This document shows, one piece after another, positions 1 to 64,000 of a stretch of DNA of 64,000 nucleotides (within the stretch, counting starts at the first letter, position 1; each line of letters starts with the position of its first letter). Source of the DNA: Thainema sp. (GTDB lineage: Bacteria > Cyanobacteriota > Cyanobacteriia > Phormidesmidales > Phormidesmidaceae). Both the position numbers and the translations under genes were made by a program. The notes under the pieces are model-generated. The model worked only from the letters and a program-made list of their open reading frames with translations, had not been told where the DNA came from and searched no databases. Location of the stretch: positions 44,515 through 108,514 of the forward strand of contig JBQLZK010000017.1 of assembly GCA_052168235.1 (NCBI GenBank), written 5' to 3'.

Positions 1-6
1 ATTATT

Positions 7-1533
7 TTGATTTGCATATTCGGTGTTGGTAGCACCTACACCAGTTTCTTTTCTATTTATAATCAAATGTCTGGAGGGCAGCTAGAATATCAGTCTGCTG
101 AGAGAACAGTCACTGCCCACAATCGATTTATTGATGATGTTCGTACAACTCTCAATCGACAAATTAATCAAATAGAGTCAGCAGATAGCCAATTAGCAGA
201 AGTTAACTATTTAAAGCTGGAACTCAGTGAAATAACACAACAACGAGCAGAGTTTGAGCGTTCGGGTCAGAAGGATTCTGCTGGAGAGCTTGCCGGAAGA
301 ATAATTGATATCAAAGCAAGGCTTGAAATGCTTCGCGAAATCGAAAATTCTTATAGGTACAAATTGTATCAAAGCTTGTTAAGACTGAGACGTGAAAATG
401 AGTCTCTTTTAGTAAATAGTTTGAGCACGCAATCATTTATTGAATCTAACTCAAGCCCATCCCAAATCTTTGCCGAAGATGAAAGTCTCTATAAAGATGT
501 ACTTATCACTTTAGATGAGGTTAACAAGGAAATTTCTATCAATTTAGGGGAAGATTATCTAAAGCCAAATTATGATAACTATATAAAAACCCCAATCTTC
601 TTAGTTCCAATTGAAGCAGCAACTGAAGGTGGCAGACAGCTAAGTTTTATCTTCTTTGCCGTGATGATAGCGATCATCATGGAGATTATACCTATTGCTA
701 TAAGCGGAATTCATTTATCTTCGGAAGACGAGTCTAAAAAGTGGACAGAAGATAATTTAGATTCCGATCAAGCTGAGTTAGAGGAGAAGCCCATTACTGA
801 AAGAGACAAAGGCTCTGACCAAATTAAACAGTATAAGACTACTATTAATCAAATTTCTAGTGTGGTTAGCTCATTTGTTTACGATTTCAAAAAAGCGTGG
901 CTAGAAATTTACAATTCTATTACTCAAGGTGTTGGGACAACAGATAATGTCCGGAACATGTATGCGTATAAGTTACTTAGGGCGATGTTGTCTGTTAGGT
1001 TGAATCCGAATGAAAGATACAAATTTTTAATTCTTTTTTATGCAAGTATTGATCGTAGTAACAGAGAAATATCTTTAATAAAGTTTCCTCATGGTGAAGA
1101 CTTATATCGTGATCAAGATTCTAGATTCAGAATAGCAGCTTCTTTAATGCTAGATATCATGCAAGATAAAAGAATTGGATGGCTTAAGAAGAATGGTTCA
1201 GATAAATATGTAAAAAGCGATGACTCGAAATATGATATTCCAGTAGAAGAACCTTCTTTGTTTGATGTGCCTGTAGTAGATATACTAAAAGCTTTTGTGG
1301 CAGAGAAAAGTTTATCAGAGCATCATGGATCTACAGATATGGATCTTAAAGAAAAGAATGAGATCCCAGAAATGCCCAAGTGGAAATTCACAGATGAAAC
1401 TGCTTATCAAGATTTTTTGGATTGGTGGTTTGACATGCAATGTGGGCCAAAAAGTGTTGAACAAAATTCCGAACGACTTCATGCTCAATTAGAGCTTGAA
1501 ATAAATCATGCTGTTGAAAATCATTATGGCTAA
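7..1533 (+). CDS. Hypothetical membrane protein with coiled coil, probably 5'-truncated by the window edge
   Basis: 508-aa AT-rich ORF; hydrophobic segments (start, FIFFAVMIAIIMEIIPIAI) flank a heptad-rich region; no family recognised. Confidence 0.7.
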   Translation: MICIFGVGSTYTSFFSIYNQMSGGQLEYQSAERTVTAHNRFIDDVRTTLNRQINQIESADSQLAEVNYLKLELSEITQQRAEFERSGQKDSAGELAGRIIDIKARLEMLREIENSYRYKLYQSLLRLRRENESLLVNSLSTQSFIESNSSPSQIFAEDESLYKDVLITLDEVNKEISINLGEDYLKPNYDNYIKTPIFLVPIEAATEGGRQLSFIFFAVMIAIIMEIIPIAISGIHLSSEDESKKWTEDNLDSDQAELEEKPITERDKGSDQIKQYKTTINQISSVVSSFVYDFKKAWLEIYNSITQGVGTTDNVRNMYAYKLLRAMLSVRLNPNERYKFLILFYASIDRSNREISLIKFPHGEDLYRDQDSRFRIAASLMLDIMQDKRIGWLKKNGSDKYVKSDDSKYDIPVEEPSLFDVPVVDILKAFVAEKSLSEHHGSTDMDLKEKNEIPEMPKWKFTDETAYQDFLDWWFDMQCGPKSVEQNSERLHAQLELEINHAVENHYG

Positions 1534-1618
1534 GTACTGTTAGGGCTAACATGTCTTTTACTGGAGTTTTCTTTGCTTACAATCAAAGCAAGCGCTGCCA
1601 TCTGTTGAGGTCTGTCCT

Positions 1619-1930
1619 GTGAGTATTAGCTTGGATTTACCCGAAGAACTCGAAACCGAGCTATCCCAAGAAGCCGCTCGGCTCAACATGCCCTTAGCAG
1701 AATATATTTTACGCATCCTCACCGTTCGACCTCCATTGCAAAATCCGCCGAAAAATGGAGCAGAGCTTGTCGCCTACTGGGAAAAGGTCGGTGTGATTGG
1801 CTCCCGTCCGGATATTGAGATTGCTAAAGATAACCCCTGGCAACCCTTATTCGAGAGCTTAGATCAGTTCTCTGATGATTTTATGGTGACCAGAGAACAG
1901 CCACCGCTGGATATTCGAGAGGCTTTCTAG
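1619..1930 (+). CDS. vapB: VapB-like antitoxin, apparently chimeric (RHH-like N-terminus, VapB/VagC-type C-terminus)
   Basis: Abuts vapC; C-terminus KDNPWQPLFESLDQFSDDFMVTREQP resembles VagC/VapB tails. Confidence 0.7.
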   Translation: MSISLDLPEELETELSQEAARLNMPLAEYILRILTVRPPLQNPPKNGAELVAYWEKVGVIGSRPDIEIAKDNPWQPLFESLDQFSDDFMVTREQPPLDIREAF

Positions 1931-2332
1931 ATGCAGTATTTGCTTGACACTAATATCTGCATTTACCTGATCAAGCAAAAACCTCTCAAAGTACTAGCAC
2001 ACTTCCAAAGTCTTGTACCTTCAGATGTTGGCGTTTTCTCAATTACCGTAGCGGAATTAGAATATGGCGTTTGCAAAAGCCAACAGCAAGAGAAAAACCG
2101 TAATGCTCTGATGCAGTTTTTAATTCCCCTCGAAATTGTTGAGTTTGATCAATCTGCTGCAACCATTTACGGCTTTATTAGAAGTGATCTCGAAAGTAGA
2201 GGTTTAGTCATTGGTTCAATGGATATGCTGATAGCAGCTCACGCCTTGAGCCTTGGCGTTACACTTGTCAGCAATAACATTCGAGAATTTTCGCGTATCG
2301 CCAATCTGACCTTAGAAAACTGGGCAGCATGA
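1931..2332 (+). CDS. vapC: PIN-domain toxin VapC
   Basis: YLLDTNICIY, ITVAELEYG, DMLIAAHA and LVSNNIREF PIN motifs. Confidence 0.95.
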   Translation: MQYLLDTNICIYLIKQKPLKVLAHFQSLVPSDVGVFSITVAELEYGVCKSQQQEKNRNALMQFLIPLEIVEFDQSAATIYGFIRSDLESRGLVIGSMDMLIAAHALSLGVTLVSNNIREFSRIANLTLENWAA

Positions 2333-2563
2333 CATGCTGAATACTTTGCTCTGTGATGAATGAAGTGCGATCGCAATTCGCAGATAACGCTTTAACAGAT
2401 TGATGGGATGGAAAGGGCAATCAGGAAGAGCGCGATCGCACTGTCCCCTCACGCGACAGGACTGATTGAAAACTGCGATCGCACTTGCAAATTTTGAACA
2501 GCGAATGTGAGATCTCTTATCTCACCAGGATCGGGAACTCTAAAAGCAACAATGTAGTTTGGA

Positions 2564-3130
2564 GTGGGAAGCGACATGCCTGATATCAGCTTGGATATTG
2601 TAGAGTGGGTCGCAGCTAGTCAACTCCTCATCATTGTCATTTTTGGTTTTTTCTACAGCACGTTTGTTTGGTTAAGACATCGTAATTCTCCATATCTTCG
2701 CCTTTTTAAACAAGGCGATTATATTTCGGGCATTATTGATGATCCCAATGTCATATTCGAATCACCTCCGAAGTGGTTCCGATTTGTTATTGTCCAATAT
2801 GAAACTGATGGTCAAGTTAGCAGTGAATCTTTTTACACGATTCTTGGTGATGTGATAGAAATCAAGTTTTCAGAAGGACAGTACTCCGGTATGGAGGGAT
2901 ATCCATATTCAAACACTGTTTTTGTAGTGGTGGGAATAACTAGTGTAGGTCTGATCTTTCTTTCCAGTTTTTTGACTTCACCAGGTTTAGCACCATTAGT
3001 AGGAGATCAAAGCGTGATAGCACAACAATTAGCTCAAGTAGGAAGAGTGCTATTTTTCTCTGTCTTTCTTTCAGCACCAATCAAGATGATCTTTGATTTT
3101 GCGAACTATGCAAATTTTTCGATAAAATAG
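2564..3130 (+). CDS. Hypothetical membrane protein, about 3 TM segments
   Basis: 188-aa ORF with three hydrophobic stretches. Confidence 0.6.
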   Translation: MGSDMPDISLDIVEWVAASQLLIIVIFGFFYSTFVWLRHRNSPYLRLFKQGDYISGIIDDPNVIFESPPKWFRFVIVQYETDGQVSSESFYTILGDVIEIKFSEGQYSGMEGYPYSNTVFVVVGITSVGLIFLSSFLTSPGLAPLVGDQSVIAQQLAQVGRVLFFSVFLSAPIKMIFDFANYANFSIK

Positions 3131-3211
3131 TAAGATTTTAATTAGTATTTGTGTGCGATTTTCGATTTTTGGCATAAACTCTCCTATGTAAAGCTTGAAT
3201 CGCGTTTAATC

Positions 3212-3709
3212 ATGAAAGGTGAAGTTCTAATCGCGTTTGGCAAAGCAAGATTTTTGGGTAAAGAAGTTGATGATAAAGACCTACCTAATCAAGCTACAAC
3301 GATTGAGGTAAGGTCTAATTTCAACGGACTCACCAGTGATGCTTGGAGATGGCCTACTAATCCTAAGATGGAATTTGCGGATCACCTAGGCAATCAACCT
3401 GAAGGGATATATAGAGTCTTTGGCAAAAGATTGTATCAAAATATTTGCCGTGAATACTTATGCGATTTAATTTTAGGCACCAAACTTAAAAACGTTTGGT
3501 TTTTCCCGAATGAGTTTAAGGACGCTCCGCTATTTGAGCTATTTTATTGTTCTAATGTGGGTCAATGGATTGGTTCTAGAGTAAGCAGAAAGCTACTTCA
3601 GGATATACATATATATGCACCAGTAATTGATGATGATTTGCAATACTTGCAGAAAGTTTTTACCGTAGGTGCAGACTCAGGATTTATTTATCTGTCTGAT
3701 GAGCATTAA
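3212..3709 (+). CDS. Hypothetical protein
   Basis: Long AT-rich ORF; ATG 3212 preferred over GTG 3149. Confidence 0.55.
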   Translation: MKGEVLIAFGKARFLGKEVDDKDLPNQATTIEVRSNFNGLTSDAWRWPTNPKMEFADHLGNQPEGIYRVFGKRLYQNICREYLCDLILGTKLKNVWFFPNEFKDAPLFELFYCSNVGQWIGSRVSRKLLQDIHIYAPVIDDDLQYLQKVFTVGADSGFIYLSDEH

Positions 3710-3780
3710 CACAAGATTCAACTATCTTTTGAACGTAAGTCTATTGAGGCTAAAGATATTGAAATTCTATTGTCAAAATT

Positions 3781-4350
3781 CTATCGTCTTAGCAGTCGTC
3801 TTATTGCGATCGCAACATCTGGAAAAGCTAAAGGACAAATTTCATCATCAATCAAAGTGCACTTTTCTCGATAGTTATCATCACTTGGATCTCGAAAAAC
3901 CACGAGTTCCATTCGCTTTAGATTAATTACCCAATACTCCAAAATGCCTGCTTGAGCATAGATTTTAGGTTTAACTTCTAGATCTTTTGCAAGGCTAGAA
4001 TGTGAATATTCAACCAGCCAAAAAATATTTTCAGGATAGGGATGATGCTCCAGATAGACATCTCCTAAATCGTGAACCACGGCAATATCCGGTTCCGGTT
4101 CCGATTGATTGGGCAGAGTAATTGGCTTACTTTCGCGAACTTTGGCCCGACCGTGCAATAACTCACGAAAATAATCAGCCGCATCGCTGCTTAAATGAGC
4201 GTGGGGTTCGCCTTCGGGGGACATTTCAACAATTTCTCCATTCAGCAACTCCACATGGCGATCATCCAAGATACCCGCCTTGATCATTTGATGATAGTCA
4301 TCAAGCGACCATTTGCTGACAACAATGGCTGAGGAATTGGGTCGATTCAT
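3781..4350 (-). CDS. Uma2 family (PD-(D/E)XK-like) endonuclease
   Basis: VELLNGEIVEMSP, SEPEPDIAV, LVEYS, YAQAGILEYWVINL. Confidence 0.92.
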   Translation of the reverse strand: MNRPNSSAIVVSKWSLDDYHQMIKAGILDDRHVELLNGEIVEMSPEGEPHAHLSSDAADYFRELLHGRAKVRESKPITLPNQSEPEPDIAVVHDLGDVYLEHHPYPENIFWLVEYSHSSLAKDLEVKPKIYAQAGILEYWVINLKRMELVVFRDPSDDNYREKCTLIDDEICPLAFPDVAIAIRRLLRR

Positions 4351-4668
4351 CAGAAATTCCTCTACTGCACGAATGATTTGACTCTATTCTAAAAAGTTTT
4401 GGCTAACCCCAGCATCGGGAATTGTGATAGTTGGCCAAATGAGGAGGTGAGGAAGTGCAATAGAGTGCGATCGCACTTTCTTATACATTCCCGCTTGTCA
4501 GACAAAGGATTTTCGCGAAAGATTAGCTACAGAACACAGATCGCTAATATGGTTTTATTGTCAGGTTAGGGGCACAAGCCATCCGTAGCCCAGAGCATAC
4601 GCCGCTGGTGCCGTGGCTGCCGTAGACTGTTTTCTGTTGGAACTAGGGAATAACGAGAGAGAACTGCC

Positions 4669-7353
4669 GTGAGTAACAGTTTTAACGCTAAAAAAACGCT
4701 GTCTGTCAACGGGAAAGACTATCAGATTTACAGTCTGCCCAACGCGGCTGAGAAATTAGGCGATATCAGTCGCTTGCCATATAGCCTGAAAGTTTTGCTA
4801 GAGAACCTGCTGCGCAACGAAGACGGTCGCACCGTATCTGCTGATGATGTCCAGGCCGTTGCCGACTGGCTGAAGACCCAATCGTCCACCCGTGAGATTG
4901 CCTATCGGCCTGCGCGAGTGCTGATGCAGGACTTCACGGGTGTTCCAGCCGTGGTAGATTTGGCGGCGATGCGGGATGCCATTGTCAATTTAGGTGGCGA
5001 TCCGAAGAAGATTAATCCTCTTTCGCCCGTAGACTTGGTGATTGACCACTCGGTGATGGTGGATTCTTTCGGTTCCGCCAACGCGTTCTTAGAGAACGTT
5101 AAATATGAGTTTCAGCGCAACAAGGAACGCTACGCCTTTCTGCGCTGGGGTCAAAATGCGTTTGACAACTTCCGCGTGGTGCCACCGGGAACCGGAATTT
5201 GCCACCAGGTCAACTTGGAGTACTTGGCTCAGGTGGTTTGGACAAAAGAGCAAAACGGCGAAACCGTTGCCTATCCTGATACGCTGGTGGGCACCGACAG
5301 CCACACGACGATGATTAATGGTTTGTCCGTCCTCGGCTGGGGCGTCGGCGGGATTGAAGCGGAAGCGGCGATGCTGGGACAGCCGATTTCCATGCTGATT
5401 CCGGAAGTGGTGGGCTTTAAGCTGACGGGTCAACTGCCGGAAGGGGCGACTGCAACCGACTTGGTACTGACCGTCACCCAAATGCTGCGGCAGAAGGGCG
5501 TTGTCGGCAAGTTCGTTGAATTCTATGGCCCTGGCTTGTCTCACCTGACCCTGGCCGATCGCGCCACCATCAGCAACATGGCTCCAGAATATGGCGCAAC
5601 CTGCGGCTTCTTCCCGATTGATGACGAGACGATTACCTATCTGAAGTTCACGGGTCGGGATGCCGATCGGATTGCTCTGGTTGAAGCCTATGCTAAAGAG
5701 CAGGGTATGTGGCGCTATGACGATACGCCCGATCCAATCTTTACCGATTCCCTAGAGCTGGATCTCTCGACTGTTGAGCCTTCCCTAGCTGGGCCAAAGC
5801 GTCCCCAGGATCGAGTCCTTTTGTCGAATGTAGCCGCTCAGTTCAAGGAGAGCGACTTTCCGACGTTCAGTAACCTGTCCTACGACCAACAGCGGTCAGT
5901 GGCAGTGGCAGGGACAGATTATGAACTGAGCGATGGCGATGTGGTGATTGCGGCGATCACAAGCTGCACAAACACCTCCAATCCTTCCGTCATGATTGGC
6001 GCGGGTCTGGTTGCTCGCAAAGCGCTAGAAAAAGGCTTGACCGTGAAGCCCTGGGTGAAAACCTCTCTCGCTCCCGGTAGTCAGGTAGTTTCGGATTATC
6101 TAGAGCGGGCAGGTCTGCAAACCGATTTGGATCAACTGGGCTTTAACCTGGTTGGCTACGGCTGCACTACCTGTATTGGTAACTCTGGGCCATTACCTGA
6201 GCCAATTGCCAAAGCGATTGACGAAAAAGATCTGGTGGTTGGCGCGGTTCTCTCTGGCAACCGCAACTTCGAAGGTCGGGTTAGTCCGCAGACCAAGTGT
6301 AACTATCTGGCCTCGCCACCGCTGGTCGTTGCATATGCGATCGCAGGTAACCTATCCATTGACCTTAAAACCGAACCTATTGGCCACGACAAAGACGGCA
6401 ATCCGGTTTACCTGAAGGACATTTGGCCGACGACAGCAGAGATCAAGGCGGTGATTGAAGAAGCGCTGACGCCGGAAATGTACCAAAGCCGCTACGGCAA
6501 TGTGTTCAGCGGTAACGAAGAGTGGCGCAGCATCGACACGGTTGATAGCCAAACCTACGCTTGGAAATCCGACAGTACCTACGTTCAGAATCCGCCGTTC
6601 TTTGAAGGGATGGCCGCAGAGGTCAATGGTGGTGGCTTTGCCGAGATTAAGAATGCTCGTCCGCTGGCGATTCTGGGCGACAGCATCACCACCGACCACA
6701 TTTCTCCGGCAGGCGCAATTAAGTCTGATAGTCCAGCAGGTAGCTATCTCACTGACAATAACGTGGTGCCGCTCGACTTCAACTCCTACGGTTCCCGTCG
6801 CGGCAACCACGAGGTGATGATGCGCGGCACCTTTGCCAACATTCGCCTGAAAAATGAGATGGTGCCCGGTTCCTCCGGTGGCGTAACTAAGTACATGCCT
6901 GCGGGTGAAGAAATGTCGATTTACGATGCGGCGATGAAGTACGTGGCCGAAGCTACACCGCTAGTCGTGATTGCAGGCAAGGAATACGGTACAGGTTCCT
7001 CCCGTGACTGGGCGGCAAAAGGGACTCGTCTGCTGGGTGTAAAAGCGGTTGTGGCCGAGAGCTATGAGCGGATTCACCGTTCCAACCTAATCGGCATGGG
7101 CGTTCTACCGCTCCAGTTTCAGGCGGGTACTAATCGCCAAACGCTGGGGCTAGACGGCACAGAAACGTTTGACATCACCGGCATCAGTGGCGGCATCAAG
7201 CCCGGCATGACCGTGACGATGACGGTTCACGCGGCAGATGGTTCAACCCAAAACGTAGAGCTACTCTGTCGGATCGATACCGAAGACGAAGTGGAATACT
7301 ACCGCAACGGCGGCATTCTTCATTACGTTCTGCGCCAGTTAGCTACGGCATAG
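4669..7353 (+). CDS. acnA: Aconitate hydratase A
   Basis: [61 protein letters not shown]. Confidence 0.97.
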
Positions 7354-7399
7354 CAACCAACATCAACTCCAATTCCATAGCGGATAAGCTAGCGTAAAC

Positions 7400-7429
7400 G
7401 CAAAAAGCGCCCCAATGGGCGCTTTTTGC
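7400..7429. terminator. Bidirectional intrinsic terminator
   Basis: GCAAAAAGCGCCC-CAAT-GGGCGCTTTTTGC between convergent genes. Confidence 0.8.
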
Positions 7430-7454
7430 ATTATTCAGCAACCTGGTAATCAGA

Positions 7455-7940
7455 CTAACGAAGCACGTTGGCGGCTTCCTCTAGCCCCAAGTCAAAGGTG
7501 ATTTCGTGGATGCCAGGAATTTCTTTGATGTCATCCACCACATTACGGGCAACCTCTTTATTCTCCACGGTACCGGAGATGCGAACCGATCCGTTGGATA
7601 CTGCAACCGCTAAGTCATCGCGCACGTCCTTAATGCGGCTCTTCAATGTTTCGTCAGAGATAGTTCTACCACCCAACTGATCATTGGCATATTCAATGCC
7701 GCTGTATTGGCTACCCGGAGAGGTTTCCTTCAGTTGTTCTTGTGGAACCGCAGGATTTTCAACAATACCCTTGTCAGATGCAGCCTGAGCCGCGATCGCA
7801 GGAGTACTGCTCAATCCCAATAGGCCAATCGCAAGTGCCAATGCGATCACGGTATCCTTGAGGCGCGATCGCAGAAGGCCAACTGTCCAAAATGCAGCAA
7901 GGGCAATAAGACTGACTATTAAAACAGTATCAAAGTTCAT
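7455..7940 (-). CDS. BON-domain exported/membrane protein
   Basis: Hydrophobic N-terminus; C-terminal SDETLKSRIK..LAVAVSNGSVRISGTV..IPGIHEI BON pattern. Confidence 0.75.
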   Translation of the reverse strand: MNFDTVLIVSLIALAAFWTVGLLRSRLKDTVIALALAIGLLGLSSTPAIAAQAASDKGIVENPAVPQEQLKETSPGSQYSGIEYANDQLGGRTISDETLKSRIKDVRDDLAVAVSNGSVRISGTVENKEVARNVVDDIKEIPGIHEITFDLGLEEAANVLR

Positions 7941-9044
7941 AAGTTAGGATTTCCTTTTTCGAATCAATGTTTAGCAATATGCGTTAATAGATGCAACAAA
8001 CAAACTGCTGATTTAGTTTGTCTGCTGAGATGCAAATTGCTCGACTTCTGGTCAATGTGAAACAACACAAAATCGCGCAATGTCTATTTGCAAATCCATG
8101 CGTACGTATGGATTTAGAATGCTTCATAAAAGTAGCAGTATAAAAACAAGCAGTATTGCTAACTCATTACTGACGAACCTAAACTCGTGTCGAATCAAAG
8201 CTCGCGCATGTACATCATAGATTGCGCTATATTTTGCTGTCTTCAAACTAAAAGTCCAGCTTTAAGAGTAGGGAATAAATGCAATTTACGAATCCCACTG
8301 TAGGCTCAGTCTTGATCCCGAACCTGATCCCAACCCGTTCTAGCGACATAGTTCATCAGATAGAGCAAAAAGATGTACTAGGTGCTGCACATTACATTAT
8401 GCATATTGGATGACCTAATTTGGTTCAGATTTCATCTCTTGAGTTAATTTATAAATAGTTAATCGCTGCAAATATAGAAGTACATTTGAAAACCGCTGCA
8501 AAGGGATGAATTAAAGGTATAAATTTGATCCTTGCATTCTGCACTTCAATCAAATTTGCATTAGTACAAGACAGCTAAAAAACTTAACAATAAGTGAGTC
8601 AAAAACTTGACGCCTCAACTTAATTAATTCCTGGAAAGTAGGCGGTTGATCTGTTTTTCCATGTATTTATCAACCTGTATCAGCCATGAAGCGTCTACAT
8701 CAACTCATCAACTCATTACAGCCACAAACCGAAGAAAAGACTGGAATTGAGGCCTTAGCCCAAATTTCACAAATTGATTTAGCCCAAGGTGGTGTAATTT
8801 ATCCTAAAATTCAATTTCAGTCTCGATCACGCCCGAGGCAACGTCGAGGTTCGCAACGTCAGACAGAATAGCTGTAAAGCATGAGGCTTCACGCTTTGCA
8901 ACCTACGGCTTACCAAGACCGCAATTAGCTTAATCACTGTCCCCACTTGCCCCAACAGCGTGGGGGTATCCCGCTATTGCAATCTGTTTGTTTCTGTCTT
9001 CTCATTGAATTTTTCTGCTACAGCGTAGGTGCTTAAGTAAAACA

Positions 9045-9091
9045 AGCATTGTCGGGAAAGCCATACTCTATATGGCTTTCCCGACAATGCT
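9045..9091. repeat. Perfect 21-bp inverted repeat hairpin
   Basis: AGCATTGTCGGGAAAGCCATA-CTCTA-TATGGCTTTCCCGACAATGCT. Confidence 0.85.
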
Positions 9092-9476
9092 ATGTTCAAT
9101 TGGCGGGCGTAGTGCCATAAGTTGCTGCTTACACACTTTCTTAAACAACTTTTCTAGATCTCGGAACAACCCTTCCTAAATCCCTGGGTTTTGGGCTAAT
9201 TTTCTCTTTTAATTGCTATGACTACTCATAGGACTTGCAACGCCAGAATCAAGTCAAAAAGTTTTGTGTATCAACAGCAGCCAAAATAAAGAGAAATATA
9301 TCTTTACCAAACTCAATATTTGGAGTTGATCTTGTTGAATTCGGATCCAAACATTTAAGGTTGATAAACCATTCGATAGTTTACGAAGTACGTCTATCGT
9401 GTGAAAAATCCGGCATTTTGGTCTATTTTGGCGTGATAGAGCCGTGTTACCAGTTGTCGTGATATAGGGCAAAGAA

Positions 9477-10889
9477 ATGGGCAAAGTCTTAATTAAAAAT
9501 GGTCGCATTATCACGGCAGTTGATGACTACATCGCAGACATTCTGATCGTAGACGAAACCATCGAAGCAATTGCTCGTGAGCTAACGGTTGACGATGCTG
9601 AAGTGCATGATGCCAGCGGTTGCATAGTCATGCCAGGTGGCATTGATGTTCATACTCACATGGAAGGGCCGCAGGGCATTGCCGTTAACTGCGACGACTA
9701 CGAATCGGGCACAGTTGCTGCCGCCTTTGGCGGTACGACAACGATTGTGGACTTTGCTTATCAGGAAAAAGGAGATGGAGCGAAAAAAACGCTGGATGAT
9801 CGTCTAGCGTTGGCCGATCCGCAGGTGTGTATTGACTACAGCTTTCATCTGATTCTGGTAGACGTCAATAAAGATATCTTGGCCGAACTGCCGGACATTA
9901 TTAACCGGGACGGCATCTCCAGCTTCAAAATGTACATGGCCTATCCCGATATTCTCATGGTGGATGATGCGGCCATCTTTCGCACGATGACGACTGTTGG
10001 GCAGCACGGCGGCATGGTCAATCTCCATGCCGAAAATGGCTATGTCATTCAGGCCTTAATTGAAGATGCGCTAGAACAGGGCAACACCTCACCGAAGTAT
10101 CATATGCTGACTCGTCCCCGCTTGATGGAGGCCGAAGCGACCCATCGCGCCATTCGAATTGCCGAGCTAGTGGATATTCCGGTTTACATCGTGCATTTAT
10201 CTGCACCGGAAGCGTTAGACAGCGTTGTTGCCGCTCGCGATCGCGGAATTCCAGCCTTTGCCGAAACCTGCCCTCACTACCTATTTTTAGATGACCGAGA
10301 GTACGATCATCCTGGATTCGAATCCGCCAAGTACGTAATGACGCCACCGTTACGGGAGCATCACTGCCACCATGCTCTCTGGCGTGGCTTGCGGTTTGAC
10401 CAGCTGCAAATTGTCGCTACTGATCACTGCCCATTTTGCCTCAATGAACGGTCAATGGGACTGAAATATTCCAAGGCGCTAGGTAAAGACAATTTCAACA
10501 AAATTCCCAATGGCGCACCGGGGGTTGAAACTCGCTTAGTGCTGCTATATGACGGCGGAGTGAAAACCGGCAAAATTACGCTCAATCGGTTTGTTCAGCT
10601 CGTTTCAACCGCCCCAGCTAAGATGTTTGGCCTATTTCCCCGCAAAGGCACGATTGCCGTGGGCAGCGACGCTGACATCGTTTTATTTAATCCCAATGCA
10701 ACACAGGTGCTAAGCGCTGCAACCCACCACTCCCGAGTGGACTACAGTATGTTTGAAGGACGAGAAGTGACGGGTAAAGTCGAAAAAGTGTTTCTACGGG
10801 GGAAACTGCTCGTAGATGGCGAACAGTGGCACGGCGAGAAAGGCTATGGCAGCTTTCTAAAGCGATCTGCCTCGGGGCGTGTGCTGTAA
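9477..10889 (+). CDS. hydA: Dihydropyrimidinase / D-hydantoinase
   Basis: PGGIDVHTH, GGTTTIVDF, SFKMYMAY, HAENG, ETCPHYL, TDHCPF, IPNGAPGVE. Confidence 0.92.
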   Translation: MGKVLIKNGRIITAVDDYIADILIVDETIEAIARELTVDDAEVHDASGCIVMPGGIDVHTHMEGPQGIAVNCDDYESGTVAAAFGGTTTIVDFAYQEKGDGAKKTLDDRLALADPQVCIDYSFHLILVDVNKDILAELPDIINRDGISSFKMYMAYPDILMVDDAAIFRTMTTVGQHGGMVNLHAENGYVIQALIEDALEQGNTSPKYHMLTRPRLMEAEATHRAIRIAELVDIPVYIVHLSAPEALDSVVAARDRGIPAFAETCPHYLFLDDREYDHPGFESAKYVMTPPLREHHCHHALWRGLRFDQLQIVATDHCPFCLNERSMGLKYSKALGKDNFNKIPNGAPGVETRLVLLYDGGVKTGKITLNRFVQLVSTAPAKMFGLFPRKGTIAVGSDADIVLFNPNATQVLSAATHHSRVDYSMFEGREVTGKVEKVFLRGKLLVDGEQWHGEKGYGSFLKRSASGRVL

Positions 10890-10920
10890 ACTGCAAGCCA
10901 GCTCAATTTCAAGAAATGTC

Positions 10921-11185
10921 AACCGGATCGGCTGAAAGAGAAGGAACACTCTACTCGCTGTTCTTGAGCCATGTCCCGATCTCATTCACATGTGCAGGGT
11001 TAAGGTCTAGATGATCGGGAGCCGGATGCGGGGAAACTCGCACGTCCGAATCTATAGTGATTCCAGTTAAGAGTGAGAGAACGAGAGAGGAGAGTGCCTC
11101 AGGATGAGGCACTCTCCTCTCTCGTTCTTATTTAGAACCGCTATAACAGGGAAGGACGCTGGGTAATACCAGCCCTTGACTCTAC
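10921..11185 (+). mobile_element. Group II intron 3' remnant (decayed HNH coding end, domain V, domain VI) interrupted by a MITE
   Basis: DV GAGCCGGATGCGGGGAAACTCGCACGTCCGAATC at 11019-11052; DVI-like GGGAAGGACGCTGG-GTAATA-CCAGCCCTTGACTCTAC ending 11185; upstream frame NRIG*KRRNTLLAVLEPCPDLIHMCRVKV*. Confidence 0.85.
11053..11145. mobile_element. MITE-like element with imperfect TIRs and an internal perfect hairpin
   Basis: Ends TATAGTGATTCCA / TAGAACCGCTATA; internal AGAACGAGAGAGGAGAGTGCCTCA-GGA-TGAGGCACTCTCCTCTCTCGTTCT; TA at both ends. Confidence 0.75.
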
Positions 11186-11251
11186 CAGATGGGTAGGAGG
11201 GTGTTGGGTTCGGGATCCTAGGTATTGGGTAGTGGGTACTGGGTACTGGGT

Positions 11252-12967
11252 CTAAGGCTGTGGGTTGAGTTGGAGAGCGGCGGTGAGGGCGGCTTGGTGG
11301 ACTTGTTGCCAGGGGATTTGGTGTTGATGTGCGATCGCAGCGCAGTCTTCATATTCTGGCTGGAGATTGAGAATTGGACTACCGGGTTGCCGCTGGGCCA
11401 TTTTTACTCGTACCGTACCATAATCAGTCTCGACCGTTTGCCAAAAGCGATGGAGTACGGTGCGCTGCTGGGTGGTTCGGCGAATGCCGAGCGTAGTCGT
11501 TTCAGCGAAGATCACCTGTTCACAGGCTTGCACGTGATCCGGTGGGCAAATCACAGAAAGCAAGATGCCAGGGCGGGATTTTTTCATGCCGATCGCCTGG
11601 GTGAACACGTCTAGGGCTCCGATTTGGAATAGCTTGTCGTAAATGTAGCCAATGGCTTGGGGATTGAGGTCGTCGAGTTGGGTTTGGAGGAGAGTGATGG
11701 TGTCGGTGGGGGAAGGGTGAGGGGTGAAGAGTGAGGAGGGAGGAGTAGATGGGTGAGTGGGTGGATGGGTAGATGAGGGAGAGGAGGAGGAGTGGGTGAT
11801 TGATGGTTGATGGGGGGAGGGGCGAGAAGGAGAGGGGGAGAGAGGAGTAGATGGGTGAGTGGGTGTATGGGTGGATGAGTGGATGGGGTGGGTGTGGAGA
11901 GTGGTGTGGGTATTTTTAGCGGTAACGGTAGGGGTATTAGGGGTGATGCCGAGCCAGAGGCGAACCATATTGGGAATGGGGAGAGTGCGGGTACCTGCGC
12001 CGAGGCCGATTTTTTGCAGGGTCATGGGGGGTGGATCGCCGAAGTGAGTTGCGATCGCAGTGACAATGGCAGCTCCAGTGGGTGTGACCAGTTCGCGCTG
12101 GATACCGTTGCTGTAGATGGGAATTTGTCTAAGCTCATAGAGCTTTAGAACAGCCGGTGTGGGGACAGGTAGAATGCCGTGAGCTGCCCGGACAGTGCCG
12201 CCTCCTGTGGGCAGGGGAGAGCAGTACAGCTCGTCAATGCCGAGCCAGTCAAGGCCCAGGCAGGTGCCGACAATATCGACTATGGCATCGGTTGCGCCGA
12301 CTTCGTGAAAGTGGACTTGGTCGGGCGTGACGCCATGAACAGCGGCTTCGGCTTCAGCCAGCTTACGAAAAACGGCTAAGCTCCAAGCAGTAGCGCGAGG
12401 TGGCAGTTGGGCGGATTGGATGAGGTGTTCGATTTCGGGCAGGTGGCGGGTATGGGGGTGAGAGTGAGGTGTGAGGAGTGGGGGAGTGGGGGAGTGGGTG
12501 GATGGATGTCCGTGGGCATGATTGTGTGGATGAGGGTGTGAGTGGGGGTGAGGATGTGGGGGTGCGATCGCAGCCGAGTCACTACCATTCCCAGAATCAT
12601 GAACCTGTCTACGAGCCTGATCATGCGAGCGATCATGCTCACCCTGCTCACCATCAGAGCCTTTACTGTTAACTAATCCACCATCAACGCCTTTCCTATC
12701 AACTCCCTCAACTTTCCCCTCTCCAAACCCCACCGACTCATACAGCTCAAACGGCTGCTCTGCCTGTAGCAACTTGACCTTGACTTTGGTGGCAACCAAC
12801 CCATTGTGATGAACGGTTTCGAGCATCAGCTCATACTCGTCGTTTAGTCCGAGTTGTTTGAGCTGCTGGCTGAGATAGTCGAACGGGACTCCGGCATGAA
12901 CGAGTGCTCCCAAGCACATGTCTCCGGCCAAACCCGATGGACAGTCTAAATAGGCAATTTTCTTCAT
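11252..12967 (-). CDS. larC: Nickel insertion protein LarC (nickel-pincer cofactor) with His/Pro-rich low-complexity inserts
   Basis: [66 protein letters not shown]. Confidence 0.93.
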
Positions 12968-13121
12968 AAAAAACCAGTCATCCTTGGTTCTAGGATGTCA
13001 CACTATAGGAAGGTGGAGAGTTGAAAACGGGATTAGCACAATCTTTAGCAGCGCGGCTAATACGCCACAATGACGAGCTGCACCGGCGGGCTAATTCCGA
13101 TAACGATAGTGAGGGGGACTC

Positions 13122-13793
13122 ATGGCTACCATTTACGAAATTCATCCGGATACGCCACAATATCGCCGAATAGAGGAGATAAAAGCAGCATTGCGAGATG
13201 GTGCAATTATGCTGTATCCAACGGATACAGTGTATGCCATTGGTTGTGATCTTAATTCTAAAACGGCAGTCAAGCGGGTTCGCTGGATTAAGCAAATGTC
13301 AAACGATAAACCGTTGACGTTTTTGTGCTCATCCCTCTCGAACATTGCCGATTTTGCCGTGGTCAGCGATCCAGCTTACCGTCTTGTCAAGCGCTTAATC
13401 CCTGGCCCCTACACGTTTTTATTGCCCGCGACGAAAGAAGTCCCCCGGCTCGTCATGAGCCCCAAGCGACGCACAACGGGTATCCGCGTACCGGATAATT
13501 CGATTTGTCAGTCGCTGCTTGACGCGTTGGGTAATCCGGTCATTTCCACATCTGCCCTATCTGCTGGATTTCCGGATTTAGACAATTTTGAGATTAGTAA
13601 AAAGTCTCCGGCTGCCCTATTCGATCAACTGGATAGTTTAGTTGACATCATCGTAGACAATGGTTCATCAACGCTGACGACCAAAGTGTCTACAGTAGTG
13701 GACTTGACCACCATGCAGCCACAAATTATCCGTCAAGGATTAGGTTGGAGGGCTGCGTTGGAATGGGGAGCGGAGTCTTTGCAAACCAGTTAA
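13122..13793 (+). CDS. Sua5/YciO/YrdC family protein (L-threonylcarbamoyladenylate synthase-like)
   Basis: YPTDTVYAIGC, LIPGPYTFLL, TTGIRVPD, ISTSA, STVVDL. Confidence 0.9.
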   Translation: MATIYEIHPDTPQYRRIEEIKAALRDGAIMLYPTDTVYAIGCDLNSKTAVKRVRWIKQMSNDKPLTFLCSSLSNIADFAVVSDPAYRLVKRLIPGPYTFLLPATKEVPRLVMSPKRRTTGIRVPDNSICQSLLDALGNPVISTSALSAGFPDLDNFEISKKSPAALFDQLDSLVDIIVDNGSSTLTTKVSTVVDLTTMQPQIIRQGLGWRAALEWGAESLQTS

Positions 13794-14074
13794 AAGACTG
13801 TCCTAGACTTTACGGAATCAAAATCCGCGATCGCAGCCTCAACCTGCCCCCTCTGATTAGGCTCAAACCCTTTAGCAGTGAACGCTATCGTGATTCTTCA
13901 TCGACAGCACTTCGTCTCCGTAGAAAACTGGACGACGCCGATGTGACAGTTGGGTTGGAATAGTGACACAGGGTTGATCAAGATCGGGGGTGGATTTCCC
14001 TACAGTCGGTACAGAACGTTCGGGAAACGGGTCAACTGGCCTGTTTGACCGTGTGCATCACCAAAGAGTTTGCC

Positions 14075-15379
14075 ATGAATATCCAGCCTACTTGTTCTGC
14101 TACCCGCACCCACATTTGCGATCGCGATCCTGCTCCTACTGAGGAAATCTCTGACTGTGTTCAGTCTACTCCTCCTAATTCCAGGCTGCTTCAGTTTATT
14201 CAGGATGAATTGGCTCAGCAAATTCACCAAATTAACCTCTCTGCGGTGAAGTCCACCGAGCAATCAGCGGCCTCACCTCCAATCAAGCCTCTATCTCCGC
14301 CTCGCCTCGCCGTGGCCCATCGGATTGCCACCGAAGTCGAGCGAATTTGTCAAAAAAGCGATCGCATCCAGCGCTCTCAAGATCCGTTTGCTTGGCAAAT
14401 CACGCTAGCTCGACATCGCATCAAGAAGTGCCTAGACTACTATCGGCTCGGCTCCCAGCAGGGACGGGTTGAACTGCACAGCTATCTCAGTTCTATCGTG
14501 TATCGCTATGTGGCACCTACGCAATCTCGCTTGGGCTTTCAGGGTCGCTGCGTGCTGCTGGATGACTTCCTGCAAGGGTTTTACATTGAGGCGCTCAAAG
14601 CCTTCCGCCGTGAATATCATCTGCCAGCCGACTACACACCGCGTTCTCGGTTGGAACTGGCCGAATACATGGCCTTTTGTGAGCACTATGCCAAGCGTAA
14701 AATTACGCTACCCGGACGCCGCAATCAGCAGTTAATCATTCTGCGGGCGCAAAATTTTGCCAATCGCCAACCGGAGGAAGCCAGCGTCGATCTGGAACTG
14801 GCTGTCGAATCTGCCCGTGAAGATGATGCTCAGGGACATGGTCGTTCTCAGGTGATCAACCAAATTCGGGAGCAAATGGTTTCCGATGCCGTTGATCCAA
14901 CCGAGCAGGTACTGCGCGATCGCGTTATTCAAGAACTGATTCGATATTTACAGGATCAAGATCAAACCGACTGCATTGACTACTTCGTCCTGAAGCTCCA
15001 GGACTTTGCAGCCGCTGAAATTGACGAAATTCTCGGTTTAACAGCTCGTGAACGCGACTACCTGCAGCAGCGGTTTAAGTATCATGTCGAGAAGTTTTCG
15101 CGATCGCACCAGTGGCAGCTCGTTCACCAGTGGATCGGCGCAGATGTTGATCAAAATCTTGGCCTATCGGAATCAGACTGGCAAACCTTCACGGCATCGC
15201 TGACAGCCTTCCAACAGCGACTGCTGGAGTTAAAAGCAGTTCAGTCTCAATCGGCGGATCGAGCCACTCCCACTGACACTGAAATCGCCAAAATTCTACG
15301 CTGTACGCCTAAACAGGTGCAGCGCCGCTGGATTAAACTGCTGGACTTAGCTTGGCAACACCGGAACGCCCAATCATAA
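14075..15379 (+). CDS. HetZ-related protein
   Basis: EVERICQKSDRIQ, YYRLGSQQGRVELHS, LELAEYMAFCEHYAKR, RERDYLQQRFKYHV resemble the cyanobacterial HetZ family; start uncertain. Confidence 0.75.
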   Translation: MNIQPTCSATRTHICDRDPAPTEEISDCVQSTPPNSRLLQFIQDELAQQIHQINLSAVKSTEQSAASPPIKPLSPPRLAVAHRIATEVERICQKSDRIQRSQDPFAWQITLARHRIKKCLDYYRLGSQQGRVELHSYLSSIVYRYVAPTQSRLGFQGRCVLLDDFLQGFYIEALKAFRREYHLPADYTPRSRLELAEYMAFCEHYAKRKITLPGRRNQQLIILRAQNFANRQPEEASVDLELAVESAREDDAQGHGRSQVINQIREQMVSDAVDPTEQVLRDRVIQELIRYLQDQDQTDCIDYFVLKLQDFAAAEIDEILGLTARERDYLQQRFKYHVEKFSRSHQWQLVHQWIGADVDQNLGLSESDWQTFTASLTAFQQRLLELKAVQSQSADRATPTDTEIAKILRCTPKQVQRRWIKLLDLAWQHRNAQS

Positions 15380-15397
15380 ACCGCGTCCGTCAACAAA

Positions 15398-15444
15398 CAA
15401 TGGAGTGTGAAAGGCTTGCGGCACAAGCCTTTCACACTCCATTG
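15398..15444. terminator. Long hairpin between convergent genes
   Basis: CAATGGAGTGTGAAAGGCTTG / CAAGCCTTTCACACTCCATTG, 21-bp perfect arms. Confidence 0.7.
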
Positions 15445-15458
15445 GCTAGCATATCTGA

Positions 15459-16175
15459 CTAGCTATTTTCGTCATCTAGTTCCGGTGGCTCAAACTTATA
15501 GCCAACACCCCGCACCGTTTGAATAAGTGCAGGCTGTTCTGTACTGCGCTCAATCTTTTTCCGAATTTGACCAATGTGGACATCTACCACACGCTGATCG
15601 CCCACATATTCGTAGTCCCAAACTTTTTGAATCAACTCGGCTCGCCGCCAAACGCGACCGGGGTGGCTGGCAAGAAAGTGAAGTAAATCAAACTCTAGTG
15701 CCGTTAACAGGACGGGCTCTTCGGCCAAAGTGACTTCTCGGCGAACCGGATCAATGACCAACTGTTCAAACTGAAGCCGCTGCTGTTCCGCTGTAGTGAC
15801 GGGTCGCTGCCGCTTAAGAATAGCACCTACTCTTACCTCTAGTTCGCTAAGGCTAAACGGCTTGGTGATGTAGTCATCGGCTCCCTGCGCAAAACCGCGA
15901 ATCTTATCCGCCTCGTCGGCACGGCTCGTCAACATGAGAACAAATACGCCCGTGCGTCCCTGCATCTCTTCACAGAGACTGTATCCGGTTGCATCAGGTA
16001 AGTTAACGTCCAAAACAACCAAGTCAGGATTGAAATCCTCGAACACAGCAAGTGCGCTTTTACCATCTTCTGCGGATTCCATCTCATATCCCTGCTTTGC
16101 AAGAAAGCGATGGATTAAATTCCGAATCGCAGGATCATCATCAACAACTAGTATTTTGGCGGGAGCCGTAGCCAT
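15459..16175 (-). CDS. OmpR-family response regulator
   Basis: ILVVDDD, LDVNLP, DDYITKPF receiver; LTALEFDLL, RVVDVHIGQIRKKI, TVRGVGYKF winged helix. Confidence 0.95.
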   Translation of the reverse strand: MATAPAKILVVDDDPAIRNLIHRFLAKQGYEMESAEDGKSALAVFEDFNPDLVVLDVNLPDATGYSLCEEMQGRTGVFVLMLTSRADEADKIRGFAQGADDYITKPFSLSELEVRVGAILKRQRPVTTAEQQRLQFEQLVIDPVRREVTLAEEPVLLTALEFDLLHFLASHPGRVWRRAELIQKVWDYEYVGDQRVVDVHIGQIRKKIERSTEQPALIQTVRGVGYKFEPPELDDENS

Positions 16176-16812
16176 AACTTTTCGTGACTGATTGCATGAA
16201 CAGTGGGCAAAGTTAAAAATGAAGCACCTAATTATACCGCTAGGCTATTTATAGCAAAGCTAACCCTGTTATAAACCAGTTCAGAAGAATTACCCACCCA
16301 CTTTTAAGAAAATTCTGTGAAATGAGCGGATAAAGCTTGAATATAGCTTAGCTAGCAACCGATTGAGGTCGAACATCAAGGTTGAAGCCAGCCAATTCAG
16401 CATCAAAATATTAAATCCGACAGTCAAGCCCAACTTTATTCTATGTGAAAGACGCACCTTTATGTGAAAGACGTACCTTGCATACATTTCATAAAAAATT
16501 GTAGATCTCTATAAAGTCAGATTGCCGATCGCTCACATCGAGCATCAGATTTTGAAGAGAGTACTGTGCTAGCATGATGCGGCGGCAAAATTATGGACTT
16601 CAGATTTCAGTTTCACGAAGTTCGATTTGACAAGCTGCGGTTTATAAGCTGTGGAATGGGAGTATCATCGTAATCCGTCTCAGCTTAAACTTATCAGTCT
16701 CAAGTGTGAATCCTCGTAAGTTTTCACGGATTTTAGTTTTCGATTCTGAGCTTCGCTAGTTACACTTGATGATAAACGAGGGCTGCTGGCAGCAAATGCT
16801 TGGAGGTTTTGA

Positions 16813-17424
16813 ATGAGCGAGCAAAATCCTTACGATACGTTGGGAATCACAGAGGCCGCATCATTTGATGAGATTCAAGAGGCACGGAATCGACTGACTC
16901 AACAACACGAAAGCGACCTTAAGCAGGTCGAAACAATTGAAGCTGCCTACGATGCTATCTTGATGGAGCGGTTGCGGCTTCGCCAAGAGGGCAAGATTAA
17001 GGTACCCGATCGGATTCGGTTTCCGGAAGAGTCCACTACCCAGTCAGCCCCAGCAAAAATTGCCTCAGTCATCCCAGATAACCCGCCCAACTGGTTGCAG
17101 GGCTTTTTGGATAATCCCAGCCGGGAAGAAATTCTATGGCCTGCTCTGGCCTTTCTCTGCTTGGGATTGCTGGGCTTCTACTACACGTCTTTTGCCCTTG
17201 CACTCAGTGCTGGCTTTAATATCTATTTTCTTAATCGCAAAGAGAAGCGCTTTGTCCGCGCGGTGTTGCTAACGGTGGTCGGTCTGATCATTGGAATTGT
17301 CGCTGGCCTACAGGTGGGTAACTTGCTCACTCCTCAAGGCGCTGCGTTTGCCATTGACCCCAATAGTTCTGCTGCGGCCTTTACCTGCTTCCTTTTCTGG
17401 CTGATAAGCAGTTTTCTACGTTAA
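16813..17424 (+). CDS. CPP1-like (DUF3353) J-like membrane protein
   Basis: NPYDTLGI..ASFDEIQ..IEAAYDAILMERLRLRQEGKIKVPDRIRFPE plus C-terminal TM helices. Confidence 0.85.
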   Translation: MSEQNPYDTLGITEAASFDEIQEARNRLTQQHESDLKQVETIEAAYDAILMERLRLRQEGKIKVPDRIRFPEESTTQSAPAKIASVIPDNPPNWLQGFLDNPSREEILWPALAFLCLGLLGFYYTSFALALSAGFNIYFLNRKEKRFVRAVLLTVVGLIIGIVAGLQVGNLLTPQGAAFAIDPNSSAAAFTCFLFWLISSFLR

Positions 17425-17524
17425 CTGGTATCATCCAGACTCACCATAACGATACTTTTGCTGTGTTCAGAGGGAATTCTTGAGACAGCAACTTAATGAG
17501 GCTCAGTGTAGAGCCGGTATTGTT

Positions 17525-18013
17525 ATGAGTGAACAGGACAATAACAGTAAGAAAACAAATAAGCTGGGGTTGGCGCTCGGCTTGGGTTGCGGGATTCCCT
17601 TGGGACTGATCGTTCTGTTGTTTACTGGGGCAATTGTTTATTTCTCAATGGGGCCAGAGGGCGGCGTACGATTGGCGAACAACATGGAAGATTATGCCTT
17701 AGAGTACATCGACGATCAGAATTTACTGACAGACAACGAAAAAGTGATTGCCTATTATGATGCCACGATATCTTTGAATGGCTCTGAAGCTGCAATTTTA
17801 ACGGATTCTCGCCTGATCTATCACAAAAGCGATCGCAATACAGAAATGGCCCTGGCCGATATCAAATCTATCGATACGGAAAGCGACGGCATCGGCGGCA
17901 ATATTATTCAAGTCGAATCTGTAAATGGTGATCTGATGGTCATCCAAATTGCTGCCTTCAATCAAGGCGACCTGTTTATTAAAGCTCTGCAAACTAAAAT
18001 TGCGAATGAGTGA
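17525..18013 (+). CDS. Hypothetical membrane-anchored protein (possible bacterial PH-like domain)
   Basis: N-terminal TM helix; AAILTDSRLIY segment. Confidence 0.65.
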   Translation: MSEQDNNSKKTNKLGLALGLGCGIPLGLIVLLFTGAIVYFSMGPEGGVRLANNMEDYALEYIDDQNLLTDNEKVIAYYDATISLNGSEAAILTDSRLIYHKSDRNTEMALADIKSIDTESDGIGGNIIQVESVNGDLMVIQIAAFNQGDLFIKALQTKIANE

Positions 18014-18035
18014 GCTTTTGTGGCTTTGTTTTCTC

Positions 18036-18581
18036 TCAATCTACACAAGCTGTCTGCACAAAGGGTAGAAAATGCTCCAGATCAGGTGTTTTTAGCTTTG
18101 GCTGCTTAGCTAAATCGTCCCAGCGGCGTAGGTGTACAGCATCTTGAGCATAGGATTGTTGAATAAAGGCGATGGCTTCAGCCTCTGAAAAAACGCCGCC
18201 CTGAAGTTCAAGACTCCGCTTTGAGGCTGGCGAGAGAGAATCCCAGTAGCTTTCATCCACGGCACACAGATACCGTTTGGCGGCAACATGTAGCTTGATG
18301 GGGGTCGTAACCGCAGATGGGAAGCAGGTTTCCAGGACTGGTATGGCGCGGTATTCGTGGCGATCGTCAATGCCTCGAACCGCAACATCTTCACCCAAGT
18401 GATGCACGAGATGGCCCAGATCGTGCAAGAGACAAGCGGTAATCAGTTCCGGTGATGCACCTGTTTGTTCTGCCAAGGCGGCGCACTGAAGTGCATGTTC
18501 AAGCTGGCTTACAGCTTCGCCGCCGTATTGGGATTGGCCGCGCTGGTGGTAGAGGTTGAGGATGGAGGAGAGGGTGGTCAT
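18036..18581 (-). CDS. phnZ: PhnZ-like HD-domain phosphonate oxygenase
   Basis: YGGEAVSQLEHALQCA, LLHDLGH, HVAAKRYLC, SLELQGG, LRRWDDLAK; last gene of the phn operon. Confidence 0.85.
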   Translation of the reverse strand: MTTLSSILNLYHQRGQSQYGGEAVSQLEHALQCAALAEQTGASPELITACLLHDLGHLVHHLGEDVAVRGIDDRHEYRAIPVLETCFPSAVTTPIKLHVAAKRYLCAVDESYWDSLSPASKRSLELQGGVFSEAEAIAFIQQSYAQDAVHLRRWDDLAKQPKLKTPDLEHFLPFVQTACVD

Positions 18582-18754
18582 AAGAGGTGAGGAGTGAGGA
18601 GTGAGGAGTGAGAGGGTAAAAGGGTGAGGGGAGGTACTGGGTGTTAGGTATTGGGTATTGAGTTGATGGTTGGTGGTTGAGTTGATGGTGAATAGTGAGG
18701 AGGAGGAGGTGGTGGTGGTGGAGATAAGTTGGTAGTTAATGGAAGAGGTGGTGT

Positions 18755-19951
18755 TTAGGGTTGGCTGTAGCGGCTGGCTTCTTGGCCGTTGATGTAGACT
18801 GAGCGGATGGCGTTGGGTAGGGGATTTTGAGGGGTGAGCAAGAGAAAATCAGCGTCGTAGCCGGGGGCGATTTTGCCTTTGCCGCCGGATGAAGGATGAC
18901 TGGTGCGATCGCAGATTTTAGCGGCTTGGGCGGGATATTCAGAGACGCATTTCCAGGCTTGTTCAAAGGGCATCAGTCCTTTTTCAGCCAGTAGGAAAGG
19001 AGCGTGGAAGAGAGAGGGGTAGTGATAGTCGGAGCAAAGGCAGTCAAGCACTTGCGCCTGGGCTGCTTCAGCGACGCTCATGTAGCCGACATGGGAACCG
19101 CCCCGCACAAGATTTGGTGCGCCCATAAGTACTGCGGCACCGTAAGCACGGGATTGTTCAGCCAGTGCAACTGAGGCAGGAAATTCTGCGATCGCAACGC
19201 CACGTTCTTGGCTCTTGGCAACATCGGCTTCGGTTTCATCATCATGGGAAGCGACCGGAATGCCGAGTTGATGACAGCGCTGAACTAAATCTTCAAACTG
19301 GGCTAAACCCTCTTCCTGGCGGGGATAGGCGGATTTGATTAGGGAACGGATATCGGCTTCAGTCATCTTCAGCCGCTGGCGTAATCCCTTGGTGTAGCGC
19401 TGTAGTGTCTCGTGATCGAGTGAGGGTGGCAGATGGTTGTTGAGCGAGAGCAGGGTGACTTTACGGGTTTCGAGCCAGTCGCACAATTCGTCGTAATCCG
19501 CCGTATTAGCCTGTTCATGACGAATATGAACGCGGCTATCGACTCTTAAACCGCTGTCTGGTGCTGAAATGCGGCTAATCAGTTGACGTGCCATTTCTCG
19601 GCTGCGTAAACCGGGTTCAAACGAGTCAGTAATAGAGTAGAAGAAGGTCGTAATCCCTGCTCCCAGCAAGGCTTGATCGTTCTCAACTAGCGCCATATCT
19701 AGGGGTAAATTTACACCGGGACGTGGGCAGATCATCCGCTCAAAGGCATCACCGTGAATATCCACGATACCAGGTAGCAACTGCAAACCCGTCACATCAA
19801 CGCCGATGTAACCGCTGGGCTTCAGCGTTTGATCTACGGCTATAAATCTGCCGTCCTCAATGAGCACCGTTGCCGCTTCTAGCCATCCGTCAGGAGTCAG
19901 CACGGTTGCGCCTTGGAGAGCGAGTTTGGTAGGGGATGTGGGTTGTTTCAT
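18755..19951 (-). CDS. phnM: PhnM-like amidohydrolase (second, divergent copy)
   Basis: PGIVDIHGDAFER, ASHDD, IAEFP, MGAPNLVRGGSH, SDYH. Confidence 0.85.
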   Translation of the reverse strand: MKQPTSPTKLALQGATVLTPDGWLEAATVLIEDGRFIAVDQTLKPSGYIGVDVTGLQLLPGIVDIHGDAFERMICPRPGVNLPLDMALVENDQALLGAGITTFFYSITDSFEPGLRSREMARQLISRISAPDSGLRVDSRVHIRHEQANTADYDELCDWLETRKVTLLSLNNHLPPSLDHETLQRYTKGLRQRLKMTEADIRSLIKSAYPRQEEGLAQFEDLVQRCHQLGIPVASHDDETEADVAKSQERGVAIAEFPASVALAEQSRAYGAAVLMGAPNLVRGGSHVGYMSVAEAAQAQVLDCLCSDYHYPSLFHAPFLLAEKGLMPFEQAWKCVSEYPAQAAKICDRTSHPSSGGKGKIAPGYDADFLLLTPQNPLPNAIRSVYINGQEASRYSQP

Positions 19952-19965
19952 GTCTTGTGATCCGT

Positions 19966-21102
19966 TTAAGCAATTCGTTGACCTTGGCGTCTAACGGAGG
20001 TGAGGCGGGGGACAGCGCCATCATGGTGGATGGTGATAAAATCGGCGTGTTTGCCAACTTCGAGGCTACCGCGATCGCAGTCGAGGCCGATGGCTTTAGC
20101 GGGGTTTAAGGTAAAGAGCTGCATCGCTTCGTGTAAGGGCTTTTGCTGCCGTTGGGCGATCAGGAACATGGCCTGCACTAAGCTTTGGGGAACGTAATCA
20201 GAAGAGATAATATCGACCAGATTATATTCAACTAGCTCCATCGCTGAAACGTTGCCAGAGTGAGACTTCCCAAGAATTAGGTTGGGTGCTCCCATCAGCA
20301 CTTGTAGGCCGTGTGAATGCGCCTCCTTGGCGGCATCCAGCGTGGTGGGAAACTCTGCGATTTCGGCTCCGTCCTGTAGGGATTCCTGCACATGCTCCGG
20401 CGTGGCATCATCGTGACTCGCTAGGCAGATTTGATACTCCTGCGTTAAAGCGACGAGCTTGCGGCGGTTCTCGTCGGCATGGCGCTGCTGGGCTGCAATC
20501 CGCGCCTTGATAAAGCCGTCCATCTCATCGGCTCCTACGCCGTGCTTACCCTGATAATACTCTTTGTACTTGTCTACCTGGGCAAACTGCCGCTGGCCAG
20601 GGGTGTGATCCATCAGCGAAATCAGCGACAGTAGCGGATGATCCGCATAGGTTGCTGCCACGTCATGCACTTGCTCATACCCCAGTTCACAGCGGAGATG
20701 TAGCCGATGATCAACCGCAAATCGGCCTTCCGCTTGTCCTTGATCAATCGTGTCGATCATGGGGCCAAACTGGGTCATCCGCATTGACGTCGGCGTAATA
20801 TCCCCAACTGCGATCGCATCACAGACTGTTGTAATGCCAGCCGCTGCCAAATCGCGATCGTGGTAAACCGCTGCGATGTCCATTGGCCAACGAACTTTGG
20901 GTCGAGGCGATAACCGCTGTTCAAAGTTGTCGGTATGCAACTCAACTAAGCCTGGTAACAAATAATCTCCCTCGCCATTTTGCCCTTGGGAAACAGCACC
21001 GGGCTGGATATCTGCAATCCTGCCGTCTTGTACAACTAGCGTACCGAGAACCTCTTCATGCGGTAGCTGTAAGCGATAGTTCGTATAGATGGTTTCGGTC
21101 AT
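19966..21102 (-). CDS. phnM: Alpha-D-ribose 1-methylphosphonate 5-triphosphate diphosphatase
   Basis: PGLVELHTDN, HLRCE, MDHTPGQRQF, ASHDD, SHSGNVSA, SSDYVP. Confidence 0.95.
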   Translation of the reverse strand: MTETIYTNYRLQLPHEEVLGTLVVQDGRIADIQPGAVSQGQNGEGDYLLPGLVELHTDNFEQRLSPRPKVRWPMDIAAVYHDRDLAAAGITTVCDAIAVGDITPTSMRMTQFGPMIDTIDQGQAEGRFAVDHRLHLRCELGYEQVHDVAATYADHPLLSLISLMDHTPGQRQFAQVDKYKEYYQGKHGVGADEMDGFIKARIAAQQRHADENRRKLVALTQEYQICLASHDDATPEHVQESLQDGAEIAEFPTTLDAAKEAHSHGLQVLMGAPNLILGKSHSGNVSAMELVEYNLVDIISSDYVPQSLVQAMFLIAQRQQKPLHEAMQLFTLNPAKAIGLDCDRGSLEVGKHADFITIHHDGAVPRLTSVRRQGQRIA

Positions 21103-21136
21103 GATTAGGGAAGATTAGCTCTAGTAGTTCACTATT

Positions 21137-21868
21137 TCATCTAAAGGTTAAGACCCGGTTACAGACTCGATTTCTTACTTCGTCGTCGTGAAAAATGCCA
21201 ACCATTGCGCAGCCTTGAGCTTTGCGTTGTTCAATGAGCTGCATCACAACTTCCCGATTTGCGGCATCTAAGGCAGAAGTGGGTTCATCCAAAAGCAAAA
21301 TTGGATAATTAACCGAAAAGGCACGGGCGATGTTAACCCGCTGCTTTTCGCCGCCTGAAAATGTTGTGGGTGATAAATGCCATAGCCGTTCTGGCAGATT
21401 TAACTGGGCAAATAAGCCGCGAATTTTGTCATAAGCAATATCCGGTTCAAACCCTAAATCCATCAGCGGCTCGGCAGCAACTTCTAATGCAGGGACACGC
21501 GGAATGACTCGCAGAAATTGACTGACGTAGCCAATCGTATGTTGCCGGACTTCCAGTAGCTGGTGCGGCTGGAGCTGAGGCAAATCAACCCATTCACCTT
21601 GGTGTTTAACCCAAATGGAGCCACTATCGACGCGGTAATTGGCATACAGCGATCGCATAAAGGTCGATTTACCCGATCCAGATGGCCCTTGCAGTGCGAC
21701 ACATTCTCCCGCCTGAATAGTCAAGGAAACGCCTTCTAGAACAGGGATACGGACACCACCTTGATTATGCAAAACAAAACTCTTACAAACATGCTCTGCG
21801 TTGAGTATGGCCTGAGTTGATGGCTGAGTTGGGGTGTGCGAATTATTCGATAAGGTTGAATGGGTCAT
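21137..21868 (-). CDS. phnL: C-P lyase system ATPase PhnL
   Basis: KSFVLHNQGG, GPSGSGKS, GYVSQFLRVIPRV, TFSGGEKQRVNIAR. Confidence 0.95.
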   Translation of the reverse strand: MTHSTLSNNSHTPTQPSTQAILNAEHVCKSFVLHNQGGVRIPVLEGVSLTIQAGECVALQGPSGSGKSTFMRSLYANYRVDSGSIWVKHQGEWVDLPQLQPHQLLEVRQHTIGYVSQFLRVIPRVPALEVAAEPLMDLGFEPDIAYDKIRGLFAQLNLPERLWHLSPTTFSGGEKQRVNIARAFSVNYPILLLDEPTSALDAANREVVMQLIEQRKAQGCAMVGIFHDDEVRNRVCNRVLTFR

Positions 21869-21979
21869 GGTTCATTGTTTATGTCGTTGTTTATGACGTT
21901 GTTTATGATGTTGATGGGTCAAGATAGGTGCGATCGCACTTTCGCTTTTACTTTCACTGCACTCTCGTTCACTTTTCAC

Positions 21980-22765
21980 TTATGGCACCAGCGTGGCGCT
22001 GACTAGCTGCTGCGTGTAGGGATGATGAGGGTCATCTAGCACCTGATCGGTTAAACCCGCTTCAACAACCTGGCCGTTTTGCATCACCATCAGCCGATGG
22101 GCTAAAAGCCTCACTACGCCGATATCGTGGGTGACGAGGATAACGCTGAGATGGAGAGTCCGCACTAGCGATCGCATTAAGTCCAGCAGCCTAGCCTGCA
22201 CCGATACGTCTAGTCCTCCTGTTGGTTCGTCCATCAGCACTAAACTGGGTCGAGTCACCAAGATGCGAGCAAGCTGTAATCGCTGCTGCATCCCACCGGA
22301 AAAAGTGCTAGGCAGGTCATCCATGCGAGCATCGGGAATTTCGACCTGGCTCAGCCACTGCATTGCCTCAGCGCGAATGTTGCCGTAGTGGCGCTCTCCG
22401 ACATCGAGCAACCGCTCACCAATGTTGGCTCCAGCGGTGACGGTCATTCGCAAGCCATCACGAGGATTTTGCTGCACAAAGCCCCACTCGGTTTTCATTA
22501 ACTTGCGGCGACGCGCTTCTGGCAAAGTCCGCAGATTGATCAGATGTCCGCTGCGATCGCAATAGGTGATTTCGCCTGCATCAATCGGAATTTGACCTGC
22601 GATCGCATTTAATAACGTACTTTTGCCGGAACCAGATTCGCCGATAATGCCCAGTACTTGGCCAGGATACAGATCGAAGGAAATGCGATCGCAAGCTTGG
22701 ACAGCGTTATAGGTTTTACTGAGGTCGTTAATGGTCAATAGGGGCTGCATGATACTTTTTCTCAC
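21980..22765 (-). CDS. phnK: C-P lyase system ATPase PhnK
   Basis: GESGSGKS, TEWGFVQQNPRDGLRM, FSGGMQQRLQ, LDVSVQARLLD. Confidence 0.95.
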   Translation of the reverse strand: MRKSIMQPLLTINDLSKTYNAVQACDRISFDLYPGQVLGIIGESGSGKSTLLNAIAGQIPIDAGEITYCDRSGHLINLRTLPEARRRKLMKTEWGFVQQNPRDGLRMTVTAGANIGERLLDVGERHYGNIRAEAMQWLSQVEIPDARMDDLPSTFSGGMQQRLQLARILVTRPSLVLMDEPTGGLDVSVQARLLDLMRSLVRTLHLSVILVTHDIGVVRLLAHRLMVMQNGQVVEAGLTDQVLDDPHHPYTQQLVSATLVP

Positions 22766-23658
22766 TCTAATTTGCGGGAAACGAACTGATTTTCCTGCTG
22801 CTGCTGATTGCAGTAGTCGGTGTCAGAGCAGATCCACATGCGATTGCCCTGATCATCTGTTACAACTTCATCGAGATAGGTATCAGTCGCTCCACAAAAC
22901 TCGCAGGGCTGATCCCAGGCTTCAATACTGAAGGGATGGTCTTCAAAGTCGAGGCTCTTGACCTTGGTGTAGGGAGGCAGGGCGTAAATCCGTTTTTCGC
23001 GACCTGCACCAAATAGCTGTAGCGCAGGGCTCATGTGCAGCTTGGGATTGTCGAACCGGGGAATGGGGCTAGGCTTCATCAAGTAGCGATCGTTGACCAT
23101 GACCGGATAGTCATAGGCCATCGCAATGTGACCAAAGCGGGTAATGTCCTCATACAGCCGCACATACATAGATCCATATTCTTCCAAGGCGTGCATTTTA
23201 TTGGCTTCGGTGCGCGAGGGTTCAATAAAATACAGTGGCTCTGGCATGGGGACTTGATAGACCATGATTTGTCCCTCCTGGAGCGGCGTTTCAGGAATGC
23301 GGTGGCGGGTTTGAATTAGCGTTGCTTCGTTGGTTCGCTCAGTTGTCTTTACGCCGCAAACTTTGCGGAAGAAACGGCGAATATTGACAGCGTTGGTCGT
23401 ATCGTCAGCGCCTTGATCAATCACCTTCAAGGTATCGGTTTGGCCGATTACCGAGGCTGTTACCTGGATGCCACCTGTGCCCCAGCCATAGGACATGGGC
23501 ATTTCGCGAGAGCTAAAGGGGATTTGATGACCGGGGATGGCAACAGCTTTGAGGATGGCGCGGCGGATAGAGCGTTTAGTTTGCTCATCGAGGTAGGCGA
23601 AGTTGAAGCCAGGTTCAGGGGGAGATGGGGAGATAGGGGGATGGGAGGATAGGGTCAT
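22762..23658 (-). CDS. phnJ: C-P lyase radical-SAM subunit PhnJ
   Basis: FNFAYLDEQTKR, SREMPMSYGWGTGG, CEFC and CSDTDYC; ATG 23658 avoids overlap with the upstream gene. Confidence 0.95.
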   Translation of the reverse strand: MTLSSHPPISPSPPEPGFNFAYLDEQTKRSIRRAILKAVAIPGHQIPFSSREMPMSYGWGTGGIQVTASVIGQTDTLKVIDQGADDTTNAVNIRRFFRKVCGVKTTERTNEATLIQTRHRIPETPLQEGQIMVYQVPMPEPLYFIEPSRTEANKMHALEEYGSMYVRLYEDITRFGHIAMAYDYPVMVNDRYLMKPSPIPRFDNPKLHMSPALQLFGAGREKRIYALPPYTKVKSLDFEDHPFSIEAWDQPCEFCGATDTYLDEVVTDDQGNRMWICSDTDYCNQQQQENQFVSRKLE

Positions 23659-23677
23659 AGGTTTATTGGGTGGTTGC

Positions 23678-24163
23678 TTAGTTGTGTTGGGGGAGGGTTT
23701 GGAGCTTGGTAAGGAGGTGATCGCAGGCGGTTTCGATTTGGTGGGCGCAGTGGCGATAGCTGTCGAGGTTGCTACCGTAGGGGTCTTCAATGTCGGGCTG
23801 GGCAGTGTTGCCAGCATATTCATTGAGGGTTGCGAGTTCGACTGAGAGTTGTGGAAGTTGCGATCGCAACAGTAATTTTTGAGCACGAGTCATGGTCAGA
23901 ATCAAATCAGCCCAGTCTAATAACTGCCAATCGAGCCGCTGAGATGCGTGCGTGCTGTCGATTCCACGCTCTTGCAGGATGGTTTCCATCGCAAATGACA
24001 TGGGTTGTCCTGGATAGGCCGAGGTTCCGGCGGATTTAACCTGAATATCGGGGCTTGATGTGGATGCTGGGGAGGTGACCAAACAAGAGACTTTGTGGCG
24101 CAGCAAGGCTTCTGCAAGCGGGCTGCGACAGATATTGCCGGAGCAGACAAAAAGAATGTTCAT
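23678..24163 (-). CDS. Low-molecular-weight protein-tyrosine/arginine phosphatase family protein
   Basis: ILFVCSGNICRSPLAE P-loop, SAGT, DIEDPY; start overlaps the phnI stop. Confidence 0.9.
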   Translation of the reverse strand: MNILFVCSGNICRSPLAEALLRHKVSCLVTSPASTSSPDIQVKSAGTSAYPGQPMSFAMETILQERGIDSTHASQRLDWQLLDWADLILTMTRAQKLLLRSQLPQLSVELATLNEYAGNTAQPDIEDPYGSNLDSYRHCAHQIETACDHLLTKLQTLPQHN

Positions 24164-25380
24164 GATGACACCTCGGATGGAGTTGGGGGAGATGATATTT
24201 CAAGCAAGCTGGATTCGCCGTTTTCCTGATTGGTTTGAGGCTGTTTGTACTGACGGCGTAATTTTCGGATTAGGTTAAGCTCGGCTTGGAAATCAATATA
24301 GTGTGGCAGTTTCAGGTGTTGAACAAAGCCTTGTGCTTCGATGTTGTCGGAATGGAACAGGACAAATTCTTCACTTTGGGCTGGCCCGTCGATGGATTCG
24401 CCTAAATCTTTGGCTTGCAGTGCCCGATCAACCAGCGCCATTGCCATCGCTTTGCGCTCGTTGTAGCCAAACGTTAGACCGTAGCCCTGGGTGAACTGGG
24501 GCGGAATCTGCTTGCTGCCTTTGAACTGGTTGACCATCTGCACTTCAGTGACCGTAATATCTGCGATCGCAACTTCAAATCCTAGTTCTTCGGGACAGAT
24601 CACGACTTCTACATCGCCAACGCGAATTTCGCCCGCAAAGGGATGATTTTTGCCGTAGCCGCGCTGGGTGGAGTAGGCCATTGAGAGCAGAAAGCCTTCA
24701 TCGGCGCGGGCAAGGTTTTGTAAGCGAGCGTCGCGGCTGGTGGGGGTGGTGAGGGATTGGCGGGTGAGGTCGAAGGGATTTTCAGGTGAGGAGTGAGGAG
24801 TGAGGAGTGAGGAGTGAGGGGGGGAGAGGGGGAGAGGACTTGTTTCGTTGCTACCTGCGGGAGTATTTGCTGCGTTGATTAAACCTTCTTGGGCTAAGGT
24901 GTTGAGGACGCGAGGGGTAGCTTCAGTTGGATCGGCTGGTTTTGTGGATGGAGATGTGAACTGGTTAGTTTCGGCGGCGAGTTTGAAGTCGAGTAGCCGA
25001 TGGATGTAATCGAAGGTGGCACCGAGCTTTTGACCGCCGGGGGTGTCTTTGAAGATGGCGGAGATGCGGCGCTGGAGGTGCATGTGGTTAGTTTCAATTG
25101 GCTCGCTGTAGTAGAGCCGGGGCAGGGTCGTCCGATAAGCGCGCAGGAGGAAAGCTGCCTCAACTAAGTCACCCCAAGATTGTTTGATAGCTAAGGCAGC
25201 CAAATCTGGATCATACAAGCTGCCCTCGGCCATCACCCGATTGACCGCGAGCTGCATCTGCTGCTGGATTTGCTCTAGGGACAGCTCTGGCACTGCCGGA
25301 TCACCGCGCCGTTTAGCTTTGAGTAAGGCTTCGGCGTTTTGGATGGCCTGTTCACCACCTTTAACTGCAACGTAGGGCAT
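24160..25380 (-). CDS. phnI: C-P lyase complex subunit PhnI
   Basis: YVAVKGGEQAI, FLLRAYRTTLPR, HPFAGEIR, GFVQHLKLPHYIDFQ. Confidence 0.96.
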   Translation of the reverse strand: MPYVAVKGGEQAIQNAEALLKAKRRGDPAVPELSLEQIQQQMQLAVNRVMAEGSLYDPDLAALAIKQSWGDLVEAAFLLRAYRTTLPRLYYSEPIETNHMHLQRRISAIFKDTPGGQKLGATFDYIHRLLDFKLAAETNQFTSPSTKPADPTEATPRVLNTLAQEGLINAANTPAGSNETSPLPLSPPHSSLLTPHSSPENPFDLTRQSLTTPTSRDARLQNLARADEGFLLSMAYSTQRGYGKNHPFAGEIRVGDVEVVICPEELGFEVAIADITVTEVQMVNQFKGSKQIPPQFTQGYGLTFGYNERKAMAMALVDRALQAKDLGESIDGPAQSEEFVLFHSDNIEAQGFVQHLKLPHYIDFQAELNLIRKLRRQYKQPQTNQENGESSLLEISSPPTPSEVSS

Positions 25381-25481
25381 GGGATTCTCTGGAACTCAAC
25401 GGGTAACTCGACGGATGGCTCGGTCTATGGCTCGGTCTATGGTTAATCGGTTTGTTGATCGGTCAACTTTATAGAGCAACT

Positions 25482-25925
25482 TCATAGATCAACGGAAAAA
25501 CTGTAGCCATGCTTCTGAAAGCCCAGGGACTCATAAAATGCATGGGCCTTCTCGCGCTTAAGATTGGTGGACAAGCTGAGCTTATAGCAACCTGCCGCCC
25601 GACAATGTGCGATCGCACATTGCATCATGTGCTTGCCGATTCCCTGACCTTGAAACTGTGGATCAACGGCAACGCCTTCCACAATGCCCGAGGGACTGCG
25701 CTGGTGAACCAAATTGTCCATAATGAGCAACGTAAATGTGCCGACGGCCTGATCGTCTAGCTGTGCAACCCATAGCTTATAGTTGGGATACTGCTGAATC
25801 CGCTGGAACCACTGTTCAGCATCAGCTAGCGCCAAGCTAGAGTCATGATCCAAACCGGATTGGTGATACAGCCGCAGCACTGTAGGCAAATCATCAACGG
25901 TGGCTAAGCGAATAACTAGATTCAC
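25482..25925 (-). CDS. GNAT acetyltransferase, PhnO-like by context
   Basis: VAVDPQFQGQGIG acetyl-CoA motif, AHAFYESLGF; coupled to phnH. Confidence 0.8.
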   Translation of the reverse strand: MNLVIRLATVDDLPTVLRLYHQSGLDHDSSLALADAEQWFQRIQQYPNYKLWVAQLDDQAVGTFTLLIMDNLVHQRSPSGIVEGVAVDPQFQGQGIGKHMMQCAIAHCRAAGCYKLSLSTNLKREKAHAFYESLGFQKHGYSFSVDL

Positions 25926-26518
25926 AGCTCATCCCCCTGATTGCTCATCAGACGGGCAGTACGCGGCAAGCCTAGCACCTGATTCTCAGCAAAGTACCAG
26001 CTATCTAGTCCCAGCGGATAGTCTGCGGTCATTTCCTGCCACTGCTGCCAAAAACTGGCTGACAAAGGCGTGTGAATCGTGATGGCATCCAAAATTCCTG
26101 GCCCTTGCAACGTGACTAAATTTCCAGTCTGTAAAGCTGGAAGCTGGATCAGCAGAGACGTAGATGCTTCTGGATATTCCGCTGTACCCCAGCTAAAATC
26201 TTCTAGGTTGGGCAGCGTGTCAATATCCCAAATCACAGCAAAATCGGCTGTTTGAGAGTGAGATGTAAAGCGGCAGCCCGTATGGAACAGCAGCCACGAT
26301 CGCGCAGTCTCGGGTAGTCCGGGCTGAAGCCACACCGTCGTTTCTAGATCCAGCAGGGTCAGGCAAGCCGCCGCGCAGCTTGGGACTAATCCCTCTGGCG
26401 GGGTCAGTGACGCTGTTGTTTGCACCATTCCAGGACGTGCCAAGGCATCTAGCAGCGCCCGAAAGGTTTGCTGGGCATCGTGGACGGGGTCTTTGAAGCT
26501 GGGGAGTTGAGTCAGCAT
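25922..26518 (-). CDS. phnH: C-P lyase subunit PhnH
   Basis: DPVHDAQQTFRALLDALARPG, LTLLDLET, FHTGC, LQGPGI, GLPRT. Confidence 0.95.
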   Translation of the reverse strand: MLTQLPSFKDPVHDAQQTFRALLDALARPGMVQTTASLTPPEGLVPSCAAACLTLLDLETTVWLQPGLPETARSWLLFHTGCRFTSHSQTADFAVIWDIDTLPNLEDFSWGTAEYPEASTSLLIQLPALQTGNLVTLQGPGILDAITIHTPLSASFWQQWQEMTADYPLGLDSWYFAENQVLGLPRTARLMSNQGDEL

Positions 26519-26524
26519 GGTTAA

Positions 26525-26995
26525 TTAGCTTTCTCCGCGTAGCAGCGTAAAGAAGTTGACGCGGGTTGATTCGACTTCTGCGGCTTCTGCGGCTCGTTGT
26601 TCTTGAGCCGCAACCTGCAATGGTTCAATCACCTGCATCTGTACTGTTGGTTGCCAGTCCGGATGCTGGAGTAGCGCATCACAGACCGCGGCCAGTTCGG
26701 CATGGCGCTGTGATCGCCCTGCGACGTAGCCGAAACCTGCAATTGGCTCGTCGTCAGGATTAGGAAATACCTGTACGACGCAGCGGGTGACGGTCATTTC
26801 GCCTAAGTTGAAGGGCTGACCTGTCCCTTCGGCGCGCCCGCGTACCATTGCTAGACCAATTTCGGGCGATCGCAAAAAGTCATGTTTCGGCAGAGTTCCC
26901 AACGTAACGACGCGATCCTCTAGGAGCGAAAGTGGCGCTTTGGCCAGGGTTGCCATCCAGTTTGAGCGTGATTGTGTCTGTGCTGAGTCCACCAT
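26525..26995 (-). CDS. phnG: C-P lyase subunit PhnG
   Basis: PEIGLAMVRGR, FNLGEMTVTRC, AELAAVCDALLQ, TRVNFFTLLRGE. Confidence 0.95.
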   Translation of the reverse strand: MVDSAQTQSRSNWMATLAKAPLSLLEDRVVTLGTLPKHDFLRSPEIGLAMVRGRAEGTGQPFNLGEMTVTRCVVQVFPNPDDEPIAGFGYVAGRSQRHAELAAVCDALLQHPDWQPTVQMQVIEPLQVAAQEQRAAEAAEVESTRVNFFTLLRGES

Positions 26996-26997
26996 TA

Positions 26998-27045
26998 CTT
27001 AACCCAGGATTAACTACAGCTTAAATATGTATAGACATCTAGACA
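26998..27045. promoter_or_regulatory. Pho-box-like triple repeat plus GntR/HutC-type (PhnF) operator between phnG and phnF
   Basis: CTTAACCC, ATTAACTA, CTTAAATA at 11-bp period (26998, 27009, 27020), then TGTATAGACATCTAGACA. Confidence 0.65.
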
Positions 27046-27090
27046 AATTATGGGGCATGATTAAATAGAACGCAATGCCTTAATTTGAAA

Positions 27091-27810
27091 ATGCACCAAG
27101 AAGCCCTGCCTCTGTATCTCCAAATTGCGGATGAACTGCGTCGCAATATTCAAGAATCTGTATTTCAAGTGGGCGATCGCCTGCCGACGGAAATTGAGCT
27201 AAGCGAGCGGTTCGGCGTCAATCGCCACACGCTGCGGCGAGCCGTGGAGGTGTTGCGCCAAGAGGGAATCATTGGCGTTGAGCGGGGTCGAGGCACATTC
27301 GTCATGGCCGACCCGATTGCAGTGCCGATTGGCAAGCGAGTGCGGTTTAATCAGGCGCTGAAAGCGCAGTCGCTGACGCCAACCTGGCAGGTGCTACGAA
27401 TTGTGGAAATTAATGCGGATGCCAAGCTGTCAAAACGGCTAGAGGTTGAGGTGGGCGCACCCGTCGTTTTATTTGAGCGGTTGAGTTCAATTGATGACAT
27501 CCCAATCAGCATTTCTAGCAGCCATTTCCCCAGTCAGCGATTTCCAGGATTGGCCAAGCATTGTGAAACCTATCGCTCCATCTCCAGCATGTTGGATAAC
27601 GAATATGGCTGCGACCATATTCGCCGCCGCACTCGGCTCTCGGCGCGGCTGGCCCAATCGAGCGATGCGCGGCTGCTCAAAATGCCAGCTAATGGCCCCA
27701 TTTTGCTGTCAGAGTCGATTAACGTCGATCAGGGCGGTGTGGTGATTGAATACGGCGTCACCCGCTTTCGGGGCGATCGCATGGAGCTAGTCATGGAAAA
27801 CGAGGCTTAG
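27091..27810 (+). CDS. phnF: GntR/UTRA phosphonate regulator PhnF
   Basis: LYLQIADEL, LPTEIELSERFGVNRHTLRRA, RGRGTFV, TRFRGDR; divergent from phnG. Confidence 0.92.
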   Translation: MHQEALPLYLQIADELRRNIQESVFQVGDRLPTEIELSERFGVNRHTLRRAVEVLRQEGIIGVERGRGTFVMADPIAVPIGKRVRFNQALKAQSLTPTWQVLRIVEINADAKLSKRLEVEVGAPVVLFERLSSIDDIPISISSSHFPSQRFPGLAKHCETYRSISSMLDNEYGCDHIRRRTRLSARLAQSSDARLLKMPANGPILLSESINVDQGGVVIEYGVTRFRGDRMELVMENEA

Positions 27811-28020
27811 AGGCATCTATTGTAATTTTTCAGGTGGAGAATCAACGATCGTTTATTAGGACGAGTTAAATCGTGGCTGCGAAATTTTGCTTCAGCAAAC
27901 GGGAATACTGAGACTGTTTGAAAGAGTAAACGTGCTTTAATGCCTGCATTCAAATCATCATGCAAGTATCACGATGGTTTAGTTATCTATAAACAACCTA
28001 AATCAACCCGATGACTCACT

Positions 28021-30420
28021 ATGGACTTATCTCCAATCTTTCAGCTTCAGAAGACATCGCACACTTGGCTTAAATTTATTGTCATCACTCTATGTATTAC
28101 AGCTATCCATTATGTATTAGCGTTGATTTCTCAATCTGTCGCTTTTGAGAATGGAGCATCAGCAATCTGGCCATCTTCTGGTTTTTACCTCGCTCTGGTT
28201 TGGCTACTAGGTTATAAAGTTGGCGGACCAATCTTAATCAGTGAGCTTATCATTAACAGTCTGGTCTTTTATCAAGATGTGCCGACAATTGTCGGCATTT
28301 CTCTTATTAGCACCGTCGAACCACTCATCACAGGTATACTTTTAAGCCGCTTTGTTAATCCCCGGCAGCTATTTCAGCGATCGCATAACATTCTCAAGTT
28401 TTTGATTTTGATTTTGCCAAGTCCAGCCGTCACCACCAGCTTCGCGGTGATTATTCTTTGTTTGACTGGCAAGCTGCCCTGGGAGTTGTACGGTGCGGTT
28501 TGGAAAACCTGGTCAATCAGCGTAATCACAGGTCGGTTAATCATCACCCCTGCGATTTTAGCCTGGTTCAGTCAGACACATTTGCGATCTCGAGGTCGCC
28601 GTAGCCGATTTGTCTTGGAATTGGGTCTTGTCATTGGGTTGTTGATCGGTATTGGTCGTCTCGCCTTCTGGGTAGGCAATCCGGTCGAGTATATGATGCT
28701 TCCACTGCTGCTATGGGCTAGCTTTCGCTTTAGAGTCACCGAATCTACTCTATTGGTCGTCTTGATATCGGCGCTAGCTACGATGGCTACTGCCCAAGGG
28801 TTAGGGACGTTCACTTGGGGCAGCGTGACTGAATCGTTTTGGCTGTTGCAGTCCTTTATTGGAGTTGCGGCCTTAACCACTTATCTGCTGATAACAGTCG
28901 TGAATGAGAACTGGCAGGCAAGGCTCGAACTCAAACAAACCAATGAAGATTTGGAAGCCAAGGTTGCGGAACGCACTACTGCACTGCAAATCGCGAAAGA
29001 ATCAGCTGATGCTGCTAACCAGGCTAAGAGCGAATTCCTCGCAAATATGAGCCATGAGTTACGTACACCGCTTAATGGCATTTTGGGCTATGCCCAGATT
29101 CTCAGTCGTTCGCCTTCTCTAATGGGGAAAGAACGCGACGGTATCAAGATCATCTATCAATGTGGTACTCATTTACTCACTTTAATTAATGATGTCCTTG
29201 ATCTTTCTAAAATTGAGGCGCGTAAGCTGGAACTGCATCCAACAGCTTTACACTTTCCTTCACTGCTACAGAGTGTAGTGGAAATGTGTCGTATTAAGGC
29301 CGAGCAAAAGGGTATTGAGTTTTTCTATCAGCCGAGTTCCCGTTTGCCAAACGGAATAAAAGTTGATGAAAAACGCCTACGCCAAGTGCTAATCAATTTG
29401 CTCGGTAACGCCATCAAATTTACGGATCAAGGCTCTGTCACATTGCGAGTCGATGTCCTTGAGCTATCAGAGACAGAAGCTGTCATACTGTTTCAGGTCA
29501 TTGACACTGGCGTCGGTATTGCTGAGGCAGATACCAAGAAGCTGTTTCAATCGTTTAAGCAGGCAGGCGATCGGAAGAAGCAATCGGAAGGAACTGGCTT
29601 AGGACTGGCTATCAGTCAGCGTATTGTGCAGTTAATGGGTGGTGAGATTCGGCTTAAGAGCCAGCTAGGAACAGGCAGTGAGTTCTTCTTTACAGTTTCC
29701 GTACTGCTGGTCGAAGATTGGGCTAGACAGCAGATTCCAGTAGAAGAAGGCGCTCTCATTGTTGGATATGAAGGCGATCACCAAAAGATTTTAGTGATTG
29801 ACGATCGCTGGGAGAACCGCACTGTTGTGCAAAATTTGCTGGAACCGCTGCAATTCGTCATCATTGAAGCCAAAAATGGTCAAGAAGGCTTGGAGCAGCT
29901 TCGTACTGAGCACCCTAACCTGGTGATTACCGATTTGGCTATGCCAGTGATGGATGGGTACCAGTTTTTGAAAAAGCTTCGCAGCGATGAACGGCTGAAA
30001 TCGACAAAGGTGATTGTTTCTTCTGCATCTGTATCCCACGCAGATCAACAAATGGCTCTTGATGCTGGCGGTGATGCTTTCTTACCCAAACCAGTTGATG
30101 CAGGCACTCTCTTCAAAACGCTAGCTGATCAATTAGGGTTGATTTGGGTCTACGAACAAACGCCCGAGATCACCGTTTCAGAGGAGACAGTTGTAACCTT
30201 AGCTATTCCTCCACGAAGCACATTGGAGACGCTGCTAGAGTTTGCCAACCACGGCGTCGTTTCAGAAATCCGCAAACATCTCGAAGAACTTACAGAAGCA
30301 GATAAAAAATACGTCCCCTTTGCAGCCCCGATCTTGACGCTAGCTCAGCAATTTCAAGTTGAAGAAATTGAAGAACTGCTCCAGACCTATCTCAACGATC
30401 AGGAAGTTAGTCATGTTTAA
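28021..30420 (+). CDS. Hybrid histidine kinase (MASE1-like TM domain, HisKA, HATPase, REC)
   Basis: Multi-TM N-terminus with [45 protein letters not shown]. Confidence 0.92.
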
Positions 30421-31729
30421 CAAGCATCCAGTTTCAGCTAAACATACGGTCTTAGTTGTTGATGACACACCAGCCAACCTAGAAGTTTTAAGCGAAGCGC
30501 TCGTGTCTCAGGGCTACATTGTATCTACAGCCATTGATGGGGAACGAGCAATCAAACGATTGCATAATCATCGTCCTGATCTAATTCTGCTAGATATTCA
30601 AATGCCTAAAATGGATGGATTTGAAACCTGCCAGCAAATCAAAGCTAATCCCGACTGGGCTTCCATTCCCATCATCTTTATCACTGCACTGAATGATGCG
30701 GAAAGCATCGTCAAAGGATTTTCTCTGGGAGCGGTTGACTATATCAATAAACCTTTTCGAGAACCAGAGCTGTTGGCACGTGTCAAAACTCATCTGCAAC
30801 TGCAGCAGATGACTCAGCATTTGGAGCAACAGGTTGTAGAACGGACTAAGGCGTTAGAGGCAACCATGAATCAGCTGAAGACATCTCAGCTGCAAACAGT
30901 AAAAAATGAAAAGATGGCAACTTTGGGCAGTCTAGTTGCTGGAATTGCTCATGAAATCAACAATCCAATTGGCTTTTTGAGCGGTAGTATCAACAATGCC
31001 AAAGACTATGTGCAAGATTTATTTGAATACCTAGAGATCTATCAGCAACAGCATCCGCCTAATGAGCAAGTCACTGAAGTAGCCAAAGAAGTTGACCTAG
31101 AATTTCTACTGGAAGACTTGCCCAAATTGATTAATTCCATGCAAGGAGCGACTGAGCGCATCCAGGGTATTAGTACTAGCCTTCGCACTTTCTCTCGTGC
31201 TGATACAGAACATAAAGTTAGCGCCAACCTACATGAAGGACTTGATAGCACACTATTAATCCTCAAATATCGTCTTAAAGCCAATGAGCAACGTCCAGCA
31301 ATTGAGGTGATCCGAAACTATGGTGATCTACCTGAAATTGAGTGCTTTCCCGGTCAGCTTAACCAGGTGTTTATGAACATTCTGGCTAATGCCATTGACA
31401 TGTTTGACGACATGGCCCAGCAAACCACTTTTGAGGATCTCAAAAGCAATCCTCAAAAGATTTCTATTTGGACTAGTTTTATGTCTAATGAAAATACGGT
31501 TGAAATTAAAATATCAGACAATGGTAGAGGCATGAGTGAAGCAGTAAGGCATAGAATTTTTGATTATTTATTTACAACAAAAGGAGTAGGTGAAGGGACT
31601 GGCTTGGGGTTAGCAATTGCCCGCCAAATTGTACTAGAAAAGCATTGCGGTGGCTTAGAGGTGCAATCTGAGTTGGGTCAAGGCACCAAGTTTTATATTC
31701 GCTTACCTGCATGTATTGAGTCGGATTAA
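30413..31729 (+). CDS. Receiver-histidine kinase hybrid (REC, HisKA, HATPase)
   Basis: VLVVDD, LLDIQMP, AGIAHEINNP, NILANAID, GTGLGL; overlaps the upstream stop. Confidence 0.92.
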   Translation: MFNKHPVSAKHTVLVVDDTPANLEVLSEALVSQGYIVSTAIDGERAIKRLHNHRPDLILLDIQMPKMDGFETCQQIKANPDWASIPIIFITALNDAESIVKGFSLGAVDYINKPFREPELLARVKTHLQLQQMTQHLEQQVVERTKALEATMNQLKTSQLQTVKNEKMATLGSLVAGIAHEINNPIGFLSGSINNAKDYVQDLFEYLEIYQQQHPPNEQVTEVAKEVDLEFLLEDLPKLINSMQGATERIQGISTSLRTFSRADTEHKVSANLHEGLDSTLLILKYRLKANEQRPAIEVIRNYGDLPEIECFPGQLNQVFMNILANAIDMFDDMAQQTTFEDLKSNPQKISIWTSFMSNENTVEIKISDNGRGMSEAVRHRIFDYLFTTKGVGEGTGLGLAIARQIVLEKHCGGLEVQSELGQGTKFYIRLPACIESD

Positions 31730-31914
31730 AAGTGAACAGGATTAAAAGTTATAAAGGTCGTAACTTAGCTGCAACTTAGATTATTTTAGTTCTTCTATAT
31801 TGATTCAACGAACGATCGCCAGTACAAATCCTTAAGTAGTGATGTTCAGGCAATGATTCTAGTCTATAGAAACGATTATTAATATGAACCCAGCATTCTT
31901 ACCTTCTGAGAATT

Positions 31915-32045
31915 CCTAAACCTAATCTCTAAAAATCTTAAACGAATGTCTATGCAAACTTAAACTGCTGTGCAGACAATCTTAAACTGCCTCCCTGAAA
32001 ATAATCATGGCTCGTCGTGAGTCGCTTTTGTCTAGACATCTACAC
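31915..32045 (+). promoter_or_regulatory. phnC promoter with Pho-like half-sites and PhnF-type palindromes
   Basis: CYTAAAC at 31915, 31937, 31959, 31981 (22-bp period); perfect palindrome TGTCTAGACA at 32029. Confidence 0.6.
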
Positions 32046-32109
32046 CTAGCTGTTTGGCGAAGTGCTCATTGGTTGTCAGCCAGTACTGTAATTGGGCAGA
32101 TAAGAAGCC

Positions 32110-32952
32110 ATGCAACCAGCTACAAAGAGTACTTTGGAGGCATCCTTTGCCGCCCCCGCTGTTAGCGTTCAGCGACTATCCAAGTTTTTTAGAGGACAAC
32201 CTGCACTCCAAGATGTCAGCCTGCGGGTTGATACGGGTGAAATGGTGGCACTGGTAGGGGCTTCTGGCTCCGGCAAGTCCACGCTGCTGCGGAATCTGAA
32301 CGCCTTGCAGCAGGCGGAGCAGGGCACTGTCGAAATCTTCGGTAGCCCACTGCAAATTGACGGCAAGTTACACTCCAAAGCTCGTCATCTCCGCAGCCAG
32401 ATGGGGTTCATTTTTCAGCAGTTCAATCTGGTCAATCGTCTGACCGTGCTGGAAAACGTGCTGATTGGCAACCTGTCTCAAGTTTCGATGATGCGATCGC
32501 TAATTCGCGGCTTCAGCAAATCGGAAAAACTGCGTGCCTTATCTGCTCTCGAACGAGTTGGTATTCTCAACCAAGCCTACAAGCGAGCTTCGGCACTCTC
32601 TGGGGGACAACAGCAGCGAGTTGCGATCGCACGTTGTCTGATGCAGGGAGCCAAAATCATCCTGGCTGATGAGCCGATTGCTTCTCTTGACCCAGAATCC
32701 GCCCGCAAGGTGATGGAGCTGTTAACCCATTTGAATCAGGAACAGGGCATCACCATCATTACCTCACTGCATCAGGTGCAGATGGTACGCCGCTACTTTG
32801 AACGTGCGATCGCACTGCGCGATGGTACCGTTCGCTTTGACGGTCACATTGACGACCTCGATAACCAGCAGCTCAACCACATCTACGGCGCAGCAGCCGA
32901 AGAACTCGTCCTGAGCGGACATGCCGAAATCTTTTCAGCCTCGCAGGTCTAA
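32110..32952 (+). CDS. phnC: Phosphonate ABC transporter ATPase
   Basis: GASGSGKSTLLR, FQQFNLVNRLTVLENV, LSGGQQQRVAIAR, ADEPIASLDP. Confidence 0.95.
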   Translation: MQPATKSTLEASFAAPAVSVQRLSKFFRGQPALQDVSLRVDTGEMVALVGASGSGKSTLLRNLNALQQAEQGTVEIFGSPLQIDGKLHSKARHLRSQMGFIFQQFNLVNRLTVLENVLIGNLSQVSMMRSLIRGFSKSEKLRALSALERVGILNQAYKRASALSGGQQQRVAIARCLMQGAKIILADEPIASLDPESARKVMELLTHLNQEQGITIITSLHQVQMVRRYFERAIALRDGTVRFDGHIDDLDNQQLNHIYGAAAEELVLSGHAEIFSASQV

Positions 32953-33105
32953 TCCATAAGGAGTAATAGTTCCGTGGATTAGCGTGACGGATATAAATAC
33001 AAGTTTTGAGTTTCGAGTTAACTCAAAACTCAAAACTCGAAATTAAAAACCAGCTTCCCTATCTCTCAATCTTCCTAATAGCCCTAACTACCCAAGGATC
33101 ATGCC

Positions 33106-34161
33106 ATGATGACAACTGCTTTGACCAAATGGTCTGCTCGTTTTCTCTTAGTCCTAGCAGGTTCGGCCCTGATTGCTAGCTGTAGCAGTACTCCTGAACA
33201 GGATGGTGCCACGGCAACTGGCGATGCTGCCGATGCATCCGGTGAAGCTTGTGCGCCAGAGCTAGCTGAAATCGATTTTGGTATTATTTCGACTGAATCC
33301 CAGGACAATCTCAAAACTCAGTGGGAGCCGTTCCTAGACGCAATGGAAGCTGAGATCGGTCGTCCGATCAACGGCTTCTATGCCACTGACTACGCGGGTG
33401 TGATTGAAGCAATGGGTGCTGGCAAAATTCAGCTTGCTTGGTATGGCGGGAAGTCTTACATCGAAGCCGCAGATCGCTCGGATGCCGAGGCGTTTGCTCA
33501 AACCGTTAATTCAGATGGCACTAAGGGTTACTACTCCCATTTAATTACCAACAAAAACAATCCAATCCTGGAAAATATCGACGTTGAAGCTGGCAACGGC
33601 GACAAATACGTGATTGATAACACAGACAGCTTGACCTTTGCTTTCAACGATCCCAACTCCACCTCTGGCTTCTTGGTGCCCAGCTTCTATGTGTTTGCCA
33701 AAAATGGTATCAATCCCAATGAAGCATTTTCAGAGCTACTGTTTGCTGGAAGTCACGAGGCAACCGCCCAAGCCGTTGCCAATAATCAGGTTGACGTGGC
33801 TACCAACAACAGCGAAAACCTGCTGAAGATTGAGCAGGGCGACCCCGAAGCTTTCGAGAATATTCAGATCATCTGGACATCACCTGTTATTCCCAGTGAT
33901 CCAGTGGCGTATCGGAAGGATTTACCGGATTGCTTGAAAGATCAGGTCAAGAACTTCTTCTATAACTACAAAGATGCGGCTGTGCTGGAACCGCTGGGCT
34001 GGCAAGGCTTTGATCCTGCTACCGACACGGATTGGAATACTATTCGTGAGCTGGATATCGGCCAAAAAATGATGGAGGTGCAAAACGATGCCAACCTTAG
34101 CCCAGAAGCAAAGCAGTCTCAGCTTGATGAACTCAACAAACAGCTAGACGCGTTGCAGTAA
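33106..34161 (+). CDS. phnD: Phosphonate ABC substrate-binding lipoprotein
   Basis: Lipobox IASC; FGIISTES, ATDYAGVIEAM, DPNSTSGFLVP, GSHEA, WTSPVIPSDP. Confidence 0.93.
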   Translation: MMTTALTKWSARFLLVLAGSALIASCSSTPEQDGATATGDAADASGEACAPELAEIDFGIISTESQDNLKTQWEPFLDAMEAEIGRPINGFYATDYAGVIEAMGAGKIQLAWYGGKSYIEAADRSDAEAFAQTVNSDGTKGYYSHLITNKNNPILENIDVEAGNGDKYVIDNTDSLTFAFNDPNSTSGFLVPSFYVFAKNGINPNEAFSELLFAGSHEATAQAVANNQVDVATNNSENLLKIEQGDPEAFENIQIIWTSPVIPSDPVAYRKDLPDCLKDQVKNFFYNYKDAAVLEPLGWQGFDPATDTDWNTIRELDIGQKMMEVQNDANLSPEAKQSQLDELNKQLDALQ

Positions 34162-34229
34162 GTCTCTAATTTAGTTCCCCAAATTGTTGATGCTTAGGGA
34201 CGCGAACTTAATCAGGTGAAATTTTTGGG

Positions 34230-34258
34230 GTAGGGACACGGCATTGCCGTGTCCCTAC
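34230..34258. repeat. REP-like palindrome (GTAG type)
   Basis: GTAGGGACACGGC-ATT-GCCGTGTCCCTAC. Confidence 0.75.
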
Positions 34259-34376
34259 GGATAGGACGATTGACAGGCTATTTGATTTGCATTCCTTCGG
34301 TTTTTAAACCGGGTTTCGTATGAGTAGATGTTAATGCTGAAAGTGCGATCGCAGTTTTTCTATTGCAGTTTTTCCT

Positions 34377-35213
34377 ATGACTAAATCTCCCATGTCTGCC
34401 CCGTCCCAGGAACTGGTGGCCACTCCTGCCGCCCGTAACATGCTGGCGCAGGCGCGCCCCATAATTACGCCGCTGCGAATTGGATATTTGATAGTTGCGA
34501 TCGCAGTTTTGATTTATGCGGGCCGATTGAGCGACCTGAGCTTTGTGGAGCTAGTTCAAGGCAGCGGCACAATGGCGGAGTATGTGACCAAGTACTTTCC
34601 GCCCGACTTTACCAACTGGCGATCCTATCTGCAGGATACGTTGGAAACAGTGGCGATGGGCATTTGGGGAACGCTGCTGTCGGCGATTTTAGCGATTCCG
34701 CTGTCGGTGCTAGCGTCGAGTAATATCTGCCCCAACTGGATTGTATTCCCGGTGCGGCGAGTGTTAGATGCCATGCGAGCGATTAACGAAGTCGTGTTTG
34801 CGCTGATCTTCGTTGTGGCCGTAGGTTTAGGCCCCTTTGCTGGTGTACTCGCGCTGTTTGTTCACACAGCCGGTATCCTGGCCAAGCTGTTCTCGGAAGC
34901 AATTGAAGCGATTGAAGTTGGCCCAGTGGAAGGCATTCGAGCCACGGGAGCCAGCAAACTTCAGGAAATCCTATTTGGTGTGATTCCCCAGGTGGTGCCG
35001 TTGTGGACTTCGTTTACCTTGTATCGGTTTGAGTCCAACGTGCGCTCGGCTGCCGTGTTGGGGATTGTCGGCGCAGGCGGCATTGGTGTTTCCCTGTATC
35101 AAAGCTTCCGCGCATTTGAGTATCAGCAAGTCTGCGCCATCATGATTATTTTAATTGTGACGGTGGCCATCATCGATACGGTGTCCGCCAAACTACGGCA
35201 GCGACTGGTCTAG
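34377..35213 (+). CDS. phnE: Phosphonate ABC permease
   Basis: GLGPFAGVLAL, KLFSEAIE, LYRFESNVRSA, GAGGIG. Confidence 0.95.
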   Translation: MTKSPMSAPSQELVATPAARNMLAQARPIITPLRIGYLIVAIAVLIYAGRLSDLSFVELVQGSGTMAEYVTKYFPPDFTNWRSYLQDTLETVAMGIWGTLLSAILAIPLSVLASSNICPNWIVFPVRRVLDAMRAINEVVFALIFVVAVGLGPFAGVLALFVHTAGILAKLFSEAIEAIEVGPVEGIRATGASKLQEILFGVIPQVVPLWTSFTLYRFESNVRSAAVLGIVGAGGIGVSLYQSFRAFEYQQVCAIMIILIVTVAIIDTVSAKLRQRLV

Positions 35214-35247
35214 AGTAAGTCAATTTTTGGAGAGACTTGGAGAGACA

Positions 35248-36156
35248 ATGAAACGACGCAATTTTTTAGCCTATTCGGCTCTATTTCTAGCAGGTTGTAC
35301 AGCTTCCACCACGCAATCTCAGAATAATTCTGGTGATAGTTCCACAGCCCGCCCGCCTGAAACGTTGCGCTTAGCGGTAACCGACGTGCAGGGTTTAGAA
35401 GAGCTACAGCGGGACTATGGCGCATTCCGAGACGAATTAGAAGCCACGCTGGGACGTGCAGTTGAATTCTTCCCGGTGGCCGACCGAGCAGCAGCGGCAG
35501 TAGCGCTTCAGTCCGACCAAGTGGATGTCGTCTTTACCGGGCCAGCGGAATACGTGGTGATTAATGCCAAAACTCAGGCTATCCCTTTCTTGGCGATTAC
35601 TCGGCCCAACTACTTTTCTGCGATCGCAGTTCGAGCCGATAGTGGTATCACTAGCGCTGAGCAGCTTAAGGGGCAGAAGCTATCCATGTCTGATATTGGT
35701 TCCACGAGCGGTCACTTAGGCCCTTCAAAAATTCTGGTCGATCAGGGTTTAGACCCACAGGCCGATTTGGAAGTCCTAATGCTGGGTGATGCCGAACTAC
35801 AGGCGCTGAAGAACGGGGATGTCGTTGCTTGGGGCGGCTCCTACATTGACTATGAGCGCTTCCTGGAAGCAGAAGGAGCAGAGGAATCTGACTATCCCAT
35901 TCTGTTCCGGGGTGAAATGCTGCCCAGTGATGTGATGGTGGCCAGTAAATCGCTTGATCCGGCACTGGTAGAGGAAATGCGAGACAAGATGCTGGCGAAT
36001 CAGGATGCCTTGATTGCCGCCATCACGTCCGTGGATGCCAATGAAAAGTTTGTTGGCTCAGAGCTAGTCTCCGTTGACGATAGTGATTATGATCCGGTGC
36101 GCGAGGCGTATAAAGCCATTGGCGTAGACGAGTTTACCGAATTTGTCGGCAACTAA
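35248..36156 (+). CDS. Second PhnD-family substrate-binding lipoprotein with Tat-like signal
   Basis: MKRRNFL..LAGC; FTGPAEYV, GSTSGHLGP. Confidence 0.85.
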   Translation: MKRRNFLAYSALFLAGCTASTTQSQNNSGDSSTARPPETLRLAVTDVQGLEELQRDYGAFRDELEATLGRAVEFFPVADRAAAAVALQSDQVDVVFTGPAEYVVINAKTQAIPFLAITRPNYFSAIAVRADSGITSAEQLKGQKLSMSDIGSTSGHLGPSKILVDQGLDPQADLEVLMLGDAELQALKNGDVVAWGGSYIDYERFLEAEGAEESDYPILFRGEMLPSDVMVASKSLDPALVEEMRDKMLANQDALIAAITSVDANEKFVGSELVSVDDSDYDPVREAYKAIGVDEFTEFVGN

Positions 36157-36180
36157 CATGTTCTTTCTCTGGCCCATATT

Positions 36181-36963
36181 ATGCTTTCTCTCCAGGTTAA
36201 TCAGCTCGTTAAAGTCTATCCCAATCAAACCTTGGCTCTAAATCAGGTCAGCTTTGCGGCTGCACCAGGCGAAAGCATTGTGATTCTGGGTGCCAACGGG
36301 TCAGGCAAGTCTACGCTGTTGCGCTGTTTAGTGGGACTGGAGAAAGCCACATCTGGACAAATCTTGCTGGGTGATTGGGACGTGACGGCGTTACGCAATG
36401 CTCAGTTGCGGCCAGTGCGGCGGCGAGTGGGCATGGTGTTTCAGCGCTTTAACCTGGTGAAGAACCTCAGCGCGTTTCACAATGTGCTACAGGGTGCTCT
36501 GGGCCGTAGCCGTGGCCCCTGGTATTGGTTCCCCGCCACTGCCCCCGAATATGAGCGACAACGAGCAATGGATTGCTTGGCTCAAGTTAACCTAGCAGAC
36601 CTAGCCACCCAGCGCGTTGATACCTTATCTGGCGGACAACAACAGCGAGTTGCGATCGCACGTATGCTGATGCAAAATCCCGACATTGTGCTGGTCGATG
36701 AACCCGTCGCTAGCCTTGATCCCAAAGCCGGACGAGAGGTTATGGATCTGCTCTGGACAATTGTCCGAGAACGCGGATTAACCGTCGTTTGCACCTTGCA
36801 CCAGCTCGATTTAGCTGTGGAATATGCAGATCGAATTATCGGTTTATCTTCCGGCCAAATCGTCCTCGATCAACCCGCAACCACCCTCAACCCCGACACC
36901 CTCGACTGGCTTTATCACACAACCACAACCGACCCCCTCTATTCTGAAATAGCCTCCTACTAA
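36181..36963 (+). CDS. Second PhnC-family ABC ATPase
   Basis: GANGSGKSTLL, LSGGQQQRVAIAR, VDEPVASLDP. Confidence 0.9.
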   Translation: MLSLQVNQLVKVYPNQTLALNQVSFAAAPGESIVILGANGSGKSTLLRCLVGLEKATSGQILLGDWDVTALRNAQLRPVRRRVGMVFQRFNLVKNLSAFHNVLQGALGRSRGPWYWFPATAPEYERQRAMDCLAQVNLADLATQRVDTLSGGQQQRVAIARMLMQNPDIVLVDEPVASLDPKAGREVMDLLWTIVRERGLTVVCTLHQLDLAVEYADRIIGLSSGQIVLDQPATTLNPDTLDWLYHTTTTDPLYSEIASY

Positions 36964-37056
36964 CCCAAAGCCATTTAACCAATCTAGTTGCGACCAACCA
37001 TTGACCTAACCACGCCTCACCTCTTACTCCCTCACTCCTCACTCTCTTACTTATCC

Positions 37057-37857
37057 ATGCCTACCCCCTCCTACTCCTACCAACCTCCTGTCCGCTGGCA
37101 GCGCCCTTCTCCATTACTGTTTATCTTAGGGCTGATTCTACTTGGGGTATTTCTGCATGGAGTGTCGATTAGTGGGTTAACCCCAGAACGGATGGCTAGA
37201 GGGGTGTTTCGCCTCGCTGAATTCCTCAACGATGCCTTTCCGCCGGATGTTTCCCGTTTACCCAACATTCTCAAAGCAACCCTGGAAACCTTTGAGATGG
37301 CACTGGTTGGCACAGTTTTCGGCGCATTGCTGAGTCTACCTCTTGCCCTGTTAGCCGCTAAAAACATGACGCCTCATCCAGTCATCTATGTCGCAACGCG
37401 CACGCTGATTGGCCTGCTGCGAGCCATTCCTGACCTAATCTGGGGTTTGATTTTTATTGTGGTTGTAGGTTTAGGGCCGGGGCCAGGTGTTTTGGCCATT
37501 ACCGTTGATGTAATGGGTTTCTGCGGACGGTTTTTTGCTGAGCGAGTCGAGGAAATCGAACCTGGTACGGTCGAAGCATTGAGGGCACTTGGCGCATCAC
37601 CAGCAGGTGTTGTTGTGGGTGCAATTTTGCCGGAAACACTGGCGTCATTTGTGGCATCAACGCTGTTTTCCTTAGAATCTTCGGTGCGTTCTGCGGTGGT
37701 CTTAGGACTGGTAGGTGCAGGCGGCATTGGTGTTGAACTGGCAACCTCAATGCAGCTTCTGCGCTACGATGAAGCGCTGACCATCATTTTAGTGATCTTC
37801 TTAGTCGTTATTATGGTTGAACAGATTTCGTCGGCCATTCGTAAACGCCTGATTTAA
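37057..37857 (+). CDS. Second PhnE-family permease
   Basis: RAIPDLIWG, GLGPGPG, LESSVRSAVVLGLVGAGGIG. Confidence 0.9.
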   Translation: MPTPSYSYQPPVRWQRPSPLLFILGLILLGVFLHGVSISGLTPERMARGVFRLAEFLNDAFPPDVSRLPNILKATLETFEMALVGTVFGALLSLPLALLAAKNMTPHPVIYVATRTLIGLLRAIPDLIWGLIFIVVVGLGPGPGVLAITVDVMGFCGRFFAERVEEIEPGTVEALRALGASPAGVVVGAILPETLASFVASTLFSLESSVRSAVVLGLVGAGGIGVELATSMQLLRYDEALTIILVIFLVVIMVEQISSAIRKRLI

Positions 37858-37866
37858 TGCTTGATT

Positions 37867-37970
37867 TATATCAAGTCTGCGCGTAAGAACCCGATTTATT
37901 TTTTGTGAAACGTTTGCGAAGCAAACGTTTCACAAAAAATAAATGATGGGTCTTCAACAAGAATTCATAT
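37867..37970. mobile_element. MITE-like element with a 24-bp-arm GCGAAGC hairpin
   Basis: Degenerate ends TATATCAAGTC..AAGAACCC / GGGTCTT..GAATTCATAT; perfect hairpin 37894-37944; a related right end at ~49166-49198. Confidence 0.6.
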
Positions 37971-37973
37971 TAA

Positions 37974-38063
37974 TAGACTTTATTGGAAATAAGGTTTTTG
38001 GGGTCGGAAATTGTTTTGTAGCGCGGCGGAGCCGCGCTACAAAACAATTTCCGATAAAGTCTA
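37974..38063. mobile_element. MITE-like element with 17-bp TIRs
   Basis: TAGACTTTATTGGAAAT / ATTTCCGATAAAGTCTA (16/17); perfect 24-bp-arm hairpin 38004-38054. Confidence 0.7.
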
Positions 38064-38098
38064 ATGCTTAATTTAAGGGCAAAATCAGTTAATTCAAT

Positions 38099-38767
38099 AT
38101 GAATCAACAGCAGTGGACGGCAGTAGATCAGTATTTTGCCGATGTCTTAGTACCATCTGATGCGGCTTTAGAGCAGGCGCTACAGGCTAGTCAAGCGGCT
38201 GGTCTACCACCTCATCATGTAGCGGCCAATCAGGGAAAGCTATTACAGCTCATTGCTCAAATTCAAGGCGCTAGAAGGATTCTGGAAATCGGCACGTTGG
38301 GAGGCTACAGTACGATCTGGCTGGCACGAGCCGTACCAACAGACGGTCAAGTGGTAACGCTTGAAGCGAATCCTACCTATGCTGAAGTTGCCGCCCAAAA
38401 TATTGCCAGGGCTGGTTTGGCCGAGCGCGTCGAGATTCGAGTCGGTCGAGCCATTGAGACCTTACCACCGCTTCTACAAGACAATGCGGCTCCTTTTGAC
38501 CTAATCTTTATCGATGCCGACAAACCGAGTAATCCGGATTATCTGTACTGGTCTCTGAAGCTGTCTCGCCCCGGTACGGTAATCATTGGCGATAACGTCG
38601 TGCGCGATGGTGAGGTTGCCAATCCTGCCAATTCTGACCCCAAAGTGCAGGGTGTGCGCCGATTTTGCGAACTCATCGCAGCAGAACCCAGATTATCGGC
38701 CACAGCGATTCAAACAGTAGGCAGTAAAGGCTATGACGGATTTGCGATCGCACGCGTCATGTATTAA
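38099..38767 (+). CDS. Class I SAM-dependent O-methyltransferase (CCoAOMT-like)
   Basis: ILEIGTLGGYSTIWLA, FDLIFIDADK, IIGDNVVR, KGYDGF. Confidence 0.92.
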   Translation: MNQQQWTAVDQYFADVLVPSDAALEQALQASQAAGLPPHHVAANQGKLLQLIAQIQGARRILEIGTLGGYSTIWLARAVPTDGQVVTLEANPTYAEVAAQNIARAGLAERVEIRVGRAIETLPPLLQDNAAPFDLIFIDADKPSNPDYLYWSLKLSRPGTVIIGDNVVRDGEVANPANSDPKVQGVRRFCELIAAEPRLSATAIQTVGSKGYDGFAIARVMY

Positions 38768-38978
38768 CGAGTGATATCAACTCCGAATTTCATTTGTGCA
38801 GATAGTGCATGTGAGTAGTGCGATTAATGCGATCGCATATCCAAAAAACATGCCAAACAAAAAGTAGGCTAAACAAAAATTCTCCGCCTGTCAGAGCCAC
38901 GCTGACCGAGGAAGGCCAACGCCTGCTTTGGCAGTGCGGAGAAATCTAAGAGCTCAGGCCAAAAAGAAATCGCTAAAT

Positions 38979-39079
38979 CTCACATCTTGCACCTTGCAGT
39001 TTGAAAACCCGAAGAGGTTGTTTTGCCGCCGCATCGCGGCGGCAAAACAGCCCTTCTGGGTTTTGGTGCAAGATGTGAG
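38979..39079. mobile_element. MITE with perfect 15-bp TIRs and 5-bp target duplication
   Basis: CTCACATCTTGCACC / GGTGCAAGATGTGAG flanked by TAAAT on both sides; internal GTTTTGCCGCCGC-ATC-GCGGCGGCAAAAC. Confidence 0.8.
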
Positions 39080-39191
39080 TAAATCTCCTTAATGCCCATC
39101 GCCGATTGATTTTTCATGTTGCTGTGGAAGATCCAAGCAGCAGCAAGCTAGAATGCTTTATCTAAGATAAAAATCAAAGTTAAAAAGCGTT

Positions 39192-39692
39192 TTAGCCAAC
39201 TGTGGTCTTTGCCATGCCTTGAATGAGGAAGTCAAAGTAGGGAGCTGCTTCTTGTGCATCTTCAGCGGAGAGCAAGCCCAAGGAAGCATCCTTGAGTGCC
39301 CGCATGGAATCTTCCATGCCTTTCATTGGCACACCTAATGCGTTGTACATTTCGCGTGCACCAATCACACCAATTTTTTCAATTGGATCTTTGCTGCCGG
39401 ACAAAATGCCGTAGGTGATTAGACGTAGGTACCAGCCATAGTCACGAATGCACAAAGCACGCTGACGGTCGCCATAGGCATTGCCACCGGGTTGAATATA
39501 CTCCGGATGCTTTTGCCACAGACGACGGCTAGATTCGTCTACGATTTTCTTTTGGTTTTCATTGAGGATTTCAACAATGCGGAGCCGCTGCTCCCCAGTG
39601 CTGAGGAAATCTTCAATCGCTTTTAGTTCTCCGCTAGTGGGATAGCGAAGCTGATCGTCGGCGTTGAGAATAACTTGACTAACTACACTCAT
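39192..39692 (-). CDS. apcD: Allophycocyanin-B alpha subunit
   Basis: [48 protein letters not shown]. Confidence 0.92.
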
Positions 39693-39761
39693 GATTATCA
39701 GAGCATTCAGATAGGAATATCTCTGACAGTGTAACGATTTGAGGGGCCTCAAGGGAAGAGA

Positions 39762-41165
39762 ATGACTACACTAAACCGTAACGATTCGCAACATTCAAGC
39801 TCAGATTCGCTCTGGGAGCAGGGTTCAATTCTGGAGCTGGAGGTGATTGACCTGAGCGACAGCGGCGACGGCGTGGGGCGCTGGCAGCAGCGAGTCGTGT
39901 TTATTCCAGACACGGTACCGGGCGACAGGGTTCGCGTTAGATTAGTCCATGTTAAGAAATCTTACGCTCACGCCAAATTGTTATCGGTCTTAACACCATC
40001 GCGCGATCGCATTCGGCCAGCCTGCATCGTGGCAGATAAGTGCGGCGGCTGTCAGTGGCAGGTGGTGAGCTATGAACGTCAGCTAGAGGCTAAGCGAAAC
40101 CAGGTGATACAGGCGCTGGAGCGGATTGGTGGATTTGAGCAGCCGCAGGTCGAACCTGTGTTGGCGATCGGTGACGCTCTGCACTATCGCAATAAGGCAA
40201 CCTATCCCCTGAGTCGCAATGCGGAGGGGCAGGTGCAGGCGGGTTACTACCGCAAGGGTAGCCATCGGCTCGTGAATCTCAATCAGTGTCCGGTACAGGA
40301 CGAGCGGTTGAATCCCTTACTCGCTCAGGTGAAGCAAGATATTCAGCAGCGGGGCTGGTCGATCTACAATGAGGAACGCCATCAGGGACGATTACGCCAT
40401 TTGTCGTTACGAATCGGACGGCGAACGGGGGAAATTCTGTTAACGCTGGTGACAACGGATTGGCGGCTGGACGAGATTGAAGAACAGGCGGCCCTGTGGC
40501 TAGAGCAGTACCCCGATCTAGTCGGCGTGGCGCTGAATTTAAACTGCGATCGCACTAACCGCATTTTGGGTGCAGAAACTCGTTGCGTTGCTGGAGAACC
40601 TACTCTGACTGAGGTATTCGCTGGACTGCAATTCAAGATTCAACCCACGACCTTCTTCCAAATCTACACCGAGCAAACAGAAGCCTTGTTGGATGTGGTG
40701 ATGCAGGAACTGAATCCTCAAGGTGAGGATATTCTATTGGATGCCTACTGTGGCATTGGTACGCTGACCTTGCCCCTGGCTCAACGAGTCCAACATGCGA
40801 TCGGCATCGAAGTTCAAGCTGAATCTGTTGGACAGGCCCGACAAAATGCGACATTAAACCAGATTCACAATGTGGAATTTCAGGCGGGCAAAGTGGAAAC
40901 CTGCTTGAAGTCCTTAAACATGCAGCCCAATCTCGTTTTACTCGATCCACCTCGCAAAGGCTGTGCAACGGCTGTACTGGATCAGCTTCGTCAGCTTCAA
41001 CCCCAAAAAATCGCTTATATTAGCTGCAACCCAGCCACATTAGCGCGTGATCTGAAGCATTTGTGTGCCGATGGTCAATATCAGTTCATTCGTGTGCAGC
41101 CTGCTGATTTTTTCCCACAAACGGCTCATGTTGAATGTGCTGCTTTCCTGGAACTCCAGCATTAA
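39762..41165 (+). CDS. rlmD: 23S rRNA (uracil-C5) methyltransferase with TRAM domain
   Basis: [50 protein letters not shown]. Confidence 0.93.
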
Positions 41166-41304
41166 GCAGTATTGATCCGCATTAATTTATAGATAGTTGT
41201 CGCTATTGGGGTTGGGGCATTTACAAAACAGCGTTCATATTTTGAACACTGTTAGATTTTCTCTCTGCCTGAACTAATATGGCTACTGCTATGAAGCACC
41301 TGAA

Positions 41305-41409
41305 TAAGTAGGTTGGCATAAATAAACGCATACAAAAAACCAGGGGAGCGCCCCGAAGGGGCGCTCCCCTGGTTTTTTAGTTATGCATTTATTCATATGC
41401 AGCTACTTA
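41305..41409. mobile_element. MITE-like element with imperfect TIRs and a GC hairpin
   Basis: TAAGTAGGTTGGCATAAATAAA / TTTATTCATATGCAGCTACTTA; AAAAAACCAGGGGAGCGCCCC-GAA-GGGGCGCTCCCCTGGTTTTTT. Confidence 0.7.
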
Positions 41410-41566
41410 GAACACCTAAATTCGATGCTGATTAGCTAACAAATGCTTTAACACTGTTGTCTGATAATGTTTTGATTTTGAATGTAGTTTCTCAAGCGGT
41501 TGATTAAAGCTTTTTGACTAAGAAATATTAAAAGCACAACTGTATTCGTCAAACAGTTATGAAACG

Positions 41567-41968
41567 TCACACGGCTTGACAATGGCACACTTGTTTGGCA
41601 CTTGCTGATTCGACTAGCGAAGTCAATACGTCTGTGCTTAGGGGATTGACTAAAAATCCATCTAAGCCTGGATTCTCCTCTCGATGAATCCAACTCGATG
41701 CATCACTATCAGCCACTGATAGGATCGTCGTGTGCGTTAAACCAGATGCCGCGCGAACCTGCTTAATAAAGCTGTTGGGCCAATGAACATGCTCTCCCAT
41801 GAGTAAAACCAAACACGGGTGAACGTGATAGGCGTAGTTCAGGGCCTGTTGCAGTGATGTGGCAACGACAATTGGACAGTTCAACCGTTTGAATGGCAAA
41901 TGCCAGCTAATGGCAAGCCTTAATTCCAAATCAACGATGAGGACTGGATCGGAATGTGGCGTATTCAT
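41567..41968 (-). CDS. Degenerate receiver (CheY-like) domain protein
   Basis: VLIVD..PCLVLL..DGFLVNP pattern lacking the phosphoacceptor Asp and conserved Lys. Confidence 0.6.
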   Translation of the reverse strand: MNTPHSDPVLIVDLELRLAISWHLPFKRLNCPIVVATSLQQALNYAYHVHPCLVLLMGEHVHWPNSFIKQVRAASGLTHTTILSVADSDASSWIHREENPGLDGFLVNPLSTDVLTSLVESASAKQVCHCQAV

Positions 41969-42400
41969 AATGGAACAGCATAATGCAGGGACGAAAGAGC
42001 CAATTGATTTGCTGGCATGTGCCTAGCAAAGTTACACGCATCCGTAATTTAGAATCCGAGTATCCATCATCGTTCTTATTGCATGTTTTGGTGACATCCT
42101 TCAGGCTTTTTTAGCCTTTGTGCATTAAAAGTAGTTATTTATTTTTCGTTTAGATTTTGATGAAGAATATTTACCTTTTTGTGTGGGCTTTTGAAGGAGC
42201 TTGTGAGACTTGTTGAAGTTAGTAGGCAGCGGCATGCCGTAAAACTCTCTTTAAAAATTAATATTTTCAATTGTTAAGTCGCTGCACATAATTGGCTAAA
42301 TTCAAAAGTCTAAACATGTCGGTTTTGGGCGAATTCTGCCCGCGAAAAATAAAGGCTAGGATGCCAAAACAGTTCAAATATCGTTATTTCCGCATTTCTG

Positions 42401-42925
42401 ATGATTTTTCGAAGCATTAACATTCAATCTATTGGCCTTGCTGTTGGAGCCGGACTGGTAGCGCTCGTCTCAGGCTGCACAAATGAGGTCGTTGCCAACT
42501 ATGATGCGATCGCAGAAGTGTCCTACACCTGGCAAGTTAACTACACCGAAGGCTCGGATCGCCCGAATGACGTTCGCCGCGAGCAGTTTGCCTCCACGTC
42601 GCTGATTAATCAAAATGGGGAACTGCCCGTTGGTTCTGTGACTGGCCCAGACGATCAGGGACTCTGGTGGCCAGAGTTGCCGCCACGTCCGACAGTAGAT
42701 GAGATTGAAGCGCGGCAGAGAAGCTCCCAGGAGCGAGCTAGTGCGCCGGAGTTAATCAAAAATGTGGACTACCGCATCACGTTTCAGCAGGATGGTGAAA
42801 CGGTAACACTGCCGACCGAATATTCGGTTTATCGAGCAGCGGTGAAGGCGTATGAGCAGGATGCCGCACTAGAACTGACCGTGATTGATAATGTGCGGGT
42901 GGAGAAGGCGGAGGTTGTGGAGTAG
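42401..42925 (+). CDS. Hypothetical lipoprotein
   Basis: Lipobox VSGC; GLWWPELPPRPTVDEIEAR. Confidence 0.75.
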   Translation: MIFRSINIQSIGLAVGAGLVALVSGCTNEVVANYDAIAEVSYTWQVNYTEGSDRPNDVRREQFASTSLINQNGELPVGSVTGPDDQGLWWPELPPRPTVDEIEARQRSSQERASAPELIKNVDYRITFQQDGETVTLPTEYSVYRAAVKAYEQDAALELTVIDNVRVEKAEVVE

Positions 42926-42952
42926 CACTGTGCGACTACTGATTTGTCCAGC

Positions 42953-43822
42953 TTATTGTCGCCAGATGGCGTCGGCGACTTTGCAGACATCGGCCATTTC
43001 GGCAACATCGTGAACTCGTAGGATATCGGCTGAGTTTGCGATCGCAGCGCAGCAGGTGGCAGCGGTGCCCCAAATGCGCCGTTGGGGGTCAGGTTGGTTG
43101 ATAATTTTGCCGATGAAACTTTTACGAGAAGTCCCCACCAGCAACGGATAGCCCAGTGCCCGTAGTTCCGGCAGGTGGCGCAGCAGCTTAATGTTCTGCT
43201 CGGCGGTTTTGGCAAAGCCGATGCCTGGATCGAGGGCAATGTATTCCGGTTTGATGTCCGCTGCGATCGCAGTTTCCACCTGCTGCTGGATTGCAGCGGC
43301 AATGTCTCCGACCAGATCGGTATAATCGGTCATCTGCTGCATGGTCTGGGGTGTGCCGCGCATGTGCATCAGGATGATCGGCACGTTGAGCGCAGCGGCG
43401 ACTGAAAGAATTTCCGGTTCAAACATGCCGCCGGAAATGTCGTTGATGATATCTGCTCCGGCTGCGATCGCGCATTTGGCGACTTCGGCCCGAGTCGTAT
43501 CAACTGAAATGGGGACGGTTGTCATCCAGTCCATCTGGCGCAGGGTTTGGATAATAGGAATCACCCGCTCGATTTCCGCCTCTAGCGTAATCTGCTCGGC
43601 TCCAGGACGAGTTGACTGGCCGCCGATGTCCAAAATATCAGCTCCCGCTTCTGCCATCCGCTGGGCTTGTTCTAGCGCCGAATTGAGAGTATTGAACTGC
43701 CCTCCGTCGCTGAAGCTGTCGGGCGTGACGTTGAGAATGCCCATCAGATAGGTGCGCTGACCCCATTCAAATGTGCGATCGCGCAATTGCCAAGCCGACG
43801 ACTTCAATTTCACGTTCTTCAT
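42953..43822 (-). CDS. folP: Dihydropteroate synthase
   Basis: MGILNVTPDSFSDGG, STRPGA, DPGIGFAK, SRKSF, RVHDV; GGAGG RBS before ATG 43822. Confidence 0.96.
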   Translation of the reverse strand: MKNVKLKSSAWQLRDRTFEWGQRTYLMGILNVTPDSFSDGGQFNTLNSALEQAQRMAEAGADILDIGGQSTRPGAEQITLEAEIERVIPIIQTLRQMDWMTTVPISVDTTRAEVAKCAIAAGADIINDISGGMFEPEILSVAAALNVPIILMHMRGTPQTMQQMTDYTDLVGDIAAAIQQQVETAIAADIKPEYIALDPGIGFAKTAEQNIKLLRHLPELRALGYPLLVGTSRKSFIGKIINQPDPQRRIWGTAATCCAAIANSADILRVHDVAEMADVCKVADAIWRQ

Positions 43823-43837
43823 TCCTCCCGCAGTCAA

Positions 43838-43858
43838 GGTGGGCACTGCCCACCCTAC
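43838..43858. repeat. REP-like palindrome
   Basis: Minus strand GTAG-GGTGGGCA-G-TGCCCACC. Confidence 0.65.
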
Positions 43859-43873
43859 GCATTGATTCATCTC

Positions 43874-44326
43874 CTAACTATCAACATCTGCAAACGTATC
43901 TTGCGCTGTTCTAGGAACCGGCCAGTCTTCGTTTTCGCCGCCGATGATGATCCGTTGGATATCCACATAGTCTTTGCTGAACTGGTGGAATACATTGATT
44001 AACACATCCAGTGAGATCGCATCTGTGGTGCCTAAGTCAAACCAGCAGCGGGCCCAATTGCCCTCGTATTCGATATCGCCCATGTTGTGCATCAGCGCCA
44101 TGAAGCTGTCGTCGGCTTGATCGGAGTTGTAGTCCATGTAGCTGATTTCTAGACCCGTCTCCTGCACCTGCAGATTTTCGGCGTTGAACCCACCTAGCTT
44201 GCCGAGAAAGAACCAGGAGTCGAACACTTCTTCGACATACTGGCGCTCCATTATTGACGGTACGGTGGCAAATTCCACCCAAATCCAAAGATTGAAAAAG
44301 TCAGTTTCTCGAAATTCAACACGCAT
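43874..44326 (-). CDS. DUF3531-like conserved cyanobacterial protein
   Basis: FDSWFFLGKLGGFNAENLQ, MHNMGD, WARCWFDLGT. Confidence 0.8.
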   Translation of the reverse strand: MRVEFRETDFFNLWIWVEFATVPSIMERQYVEEVFDSWFFLGKLGGFNAENLQVQETGLEISYMDYNSDQADDSFMALMHNMGDIEYEGNWARCWFDLGTTDAISLDVLINVFHQFSKDYVDIQRIIIGGENEDWPVPRTAQDTFADVDS

Positions 44327-44411
44327 GGACTGCTTGCACTATCTAACAGGGCAGAACTGACTCTAGCACTCAATCCGGCTGGGCATCAATCTCCACAGCT
44401 AGAAACTGGAT

Positions 44412-45419
44412 TTAACCGAGCAGACAAGCAGCGGGAAAAATTAAATATTCAATAAAAAATAGCTTCCAGATGAACTGATAAAACTGGGGATAGGTAAGAG
44501 GCTGCGATGACAGCTTTGGGATAGCCTTCACTCTGCGATTTTGCCAGTTAACGCGCCAGCTATAAATCCAGCAGAGTGCAAGGGCAATAGCGTGACTGAC
44601 GATCAGCAGCGGTGCATTCACGTTGGGCAACAGGATACCCGCCAGAATCATGCCCAAATAGCAAATTGTCAAAATCCAGCGCGCCAGGTTGAATACGGCC
44701 TCTTGGCCCATCTGTACGGTAAACGTTTGGATATTGAACCGCCGATCGCCTTCGATGTCAGGTATGTCTTTGAAAATTGCGATCGCAATACTAAACACCA
44801 CCACAAAAGCCGTCAGCACCCAAACCGCAGCAGGAATAGTGAGCTGGCTAAGGTCATTCCAGGCTGCACCGAGAAATCGCTGCTGATAGTGCAGATACAG
44901 CCCCAAATTGACGATGCCACCCCGCACCGACAGAATACAGACCGAGGCCCAGAAGGCGAATCGCTTCAGCCGAATTGGAGGTAGGGAATACGCTGTACCG
45001 ATCAGCAAACTAGAGCCAACGGTCGCCAATAAAAAAATGCCCTGACTGAGGGCAATCAGCAGGGCTAGCGTACCAGTGATACTGATAATTGCGATCGCAG
45101 TGCGACGAGAAAACTGACCCGAGGCGACGGGCAAATGAGGTTTGTTGATCCGATCAATCTCAACATCGGCAATCTGGTTTAGCCCAACGATATAAATGTT
45201 GCCGCAGATGCAGGCGAGCCAAGCGGAAAGGAAAAGTGTGATCGCGCTACCGATAGGAGGAATGCCGACAAAACTCCAGGCAATTAGCCACAGACCCATC
45301 GCACTGAGGCTGGTACCAATAATCGTATGGGGGCGAGAAAATCGCCACAGGGCACGGAACCATAATTTTGGCTGGCGCAGGATAGAAATTGGGGCACTCG
45401 ATTGGGAAGTCACAGACAC
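44412..45419 (-). CDS. hpt: Homogentisate phytyltransferase (UbiA family)
   Basis: FSRPHTIIGT, GLNQIADVEIDRINKPHLP, FKDIPDIEGD, FYQFIWKLF. Confidence 0.93.
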   Translation of the reverse strand: MSVTSQSSAPISILRQPKLWFRALWRFSRPHTIIGTSLSAMGLWLIAWSFVGIPPIGSAITLFLSAWLACICGNIYIVGLNQIADVEIDRINKPHLPVASGQFSRRTAIAIISITGTLALLIALSQGIFLLATVGSSLLIGTAYSLPPIRLKRFAFWASVCILSVRGGIVNLGLYLHYQQRFLGAAWNDLSQLTIPAAVWVLTAFVVVFSIAIAIFKDIPDIEGDRRFNIQTFTVQMGQEAVFNLARWILTICYLGMILAGILLPNVNAPLLIVSHAIALALCWIYSWRVNWQNRRVKAIPKLSSQPLTYPQFYQFIWKLFFIEYLIFPAACLLG

Positions 45420-45433
45420 GTTGAAAAATTTTA

Positions 45434-45541
<108 letters not shown>

Positions 45542-46414
45542 TCATTCCGCTTTTGTAGCAGCTAACACTCCGTAGCGCACCAGGCCAGTCTGATAGCCGC
45601 GACTCATTAAACCCAGCGCCAATGCGCCGCGAATCGTGGGCCATCCTGCTTTCAGCAGTCCAACTAATGCCTGCGGTTCAAACGCCGATTCAATGACATG
45701 CGTCCAGAACGGCGCAACGGCAGTTGACCAGTCCGACACCCGAATATTTTGAAAGCCGATTTCCTCTGCGATCGCATGATATTCCGGCAGCGAAATTACG
45801 TAGGGCAAGCAGTAAACATCATAAATTTCTTCTAAATGCTCCTGCTCGTCAGGCGTTAGTGCGCCGCCCTCTACTGCATCGGTGGGACGGTGACACCAGG
45901 TCGCCATTAAAAAAGTGCCGCCCGGTTGCAAAACGCGGTAGCACTCCCGTAAAAACTGCACCTTATCCGGCATGTGTTCGCCGCTTTCCATTGACCAGAC
46001 GAAATCAAAGGAATTTTGATCAAACGGCATATCCAGCGCATCGGCAACCTGAAAAAACGCCTGTGGCGTTCGCTTAGCATCGGCCAGATTAGCAGCCTGC
46101 GATCTCTCAGTGGCTCGGTTAGCCTGAAACGGACTGAGCGTAATTCCCACCGCATCCGCCTGAAATTTTTCGGCCAGATACAGCGAACTGCCGCCAATGC
46201 CGCAGCCTACATCGAGGATCTGCTTGGCATCGGTTACACTGCCCCATTTCAGCAGTTGCTCAATCAAATCAATTTGCGCTTGGCGGCGATCCTTTTTCAG
46301 ATTGCCGGCAACGCCGTAATAACCGTGATGCATATGCTCCCCCCAAATTTGCTCCCACAAATCGGAGGAGGCATCGTAAAACGCTTGAATATTTTGCCGT
46401 AGTGTCGCAGTCAT
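45542..46414 (-). CDS. vte4: Gamma-tocopherol methyltransferase
   Basis: IWGEHMHHGYY, LDVGCGIGGS, WSMESGEHMPDK, TWCHR; adjacent to hpt. Confidence 0.88.
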   Translation of the reverse strand: MTATLRQNIQAFYDASSDLWEQIWGEHMHHGYYGVAGNLKKDRRQAQIDLIEQLLKWGSVTDAKQILDVGCGIGGSSLYLAEKFQADAVGITLSPFQANRATERSQAANLADAKRTPQAFFQVADALDMPFDQNSFDFVWSMESGEHMPDKVQFLRECYRVLQPGGTFLMATWCHRPTDAVEGGALTPDEQEHLEEIYDVYCLPYVISLPEYHAIAEEIGFQNIRVSDWSTAVAPFWTHVIESAFEPQALVGLLKAGWPTIRGALALGLMSRGYQTGLVRYGVLAATKAE

Positions 46415-46628
46415 GCTAAACCCGTTGCGTCCCTGTGGTGAATGGATGGCATATGCCTTATCTCATCGTGCCGTGCATCCTGGAAATTGCACATGAACTA
46501 ATGCTTTTTACAAAAAGAATTTATTTAGTCAGGATGCTTTATTAAGCTTGCTTTCACTAAACCATAAAAAACAAGTAAATGTCGCTAGGTCATGACCATT
46601 TACGCACAGAGATTACACACAGAAAACC

Positions 46629-46675
46629 CCAAAAGGGAAGGGTGTGCTGCAATGCGGCACACCCTTCCCTTTTGG
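46629..46675. terminator. Long hairpin downstream of the LuxR-type gene
   Basis: CCAAAAGGGAAGGGTGTGCTGC / GCGGCACACCCTTCCCTTTTGG. Confidence 0.6.
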
Positions 46676-46717
46676 AGGCTTAGGCTGATTCAACTTCACG
46701 CCCGGAGTCTGAAAACG

Positions 46718-47362
46718 TCAGAACGATTGAATATCGCGAGCTTTAGCCAAGATATTCTTAACGTGGCGCTTCACAGTGTTTTGGGTAATGTAGAGCTGTT
46801 TGGCGATGTCTTTGTAAGAATATCCGGCCCGACGTAACGTCCAGACTTCTGTTTCACGCGGGGTGAAGCCATACTTGCGAGCATCTGCGATCGCAAGATT
46901 TTGAATCGACTGAGAGCGATCTTCCAGCGTCACCAGTAGGCAAGCACCTTGTTCAATATCGACCCACTGCACCCGCACGCGGATCGTAGAGCCTTCCTCA
47001 GTTACGATTTCAGATTCGGGGGCAACTTTTTGTTCGGGAAAAATCTGGCGGCTTTCAATCATGGCTTGGCTAACTCGGCGGACGGAAGGGGGCACAGAAT
47101 CGGCATAGCCTGCCTGCTCCTGAAGCCGACGGCAAATCCGGCGAGCCCGGCCATTCATCATTAAAATTTCACCCTGTTCGCTCAGGATAATTAGCCCATC
47201 GACGAAGCCTTCCAAAATCGCCTGCATTAAAAGTAGCCGATTAGCATGGCCAGATGAAGCTGGCTTTTGTGCAGATTGAACAGGTTGAACAGACGGGTGG
47301 CGACGACTTGTCAGCTGGTCAAATTCGCGGACAGGATTGGGTTTGACTGGCATCGAAATCAT
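46718..47362 (-). CDS. LuxR-type HTH regulator with PAS-like N-terminal region
   Basis: FTPRETEVW..GYSYKDIAKQLYITQNTVKRHVKNILAK; DGLIILSEQGEILMMN. Confidence 0.88.
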   Translation of the reverse strand: MISMPVKPNPVREFDQLTSRRHPSVQPVQSAQKPASSGHANRLLLMQAILEGFVDGLIILSEQGEILMMNGRARRICRRLQEQAGYADSVPPSVRRVSQAMIESRQIFPEQKVAPESEIVTEEGSTIRVRVQWVDIEQGACLLVTLEDRSQSIQNLAIADARKYGFTPRETEVWTLRRAGYSYKDIAKQLYITQNTVKRHVKNILAKARDIQSF

Positions 47363-47487
47363 AATTTTCTCCTTCAGTAGCCCATAGGGGGAATTGGGCG
47401 CTCGTTATTTCTTCACGTTGTTACTCTCATTGTGTTGCCAGCATTTATGAAGACACAATGAGTGGTATGTATCAAACACCAGTGACC

Positions 47488-47542
47488 TGAAGTAAAATGA
47501 AGGGCACTGAAGCATACCGAAGTGAGATGAAGGAGGGTGAAG
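47488..47542. repeat. Six YGAAG pentamers at exact 10-bp period
   Basis: YGAAG at 47488, 47498, 47508, 47518, 47528, 47538. Confidence 0.75.
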
Positions 47543-48085
47543 TTTTTAAAGTCGTCTATATATTAAAAAGTGTCTAAAGTGTCTAAAAAGTGGCTACCAG
47601 AAAGCCAATTCGGTAACGCAGGCTAATTTCGAAGGCGTGTATTACCTGTGTTAATCAACAGCTTGTACGAAAGGGATGCATCCAGACCACGCAAAAACAT
47701 TGTCATGGGTAACAGTCAAAAGCCTCTATTGGCCTTAGATTCAAGAAACTCAAGGTAGCACTACAGGCCAAGCTAAGCCTGTAATTTTAACCTCATCAAT
47801 TTCAACCTGACTAATTTCAACTTGACTTAAACCTGGCATGGCTGCTGAGTTAAGCGCTGAACTTGAATACAAGTCAGTCTATGCGTCAATGCAGCACACC
47901 CAATCAGGTCAACCCGACGCTACTGAAGCTCAATACGTATGACTGATAGCGTATGGCAAATAAATAGGGTTGATAGTGTTTGCTCTATACCCATGATTTA
48001 TTCTTGCAGGTCTGCTTACTGAAAACATCACCCACCCAGGGTGAATTGTTGTCCGGCACAGTTCATCACCTTATTTATCGGGTTT

Positions 48086-49147
48086 ATGTCTCTCAATACC
48101 TTGACTGATCTATCTCCCAATCAAGTCGATCACTATTTCCCCCGCGCTACTCAGCGGCAACATGTGGTCAAACTGTCTCGCCGGGTAGGCTTCACGCGGC
48201 GCAGAGCGGAATGTTTTGTGCGGCTGATTGCCTACCTGATGCTGAAATCACTTGATGAACAGGGGCAAGCCCTACCTGATTCCATCACAGAACTGACGGC
48301 ACCAAATGACTATGTTTCTTGTACGTTGCGAGAAGCATTTGAACTGTTCTATGGGGATAGCGATCGCGGCAGTGAACGGTCAGCCGGAATGATGCTGGAT
48401 GAACTGGTGAAGCTGGGCGTTATCGACAAGCAGTTTGATGGGAACACACTCTGCATTAAGATCCGCTCTTTACCGCAGTCATTTGAATCGGCGGATGAGT
48501 CGGCTGCAGCCAATGAACCACTCCGATTTGCACCGGATGACTTTAATCCCAATACCGATGCAGTGTTAGTATCGCGATTTTTGGCTACCAACTACAACTG
48601 GATGAATGCCAGTGCAAAAGCTGTCCCAGCTAAGATTGCCCGCCTGTTGCGCAAATGGTCACGGGAATATGCTAAGGGCATTCGGGTGTTGCGGCGAATG
48701 GATAATCAACAGCCCGTGGGCTGCTACATTCTGTTTCCGGTTGCGGCTGAATCAGAAGACAATTTCTGTCTGCCGCCGAGCCGGGGGTTACACCTCAGCA
48801 CAAATGCCGTGGATGACCCCTTTCAAATGGCGCAGCCGGGAGATCTGACCTGTACGGCACTGCTAGTTCGCAGCATCATGATTGACCGTCCCTATATGCA
48901 GCCCGAGGCGCTGCGAATCATTTTGGAAGACGGCAAGCAATGCATGCTGTCCATCCGAGAGGATTTCCCTAATGTCTGCGACCTCTACGGTTTGACGATT
49001 CATCCTATGTATGAGGAACTCGCGCGCGTCACGGGCTTCCAGAAAATCGACACTGACCCCCACCTATCGATCCACTGGATTTATCAAGCTCTCGATCATT
49101 ATTTGCAGCTTGATGTGGCTCAAGCCGTTACCCAGTTGAAGCTGTGA
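48086..49147 (+). CDS. Hypothetical protein (possible winged-helix N-terminus, GNAT-like C-terminus)
   Basis: Long ORF with typical host composition; SERSAGMMLDELVKLGVIDK; fold assignment is inference. Confidence 0.7.
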   Translation: MSLNTLTDLSPNQVDHYFPRATQRQHVVKLSRRVGFTRRRAECFVRLIAYLMLKSLDEQGQALPDSITELTAPNDYVSCTLREAFELFYGDSDRGSERSAGMMLDELVKLGVIDKQFDGNTLCIKIRSLPQSFESADESAAANEPLRFAPDDFNPNTDAVLVSRFLATNYNWMNASAKAVPAKIARLLRKWSREYAKGIRVLRRMDNQQPVGCYILFPVAAESEDNFCLPPSRGLHLSTNAVDDPFQMAQPGDLTCTALLVRSIMIDRPYMQPEALRIILEDGKQCMLSIREDFPNVCDLYGLTIHPMYEELARVTGFQKIDTDPHLSIHWIYQALDHYLQLDVAQAVTQLKL

Positions 49148-49304
49148 TCTTAACTGGAATCACCATAAATGATGGGTCTTCGACCGGATTTGACATAAGG
49201 AACAGCAAGTGACCCAACAATTGGGGATAGAAATCTCGCCAGGCGGGGTTTCTATCCCCAGTTATTCTCTGGCTTTGAGCCCATTCGTGCTAGATATAGC
49301 CTGC

Positions 49305-49985
49305 CTAAATGGGCAATAGCCGTTCGATATCGAGATTAGAGGCAACTTGGGCTAGTTTGCTTAAATCAGTGGGGTCACTGAGGTGAGGAATACAGCCCAG
49401 CACAGGAACTTGGGTCAGTTTTTGGATGAGATTTTTCGGTGCCCACTGATCAATTTCAGCTTGCGATCGCACTTCCGTACAATTTAAGACCAGTCCCCGC
49501 AGATGAATGCGAGATTGGCGAGCGAGAGCAACATTGGCAACCGCTTGGGAAATACACCCTAGACGCACGGGTACAACCAGAACAACCGGAATCCGCCAGT
49601 CCCAGGCCCAGTCCGCAACAGTGGTTTCGCGCGTAACTGGAGAGCCAAGACCACCAAGTGACTCAACTAGGACAAAATCACGCTCCCGCTGAAGAGCTTC
49701 AAACGTTCGCCAGACCTTTTCGAGATCCACAGATTTACCTGCTTTTTCGGCAGCGAGAGGTGGAGCCAGTGGTGCGTCAAAGGCCACGGGAGTAATTTGC
49801 TCAGAGGTCTGCGCCAAATCAAACAGATCGAGATACAGTTCGCGATCGCCCAATCCAGACTGGATCGGTTTCATCAGTCCCAGAGATCGATCGGTGCAGT
49901 AGGTTTGCCAGTAGGCGACCAGGGCCGAGGTCAATACAGTTTTGCCCACTTCGGTATCGGTACCTGCAATCAAAAGTGCCTTCAC
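49305..49985 (-). CDS. bioD: Dethiobiotin synthase
   Basis: IAGTDTEVGKT, KPIQSG, LVESLGG, RLGCIS. Confidence 0.93.
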   Translation of the reverse strand: MKALLIAGTDTEVGKTVLTSALVAYWQTYCTDRSLGLMKPIQSGLGDRELYLDLFDLAQTSEQITPVAFDAPLAPPLAAEKAGKSVDLEKVWRTFEALQRERDFVLVESLGGLGSPVTRETTVADWAWDWRIPVVLVVPVRLGCISQAVANVALARQSRIHLRGLVLNCTEVRSQAEIDQWAPKNLIQKLTQVPVLGCIPHLSDPTDLSKLAQVASNLDIERLLPI

Positions 49986-49989
49986 GCTG

Positions 49990-51894
49990 CTACTCCACAC
50001 TGCCGTTAATCACGCTTATTTCTAATGTATAGTTCGCTGGCCCTTCTGAGAAAACATCGATCTGATAATCACCGCTGCGCGTCAGTTCTGACTGCCAGAA
50101 AATGATGCGGCGGGCGTTTTCCACGGGGTTACCATTGGGATAGCGCACGGTGAAAGAAGCGGCACCTTCTAGAATTTCGGCACTCATAATCTGTCCGGCC
50201 TGAGCATTGACTAAATACCGCTGAATGATGCCAGTATCCGTGCGACCAAAAACGGTCGTGCCCGTGCTGTCCTCTGGAAACTGCACCCGTTCTTCGATGA
50301 TTTCAGGCTCAATGGGAGTCGGTTCAGGAGTAGGCGTTTCCGTCGGAGTAGGACTAGGCTCCGGTGCGGCTTCTACGGTCAGCTCCAGGCGATAGTCGCT
50401 TTCGGCTAGGCCCTGCACTGGACGGAGCTGGACGGTGTATTGACCGCTAAAGTTGAGCGGCCCTTGCCAGCGCAGCACTCGCTCTGCGTCGCTGCTCACC
50501 ACTTCGCCGTTCGGTGCAATCAGGGTCAGCAGCACTCCTTCACCCCGCAGTTGGGCATTGAGCGACTGATCCTGCTCGGCCTCAAAGCGATAGTTAATGG
50601 TTTCATTCGCCTGTAGCGTGCCGTCAAATTCGCGGGTCACGCCGGGCTGGAGCTCAATCCGCTGGCTATACTCCACTGGCTCTGTCTCGGTGGGCGTTGG
50701 AGATGGCGTTTCGGTCGGGGTTTCAGTCACCGTTTCCGTTGGTGTTGGGCTGGCTGTATCCGATGAGTTTAGCGATCGCACAATGGCCCATGAGCCAAAT
50801 CCGGCTGCGATCGCAAGTAGAATTCCCACCAGCGCAATCACCCAAGGATTATCCCACATGCTTTCTTCGGCAGAATAGGCGGGTTGCGTAGCAGAGGGTG
50901 GACGTTGTGGATGATTAGGTCGTGGATTGGGACGCTCATCAGGACGGCGACCTACAGCAACCGTGTTCATCTGGGATACGTTGTCTGGGCGAGGCGCAGG
51001 TGCTGGCGTTGGCTGCGATTGGGGCGCAACCGGATTGGGCATTGCCGTGGGCGGCATGGCGGAACCGTCCTGCAAATCCTGTGCCATTTCCCGCACCGAC
51101 TGGTAGCGATCGCCGGGACGGTAGCTGAGCGCTTTGTTCAATACCTGAGCCAGGTGTGGCCCCACGTTGACCCACTGCTGCCAGCGCCAGGTGCTGTTGT
51201 GGTCGTCATAAAGCTGCTGGGGCTCGCGCCCGGTCAGCAGCACGATAGCGGTAACAGCCAAAGAATAGAGATCGCTACTGGGATAGGCGTTGCCCGTCTG
51301 CATTTGTTCGCTGGGCGCATAGCCAAATTTGCCAACGGTGGTGGCCTGCACTTCGGTATCCAGCTGGAGGCGGGTGACGACTTCTTTCACGACGCCAAAG
51401 TCAATCAGCACAGGCTGCTGATCCATCTGTCGCAGAATGATGTTGTCCGGCGTAATGTCGCGATGAATAATATTTTTGCTGTGGATGTGAGCCAGCAGGG
51501 GCAGCATTTGCTGCAAGAACTGATAAATCTCGGCTTCGGAGAACGCTGTCCCCTGACCAATCCGCTCGTTCAGCAGGGCGCGGTAGGTTTTGCCTTCCAC
51601 GTAGTCCTGCACGAGGAATAGCCGTCCATCCTGCTCGAAGGTGGCGCGAAACTGGGGAATCTGGGGATGCTGGATCTGATAAAGAATCGCAGCTTCTCGC
51701 TGAAAGAGTTCTTTGGCCTTGTCAGAAAAGTCGGCATCGGACTGGGAGGGCACAAATTCCTTAATCGCACAGCGCTCCTGGAAACGACCTAGATCTTCAG
51801 CCAGATAGGTGCGACCAAAGCCACCCTGACCCAGGATGCTCAGGATGCGATAGCGATTTTGCAAGACTGTGCCAACTGCCAGCGAAGAAATCAT
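49990..51894 (-). CDS. Hanks-type Ser/Thr kinase with TM helix and C-terminal PPC-like domains
   Basis: LGQGGFG, AIKE, IHRDITPDN, IDFG, YAPSEQ; TM WVIALVGILLAIAAG; P/T linkers. Confidence 0.95.
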   Translation of the reverse strand: MISSLAVGTVLQNRYRILSILGQGGFGRTYLAEDLGRFQERCAIKEFVPSQSDADFSDKAKELFQREAAILYQIQHPQIPQFRATFEQDGRLFLVQDYVEGKTYRALLNERIGQGTAFSEAEIYQFLQQMLPLLAHIHSKNIIHRDITPDNIILRQMDQQPVLIDFGVVKEVVTRLQLDTEVQATTVGKFGYAPSEQMQTGNAYPSSDLYSLAVTAIVLLTGREPQQLYDDHNSTWRWQQWVNVGPHLAQVLNKALSYRPGDRYQSVREMAQDLQDGSAMPPTAMPNPVAPQSQPTPAPAPRPDNVSQMNTVAVGRRPDERPNPRPNHPQRPPSATQPAYSAEESMWDNPWVIALVGILLAIAAGFGSWAIVRSLNSSDTASPTPTETVTETPTETPSPTPTETEPVEYSQRIELQPGVTREFDGTLQANETINYRFEAEQDQSLNAQLRGEGVLLTLIAPNGEVVSSDAERVLRWQGPLNFSGQYTVQLRPVQGLAESDYRLELTVEAAPEPSPTPTETPTPEPTPIEPEIIEERVQFPEDSTGTTVFGRTDTGIIQRYLVNAQAGQIMSAEILEGAASFTVRYPNGNPVENARRIIFWQSELTRSGDYQIDVFSEGPANYTLEISVINGSVE

Positions 51895-52044
51895 GACTCC
51901 CCACTTTTCCTCTTAAACCGTATCCAGCATACTACTGCGGATTGAAAATCGGCGGGGATGCTGTTGGGGTTTGTGAAGTGGATTGAGCGTTATCCTACTT
52001 AGCGTATAGAAAATAGCGGTAGAATTCGCGACGGTTATTCAACT

Positions 52045-52278
52045 TCAATCGGCTTCCTCCTCTGCCAAAAACTGAAGTGCCTCTTCGCGGCTGAGCAGGG
52101 GCGATGTTTTGGCTTCGTCCATCGCTTTATTTAAGCAGTAGTCTTCTAAATCTTCGGCAAGATCTTCGAGTGTTTCATTATCCTGAGGCATCAGTTGCCG
52201 CCAAAGCTCAATGGGAATGACAACGGCCTTGGGATTGCCGTCAGCGTCGGTGAGATAGTTGATAGCAGGGTTGGTCAT
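52045..52278 (-). CDS. Small acidic antitoxin-like protein
   Basis: YLTDADGNPKAVVIPIE..LEDYCLNKAMDEA..LSREEALQFL; GGAGG RBS. Confidence 0.65.
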   Translation of the reverse strand: MTNPAINYLTDADGNPKAVVIPIELWRQLMPQDNETLEDLAEDLEDYCLNKAMDEAKTSPLLSREEALQFLAEEEAD

Positions 52279-52303
52279 GGCCTAGCCTCCTTTATGTTTT
52301 ACT

Positions 52304-54910
52304 CTAACGCTGCACGAGGATGATCAGGATGAACACTGTAACAGCAATGGCAACGTAGGGAAGCCATTGGGCTTGGCTTTGACTGGAACTGGACGTTGAG
52401 GGCTGCACAGTGGGCATCGATTTTTGCAGCCAGTCCTCTTCAGCCTGATTTGCTTCTTCATCTCCAATCGATGGGGCAACTGGAAGCTGCATGACAAGGG
52501 TCTGATTAAGATCGTAAATCGCTTGTTCACATTGCTTTACGCGATAATCGAGTTCTAATTCCTCAAAAATTGCCTTTGCCGCCTCATAACTCTGCTTTGC
52601 AGTCAAAGGTTCACCAACCTTGGTATAAGCAAACGCTTGATTGAAGAAATTAATCGCTTCGCCGTTGCGGTCGCCAATCACCTGATCAATTTTGAGGGAT
52701 TGCTCATAAAGCTCAATTGCTTTGCCATATTGGTTTAATGAACGGTAGACACTGCCGAGATTGCCGAGCTGATTAGCTTCACCGTGACGATCGCCAATCG
52801 CCTGATTAATGGTGAGGGATTGCTGATACAGCTCAATTGCCTTCTCATATTGGCCCAAGAAATAATAGGCATTAGCAAGATTGCCGAAATTATACGCTTC
52901 ACCGCGACGATCACCAATTGCCTGATTAATGGTGAGGGATTGCTGATACAGCTCAATCGCTTTCTCATATTGGCTTAATGAATTGTATATATTGCCCAGA
53001 TTACAGAGAGTGGCCGCTTCACCGTGACGATCGCCAACCGCCTGATTAATGATGAGGGATTGCTGATATAGCTCAATCGCTTTCTCATATAAACATTTTA
53101 AATCGTAAGCAAGGCCGAGATTGCTGAGAGTAGCTGCTGCATATCTGAAATAGCCAAGCTCCTGCTGAATCTTGAGGGATTGCTGATACAGCTCAATCGC
53201 TTTCTCATATTGGCCTAATGAACGGTAGGCACTACCGAGATTGCCGAGAGCAACCGCTTCGCATTCGCGGTCTCCAATCTCCTGTTTGATGGTGAGGGAT
53301 TGCTGATACAGCTCAATCGCTTTCTCATATTGGCCTTTTGAATAGTAGGCACTACCGAGATTGCCGAGATTATTAGCTTCGCCGTGGCGATCGCCAATCT
53401 CCTGAGTAATTTTGAGGGATTGCTGATACAGCTCAATCGCTTTCTCATATTGGCTTAATGAACGGTAGGCTATGCCGAGATTACATAGAACAGCAGAAAA
53501 CTTCTTTTGTTCTTCCTCTGTTGTCGGGAGATGATTTCTCCAAGCTGTTGTTAGCCTTTCATAAATACTCACCAAAATATGATAGTAGCCCCATAAATCA
53601 AGCCAGCTATAGCAATCAGAAATCACAGCATAAGCAGCCTTGTAGTTGCTTAACTCACAGTAATGATGAAATGCTGCCAGATAGCCATCCAATAAGTTCT
53701 CGATATCATCTTGTTCCAGTTTTGCCAGTTCTAAAGGTAAACAAGATGTAAAAAACTCAACCGCTTTTCGATGTGCTTCAAACTCCAACTGCCGCTCTCG
53801 CAACGTTTCCTCAGCAAACTGCCGCATCAGCGGATGCAGCGTCCAGTACTCTTCTCGCTTCAGCAAAAAGCCCCGCGTTTCCAATAGCTCTAGGTCAGCT
53901 TCCGTCATCTCCGCCTGCATCGCCTGTGCCCGTTCCACATCAAACGGATTCTGATAAACCGAAACCTCCAGCAGTGCCGTTTGCAACCTCTCCGGCAACT
54001 GCCGCAACAAAAGCTGAAAAATCTCCTCAACCTTCGCTTCTGGATCACCCAAATTGTTCTGAAACAGCCGCTCAAAAAAGCTCAGTCCCGTTTCATTAAG
54101 CCGTCCTACTGCCGTCTCCTTCAGCCAACTCGCCGCCAAATTTAGTAGCAGCGGATGCCCCTCCGCCAACGTTGAGAGCTGTTCTAAATTGACCTCTTCC
54201 GATGCAGAAATCTTCTGCTTCTGCAAAAACGCTGCTCCTTCCTGCGGTGTAAAACCAGGCAAAACGTAACGCACCGAGTCCTGACCCACAAACCGATTCC
54301 GCGTCGTCACCAGAATCGTACTCTTGCGTCCCCGCTGCTGCCACTGCTCCAAAAACGCCTCAAACGATGGCCGATCCGCCGACTGCTCAATCTCCTCAAG
54401 CTGATCCATCACCAGCAGACAGCGGCGTTCACTCAGCCGATAAATTGTCTGCGTAATCAAATATTCATCCGGAATCGACTCATCCTGAATTAGAAAACCA
54501 ATCTCTTGCAGCACCCACAGCCCAAACGCATTAAACGATGGCTGCTTTTGAAAATTAACCCATAGTGCTTGGTCAAACTGCGATTGAGCCGTTTCATATA
54601 CCCAACCCGCCAACAGCGACTTGCCAAAACCGCCATCGGCCACAACTTCAGTCAGCAACACGCGACCCGACTGAATCCGCTCGATCAAATCAGCTTGTGG
54701 CTGCGTCCGATCAATCCACGTTTCCGCCACTCGCCTGGGTGGAATTGGATCAATTTCCGTAATCAGCACACTCCGCTGCGACTCAATGCGATCGCCAAAA
54801 TTGACCGTATTCGCATTGAATTCACCAAAATTATTCACCCGCGACTGATCACGAGCATCTGTATTGAAGCTAGAAAAATCAGGCTTTGGCGTCTCTTCTG
54901 GCTCCGTCAT
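52304..54910 (-). CDS. NLR-like STAND NTPase (NB-ARC-like) with TPR repeats, N-terminal putative amyloid motif and C-terminal TM tail
   Basis: Walker A DGGFGKS, Walker B LLVMDQLE, ILVTTR, GHPLLL, LHPLMR; 7-8 TPRs of 40 aa. Confidence 0.9.
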   Translation of the reverse strand: MTEPEETPKPDFSSFNTDARDQSRVNNFGEFNANTVNFGDRIESQRSVLITEIDPIPPRRVAETWIDRTQPQADLIERIQSGRVLLTEVVADGGFGKSLLAGWVYETAQSQFDQALWVNFQKQPSFNAFGLWVLQEIGFLIQDESIPDEYLITQTIYRLSERRCLLVMDQLEEIEQSADRPSFEAFLEQWQQRGRKSTILVTTRNRFVGQDSVRYVLPGFTPQEGAAFLQKQKISASEEVNLEQLSTLAEGHPLLLNLAASWLKETAVGRLNETGLSFFERLFQNNLGDPEAKVEEIFQLLLRQLPERLQTALLEVSVYQNPFDVERAQAMQAEMTEADLELLETRGFLLKREEYWTLHPLMRQFAEETLRERQLEFEAHRKAVEFFTSCLPLELAKLEQDDIENLLDGYLAAFHHYCELSNYKAAYAVISDCYSWLDLWGYYHILVSIYERLTTAWRNHLPTTEEEQKKFSAVLCNLGIAYRSLSQYEKAIELYQQSLKITQEIGDRHGEANNLGNLGSAYYSKGQYEKAIELYQQSLTIKQEIGDRECEAVALGNLGSAYRSLGQYEKAIELYQQSLKIQQELGYFRYAAATLSNLGLAYDLKCLYEKAIELYQQSLIINQAVGDRHGEAATLCNLGNIYNSLSQYEKAIELYQQSLTINQAIGDRRGEAYNFGNLANAYYFLGQYEKAIELYQQSLTINQAIGDRHGEANQLGNLGSVYRSLNQYGKAIELYEQSLKIDQVIGDRNGEAINFFNQAFAYTKVGEPLTAKQSYEAAKAIFEELELDYRVKQCEQAIYDLNQTLVMQLPVAPSIGDEEANQAEEDWLQKSMPTVQPSTSSSSQSQAQWLPYVAIAVTVFILIILVQR
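52650..53490 (-). repeat. Tandem 120-nt TPR-coding repeats
   Basis: Core GAGGGATTGCTGATACAGCTCAATCGCTTTCTCATAT recurs every 120 nt, about 7 times. Confidence 0.9.
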
Positions 54911-55359
54911 GGTCGCTTGTCACCAAAATCAACTGTATTCGCATTGAATTCGCCAAAGTTATTCACCCGCGACTGATCGCGAGCAGTCGTATTAAAGGTG
55001 TTCCGTGTTTGAATCTGATTTTGCTGACCAATATTAATAATCTGCTGCGCCATCTGCCGCACATCCTCAGCAAACTGCTGATTCGCCGGATCGCTCAGCT
55101 CATCATCCAGATAAACCTCCAGCTTCGTCAGCGCCGCCGCCGATTGCTCCTGCTCAATCTGAGCAATTGCCGCTTCTGCCCGCTTATTCCCAGAAAAATG
55201 CTGCTTAATCCGTGTCCACAGCGCCTCAATTTGGCTGCCTGCCTTGTTCAACACCGCTGGCGTCGCAATTTCCGCTGCCTTGTTTGCCGCTGCCTCAATA
55301 AACTTACTCGCCGCCAAAGCCGCAATTCCCGCCGCCGTCAACGTTACTGGATCAGTCAT
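54907..55359 (-). CDS. Bell/HeLo-like helical effector with C-terminal putative amyloid motif
   Basis: MTDPVTLTAAGIAALAA hydrophobic N-terminal helix; C-terminal motif duplicated at the NLR N-terminus; ATGA overlap with the NLR gene. Confidence 0.8.
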   Translation of the reverse strand: MTDPVTLTAAGIAALAASKFIEAAANKAAEIATPAVLNKAGSQIEALWTRIKQHFSGNKRAEAAIAQIEQEQSAAALTKLEVYLDDELSDPANQQFAEDVRQMAQQIINIGQQNQIQTRNTFNTTARDQSRVNNFGEFNANTVDFGDKRP

Positions 55360-55451
55360 GGTTCTACACTCGGATGATAGCCAGGTCTATTCATCCCAAT
55401 TCTGGCCAGAATTTCTCTCACTGTCGAGAATCGATAAAGATTGGCTACAGT

Positions 55452-55517
55452 AAAAACTGGGTTTCTTGGCTCAGATATTCAGTCTTGCTGAACACCCCTG
55501 ACAGAAACCCAGTTTCT
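55452..55517. repeat. Pair of AGAAACCC/GGGTTTCT-type palindromic repeats
   Basis: AAAAACTGGGTTTCT ... AGAAACCCAGTTTCT inverted pair. Confidence 0.6.
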
Positions 55518-55541
55518 CAACCTTCTACCTATTCCGTTTCT

Positions 55542-56711
55542 TTACTGGCCTTTCCACTGTTTGACTAATGGATCAGCGTCAATTGCTTTTTTGATTTCAG
55601 TTTGTCGGCGATTTTGGTCGTGGGTAATCCCATCCAGCGTGTTGCCTAAGCCAGGGGCATTCCACTGTCCCGTATCAGGATTAATAAACGATCGAACCCT
55701 AGCCCACAGAATCGCTTCTGACCCCAGCAGCCCCATTTGGTAGGCTTGCGCTAAGCGGTCAATGTACCCTTCACGGCCTAGTGCGGCTAAAGGAGCCTGA
55801 TTGGCCAGATCAATCCCGTTGAGTTCCTCTTCTAGGTCGAGCTGTATTTGGTAGGTTGCCGCTTTTTGCCGCAGTTCAATGGCCTGATTCTTGAGCCGAT
55901 TCAACTGCTTACGATCGGCTTCATCCGGAGAACTGGCACCGTGCTGATAGGAAAAGCTGCCCATATTCCAAACGCCATTGCCGGGGTCAGTATGTCCGTG
56001 GTAAGCGGGATTGTAACCACCATCCGGTCGGCGAGTGCCCTCCGCGCTGCCAACGCTGCGAGCCACCAGAGACTCCGAACCTCCTTCAAATAGAGAATCT
56101 AAATTTTGATAGGGACGAGCGGAGAGATTCGGAGCGCTGAATGTTGTACTCGGTTCAGACTGGGGTGGTTTGGGTTGAGCCGGGGCAGAGGGTTTTGGGC
56201 TGGGACTCGATGATGCGACTGGCGGCGATGCTGGCGGCGAAGACGATGACTGCGACTCTGTATCTTGAAAAAGCGCTTGAAACTGAGGATTTTGCCGAAC
56301 TTCTGCCGGTGTGAGCGCGACTTTTGACTCAGACGGAGCGGCTTGTGATGAGGTATCAACATCAAATCCAACTGAGCCAGAAGACTCGGTTGAGCGAGAG
56401 GGATCTGAATCTAACCGCGATCGCACTTCGTCCTGCTGTTCTTCACGGCTCAAATCCGATGAGGCCAATAGCTGCTCGGCTCCGGGGGGAACGGGGGGAA
56501 GTACATTAGCCGCGCTATCAGAAACCGCAGGCTGCAAGGGTGCGGCGGCAGAGGGTGCTGCTGCCGTAGCGGAAAAGTTGGGCAGTGAGTCAACCTGATC
56601 AGCAGGTTGTTCTAAATCAAACGTGAGGGCATAGTCGGCAGCATGGGCAACAGTTGGACTGCTAGTTGCGATCGCAAGTACGCCAATTGAAATCCAGGTG
56701 GTTTGAGTCAT
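55542..56711 (-). CDS. Secreted protein with low-complexity linker and conserved-looking C-terminal domain
   Basis: Signal peptide ending AHA; S/P-rich linker; AEGTRRPDGG..GHTDPGNG..NMGSFSYQHG. Confidence 0.75.
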   Translation of the reverse strand: MTQTTWISIGVLAIATSSPTVAHAADYALTFDLEQPADQVDSLPNFSATAAAPSAAAPLQPAVSDSAANVLPPVPPGAEQLLASSDLSREEQQDEVRSRLDSDPSRSTESSGSVGFDVDTSSQAAPSESKVALTPAEVRQNPQFQALFQDTESQSSSSPPASPPVASSSPSPKPSAPAQPKPPQSEPSTTFSAPNLSARPYQNLDSLFEGGSESLVARSVGSAEGTRRPDGGYNPAYHGHTDPGNGVWNMGSFSYQHGASSPDEADRKQLNRLKNQAIELRQKAATYQIQLDLEEELNGIDLANQAPLAALGREGYIDRLAQAYQMGLLGSEAILWARVRSFINPDTGQWNAPGLGNTLDGITHDQNRRQTEIKKAIDADPLVKQWKGQ

Positions 56712-56811
56712 GGCTATTCTGGGAAGCTCTAGGGCTGAGTCAACTTGTGAAGCAACTCTAGTTGACTTAATTAGGATAGTACAATTGAACCAACAATAGA
56801 TCAAGCGTACT

Positions 56812-56849
56812 AAAAAAGAGTCGGAGCAGCACTGCTCCGACTCTTTTTT
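56812..56849 (-). terminator. Intrinsic terminator of chlI (bidirectional form)
   Basis: AAAAAAGAGTCGGAGCAG / CTGCTCCGACTCTTTTTT. Confidence 0.8.
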
Positions 56850-56883
56850 GTTTGATTGTTAACTGTATTTATCTCAACTGTAT

Positions 56884-57978
56884 TTAGCGAACTCCAGCAC
56901 CGTTGGCCATTGCCATGTCTTCCTCAGCGGGTAGTCCAAATACCTCACGGAAGACTTTGTCTACTTTATAGCCAGAATCGATGGATTCTAGCGGGTCTTT
57001 GCGGAGACGGTGGCGCAGGGAGAGGCCGATCACGCGGCGGATGTCATCTACGGTGACTTCGGCGCGACCTTCAAAAGCTGCGATCGCTTTTGCGGCTCGG
57101 TTAGTGACAATGTCGCCTCGTAAACCATCTACGTCGAGTTCAGAGCAGACTTGAGAAATCTTTACCCGCAGCTCGTGGTCAATATTGACCGACTTGAGCC
57201 GATTTTGAGCATCTACGATCTGCTGCTGAAGTTCAATTTGCTGCGGCTGATGCTTTTCGAGATAGCTTTGCGGATCTTGGTCGAACTCAGACCGCTCTTC
57301 TACGATTTGCACCCGCAGAGTGGGGTCTTTTACCGTGCGAATTTCAGCGTGCATTCCGAAGCGGTCGAGCAACTGAGGTCGCAGTTCACCTTCTTCGGGG
57401 TTACCGGAACCAACCAGGACGAAGCGGGCGGGGTGACGGATAGAAATACCCTCCCGCTCAACCGTGTTCCAACCAGACGCCGCAGAGTCAAGCAGCACGT
57501 CAACCAGGTGATCATCGAGCAGGTTGACCTCGTCTACATAGAGAATGCCGCGATTGGCTTTGGCGAGCAGACCCGGTTCAAAGGCTTTCACACCCTCGGC
57601 CAGCGCCTTTTCGATGTCAATGGTGCCGCAGACGCGGTCTTCCGTCGCGCCCAAGGGCAGATCAACCATCGGCACTTTCTTCTTTGCGATCGCAACACTG
57701 TTCGGATCAACATCACCCAGCTGATCGGGATCATGCGGGTCGCTGTTAAACGGATCGTCAGCAATCACGTCGATCTCAGGTAGCAAATCAGCTAGGGCGC
57801 GAATGGTGGTGGATTTGCCCGTGCCGCGATCGCCCATGATCATCACACCGCCGATTTTGGGATCGATTACGTTCAAAATCAGGGCCAGCTTCATTTCTTC
57901 CTGACCAATGACGGCGGTGAAGGGAAAGACCGCGCGGCGAGCTTTTTTTGTCGGGGTGGCTTCGGCAGTAGAACTCAC
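56884..57978 (-). CDS. chlI: Magnesium chelatase ATPase subunit I
   Basis: [51 protein letters not shown]. Confidence 0.97.
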
Positions 57979-58099
57979 GAGCGATACCTAAATCTTTATA
58001 CAAATTTTGTCACAGAGTTTCATTGTGCCATATTGCGCAGCCTGTACCAAGACAGTGTTTTGATTAGCCGTACTGAGTGGAGGGATGAAGCCTGAAAAG

Positions 58100-58154
58100 T
58101 TTTGAATGTTGAGTTTTGAATTAAGGAAGTCAATTCAAAACTCAACATTCAAAA
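58100..58154. repeat. Heptamer-based (TTTTGAR) inverted-repeat hairpin; related tract at 33001-33050
   Basis: TTTTGAATGTTGAGTTTTGAATT / AATTCAAAACTCAACATTCAAAA. Confidence 0.7.
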
Positions 58155-58233
58155 TTAAAAACTCAACCTTTACAGCCTTTACAACCTTTACAGCCCTTAT
58201 TCTTCTTAAACTCCAGCACCAGACAATTTATTT

Positions 58234-59145
58234 CTATATCAATAGAGCTTTCACACTAGCTCGATCGGGCATCGATGGTTGAGCACCAGGCTGAGTTACA
58301 GCAAGCGCAGCGGCGGCATTGCCCCAGCGGACAGCTTCCGCCAGCGAGTGGTTTTCACAGAGGGCAACAACGAGTCCGGCGTTGAAGGCATCGCCTGCGG
58401 CGACGGTATCGACCACTTCAACATCAAAGGCTGGACTGTGAAATGTCTCATTCTCAGTCACGCAGACTACACCCATTGGGCCGAGTTTAACAATCACGGT
58501 TTTGATACCGCGATCGCACAATTGCTTGCCAGCTTGTTCAGCCGTTTCCAGACTGTCTACCGTGATACCCGTTAATTGAGAAGCTTCGATCTGGTTGGGC
58601 GTCAGGATATCTACTTCGGCCAGCAAATCGTCAGATAAATCGGGATGAACTGGGGCCGGATCGAGGATGACCGGGACATCGGCACGACGGGCCAGATGAG
58701 CAGCCTGTCTCACCGCATCCAGCGGAATTTCGAGCTGCATCATCAGCGCATCGGCAACGGATAGGCGAGATTTCAGCCGATCCAAATCTTCTTCTCCAAC
58801 CTGAATGTTGGCTCCCGGCACGATAATGATATGGTTCTGCCCTGCATCGTCAACGGCAATGACCGCCACACCCGTTTGGCTGGTCACATCTTGCACGACA
58901 TCAGCGCTTTCTACGCCCGCTTGCTGTAAGCTGCCCAGCAGTAATCGGCCAAAGCTATCGTCTCCCACGCGTCCATACATGCGAGCCGTGGCTCCTAGTC
59001 GCGCCACGGCCACGGCCTGATTCGCTCCTTTTCCACCGGGTAAGGTCTTGAAGTTTCGCCCTACAATTGTTTCGCCCTGAATTGGCAGTCGCGGTGTGCG
59101 TGCGACTAAATCCATATTGAGACTGCCAAACACCAGAATCGTCAT
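58234..59145 (-). CDS. rbsK: Ribokinase
   Basis: GSLNMDL, GGKGANQAVA, DPAP, PNQIEA, DTVAAGDAF. Confidence 0.92.
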   Translation of the reverse strand: MTILVFGSLNMDLVARTPRLPIQGETIVGRNFKTLPGGKGANQAVAVARLGATARMYGRVGDDSFGRLLLGSLQQAGVESADVVQDVTSQTGVAVIAVDDAGQNHIIIVPGANIQVGEEDLDRLKSRLSVADALMMQLEIPLDAVRQAAHLARRADVPVILDPAPVHPDLSDDLLAEVDILTPNQIEASQLTGITVDSLETAEQAGKQLCDRGIKTVIVKLGPMGVVCVTENETFHSPAFDVEVVDTVAAGDAFNAGLVVALCENHSLAEAVRWGNAAAALAVTQPGAQPSMPDRASVKALLI

Positions 59146-59197
59146 AGTTGGTAGATAACCCCATCTCCAGAACCAAGCAACCGAAATAAAAGTCAAA

Positions 59198-59473
59198 TTA
59201 GGGATTTTCTAGCCCCAAGTTATCAGCTTCTTCTGAAGTACCGAAGTTAGAAGGAGGGCGATCGCTGCTCCAGGCCCACCAAGCTTTGCCGCATTCACAC
59301 TGATAAAACTCCTGCCACTTACGGCGATGATCAGGGGTATACACCGGGGCGCGACGGTTGATCCAGGCCCGCTGAGCGGTCATTGGGTCAGCGCGACAGG
59401 CCGGACAGCAAAAATCGTTGGCGTGAACGGCTGATTCAGTCCAGTCAGGCGGTGTGGGAGAAAAGGCTTCCAT
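59198..59473 (-). CDS. Small hypothetical Zn-ribbon-like protein
   Basis: CPAC..WINRRAPV..KWQEFYQCECGKAWWAWS. Confidence 0.75.
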   Translation of the reverse strand: MEAFSPTPPDWTESAVHANDFCCPACRADPMTAQRAWINRRAPVYTPDHRRKWQEFYQCECGKAWWAWSSDRPPSNFGTSEEADNLGLENP

Positions 59474-59602
59474 TGAATATGGCTGAAGTGATTAACGGTT
59501 ATGCTTCATTGAAGCAAACCCACGCAGAGAATGAAAGAAAGAATAGGTTTAACGTCGGCGTTTGAGGCGATGCATTGGGTGATCAATCATGATCGGTTTC
59601 GG

Positions 59603-59675
59603 GTAGGGGCGATGCATTTGGTCAGAATGTCGCCATCAAAAAACCTAATGTATTGGCCAAATGCGTCGCCCCTAC
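59603..59675. repeat. REP/BIME-like inverted repeat (GTAG type)
   Basis: GTAGGGGCGATGCATTTGG ... CCAAATGCGTCGCCCCTAC. Confidence 0.75.
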
Positions 59676-59699
59676 AGGATGTATCACACCGTAGATGTA

Positions 59700-60284
59700 T
59701 CACCGTAATAGTTGATCAATTTGGTTTTGCCAATCCGCGATGGTTGAAGCGGAAGATAGCTGGGTAGATTCTGCACCGTTGATTAGAAACGTCGGTGTAG
59801 ACCAGACGCCGCGCTGAATAGCATAGCGAAACGGTTCTTTGGCGCGACTGGCGATTTCGTCTGTGTCGCTGGAGATTTGCTGGAGAAACTGGTTGCGATC
59901 GCAGTTCTCCATAAAATCAGCCGCATAGTTAACTAAGAGCTGATACAAATCTTGCCGGGTTTTATCGTCAAACGCCTCATTGGCAAACTCGCTCTGGTGC
60001 TGATAGAGATAGCTGAAGCAGCGCCAAAACTGGACGGGGTCATCATCTGCCATGATGATTGCGGCTTTGGTCACATCCCAGCTTTGGCGATGGTCACTGA
60101 GAAACGTGGGGTAAAGCGTGACCGAGACCTGCGTGTCAGCGTAGTGATTCACCACATTGAGCAGCGTGGGCCAAGCCTTTTTGGAAAAGGGACATTCAAT
60201 ATCGACAAAGGCTTCAACTTGAACTGGCGCATTGCCAGAACCCAGTCGATAGCCACAGGGACGAGTCGGAACAGGAATAGGCAT
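59700..60284 (-). CDS. DsbA/thioredoxin-fold protein with a single active-site Cys (CPFS)
   Basis: GSGNAPVQVEAFVDIECPFS, GVWSTPTFLING. Confidence 0.85.
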   Translation of the reverse strand: MPIPVPTRPCGYRLGSGNAPVQVEAFVDIECPFSKKAWPTLLNVVNHYADTQVSVTLYPTFLSDHRQSWDVTKAAIIMADDDPVQFWRCFSYLYQHQSEFANEAFDDKTRQDLYQLLVNYAADFMENCDRNQFLQQISSDTDEIASRAKEPFRYAIQRGVWSTPTFLINGAESTQLSSASTIADWQNQIDQLLR

Positions 60285-60364
60285 GACATCTCTATCGATT
60301 GACGACGGTTTTAATCATGTCGGAGGATTTCTCGCTTAACCCCTATAAACCGAGTGATTGTTGC

Positions 60365-63300
60365 CTACACCGAAAGCTTGATTTTTGAACCTTCATTAGT
60401 TTTCGTAATATCCATGCGAGCTTGAAACGCTTCGCGCAGGTGGGGCACGTGCGTCACCATTAAAATGCAGGCAAAGTCAGCTGCGATCGCATTTACCGCC
60501 GCAATCAGTCGCTCGCAGCCCTCGGTATCCTGAGTGCCGAATCCTTCATCGACAACCAGCATCTGGAGCGCCGTGCCGGAGCGCTGGGCCAGCAGTTGAG
60601 CCAGGGCAAGACGAATAGCAAAATTGACTCGAAATGCTTCGCCGCCGGAATAGGTTTCATAGGGACGAGTACCCTGAGCATCAGCAATCAATATTTCCAA
60701 CGTATCAATAATGCGGCTGGAGCGCCGTCCCGTTTTCTGGGTGACGAACTGGACGTGGAGTTGATTGGCACTGAGCCGACTGAGGAGCCGATTGGTTTCC
60801 GTCTCTAGCTGGGGCAGCACGTTTTCGATCATCAGCGCTTGAATGCCGTTCTTGCCAAATGCCTGAGCCAGTTCCTGATAAATACGAAGCTGCTGGCGCG
60901 TTTGGGCTAGCTCCTGCTGCTGAATAGTGAGTTGTTCATGTAAGAACAAAAACTGCTGCTGCTGCTGCTGAAGCTGGCCCAGACGCGCGATCTGGCGATC
61001 GCGCTGCTGACGATACTGCTGAATTTGCTGCTCCAGGTGCTTAATCTCTTCTGAAACATCACCCGCTTGATTGAGCTGCTCGGCGATTTGCTGAATCTGC
61101 TGCTGAAGCTGATGGCGCTCTTGCGATCGCACCTGCCAGCGGTAAGCTAACTCCTCAAACCGCTGCCGCACGTGGGGATACTGCTGCTGGGCCTGCTGAA
61201 GCTGCTGATAGCGAAGCTGCCAGGGTTGCGCCTCGCGGAGAGCTTGCCGAAGCTGATTATGGGCTTCTCGGTCGTAACCCAGTTCCGCCAAGTGACGGTC
61301 AATTTCCTGAATGCGCTGCTGCTGAGGGGAGTTTTGCCAAGCCGTAACTTGCTGTTCCAGATCGGCGATCTCAGTCTCTAGCTCTGGACGACGAGTGGCA
61401 AGCTGTTCCAGCCGCCGCTGTGCTTGCTTCACCTCAGCCTGCTTAATCTCCGCCCAGCGCAGTCGATCCACCTGTCCCCGTGCCAGAGCATGATTGCGCT
61501 CATCATAGCCAAGCTGCGCTAACCGTTGCTCAATCAGGCTTAGCTCCTGGTAAGCGTCAGCCGCATAGGTGTGGTTGCTCAATGTTTCCTGTAGCTCAGC
61601 CTGCTCCTGGCTCAGCTTCTGGAGGCGAGACTGCACTTCTTCGGCCAGACTAAGATGCTCTTGTAGCTGCCCCCGTCGCTCCAAAATGGAGCCGTAGCGG
61701 CCCAGTTCCTCCTCCAGTTCCAGATATTCCTGCCGTAAAACCTGGATCTCTCGCTCCGACGTTGCCAGCTGCTCTCGAATCGTCCAGATTTGCTCCCGAA
61801 TCTCTTGCTGCTCCTGCTGGTGGCGGTCTTGTACCACCTGCCAATGAGTCTCATCCAAGGCGCGATCGCACAGTGGACAAACGGCATTCGGATCAGACAA
61901 CAAGCTAATTTTCTGATCAATTTGGGCAAGCTGCACCTCATAGGCTCGCTGGTGCGCCTGCAACCGCTCCATGAAACTGCGCCGCTCCAGCCCCTTTTCC
62001 CGCACCCGCTGCTGATAAATGCGCCGCTGCTCCAGATACCCCACCTGATCGGTCATATCGACCACAGCTTGGGCAATCTGGGGCTGATGCTCCTGCTGCA
62101 CTTGCAGCTGCTGTTGCGAGTTGCTGATGGCTTCAATTTTGGCCATAATCCGAGCCTGCGCCTGCTCAAGCTGCCGCTGAAGCTGTTGCTGCCGCTGCAT
62201 CAGGGGAGCCGCCTGAAGCTGAATCTGATCCAGCTCAGCTAGTCGCTGCCGTGCTGCCTGTAGCTCCGCCACCGCAACCTCGATTTCATCAACCTTCCGC
62301 AGCGTGTGCTGCACGTCCTGCTCCTGCTCAATCAGCGCGTTCAGGCTGGCTTGCGCCTGCTGGAGCTGCTGCTGAAGAGTTGTTAAGTGTTTCTGCTGTT
62401 CTTGCTGAAGTTGCGATCGCACTTCTTTGGCCTGCTGATAAACCTGGGCTTGCTGCGCCACCTGCTCCTCCTGCACCTGAAGCTGCTGGAGCTGCGCAAA
62501 ACCCTGGTGAATCTCATTAGTTTGATGCAGCAGTTGCTCGATCTGCTGGTACTGCTGCTGTACCTCAGTGAAATCCCGCGTCAGTCGCTGACAATCCTGC
62601 TCTAGCTGCTGATCCTGCTGCTGCAAAAACTGGAGCTGCTGCTGCCAGCCTTGCCGCTGCTGCTGAATCGCCTGTAGCTGTTGCAGGGTCTCACGAGTAG
62701 ACGCCTGTGTTTGCTCTGTCTGCGCCAATTCCAGCTCTAGCGTTTCCCGCTCTTGCCGAATTGACTCTTCTTGCTGGAGATGCTGTTGCGATCGCACCAC
62801 AGTCTGTTCCAGGACGGCTAACTGCGCCCTGAACTGTCGCGCCTGCTCCTTGGCCTGCTCCGCCAGCGTGTCGTACTGATCCAGCTTCAGCAAGTCAGCC
62901 AAAACCTGCTTGCGCTCACTGGGCCGCTTCAGCATGAACTCATCCGCTCGACCCTGCCGCAGATAGGCGGAATGAACAAACGTCTCGTAGTCCAGCCGCA
63001 GGTGCTGCAAAATGAGTTGCTGAGTGGCCTTCAATCCTCGCTCGGTTAAGCTCTTGAACCCCTGCGGCGTTTGGATTTGAAACTCTAAGGTGCTGGACTG
63101 CTTGCGGCGGCGAGATCGCAACACCCGATAAATTTGCTGCTGGTGCTCGAAAATGAAGTCTACCAGGGCTTCGCTGGTGCCCAGGTGGATAATGTCGTCT
63201 TCGATGGCGACGCGACTGTTGCCCCAGAGTGCCCATGCGATCGCTTCCAGCAGTGACGACTTGCCTGCCCCATTGGCACCACAAATACAGGCTACGTGCA

Positions 63301-63376
63301 GTCCTGTGAAATCGACCGTAGCGTCTTGATAGCTAAGAAAATTTTTGAGCGTGAGCTGCCGTGGAATCATAGGCAT
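60365..63376 (-). CDS. sbcC: SMC-like exonuclease subunit SbcC
   Basis: LKNFLSY, GANGAGKSS, CPLC zinc hook, TYSGGE, VVDEGFGTQD. Confidence 0.95.
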   Translation of the reverse strand: MPMIPRQLTLKNFLSYQDATVDFTGLHVACICGANGAGKSSLLEAIAWALWGNSRVAIEDDIIHLGTSEALVDFIFEHQQQIYRVLRSRRRKQSSTLEFQIQTPQGFKSLTERGLKATQQLILQHLRLDYETFVHSAYLRQGRADEFMLKRPSERKQVLADLLKLDQYDTLAEQAKEQARQFRAQLAVLEQTVVRSQQHLQQEESIRQERETLELELAQTEQTQASTRETLQQLQAIQQQRQGWQQQLQFLQQQDQQLEQDCQRLTRDFTEVQQQYQQIEQLLHQTNEIHQGFAQLQQLQVQEEQVAQQAQVYQQAKEVRSQLQQEQQKHLTTLQQQLQQAQASLNALIEQEQDVQHTLRKVDEIEVAVAELQAARQRLAELDQIQLQAAPLMQRQQQLQRQLEQAQARIMAKIEAISNSQQQLQVQQEHQPQIAQAVVDMTDQVGYLEQRRIYQQRVREKGLERRSFMERLQAHQRAYEVQLAQIDQKISLLSDPNAVCPLCDRALDETHWQVVQDRHQQEQQEIREQIWTIREQLATSEREIQVLRQEYLELEEELGRYGSILERRGQLQEHLSLAEEVQSRLQKLSQEQAELQETLSNHTYAADAYQELSLIEQRLAQLGYDERNHALARGQVDRLRWAEIKQAEVKQAQRRLEQLATRRPELETEIADLEQQVTAWQNSPQQQRIQEIDRHLAELGYDREAHNQLRQALREAQPWQLRYQQLQQAQQQYPHVRQRFEELAYRWQVRSQERHQLQQQIQQIAEQLNQAGDVSEEIKHLEQQIQQYRQQRDRQIARLGQLQQQQQQFLFLHEQLTIQQQELAQTRQQLRIYQELAQAFGKNGIQALMIENVLPQLETETNRLLSRLSANQLHVQFVTQKTGRRSSRIIDTLEILIADAQGTRPYETYSGGEAFRVNFAIRLALAQLLAQRSGTALQMLVVDEGFGTQDTEGCERLIAAVNAIAADFACILMVTHVPHLREAFQARMDITKTNEGSKIKLSV

Positions 63377-63611
63377 CCTGCTGTATTGCCCGTGATTTCT
63401 TAAGAGTAGCAGTACAATCGCACTTTAATACGTCTGCACTGAGGAATTTCAGTTATTTTTTGCAGTTTTTTGCAGTTTTTTGCAAATCGTTTGCAAATCG
63501 AATGATACCCGTACTCTAAAAGTCGGAAATCTCTCTTCAAACCAGGCTTATGCAGCGTGACTTCATTGAGTCATATCGATATGATTAAAGCAGATAAGCA
63601 AATCAGGATAA

Positions 63612-63752
63612 ATCGTTCATCTCTCAGTTGAATCAAGTGCGGCTTAATCTCTCCAGCCCACTTCACGAACCACTTCATCAGCAAGTACTTAATTGCCAAA
63701 GCAAGCAAAGAAAGTTGAGAGACGGAAGTAGGAAACCCCGAAGGAACGCGCC
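63612..63752 (+). ncRNA. Glutamine riboswitch (glnA motif, class I) with enlarged P2
   Basis: ATCGTTCATCTCTCA ... TGAGAGACGGAAGTAGG-AAAC-CCCGAAGGAACGCGCC matches the glnA-motif core as I recall it. Confidence 0.85.
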
Positions 63753-63802
63753 GCTTATTGTCGTAACGTCGCTACAGCGTGATTCTAAGGAGCAAGCACA
63801 TC

Positions 63803-63925
63803 ATGAACTCTGAATTATTACTGGGTCTACAACTCATCGCCATCATCACCGCTTCTATTTCGCTTATCTCTCCGATGCTGTACTGGGTCATTACCCATCC
63901 AGTTTCGCTAAGCAGCGCTAAATAA
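63803..63925 (+). CDS. 40-aa single-TM small protein, absent from the ORF track
   Basis: AAGGAG RBS at 63787; MNSELLLGLQLIAIITASISLISPMLYWVITHPVSLSSAK; directly downstream of the riboswitch. Confidence 0.65.
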   Translation: MNSELLLGLQLIAIITASISLISPMLYWVITHPVSLSSAK

Positions 63926-64000
63926 TCCCAATCTGGGGATTGCTGAGTTAAGGGAACCTCGATTAATTGAGGTTTTGGGACAAGGGTGTCTCATTTGAGA

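Follow-up and report, generated by a model that had tools for sequence, protein, structure and literature searches.

A cyanobacterial effector/NLR gene pair sharing a 26-residue motif, a candidate Bell/BASS amyloid-signalling module

ORF analysis of the window (the whole 64,000-nucleotide stretch of Thainema sp. DNA that was analysed) identified two neighbouring genes, coding for a small effector and for an NLR-type sensor, which carry nearly the same peptide at the C-terminal end of the effector and at the N-terminal end of the sensor. The stop codon of the effector gene and the start codon of the NLR gene overlap, an arrangement likely to couple their translation. The features of the locus are listed in Table 1.

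Table 1. Features of the effector/NLR locus and its immediate surroundings (positions in the window).
Feature	Position	Strand	Evidence
RelB-like antitoxin gene	52045..52278	-	Pfam PF18506, E 5.7e-18
NLR-type sensor gene, 868 aa: BASS head, NB-ARC, TPR array, C-terminal hydrophobic tail	52304..54910	-	ORF, Pfam/PADLOC/NCBIfam
Predicted C-terminal transmembrane tail anchor of the NLR, aa 849-868, WLPYVAIAVTVFILIILVQR	52307..52366	-	Kyte-Doolittle
TPR sensor region, aa ~371-786	52553..53800	-	Pfam, PADLOC, NCBIfam TPR matches
NB-ARC NTPase domain, aa 86-265, P-loop GGFGKS	54116..54655	-	Pfam PF00931
Motif copy 2, NLR aa 15-40, FNTDARDQSRVNNFGEFNANTVNFGD	54791..54868	-	NLR head
ATGA stop/start overlap of the two genes	54907..54910	-	ORFs
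Effector gene, 150 aa: Bell-type helical domain and C-terminal BASS-type motif	54907..55359	-	ORF
Motif copy 1, effector aa 122-147, FNTTARDQSRVNNFGEFNANTVDFGD	54919..54996	-	Effector tail
Bell-like N-terminal helical domain, aa 1-116, start MTDPVT...	55012..55359	-	AF2 model, homology
44-nt upstream block, 93% identical to paralogous locus	55391..55434	-	Locus comparison
Promoter-like site inside the 44-nt block	55399-55427	-	Site search

The NLR, a STAND-TPR protein in the sequence-only reading, shows the architecture of a STAND NTPase of the NB-ARC-TPR kind: the NB-ARC domain scored 40.2 bits against a gathering cut-off of 23.5 (E 3.1e-10), the P-loop was found intact in the translation, and many TPR families of Pfam matched the C-terminal array, TPR_12 with an E-value of 5e-62. 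Within the TPR region a tandem array was detected by TRF at 52655-53482 (period 120 nt, 6.9 copies, 77% matches). The mean Kyte-Doolittle hydropathy over 18 residues reached 2.67 in the C-terminal tail, the maximum of the protein. Similar hydrophobic tails end the NLRs of a paralogous pair in the same genome and of four related loci, L002, L007, L008 and L009, the last being cut by the contig end. A literature search for tail-anchored bacterial NLRs returned nothing relevant, and this conserved, predicted transmembrane tail is new here.

No match for the effector was obtained with Pfam, NCBIfam or PADLOC. The AF2 monomer model shows helices from aa 9 to 128, with pLDDT of 79-91 across aa 11-110 and below 50 for aa 117-147, the region that holds the motif. 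Bell-domain proteins have been described as about 120-140 aa long, with an N-terminal helical bundle of about 100 aa whose first helix is hydrophobic, and with an acidic amino acid as second or third residue (Dyrka et al. 2020, 10.1101/2020.01.06.895854); the effector is likewise short, with a modelled helical N-domain and an acidic residue at position 3. This residue is followed by proline (D3-P4), and the signature M-x(0-2)-[DE]-P occurs in 96 of 102 effector homologues, all of which, where the source is named, are cyanobacterial. An acidic residue near the N-terminus followed by proline has been described for Bell, Hell and Bab proteins (10.1101/2020.01.06.895854; 10.1101/2024.11.07.622273).

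A direct connection to the published Bell set is provided by the effector of locus L025 (Nostoc linckia NIES-25), which was retrieved by tblastn with the family profile query (E 4e-20) and whose tail is identical to that of A0A1Z4L5X0_NOSLI, a member of the Bell-side set ucluster_20. Judged by sequence, the effector's N-domain shares homology with members of that published collection of Bell proteins. An exhaustive profile search collected 509 clusters of 50% identity at E<=1e-3 and found the Bell-type domain elsewhere fused to NB-ARC-TPR, TIR and CHAT; a search among longer proteins for fused forms returned only the window NLR and its orthologue, both through the motif. Structure comparison of the effector model gave no PDB entry at E<=0.001 with Foldseek (best E 1.2) and a best Z of 5.0 with VIA-align wide, where HeLo, MLKL and Bab entries did not rise above the others and the ZAR1 CC domain (Z 3.9, rank 34) lay inside the background for helical models. 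None of 35 aligned family members matched the HeLo, HeLo-like, SesA or HetE-N models of Pfam at E<=1. In the ESM Atlas, HetE-N was found on just 12% of the members of a neighbouring cluster, and a literature search on HetE-N and Bell returned nothing relevant.

The two copies of the motif are identical at 24 of 26 residues. A recount agreed with the earlier one: of the 12 differences between the 78-nt copies, 9 are single synonymous changes, and the remaining 3 fall in two non-synonymous codons (T->D and D->N). The Nei-Gojobori estimates were dN 0.051 and dS 0.955 for the window pair, and dN 0.033 with saturated dS (3.4) for the paralogous pair. The Smith-Waterman score of the full-length effector against the NLR was 132, compared with 300 shuffles that averaged 36.3 (sd 5.4) and reached at most 69. 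The motif is kept alike in both proteins by selection on the peptide. Across the whole 7.5-Mb genome, these are the sole sites with a strong match to it; one weak match lies in the tail of a paralogue.

Among the 31 of 102 effector homologues that carry the window-type motif, two G[ED] positions are conserved (for instance RVNAVGE ... TVNFGD), so the two pseudo-repeats noted in the single sequence hold as a feature of the family. Compared with their own N-domains, these 31 tails are enriched in N (13.9 vs 2.8%), V (14.4 vs 7.3%) and G (7.3 vs 4.2%), and depleted in L (0.9 vs 8.9%), P (0 vs 3.0%) and K (2.8 vs 6.7%). The bias published for BASS motifs is an enrichment of Q, N, G, V and I and a depletion of K, P and L (10.1101/2020.01.06.895854); Q is not enriched in the window-type tails (3.6 vs 8.5%). 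These tails are also rich in F and T. A predicted complex of two NLR heads (aa 1-50) and two effector tails (aa 111-150) scored 0.13 against a mark of 0.34, in a run without controls.

The same genome contains a second, paralogous effector/NLR pair, and the motif co-diverges between the two pairs: the scores were 132 and 145 within pairs, and 43 and 54 across pairs. The NB-ARC domains of the two NLRs are 75-95% identical, and the TPR region is the least conserved part (40-57% identity).

Related loci, with STAND NTPases as partners, show the same arrangement of effector tail and NLR head. Of 44 such cyanobacterial loci in which an ORF lies downstream, 37 had a tail/head match scoring above 43, the value at the 99th percentile of a control set of 1,220 cross-class mismatched pairs. 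This control replaced another mismatched-pair control, which was dropped as uninformative because many loci share one motif class. The median score of the 45 true pairs (the 44 loci and the window) was 67, against 23 for the controls. The sequence-only reading had named homologous pairs without matching motifs as evidence against its proposal; homologous pairs do, in general, match, with no matching head in 5 of the 44 downstream ORFs. In another five loci, each with some 4 kb of sequence downstream, no partner ORF was seen by the criteria used. The partner proteins carry NB-ARC, NACHT or nSTAND1 domains, and the gaps between the genes are mostly -4 or +2 nt.

A matching NLR head was present in all nine loci that have both the window-type motif and a downstream ORF. 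For 11 window-type pairs, the mean score of true partners exceeded that of non-partners (diagonal 86 vs off-diagonal 49; permutation p 5e-5), and the own NLR gave the best score for 7 of the 11 effector tails, so that partner-specific co-variation within the class is incomplete. Matches are distributed patchily: they occur in 20 of 40 related genomes, and the number of copies ranges from 0 to 5.

Bell-domain/BASS-NLR gene pairs were defined in filamentous bacteria by Dyrka et al., who found overlapping genes in 42% of pairs (10.1101/2020.01.06.895854). The window pair resembles them in its motif of about 25 aa, which is C-terminal in one protein and N-terminal in the other, the product of a collinear NB-ARC/TPR gene that overlaps the first, in its cyanobacterial host and in the composition of its motif, which is rich in N, G and V and poor in P, L and K; homologues of the effector stand in their Bell-side lists. 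By this layout and this homology, which uphold the Bell/BASS-like organization first proposed, the pair is a Bell/BASS-NLR pair, of a kind already described in bacteria, and probably an amyloid-signalling module. It differs in the C-terminal hydrophobic tail of the NLR, the word "transmembrane" being absent from the available text of that paper, and in its motif type, which, so far as that text describes them, falls outside the ten representative classes. The motif may already stand among the 44 unassigned pairs of the same study.

Exact words of the motif were not found in the searched part of supplement 1 of PMC8086366, and PMC12261475 yielded no further cyanobacterial BASS classes. Compared by eye, the motif resembles BASS1, the commonest class, known from S. 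coelicolor, whose pairs were reported as Actinobacteria-specific (10.1101/2020.01.06.895854). The register A-x4-R-V-x3-G is common to both, and an ARD-type BASS1 subgroup (e.g. ...QTNTARDNGRVFAALGGNVIVH) shares N-x-A-R-D-x-x-R-V with the window motif, likewise by eye; the core common to this motif and a BASS1 subtype can be written N-x-x-A-R-D-x-x-R-V. NLR-side heads of window relatives (RAEGQARVNAIGGDV) resemble the canonical BASS1 ASGxGRVYQAGRD, and a similar cyanobacterial tail, A0A2W4WD10_9CYAN, is filed under BASS1 in the published sets. In its second half (NNFGEFNANTVDFGD) the window motif departs from BASS1, as it does in its occurrence, since all named relatives with the window-type motif are cyanobacterial. 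BASS9 (cluster Ccya03 of PMC8086366 supplement 1, its number deduced from set sizes) has a similar first half, h-x-h-x-D-[NQ]-S-x-h-N, and its set includes a window-type tail, A0A3M1SXA1_9CYAN (...HFEVKDNSKMNAVGELK), whereas typical BASS9 tails continue ...GKGYQ.... Related motif classes on the same Bell scaffold correspond to the published BASS4, BASS8 and BASS9 types. The motif had been put forward as possibly a new family: it is not a named consensus type, so far as these are described in the text, but the claim is weak because a BASS1 subtype has the same core and cyanobacterial tails resembling it stand in the BASS1 and BASS9 sets.

Two further systems have a comparable layout. In HET-S/NWD2 of Podospora anserina, a case of fungal HRAM amyloid signalling, the effector and NLR genes are also adjacent, and the motif is C-terminal in the effector and N-terminal in the NLR; no sequence or fold relation between the two pairs was detected, and HET-s has two 21-aa pseudo-repeats as its motif, while the window motif is a single unit of about 26 aa with two G[ED] turns. 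Bab/Agp of E. coli (BASS11) is an amyloid-dependent abortive-infection (Abi) system and the only functionally tested bacterial Bell-like/BASS pair (Ibarlosa et al. 2024, 10.1101/2024.11.07.622273). Like the window pair it combines a small helical effector, a conserved M-E-P-like start and a C-terminal amyloid-type motif common to the adjacent sensor. According to the same source, the Bab domain ("Babybell") is shorter, about 80 aa against about 116 aa in the window effector, Agp has the architecture TPR-GreA/B-C-PIN whereas the window sensor is NB-ARC-TPR with no GreA/B or PIN match, and the motif classes differ.

Taken with a probability of about three in four, the locus is a two-gene Bell/BASS-NLR module in which an NB-ARC/TPR sensor acts on a 150-aa executioner by amyloid signalling. 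Binding of a ligand to the TPR array would cause oligomerisation of the NB-ARC domains, which would bring the N-terminal motifs together as a cross-beta nucleus; the same fold would then be templated onto the effector tail, and conversion of the tail would loosen the helical bundle and allow the conserved N-terminal helix (MTDPVTLTAAGIAALAASKF) to enter the membrane and kill or arrest the cell. The predicted tail anchor of the NLR would place nucleation at the membrane. We infer templating and membrane attack from HET-S/NWD2, from Bab/Agp and from the BASS1 and BASS3 motifs, which form fibrils and prions (10.1101/2020.01.06.895854). The pair may serve in abortive infection or in another regulated cell death.

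That the repeat is a neutral by-product of a recent local duplication, of gene conversion or of an element acting at the nucleotide level (an RNA structure that couples translation, for instance), and has no function in the protein, is hardly credible, even though the copies lie just 50 nt apart and flank the ATGA overlap. The synonymous sites are near saturation while the peptides remain alike (dS 0.96 and 3.4, dN 0.05 and 0.03, for the two pairs), the repeats are direct rather than inverted, and the arrangement is seen again, with different motif classes, in 37 of 44 related loci; the dN/dS values and the cross-class pair control refute this explanation in practice. Selection for matching sequences would equally be expected at any homotypic-like interface, and the monomer model gives the tail no structure. 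Both observations suit a docking element, where tail and head would pair, for instance through beta-strand augmentation, in a complex that is stoichiometric and not amyloid and that holds the effector inactive or recruits it, activation following by release or conformational change. We consider this unlikely: the motif is about 25 aa long, rich in N, G and V, with no P and little L or K, as are motifs shown to form amyloid fibrils and prions in the same gene-pair context, and the related classes on the same scaffold are the published BASS4, BASS8 and BASS9.

It is possible, with odds clearly below even, that the mechanism is as proposed and the role is other than phage defence: another regulated cell death, for instance one brought on by stress or by development within a filament or aggregate, or kin/non-self recognition. 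Dyrka et al. link Bell/NLR pairs to a multicellular life-style, not to phage (10.1101/2020.01.06.895854). The genes flanking the window pair are housekeeping genes outside any defence island, and PADLOC found no defence system, only generic TPR models. On the other side stand the abortive-infection activity of Bab/Agp, the sole such pair tested, and the patchy distribution, diversified TPR array and TIR and CHAT fusions, which are typical of conflict systems.

A more tentative extension of the Bell/BASS-NLR reading, which we regard as rather doubtful, is that the window-type motif (T-F-N-I-D-A-[RK]-D-x-A-R-V-N-A-V-G-E-x-N-A-x-T-V-N-F-G-D and variants) defines a distinct cyanobacterial BASS family acting as an address, with two channels that do not cross-seed and with tail-anchored NLRs that nucleate on the very membrane under attack. 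If so, the two paralogous pairs would signal through separate amyloid channels in one cell. The conserved tail anchor, if real, would add to the model a spatial element that is unmentioned in the literature examined, as far as its text was available.

Cell-death immunity in bacteria, fungi, plants and animals is linked by amyloid signalling from an NLR to an executioner that forms pores, and the only bacterial amyloid-signalling system tested functionally, Bab/Agp, is without an NLR. Two closely related Bell/NLR pairs in one genome, with motifs that diverged together, constitute a natural experiment: since the NB-ARC domains are similar and the motifs have co-diverged, the specificity of templating (cross-seeding within against between pairs) can be tested with four short peptides.

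Two more details, a third locus and a co-duplicated module, are new. The third locus contains an all-in-one Bell-NLR with an in-frame TGA. Upstream of the window effector, promoter-like sites were no more frequent in the region than expected by chance (5 found vs 4.7 expected). Downstream of the NLR, the RelB-like antitoxin is 91% identical to a RelB found downstream of the paralogous pair beside an intact ParE (PF05016), and the ParE partner of the window RelB is largely missing. The RelB/ParE module was co-duplicated with the effector/NLR pair.

The 150-aa effector ORF and the 868-aa NLR ORF share an ATGA overlap, from which translational coupling of the two genes is likely. The effector ends in FNTTARDQSRVNNFGEFNANTVDFGD and residues 15-40 of the NLR read FNTDARDQSRVNNFGEFNANTVNFGD; 24 of the 26 positions are identical, and ORFs and alignment confirmed the gene pair of the sequence-only reading. 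Local alignment of the whole proteins scored 132, against a mean of 36.3 for 300 shuffles (sd 5.4, maximum 69), and the only strong motif matches in the 7.5-Mb genome were the effector tail (C-terminus) and the NLR head (N-terminus). The shared motif is far beyond chance. The features described are listed in the table.

Positions of the features in the window, the source genome and a related genome
Feature	Location	Position	Strand
Effector ORF, 150 aa	window	54907-55359	minus
NLR ORF, 868 aa	window	52304-54910	minus
TPR-region tandem array, 120 nt x 6.9 copies, 77% matches	window	52655-53482	
Hydrophobic NLR C-terminus	window	52307-52366	minus
RelB-ParE remnant	window	52006-52278	minus
Adjacent upstream ORF, 420 aa	window	55542-56804	minus
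ORF resembling Mg-chelatase ChlI in translation	window	56884-57978	
Second Bell/NLR pair	contig 1 (L056)	4469-7632	minus
Hydrophobic NLR C-terminus, paralogue	contig 1 (L056)	4472-4531	minus
Intact RelB-ParE module, paralogue	contig 1 (L056)	3944-4443	minus
Third Bell gene, TGA and NB-ARC/TPR frame	contig 19 (L057)	4342-7281	minus
Bell profile match within a 908-aa open frame	related genome G034, C25	9413-9712	minus

The two 78-nt motif copies differ by nine single synonymous changes and by three nucleotides in two replaced codons, so that the earlier hand count (12 differences, nine synonymous) was exact. The Nei-Gojobori estimates (dN 0.051, dS 0.955) bear out the proposal that the peptide rather than the DNA is kept. 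The copies could otherwise have arisen by recent duplication or gene conversion; this was excluded because synonymous sites are near-saturated.

In the NLR, Pfam places NB-ARC at aa 86-265 (score 40.2 bits, cut-off 23.5); the protein has the P-loop GGFGKS and a long TPR region (TPR_12, E 5e-62). The effector had no match in Pfam, NCBIfam or PADLOC. An AlphaFold2 model, built from an alignment of 35 homologues, predicted helices from aa 9 to 128 (pLDDT 79-91 over aa 11-110) and an unstructured tail at aa 117-147 (pLDDT below 50). Structure searches with this model returned background only, both with Foldseek (best E 1.2) and with VIA-align (best Z 5.0; ZAR1 coiled-coil domain at rank 34, Z 3.9), where HeLo, MLKL and Bab structures were not prominent among the matches.

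A word-indexed search yielded 102 effector homologues, cyanobacterial wherever the source was named (Leptolyngbya, Phormidesmis, Nostoc, Calothrix, Microcoleus, Tychonema), and an exhaustive profile search yielded 509 clusters at E<=1e-3, of which 199 reached E<=1e-10. The conserved part is the N-terminal ~115 residues, which begin with M-x(0-2)-[DE]-P in 96 of the 102 homologues. This start holds the acidic residue reported at position 2/3 of Bell domains (Dyrka et al. 2020, bioRxiv 10.1101/2020.01.06.895854) and is the 'MEPIS'-like region that Ibarlosa et al. reported in Bab, in Bell and Hell, and in certain antiphage NLRs. The effector tail of a relative from Nostoc linckia NIES-25 (L025) is identical to A0A1Z4L5X0_NOSLI, listed in cluster C20 of the follow-up paper PMC8086366; by this homology, the window effector belongs to the protein family named Bell by the Dyrka group.

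The family is patchy, with a match in 20 of 40 related genomes and 0-5 copies in each; the same-genus relative has a distant copy only. Two of the 150 best representatives are Bell-type fusions to NB-ARC-TPR. Bell-type N-terminal domains were also seen fused to TIR (P0140), CHAT (P0227) and CHAT-TRADD-N-TIR (P0196), and three cluster representatives (P0163, P0167, P0210) join such a domain to a GUN4 porphyrin-binding domain. The profile match in genome G034 may be a further fused form.

On the same scaffold, the C-terminal ~30 residues of the homologues vary between discrete types. The composition of the effector tail matches the published bias of the bacterial amyloid-signalling motif classes (BASS), Q excepted.

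Tail types among the 102 effector homologues
Type	Tail	Homologues
A (window type)	TFNIDA[RK]D.ARVNAVGE.NA.TVNFGD	31 (26 by pattern, 5 by eye)
B	...TSHDSSKQAVVGENSGTINL	13
C	...NYGRDQINIE.I.GNP.IGGS	30
D	...AGRDIFNVEKIEGGSNKFGGS	23
E	...GVKAKTIDLGNLTQE	2
F	...DNAKGFQVQ	2
P0043, 92 aa	without any such tail	1

Related loci were scanned in one genome per species (n=52). A same-strand downstream ORF was found in 44; in three the contig ended just past the effector, and in five, with ~4 kb of downstream DNA, neither an ORF of 100 aa or more beginning close to the effector stop nor a matching head on any other ORF of the locus was found. For scoring, the C-terminal 45 residues of an effector were aligned to the N-terminal 90 of its downstream ORF. 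True pairs (n=45, the 44 loci and the window) had a median of 67, and mismatched pairs of different motif types one of 23 (n=1,220; 99th percentile 43, maximum 47). Scores exceeded 43 in 37 of the 44 loci and were 41-42 in two more; five had no match. The sequence-only reading had named homologous pairs without matching motifs as evidence against it; with 37 of 44 loci above the control, it was not refuted. Judged from these loci, the match of tail and head characterises the Bell family as a whole. Partners have NB-ARC and TPR domains in the window-type loci L002-L009, NACHT in most type C loci, or nSTAND1. In L026, L031, L033, L040 and L041 the motif-bearing partner is only 160-175 aa long and had no Pfam match at E<=1e-5.

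Three Bell-type genes occur in the source genome. The one on contig 1 encodes a 149-aa effector ending in NVDIEGHDNSRNYGFGEFHGTANFGD and overlaps the gene of a 905-aa NB-ARC/TPR protein starting with NIDIEGHGNSRNYGFGEFHGTANFGD; the motif is again identical at 24 of 26 positions, with 14 nucleotide differences, 12 of them synonymous (dN 0.033, dS saturated). Between the two pairs, the effectors are 67% and the NLRs 61% identical overall (NB-ARC 75-95%, TPR 40-57%), and the motif region 42%. Tail/head scores were 132 and 145 within pairs, against 43 and 54 across them. For 11 window-type pairs the diagonal mean was 86 vs 49 off-diagonal (permutation p 5e-5), and the own NLR was the best-scoring partner for only seven of the 11 tails. 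These scores indicate that the motif co-evolves with its partner, clearly within the source genome and only partly across species. Two co-diverged paralogous modules in one genome are the most useful aspect of the system, as they make amyloid-templating specificity easy to test.

Motifs common to Bell C-termini and to NB-ARC/NACHT N-termini encoded within 5 kb were described by Dyrka et al. 2020 (10.1101/2020.01.06.895854), who defined BASS1-10 and reported 91% of pairs as collinear and 42% as overlapping. Bell-side motif sets are given in supplement 1 of PMC8086366 for clusters C01, C02, C03, C06, C07, C09, C12, C20, Ccya03 and Cnlr26 (sizes 210, 329, 145, 127, 50, 111, 17, 14, 38 and 7), which we infer from the set sizes to be BASS1-10 in that order. 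Types C, E and F correspond to C20, C06 and Ccya03, respectively.

The motif had been suggested to be a possible new family. In favor of this, its exact words are absent from part 1 of that supplement; against it, similar tails occur in two of the published sets. The BASS1 set includes an ARD-type subgroup (e.g. ...QTNTARDNGRVFAALGGNVIVH) and one cyanobacterial tail, ...NIDARDSATVKAIANVENANTIN (A0A2W4WD10_9CYAN). The Ccya03 set includes ...HFEVKDNSKMNAVGELK (A0A3M1SXA1_9CYAN) and an actinobacterial ...TATARDNARVSQAGRDQ, in which ARDNARV is joined to the canonical BASS1 QAGRDQ. NLR-side heads of relatives (RAEGQARVNAIGGDVNAGTVNFGD) fit the canonical BASS1 register A-x-G-x-x-R-V-x3-G-x-D. BASS1 pairs were reported as Actinobacteria-specific (Dyrka et al. 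2020), unlike the window pair, which is not actinobacterial. In our reading, from comparison by eye, the window type would be a cyanobacterial branch beside BASS1 with a first half that is also BASS9-like, caught twice by the 2020 profiles and never named. The 'new motif family' would thus amount to no more than a sub-family close to BASS1 and BASS9, and the window pair belongs to a kind described in 2020, not to a new one.

The comparative evidence (Bell homology and the recurrent tail/head match) supports the window pair as a candidate Bell/BASS-NLR amyloid-signalling module, as had been proposed. Peptide-level likeness of the motif, recurrence in the family, co-divergence of the paralogues and STAND NTPase partners are in evidence; the Bell-domain fusions, patchy distribution and tail composition were counted as supportive. 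By analogy with HET-S/NWD2, BASS1/BASS3 and Bab/Agp, ligand-driven oligomerisation of the NB-ARC protein would bring its N-terminal motifs together as a cross-beta nucleus, which would template the effector tail; the converted effector would then expose its N-terminal helix and harm the membrane. For BASS1 and BASS3, the analogy draws on reported fibril and prion tests.

Both NLRs end in a Ser/Gln-rich linker followed by ~20 hydrophobic residues; in the window (WLPYVAIAVTVFILIILVQR) the Kyte-Doolittle mean over 18 residues is 2.67. NLRs of the window clade share the pattern WLPY[VLI]A..., and the same kind of tail was found in L002, L007 and L008, and in L009, which is truncated by its contig end. 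This C-terminus looks like a tail anchor, as predicted from its sequence. A literature search listed nothing on tail-anchored bacterial NLRs, and the word 'transmembrane' is absent from the text of Dyrka et al. 2020 (bioRxiv 10.1101/2020.01.06.895854); these negatives are thin ground for calling the anchor a novel feature. The region of the 120-nt array is the least conserved between the paralogous NLRs (40-57% identity), and the paralogue has one extra repeat.

The surroundings of the window pair are housekeeping genes (dihydropteroate synthase-like, UbiA, BioD-like ATPase, Ser/Thr kinase, PfkB kinase) and not a defence island; the ORF at 56884-57978 is, from its translation, presumably Mg-chelatase ChlI. 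The 420-aa ORF had no Pfam or NCBIfam match; its N-terminus includes a hydrophobic segment, and its central part is a long stretch rich in Ser, Pro and Ala. Directly downstream of the pair lies a RelB-like antitoxin (PF18506, E 5.7e-18). At the paralogous locus, a RelB 91% identical to this one precedes a ParE toxin gene that is still intact (PF05016). DNA similarity past the NLR stop is 88.6% over 360 nt and then breaks, indicating that the window copy lost most of parE and that its RelB is an orphan antitoxin. Upstream of their effector genes, the two loci share a 44-nt block (93% identity) with a promoter-like site; promoter-like sites were no more numerous in the region than expected by chance. 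The duplicated unit thus extends beyond the Bell/NLR pair: it runs from the promoter block through effector and NLR to relB, and in one copy on to parE.

On contig 19, the third Bell gene is followed by a single in-frame TGA and an NB-ARC/TPR frame, and nowhere else in the genome is its tail repeated. With X at the TGA, the locus is collinear to P0222, an uninterrupted 967-aa Bell-NB-ARC-TPR protein (978 columns, 46% identity). It is an all-in-one Bell-NLR, which may be broken (pseudogene), misread (sequencing error) or read through. P0222 has a BASS9-like stretch (...NYGNAVGYQTKVEGG..., residues ~113-140) between its Bell and NB-ARC domains, so the amyloid-type motif is not confined to split gene pairs.

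Follow-up and report, generated by a model that had tools for sequence, protein, structure and literature searches.

Near the end of the 64,000-nt window analysed here (the final 64 kb of contig JBQLZK010000017.1, C17, of the 7.5 Mb Thainema sp. genome G000; coordinates are positions in this window unless another contig is named), we find an element that, judged by its covariance match, is a type-1 glutamine riboswitch, standing before the gene of a 40-residue hydrophobic protein. The riboswitch itself is known; the family of its output is apparently undescribed. Our working reading is that this is a stand-alone gene for a protein with one predicted membrane helix, that the riboswitch likely turns its translation on at high glutamine and that the protein would then likely damp a membrane step of nitrogen uptake. 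Taken whole, we regard this reading as about evenly balanced between right and wrong. To our knowledge, IF17, an inhibitor of glutamine synthetase, is the one output established for the type-1 glutamine riboswitch in cyanobacteria. The peptide family would provide a concrete second target class, with the prediction that its members are made on ammonium upshift and reside in membranes.

The glnA-motif model RF01739 matched positions 63612-63752 of the forward strand in cmscan, covering the full model (1-53/53) over 141 nt with 46.5 bits (gathering cut-off 35) and an E-value of 5e-7, and this was the sole Rfam match at gathering score within the window. The match bears out the original prediction of a glnA-motif switch, and every element listed there was found in its place on the forward strand: P1 (CGTTC/GAACG, 63614-63618/63744-63748), P2 (TCTCTCA/TGAGAGA, 63620-63626/63716-63722), the core CGGAAGTAGG (63723-63732) and, from the RF01739 alignment, a minimal P3 of only ~2 bp at about 63731-63739. 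Mapped onto the crystallised aptamer as described in PMC5393176, the equivalents of G23 and C60 are 63725 and 63749. The P1/P2/P3 three-way junction, the CGGAAGUA core, G23 and C60 are thus all present. The riboswitch leader by itself folds no better than shuffles (z +1.64), and in the folding model P1 and P3 are barely populated without ligand.

Upstream of the switch lies a divergent SbcC/Rad50-type ATPase gene (60365-63376). A promoter-like site (GTGACT, 17 nt, TATGAT; 63557-63585, forward strand) has 9/12 matches, and its TATGAT (63580-63585) does sit where a possible -10 element had been proposed, but the match is weak alone, with one site found against 1.2 expected in shuffles. We infer a transcription start near 63592. 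A palindrome, TGACT-N6-AGTCA (63558-63575), spans the -35 region; it is only partly kept in the congener G001, our reference for pairwise comparisons with G000, and is therefore possibly a chance occurrence. The RNA evidence consists of contigs assembled from four RNA runs out of the seven listed, from which level, strand and start are not readable; one contig of 221 nt is identical to 63615-63835, and congener-like contigs span 63597-63917 at a word depth far above that of the flanking sbcC pieces, a hint that leader and ORF are expressed.

The AAGGAG ribosome site (63787-63792) and the hydrophobic 40-codon ORF (ATG 63803, TAA 63925, forward strand) also lie where they had been foreseen. The protein is predicted to form a single membrane helix: AlphaFold2 gives one helix only, residues 3-31 (pLDDT 85), as does hydropathy (Kyte-Doolittle 19-mer maximum 2.21). 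By its substitution pattern the gene is under purifying selection, the ORF differing from that of G001 by 13 synonymous changes and one non-synonymous (pS 0.42, pN 0.011), and pN being below pS in 127/127 pairs at 72% to below 100% nucleotide identity among the 90 family cores. Pfam holds no family for the window protein at E<=1. The expectation of a conserved small hydrophobic protein other than DUF4278 is upheld by this selection and by the unnamed family to which the protein belongs. Calling it unannotated was half right, as the named relatives are all "hypothetical protein" but the exact protein is already recorded as a called gene (NCBI, Logan, ENA).

The family emerged from a single-sequence search of 41 relatives that gave weak matches, of which all but two were opened, yielding 25 members. 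A family profile recovered 110 proteins at E<=0.01, the named ones all "hypothetical" and none with a Pfam assignment, and the family comprises 118 clusters at 50% identity, none above 115 aa. P24 and W28 are invariant in 52 sequences. Matches occurred in 66/401 genomes of the class (only the best loci were opened) and, after 7 of 27 matches (L082-L088) were dropped as false on inspection, in 20/301 genomes of the phylum. The relatives with a named host come from filamentous cyanobacteria, among them Leptolyngbya sp. PCC 6406, Halomicronema and Almyronema, and the family is named from cyanobacteria only, bar a 14-residue partial match in a Phycisphaerae MAG. A Pfam/NCBIfam scan of the 25 members returned no family beyond one weak match each and no DUF4278; the ESM Atlas returned only unnamed clusters, at up to 0.83, and a phage search gave no match to the family. 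Ten hand-picked genomes of other families held no credible member (matches at E>=0.004 were judged non-members, and most loci were not opened); one of them, G141, carries the Synechocystis norf4 primer exactly. If the family acts in the way proposed here, its apparent absence from the usual model strains would be the reason why it was overlooked. G192 (3.4 Mb, 7 contigs) holds a switch-less member and Leptolyngbya sp. PCC 6406 (L101) a member with the switch, which makes the family testable in culture. Several relatives hold 2-5 family copies, and G000 itself has a second member without a riboswitch (L090, C34:84-188, reverse strand, 35 aa). The literature covered, which mostly excludes subscription journals, contained no description of the family nor of a glutamine riboswitch before a membrane micro-protein; the supplements of 10.64898/2025.12.20.695498, on new Synechocystis small proteins, could hold a distant member.

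For the linkage to the aptamer we used 90 loci, namely 91 distinct loci at 22 bits or more, window and G001 included, less the false match L083. An aptamer core lies within 110 nt of the start in 42/90 and is lacking in 48/90, in a set that is skewed to the window's own family and whose loci are kin, such that counts overstate independence. When 20 loci were run through cmscan, 7/8 pattern-positives were confirmed at gathering score, L044 being missed, and the 12 pattern-negatives gave one sub-threshold match (L158, 33.5 bits). The hosts of switch-bearing members span three families or more. A tree built from 88 rows and 42 columns, which is weakly resolved, requires 9 changes of the switch label, against 29.5 in shuffles, and places the window protein in the switch-rich clade. 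In 35 of the 42 switch-bearing loci a CGCCUC/GAGGCG helix is predicted over the ribosome site, with C60 paired.

The NtcA consensus is GTA-N8-TAC. Perfect copies stand within 45 nt before P1 in 20/41 switch-bearing loci (0.36 expected) and upstream of 18/48 switch-less members (1.8 expected); with boxes in both groups, the family appears to belong to the nitrogen regulon whether a switch is present or not. Ten of the 18 switch-less boxes come from a single Laspinema/Oscillatoria clade; there, read by eye, ~19 nt separate the end of the box from a -10-like hexamer that follows it, a position that could serve activation or repression. In three members the box sits just behind such a hexamer. Several loci would appear to represent stages of switch decay: cores are damaged in L050 and L158; neither the pattern nor cmscan finds a core in L151, L043 and L046, and several loci retain an NtcA-like box; L014 has an intact switch upstream of a possibly frameshifted family member.

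The mechanism that we propose follows the C60/ribosome-site helix arrangement put forward for gifB (PMC6212724 and its Fig. S3 legend). Without glutamine, the C60-GCCUC stretch would pair with the GAGGCG ribosome site; glutamine would draw C60 onto G23 and so free the ribosome site. Under nitrogen shortage NtcA, bound over the -10 or the start, would repress transcription, and both controls together would set the gene ON at nitrogen excess. That translation is on at high glutamine and transcription released at nitrogen excess seems to us quite probable for the family; for the window copy we lean only slightly towards it.

Two features of the window copy invite other readings. One is its long P2 loop, present as predicted and slightly longer than the ~85 nt originally given: it measures 89 nt (63627-63715, forward strand) and contains an inner hairpin, AAGTG-C-GGCT / AGCC-CACTT (63635-63644/63655-63663). 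The insert might be a functional module of its own, a site for a second ligand or a protein, or a small RNA released by RNase, which we think very improbable. It would be favoured by the fold of the inner hairpin (z -1.74) and by its retention in G000, G001 and the RNA contigs, where all four changes within it fall in the bulge and loop; on these very few sequences (two genomes plus RNA contigs) the structure appears kept, and the base of P2 is extended by two G-U pairs in G000 and by A-U pairs in G001. Against a module, the insert is seen in one genus only and is 13 nt shorter in the congener, P2 sequences are unrelated across relatives, and their lengths are those of DUF4278-type switches: before the peptide family the median is 51 nt (range 19-103; 34/40 cores measurable), the window's being the longest of the sample, and before DUF4278-like genes 45 nt (range 16-68; 19/22 measurable). 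The idea that peptide-linked switches stand out by a longer P2 was accordingly rejected (p 0.68, with kin among the loci non-independent). The crystallised aptamer, moreover, binds glutamine with L2 swapped for a GAAA tetraloop (PMC5393176). An origin of the insert as a genomic repeat was likewise rejected, there being one other 19-nt match in the genome. Nor, for this copy, does the insert make a covariance search miss the switch, as had been feared: its cmscan score exceeds the cut-off although the insert was left in, and equally long RF01739 matches (113, 136 and 150 nt) are already published in Table S1 of Klähn 2018 (PMC6212724). A genome-wide search whose first step was loose recovered 2/4 aptamer cores of G000 and missed the window copy, and the relative missed by cmscan, L044, combines a 93-nt P2 with an altered P1. 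The P2 insert is ordinary and of little importance; it would face away from the binding pocket and is probably a passenger that the switch tolerates.

The second feature is the expression platform (63749-63802, forward strand), whose ribosome site is partly paired with GCTTA just past the aptamer. In the folding model the C60-equivalent is paired with a probability of 0.02 in the window, 0.42 in G001 and above 0.5 in 35/42 family loci, the window copy being among the 7/42 without a paired C60. It is unpaired here because of a 4-nt insertion behind the ribosome site, which neither G001 nor the RNA contigs of runs X2-X4 share. Freeing the first three bases costs 0.78 kcal/mol in the window versus a family median of 3.9, and raises the mean unpaired probability of the ribosome site from 0.37 to 0.51; the predicted coupling of aptamer to ribosome site is weak in this copy. 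Upstream of P1, no GTA-N8-TAC with up to one mismatch occurs in the switch locus of G000 or in that of G001. With the NtcA box gone and the predicted coupling weak, the glutamine response of the window copy may therefore be blunted. Carried further, the family would be glutamine-controlled and the window switch a decoupled relic, with the peptide roughly constitutive or controlled through RNA stability, and the unpaired C60, the insertion, the missing box and the long P2 would all fit, as would the decay or loss of the switch in L050, L151, L158, L043 and L046. We nevertheless hold a relic to be unlikely: all ligand-core bases are intact and core plus platform share 76 identical nt with the congener, which argues for continuing selection, and the ribosome site is still partly hidden and opens further once three bases are freed, in folding models that are crude here. 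It is far more improbable still that the ORF is incidental and the switch orphaned, or acting on something further downstream. Such an idea draws on the break of C17 at a repeat end 75 nt past the stop codon, which leaves downstream genes outside view, and on a sequence scan that found no terminator; it runs against the strong purifying selection, the wide family, the next gene in G001, which is convergent, and the relatives, in which the ribosome site within the switch helix serves the peptide ORF. The repeat (63946-64000) lies outside the unit, starting 20 nt past the stop, has an internal inverted repeat and is absent at the equivalent place in G001; G000 holds it in full length 14 more times, for the most part where contigs end. 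It is likely the terminus of an IS that inserted at this distance behind the gene.

Returning to a glutamine-switched membrane protein, the question becomes what the helix acts on. Because IF7/IF17 and NirP1, small proteins of the nitrogen regulon, slow nitrogen assimilation (PMC11848123), our guess is a brake on a membrane nitrogen transporter: by analogy with these and PirA, the helix would bind an ammonium, urea or nitrate transporter and lower influx. We advance this tentatively, leaning somewhat against it. NrtP is present in 27/40 peptide-positive genomes versus 19/40 peptide-negative ones, and was rejected as an obligate partner, 13/40 peptide-positive genomes being without it; Amt is present in 31/31 genomes searched, and its co-occurrence is therefore uninformative. 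Gene neighbourhoods of family loci are variable, with no shared partner and no tie to nitrogen transporter genes. The nearest to a shared neighbour is a presumably sulfite-reductase-like gene, convergent with the peptide gene in 9 loci that all belong to a single lineage (L036, L038, L042, L043, L096, L121, L155, L157, L158), likely as inherited synteny.

The neighbourhoods leave room for the same regulation with another target, in which the helix would adjust a complex of the thylakoid or of carbon uptake (cytochrome b6f, NDH-1, a photosystem or a bicarbonate transporter) and so rebalance carbon and nitrogen at high glutamine. The size and shape of the protein resemble SliP4 and SbtC, as these are described in PMC11848123 and 10.1101/2025.11.25.690420, and the almost exclusively cyanobacterial naming of the family fits as well. 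On the other side, PDB chains gave nothing at E<=10 except two chance matches, which sets the protein apart from the known subunits of the photosystems, b6f and NDH-1; no homology to small subunits of PSI, PSII, cytochrome b6f or NDH-1 was found across solved chains, Pfam and NCBIfam, where short helices can escape; and the family was not found in many photosynthetic lineages searched. We judge such a target rather unlikely. The transporter brake, in its broadest form, would amount to a second, membrane-level glutamine-sensing arm in filamentous cyanobacteria, a micro-protein family that glutamine riboswitches and the release of NtcA switch on and that acts directly to close a nitrogen transporter; this stays a speculative proposal to which we give less than even weight. 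Klähn 2018 (PMC6212724) lists in cyanobacterial genomes 77 cases as "hypothetical" and 24 as "no proximal gene", for which an explanation is lacking, and mentions some aptamers before genes without a Pfam match; if true, such an arm would explain part of these 101 glnA switches.

Other genes also stand behind glnA switches. The remaining three aptamer cores in G000 precede DUF4278-like ORFs, judged from their M-x-L-T-Y-R-G start. A second non-DUF4278 family, of 89 aa and without a Pfam match, is similar in two genomes of different families (L006:1183-1449, reverse strand; L008:1570-1836, forward strand), with a glnA riboswitch upstream, an anti-ribosome-site helix like that of the peptide family, and a box of the NtcA type that is perfect in L008 and has one mismatch in L006. 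In L032 (about 1570-1810, forward strand) a glnA riboswitch precedes an 80-aa ORF that, by eye against Fig. S1 of PMC6212724, resembles the C-terminal portion of IF17 and lacks its DUF4278 portion.

Among known systems, Norf4 is similar in kind: a cyanobacterial, nitrogen-responsive protein of 31 aa with one helix, whose first residues resemble those of some family members, and which rises on nitrogen removal (PMC5126843). Identity with Norf4 was rejected, as it scores 2.7-3.6 bits against the family profiles (members 36-77), lacks P-x-x-x-W, and has a separate Norf4-like gene in G000 (C22:88351-88422, E 2e-5). SbtC and SliP4, each with one helix, modulate a transporter or a photosynthetic complex, as our working model proposes for the peptide; compared by description, they differ in length, regulation and gene context, and the gene of SbtC adjoins that of its target. 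IF7, PirA and NirP1 share with the family the format of small stand-alone nitrogen-regulon genes (PMC11848123) and act by binding partner proteins, which by analogy is assumed for the peptide too, whereas their described targets are soluble enzymes or PII; scans of the Pfam, NCBIfam and PDB libraries showed no homology to regulators of this type. The closest parallel in leader design is gifB (IF17, DUF4278) of Synechocystis sp. PCC 6803, which combines a type-1 glutamine riboswitch with NtcA repression (PMC6212724). The outputs differ, a hydrophobic one-helix peptide as against a soluble glutamine-synthetase inhibitor, and the window copy departs from gifB in its P2 loop of 89 nt, its lack of an NtcA box and its weak predicted coupling. 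The leaders are nonetheless alike in belonging to the same aptamer family, most peptide-family relatives are predicted to form the same C60/ribosome-site helix, and about half of the switch-bearing relatives carry an NtcA box directly before the aptamer, where gifB has its repressing site.
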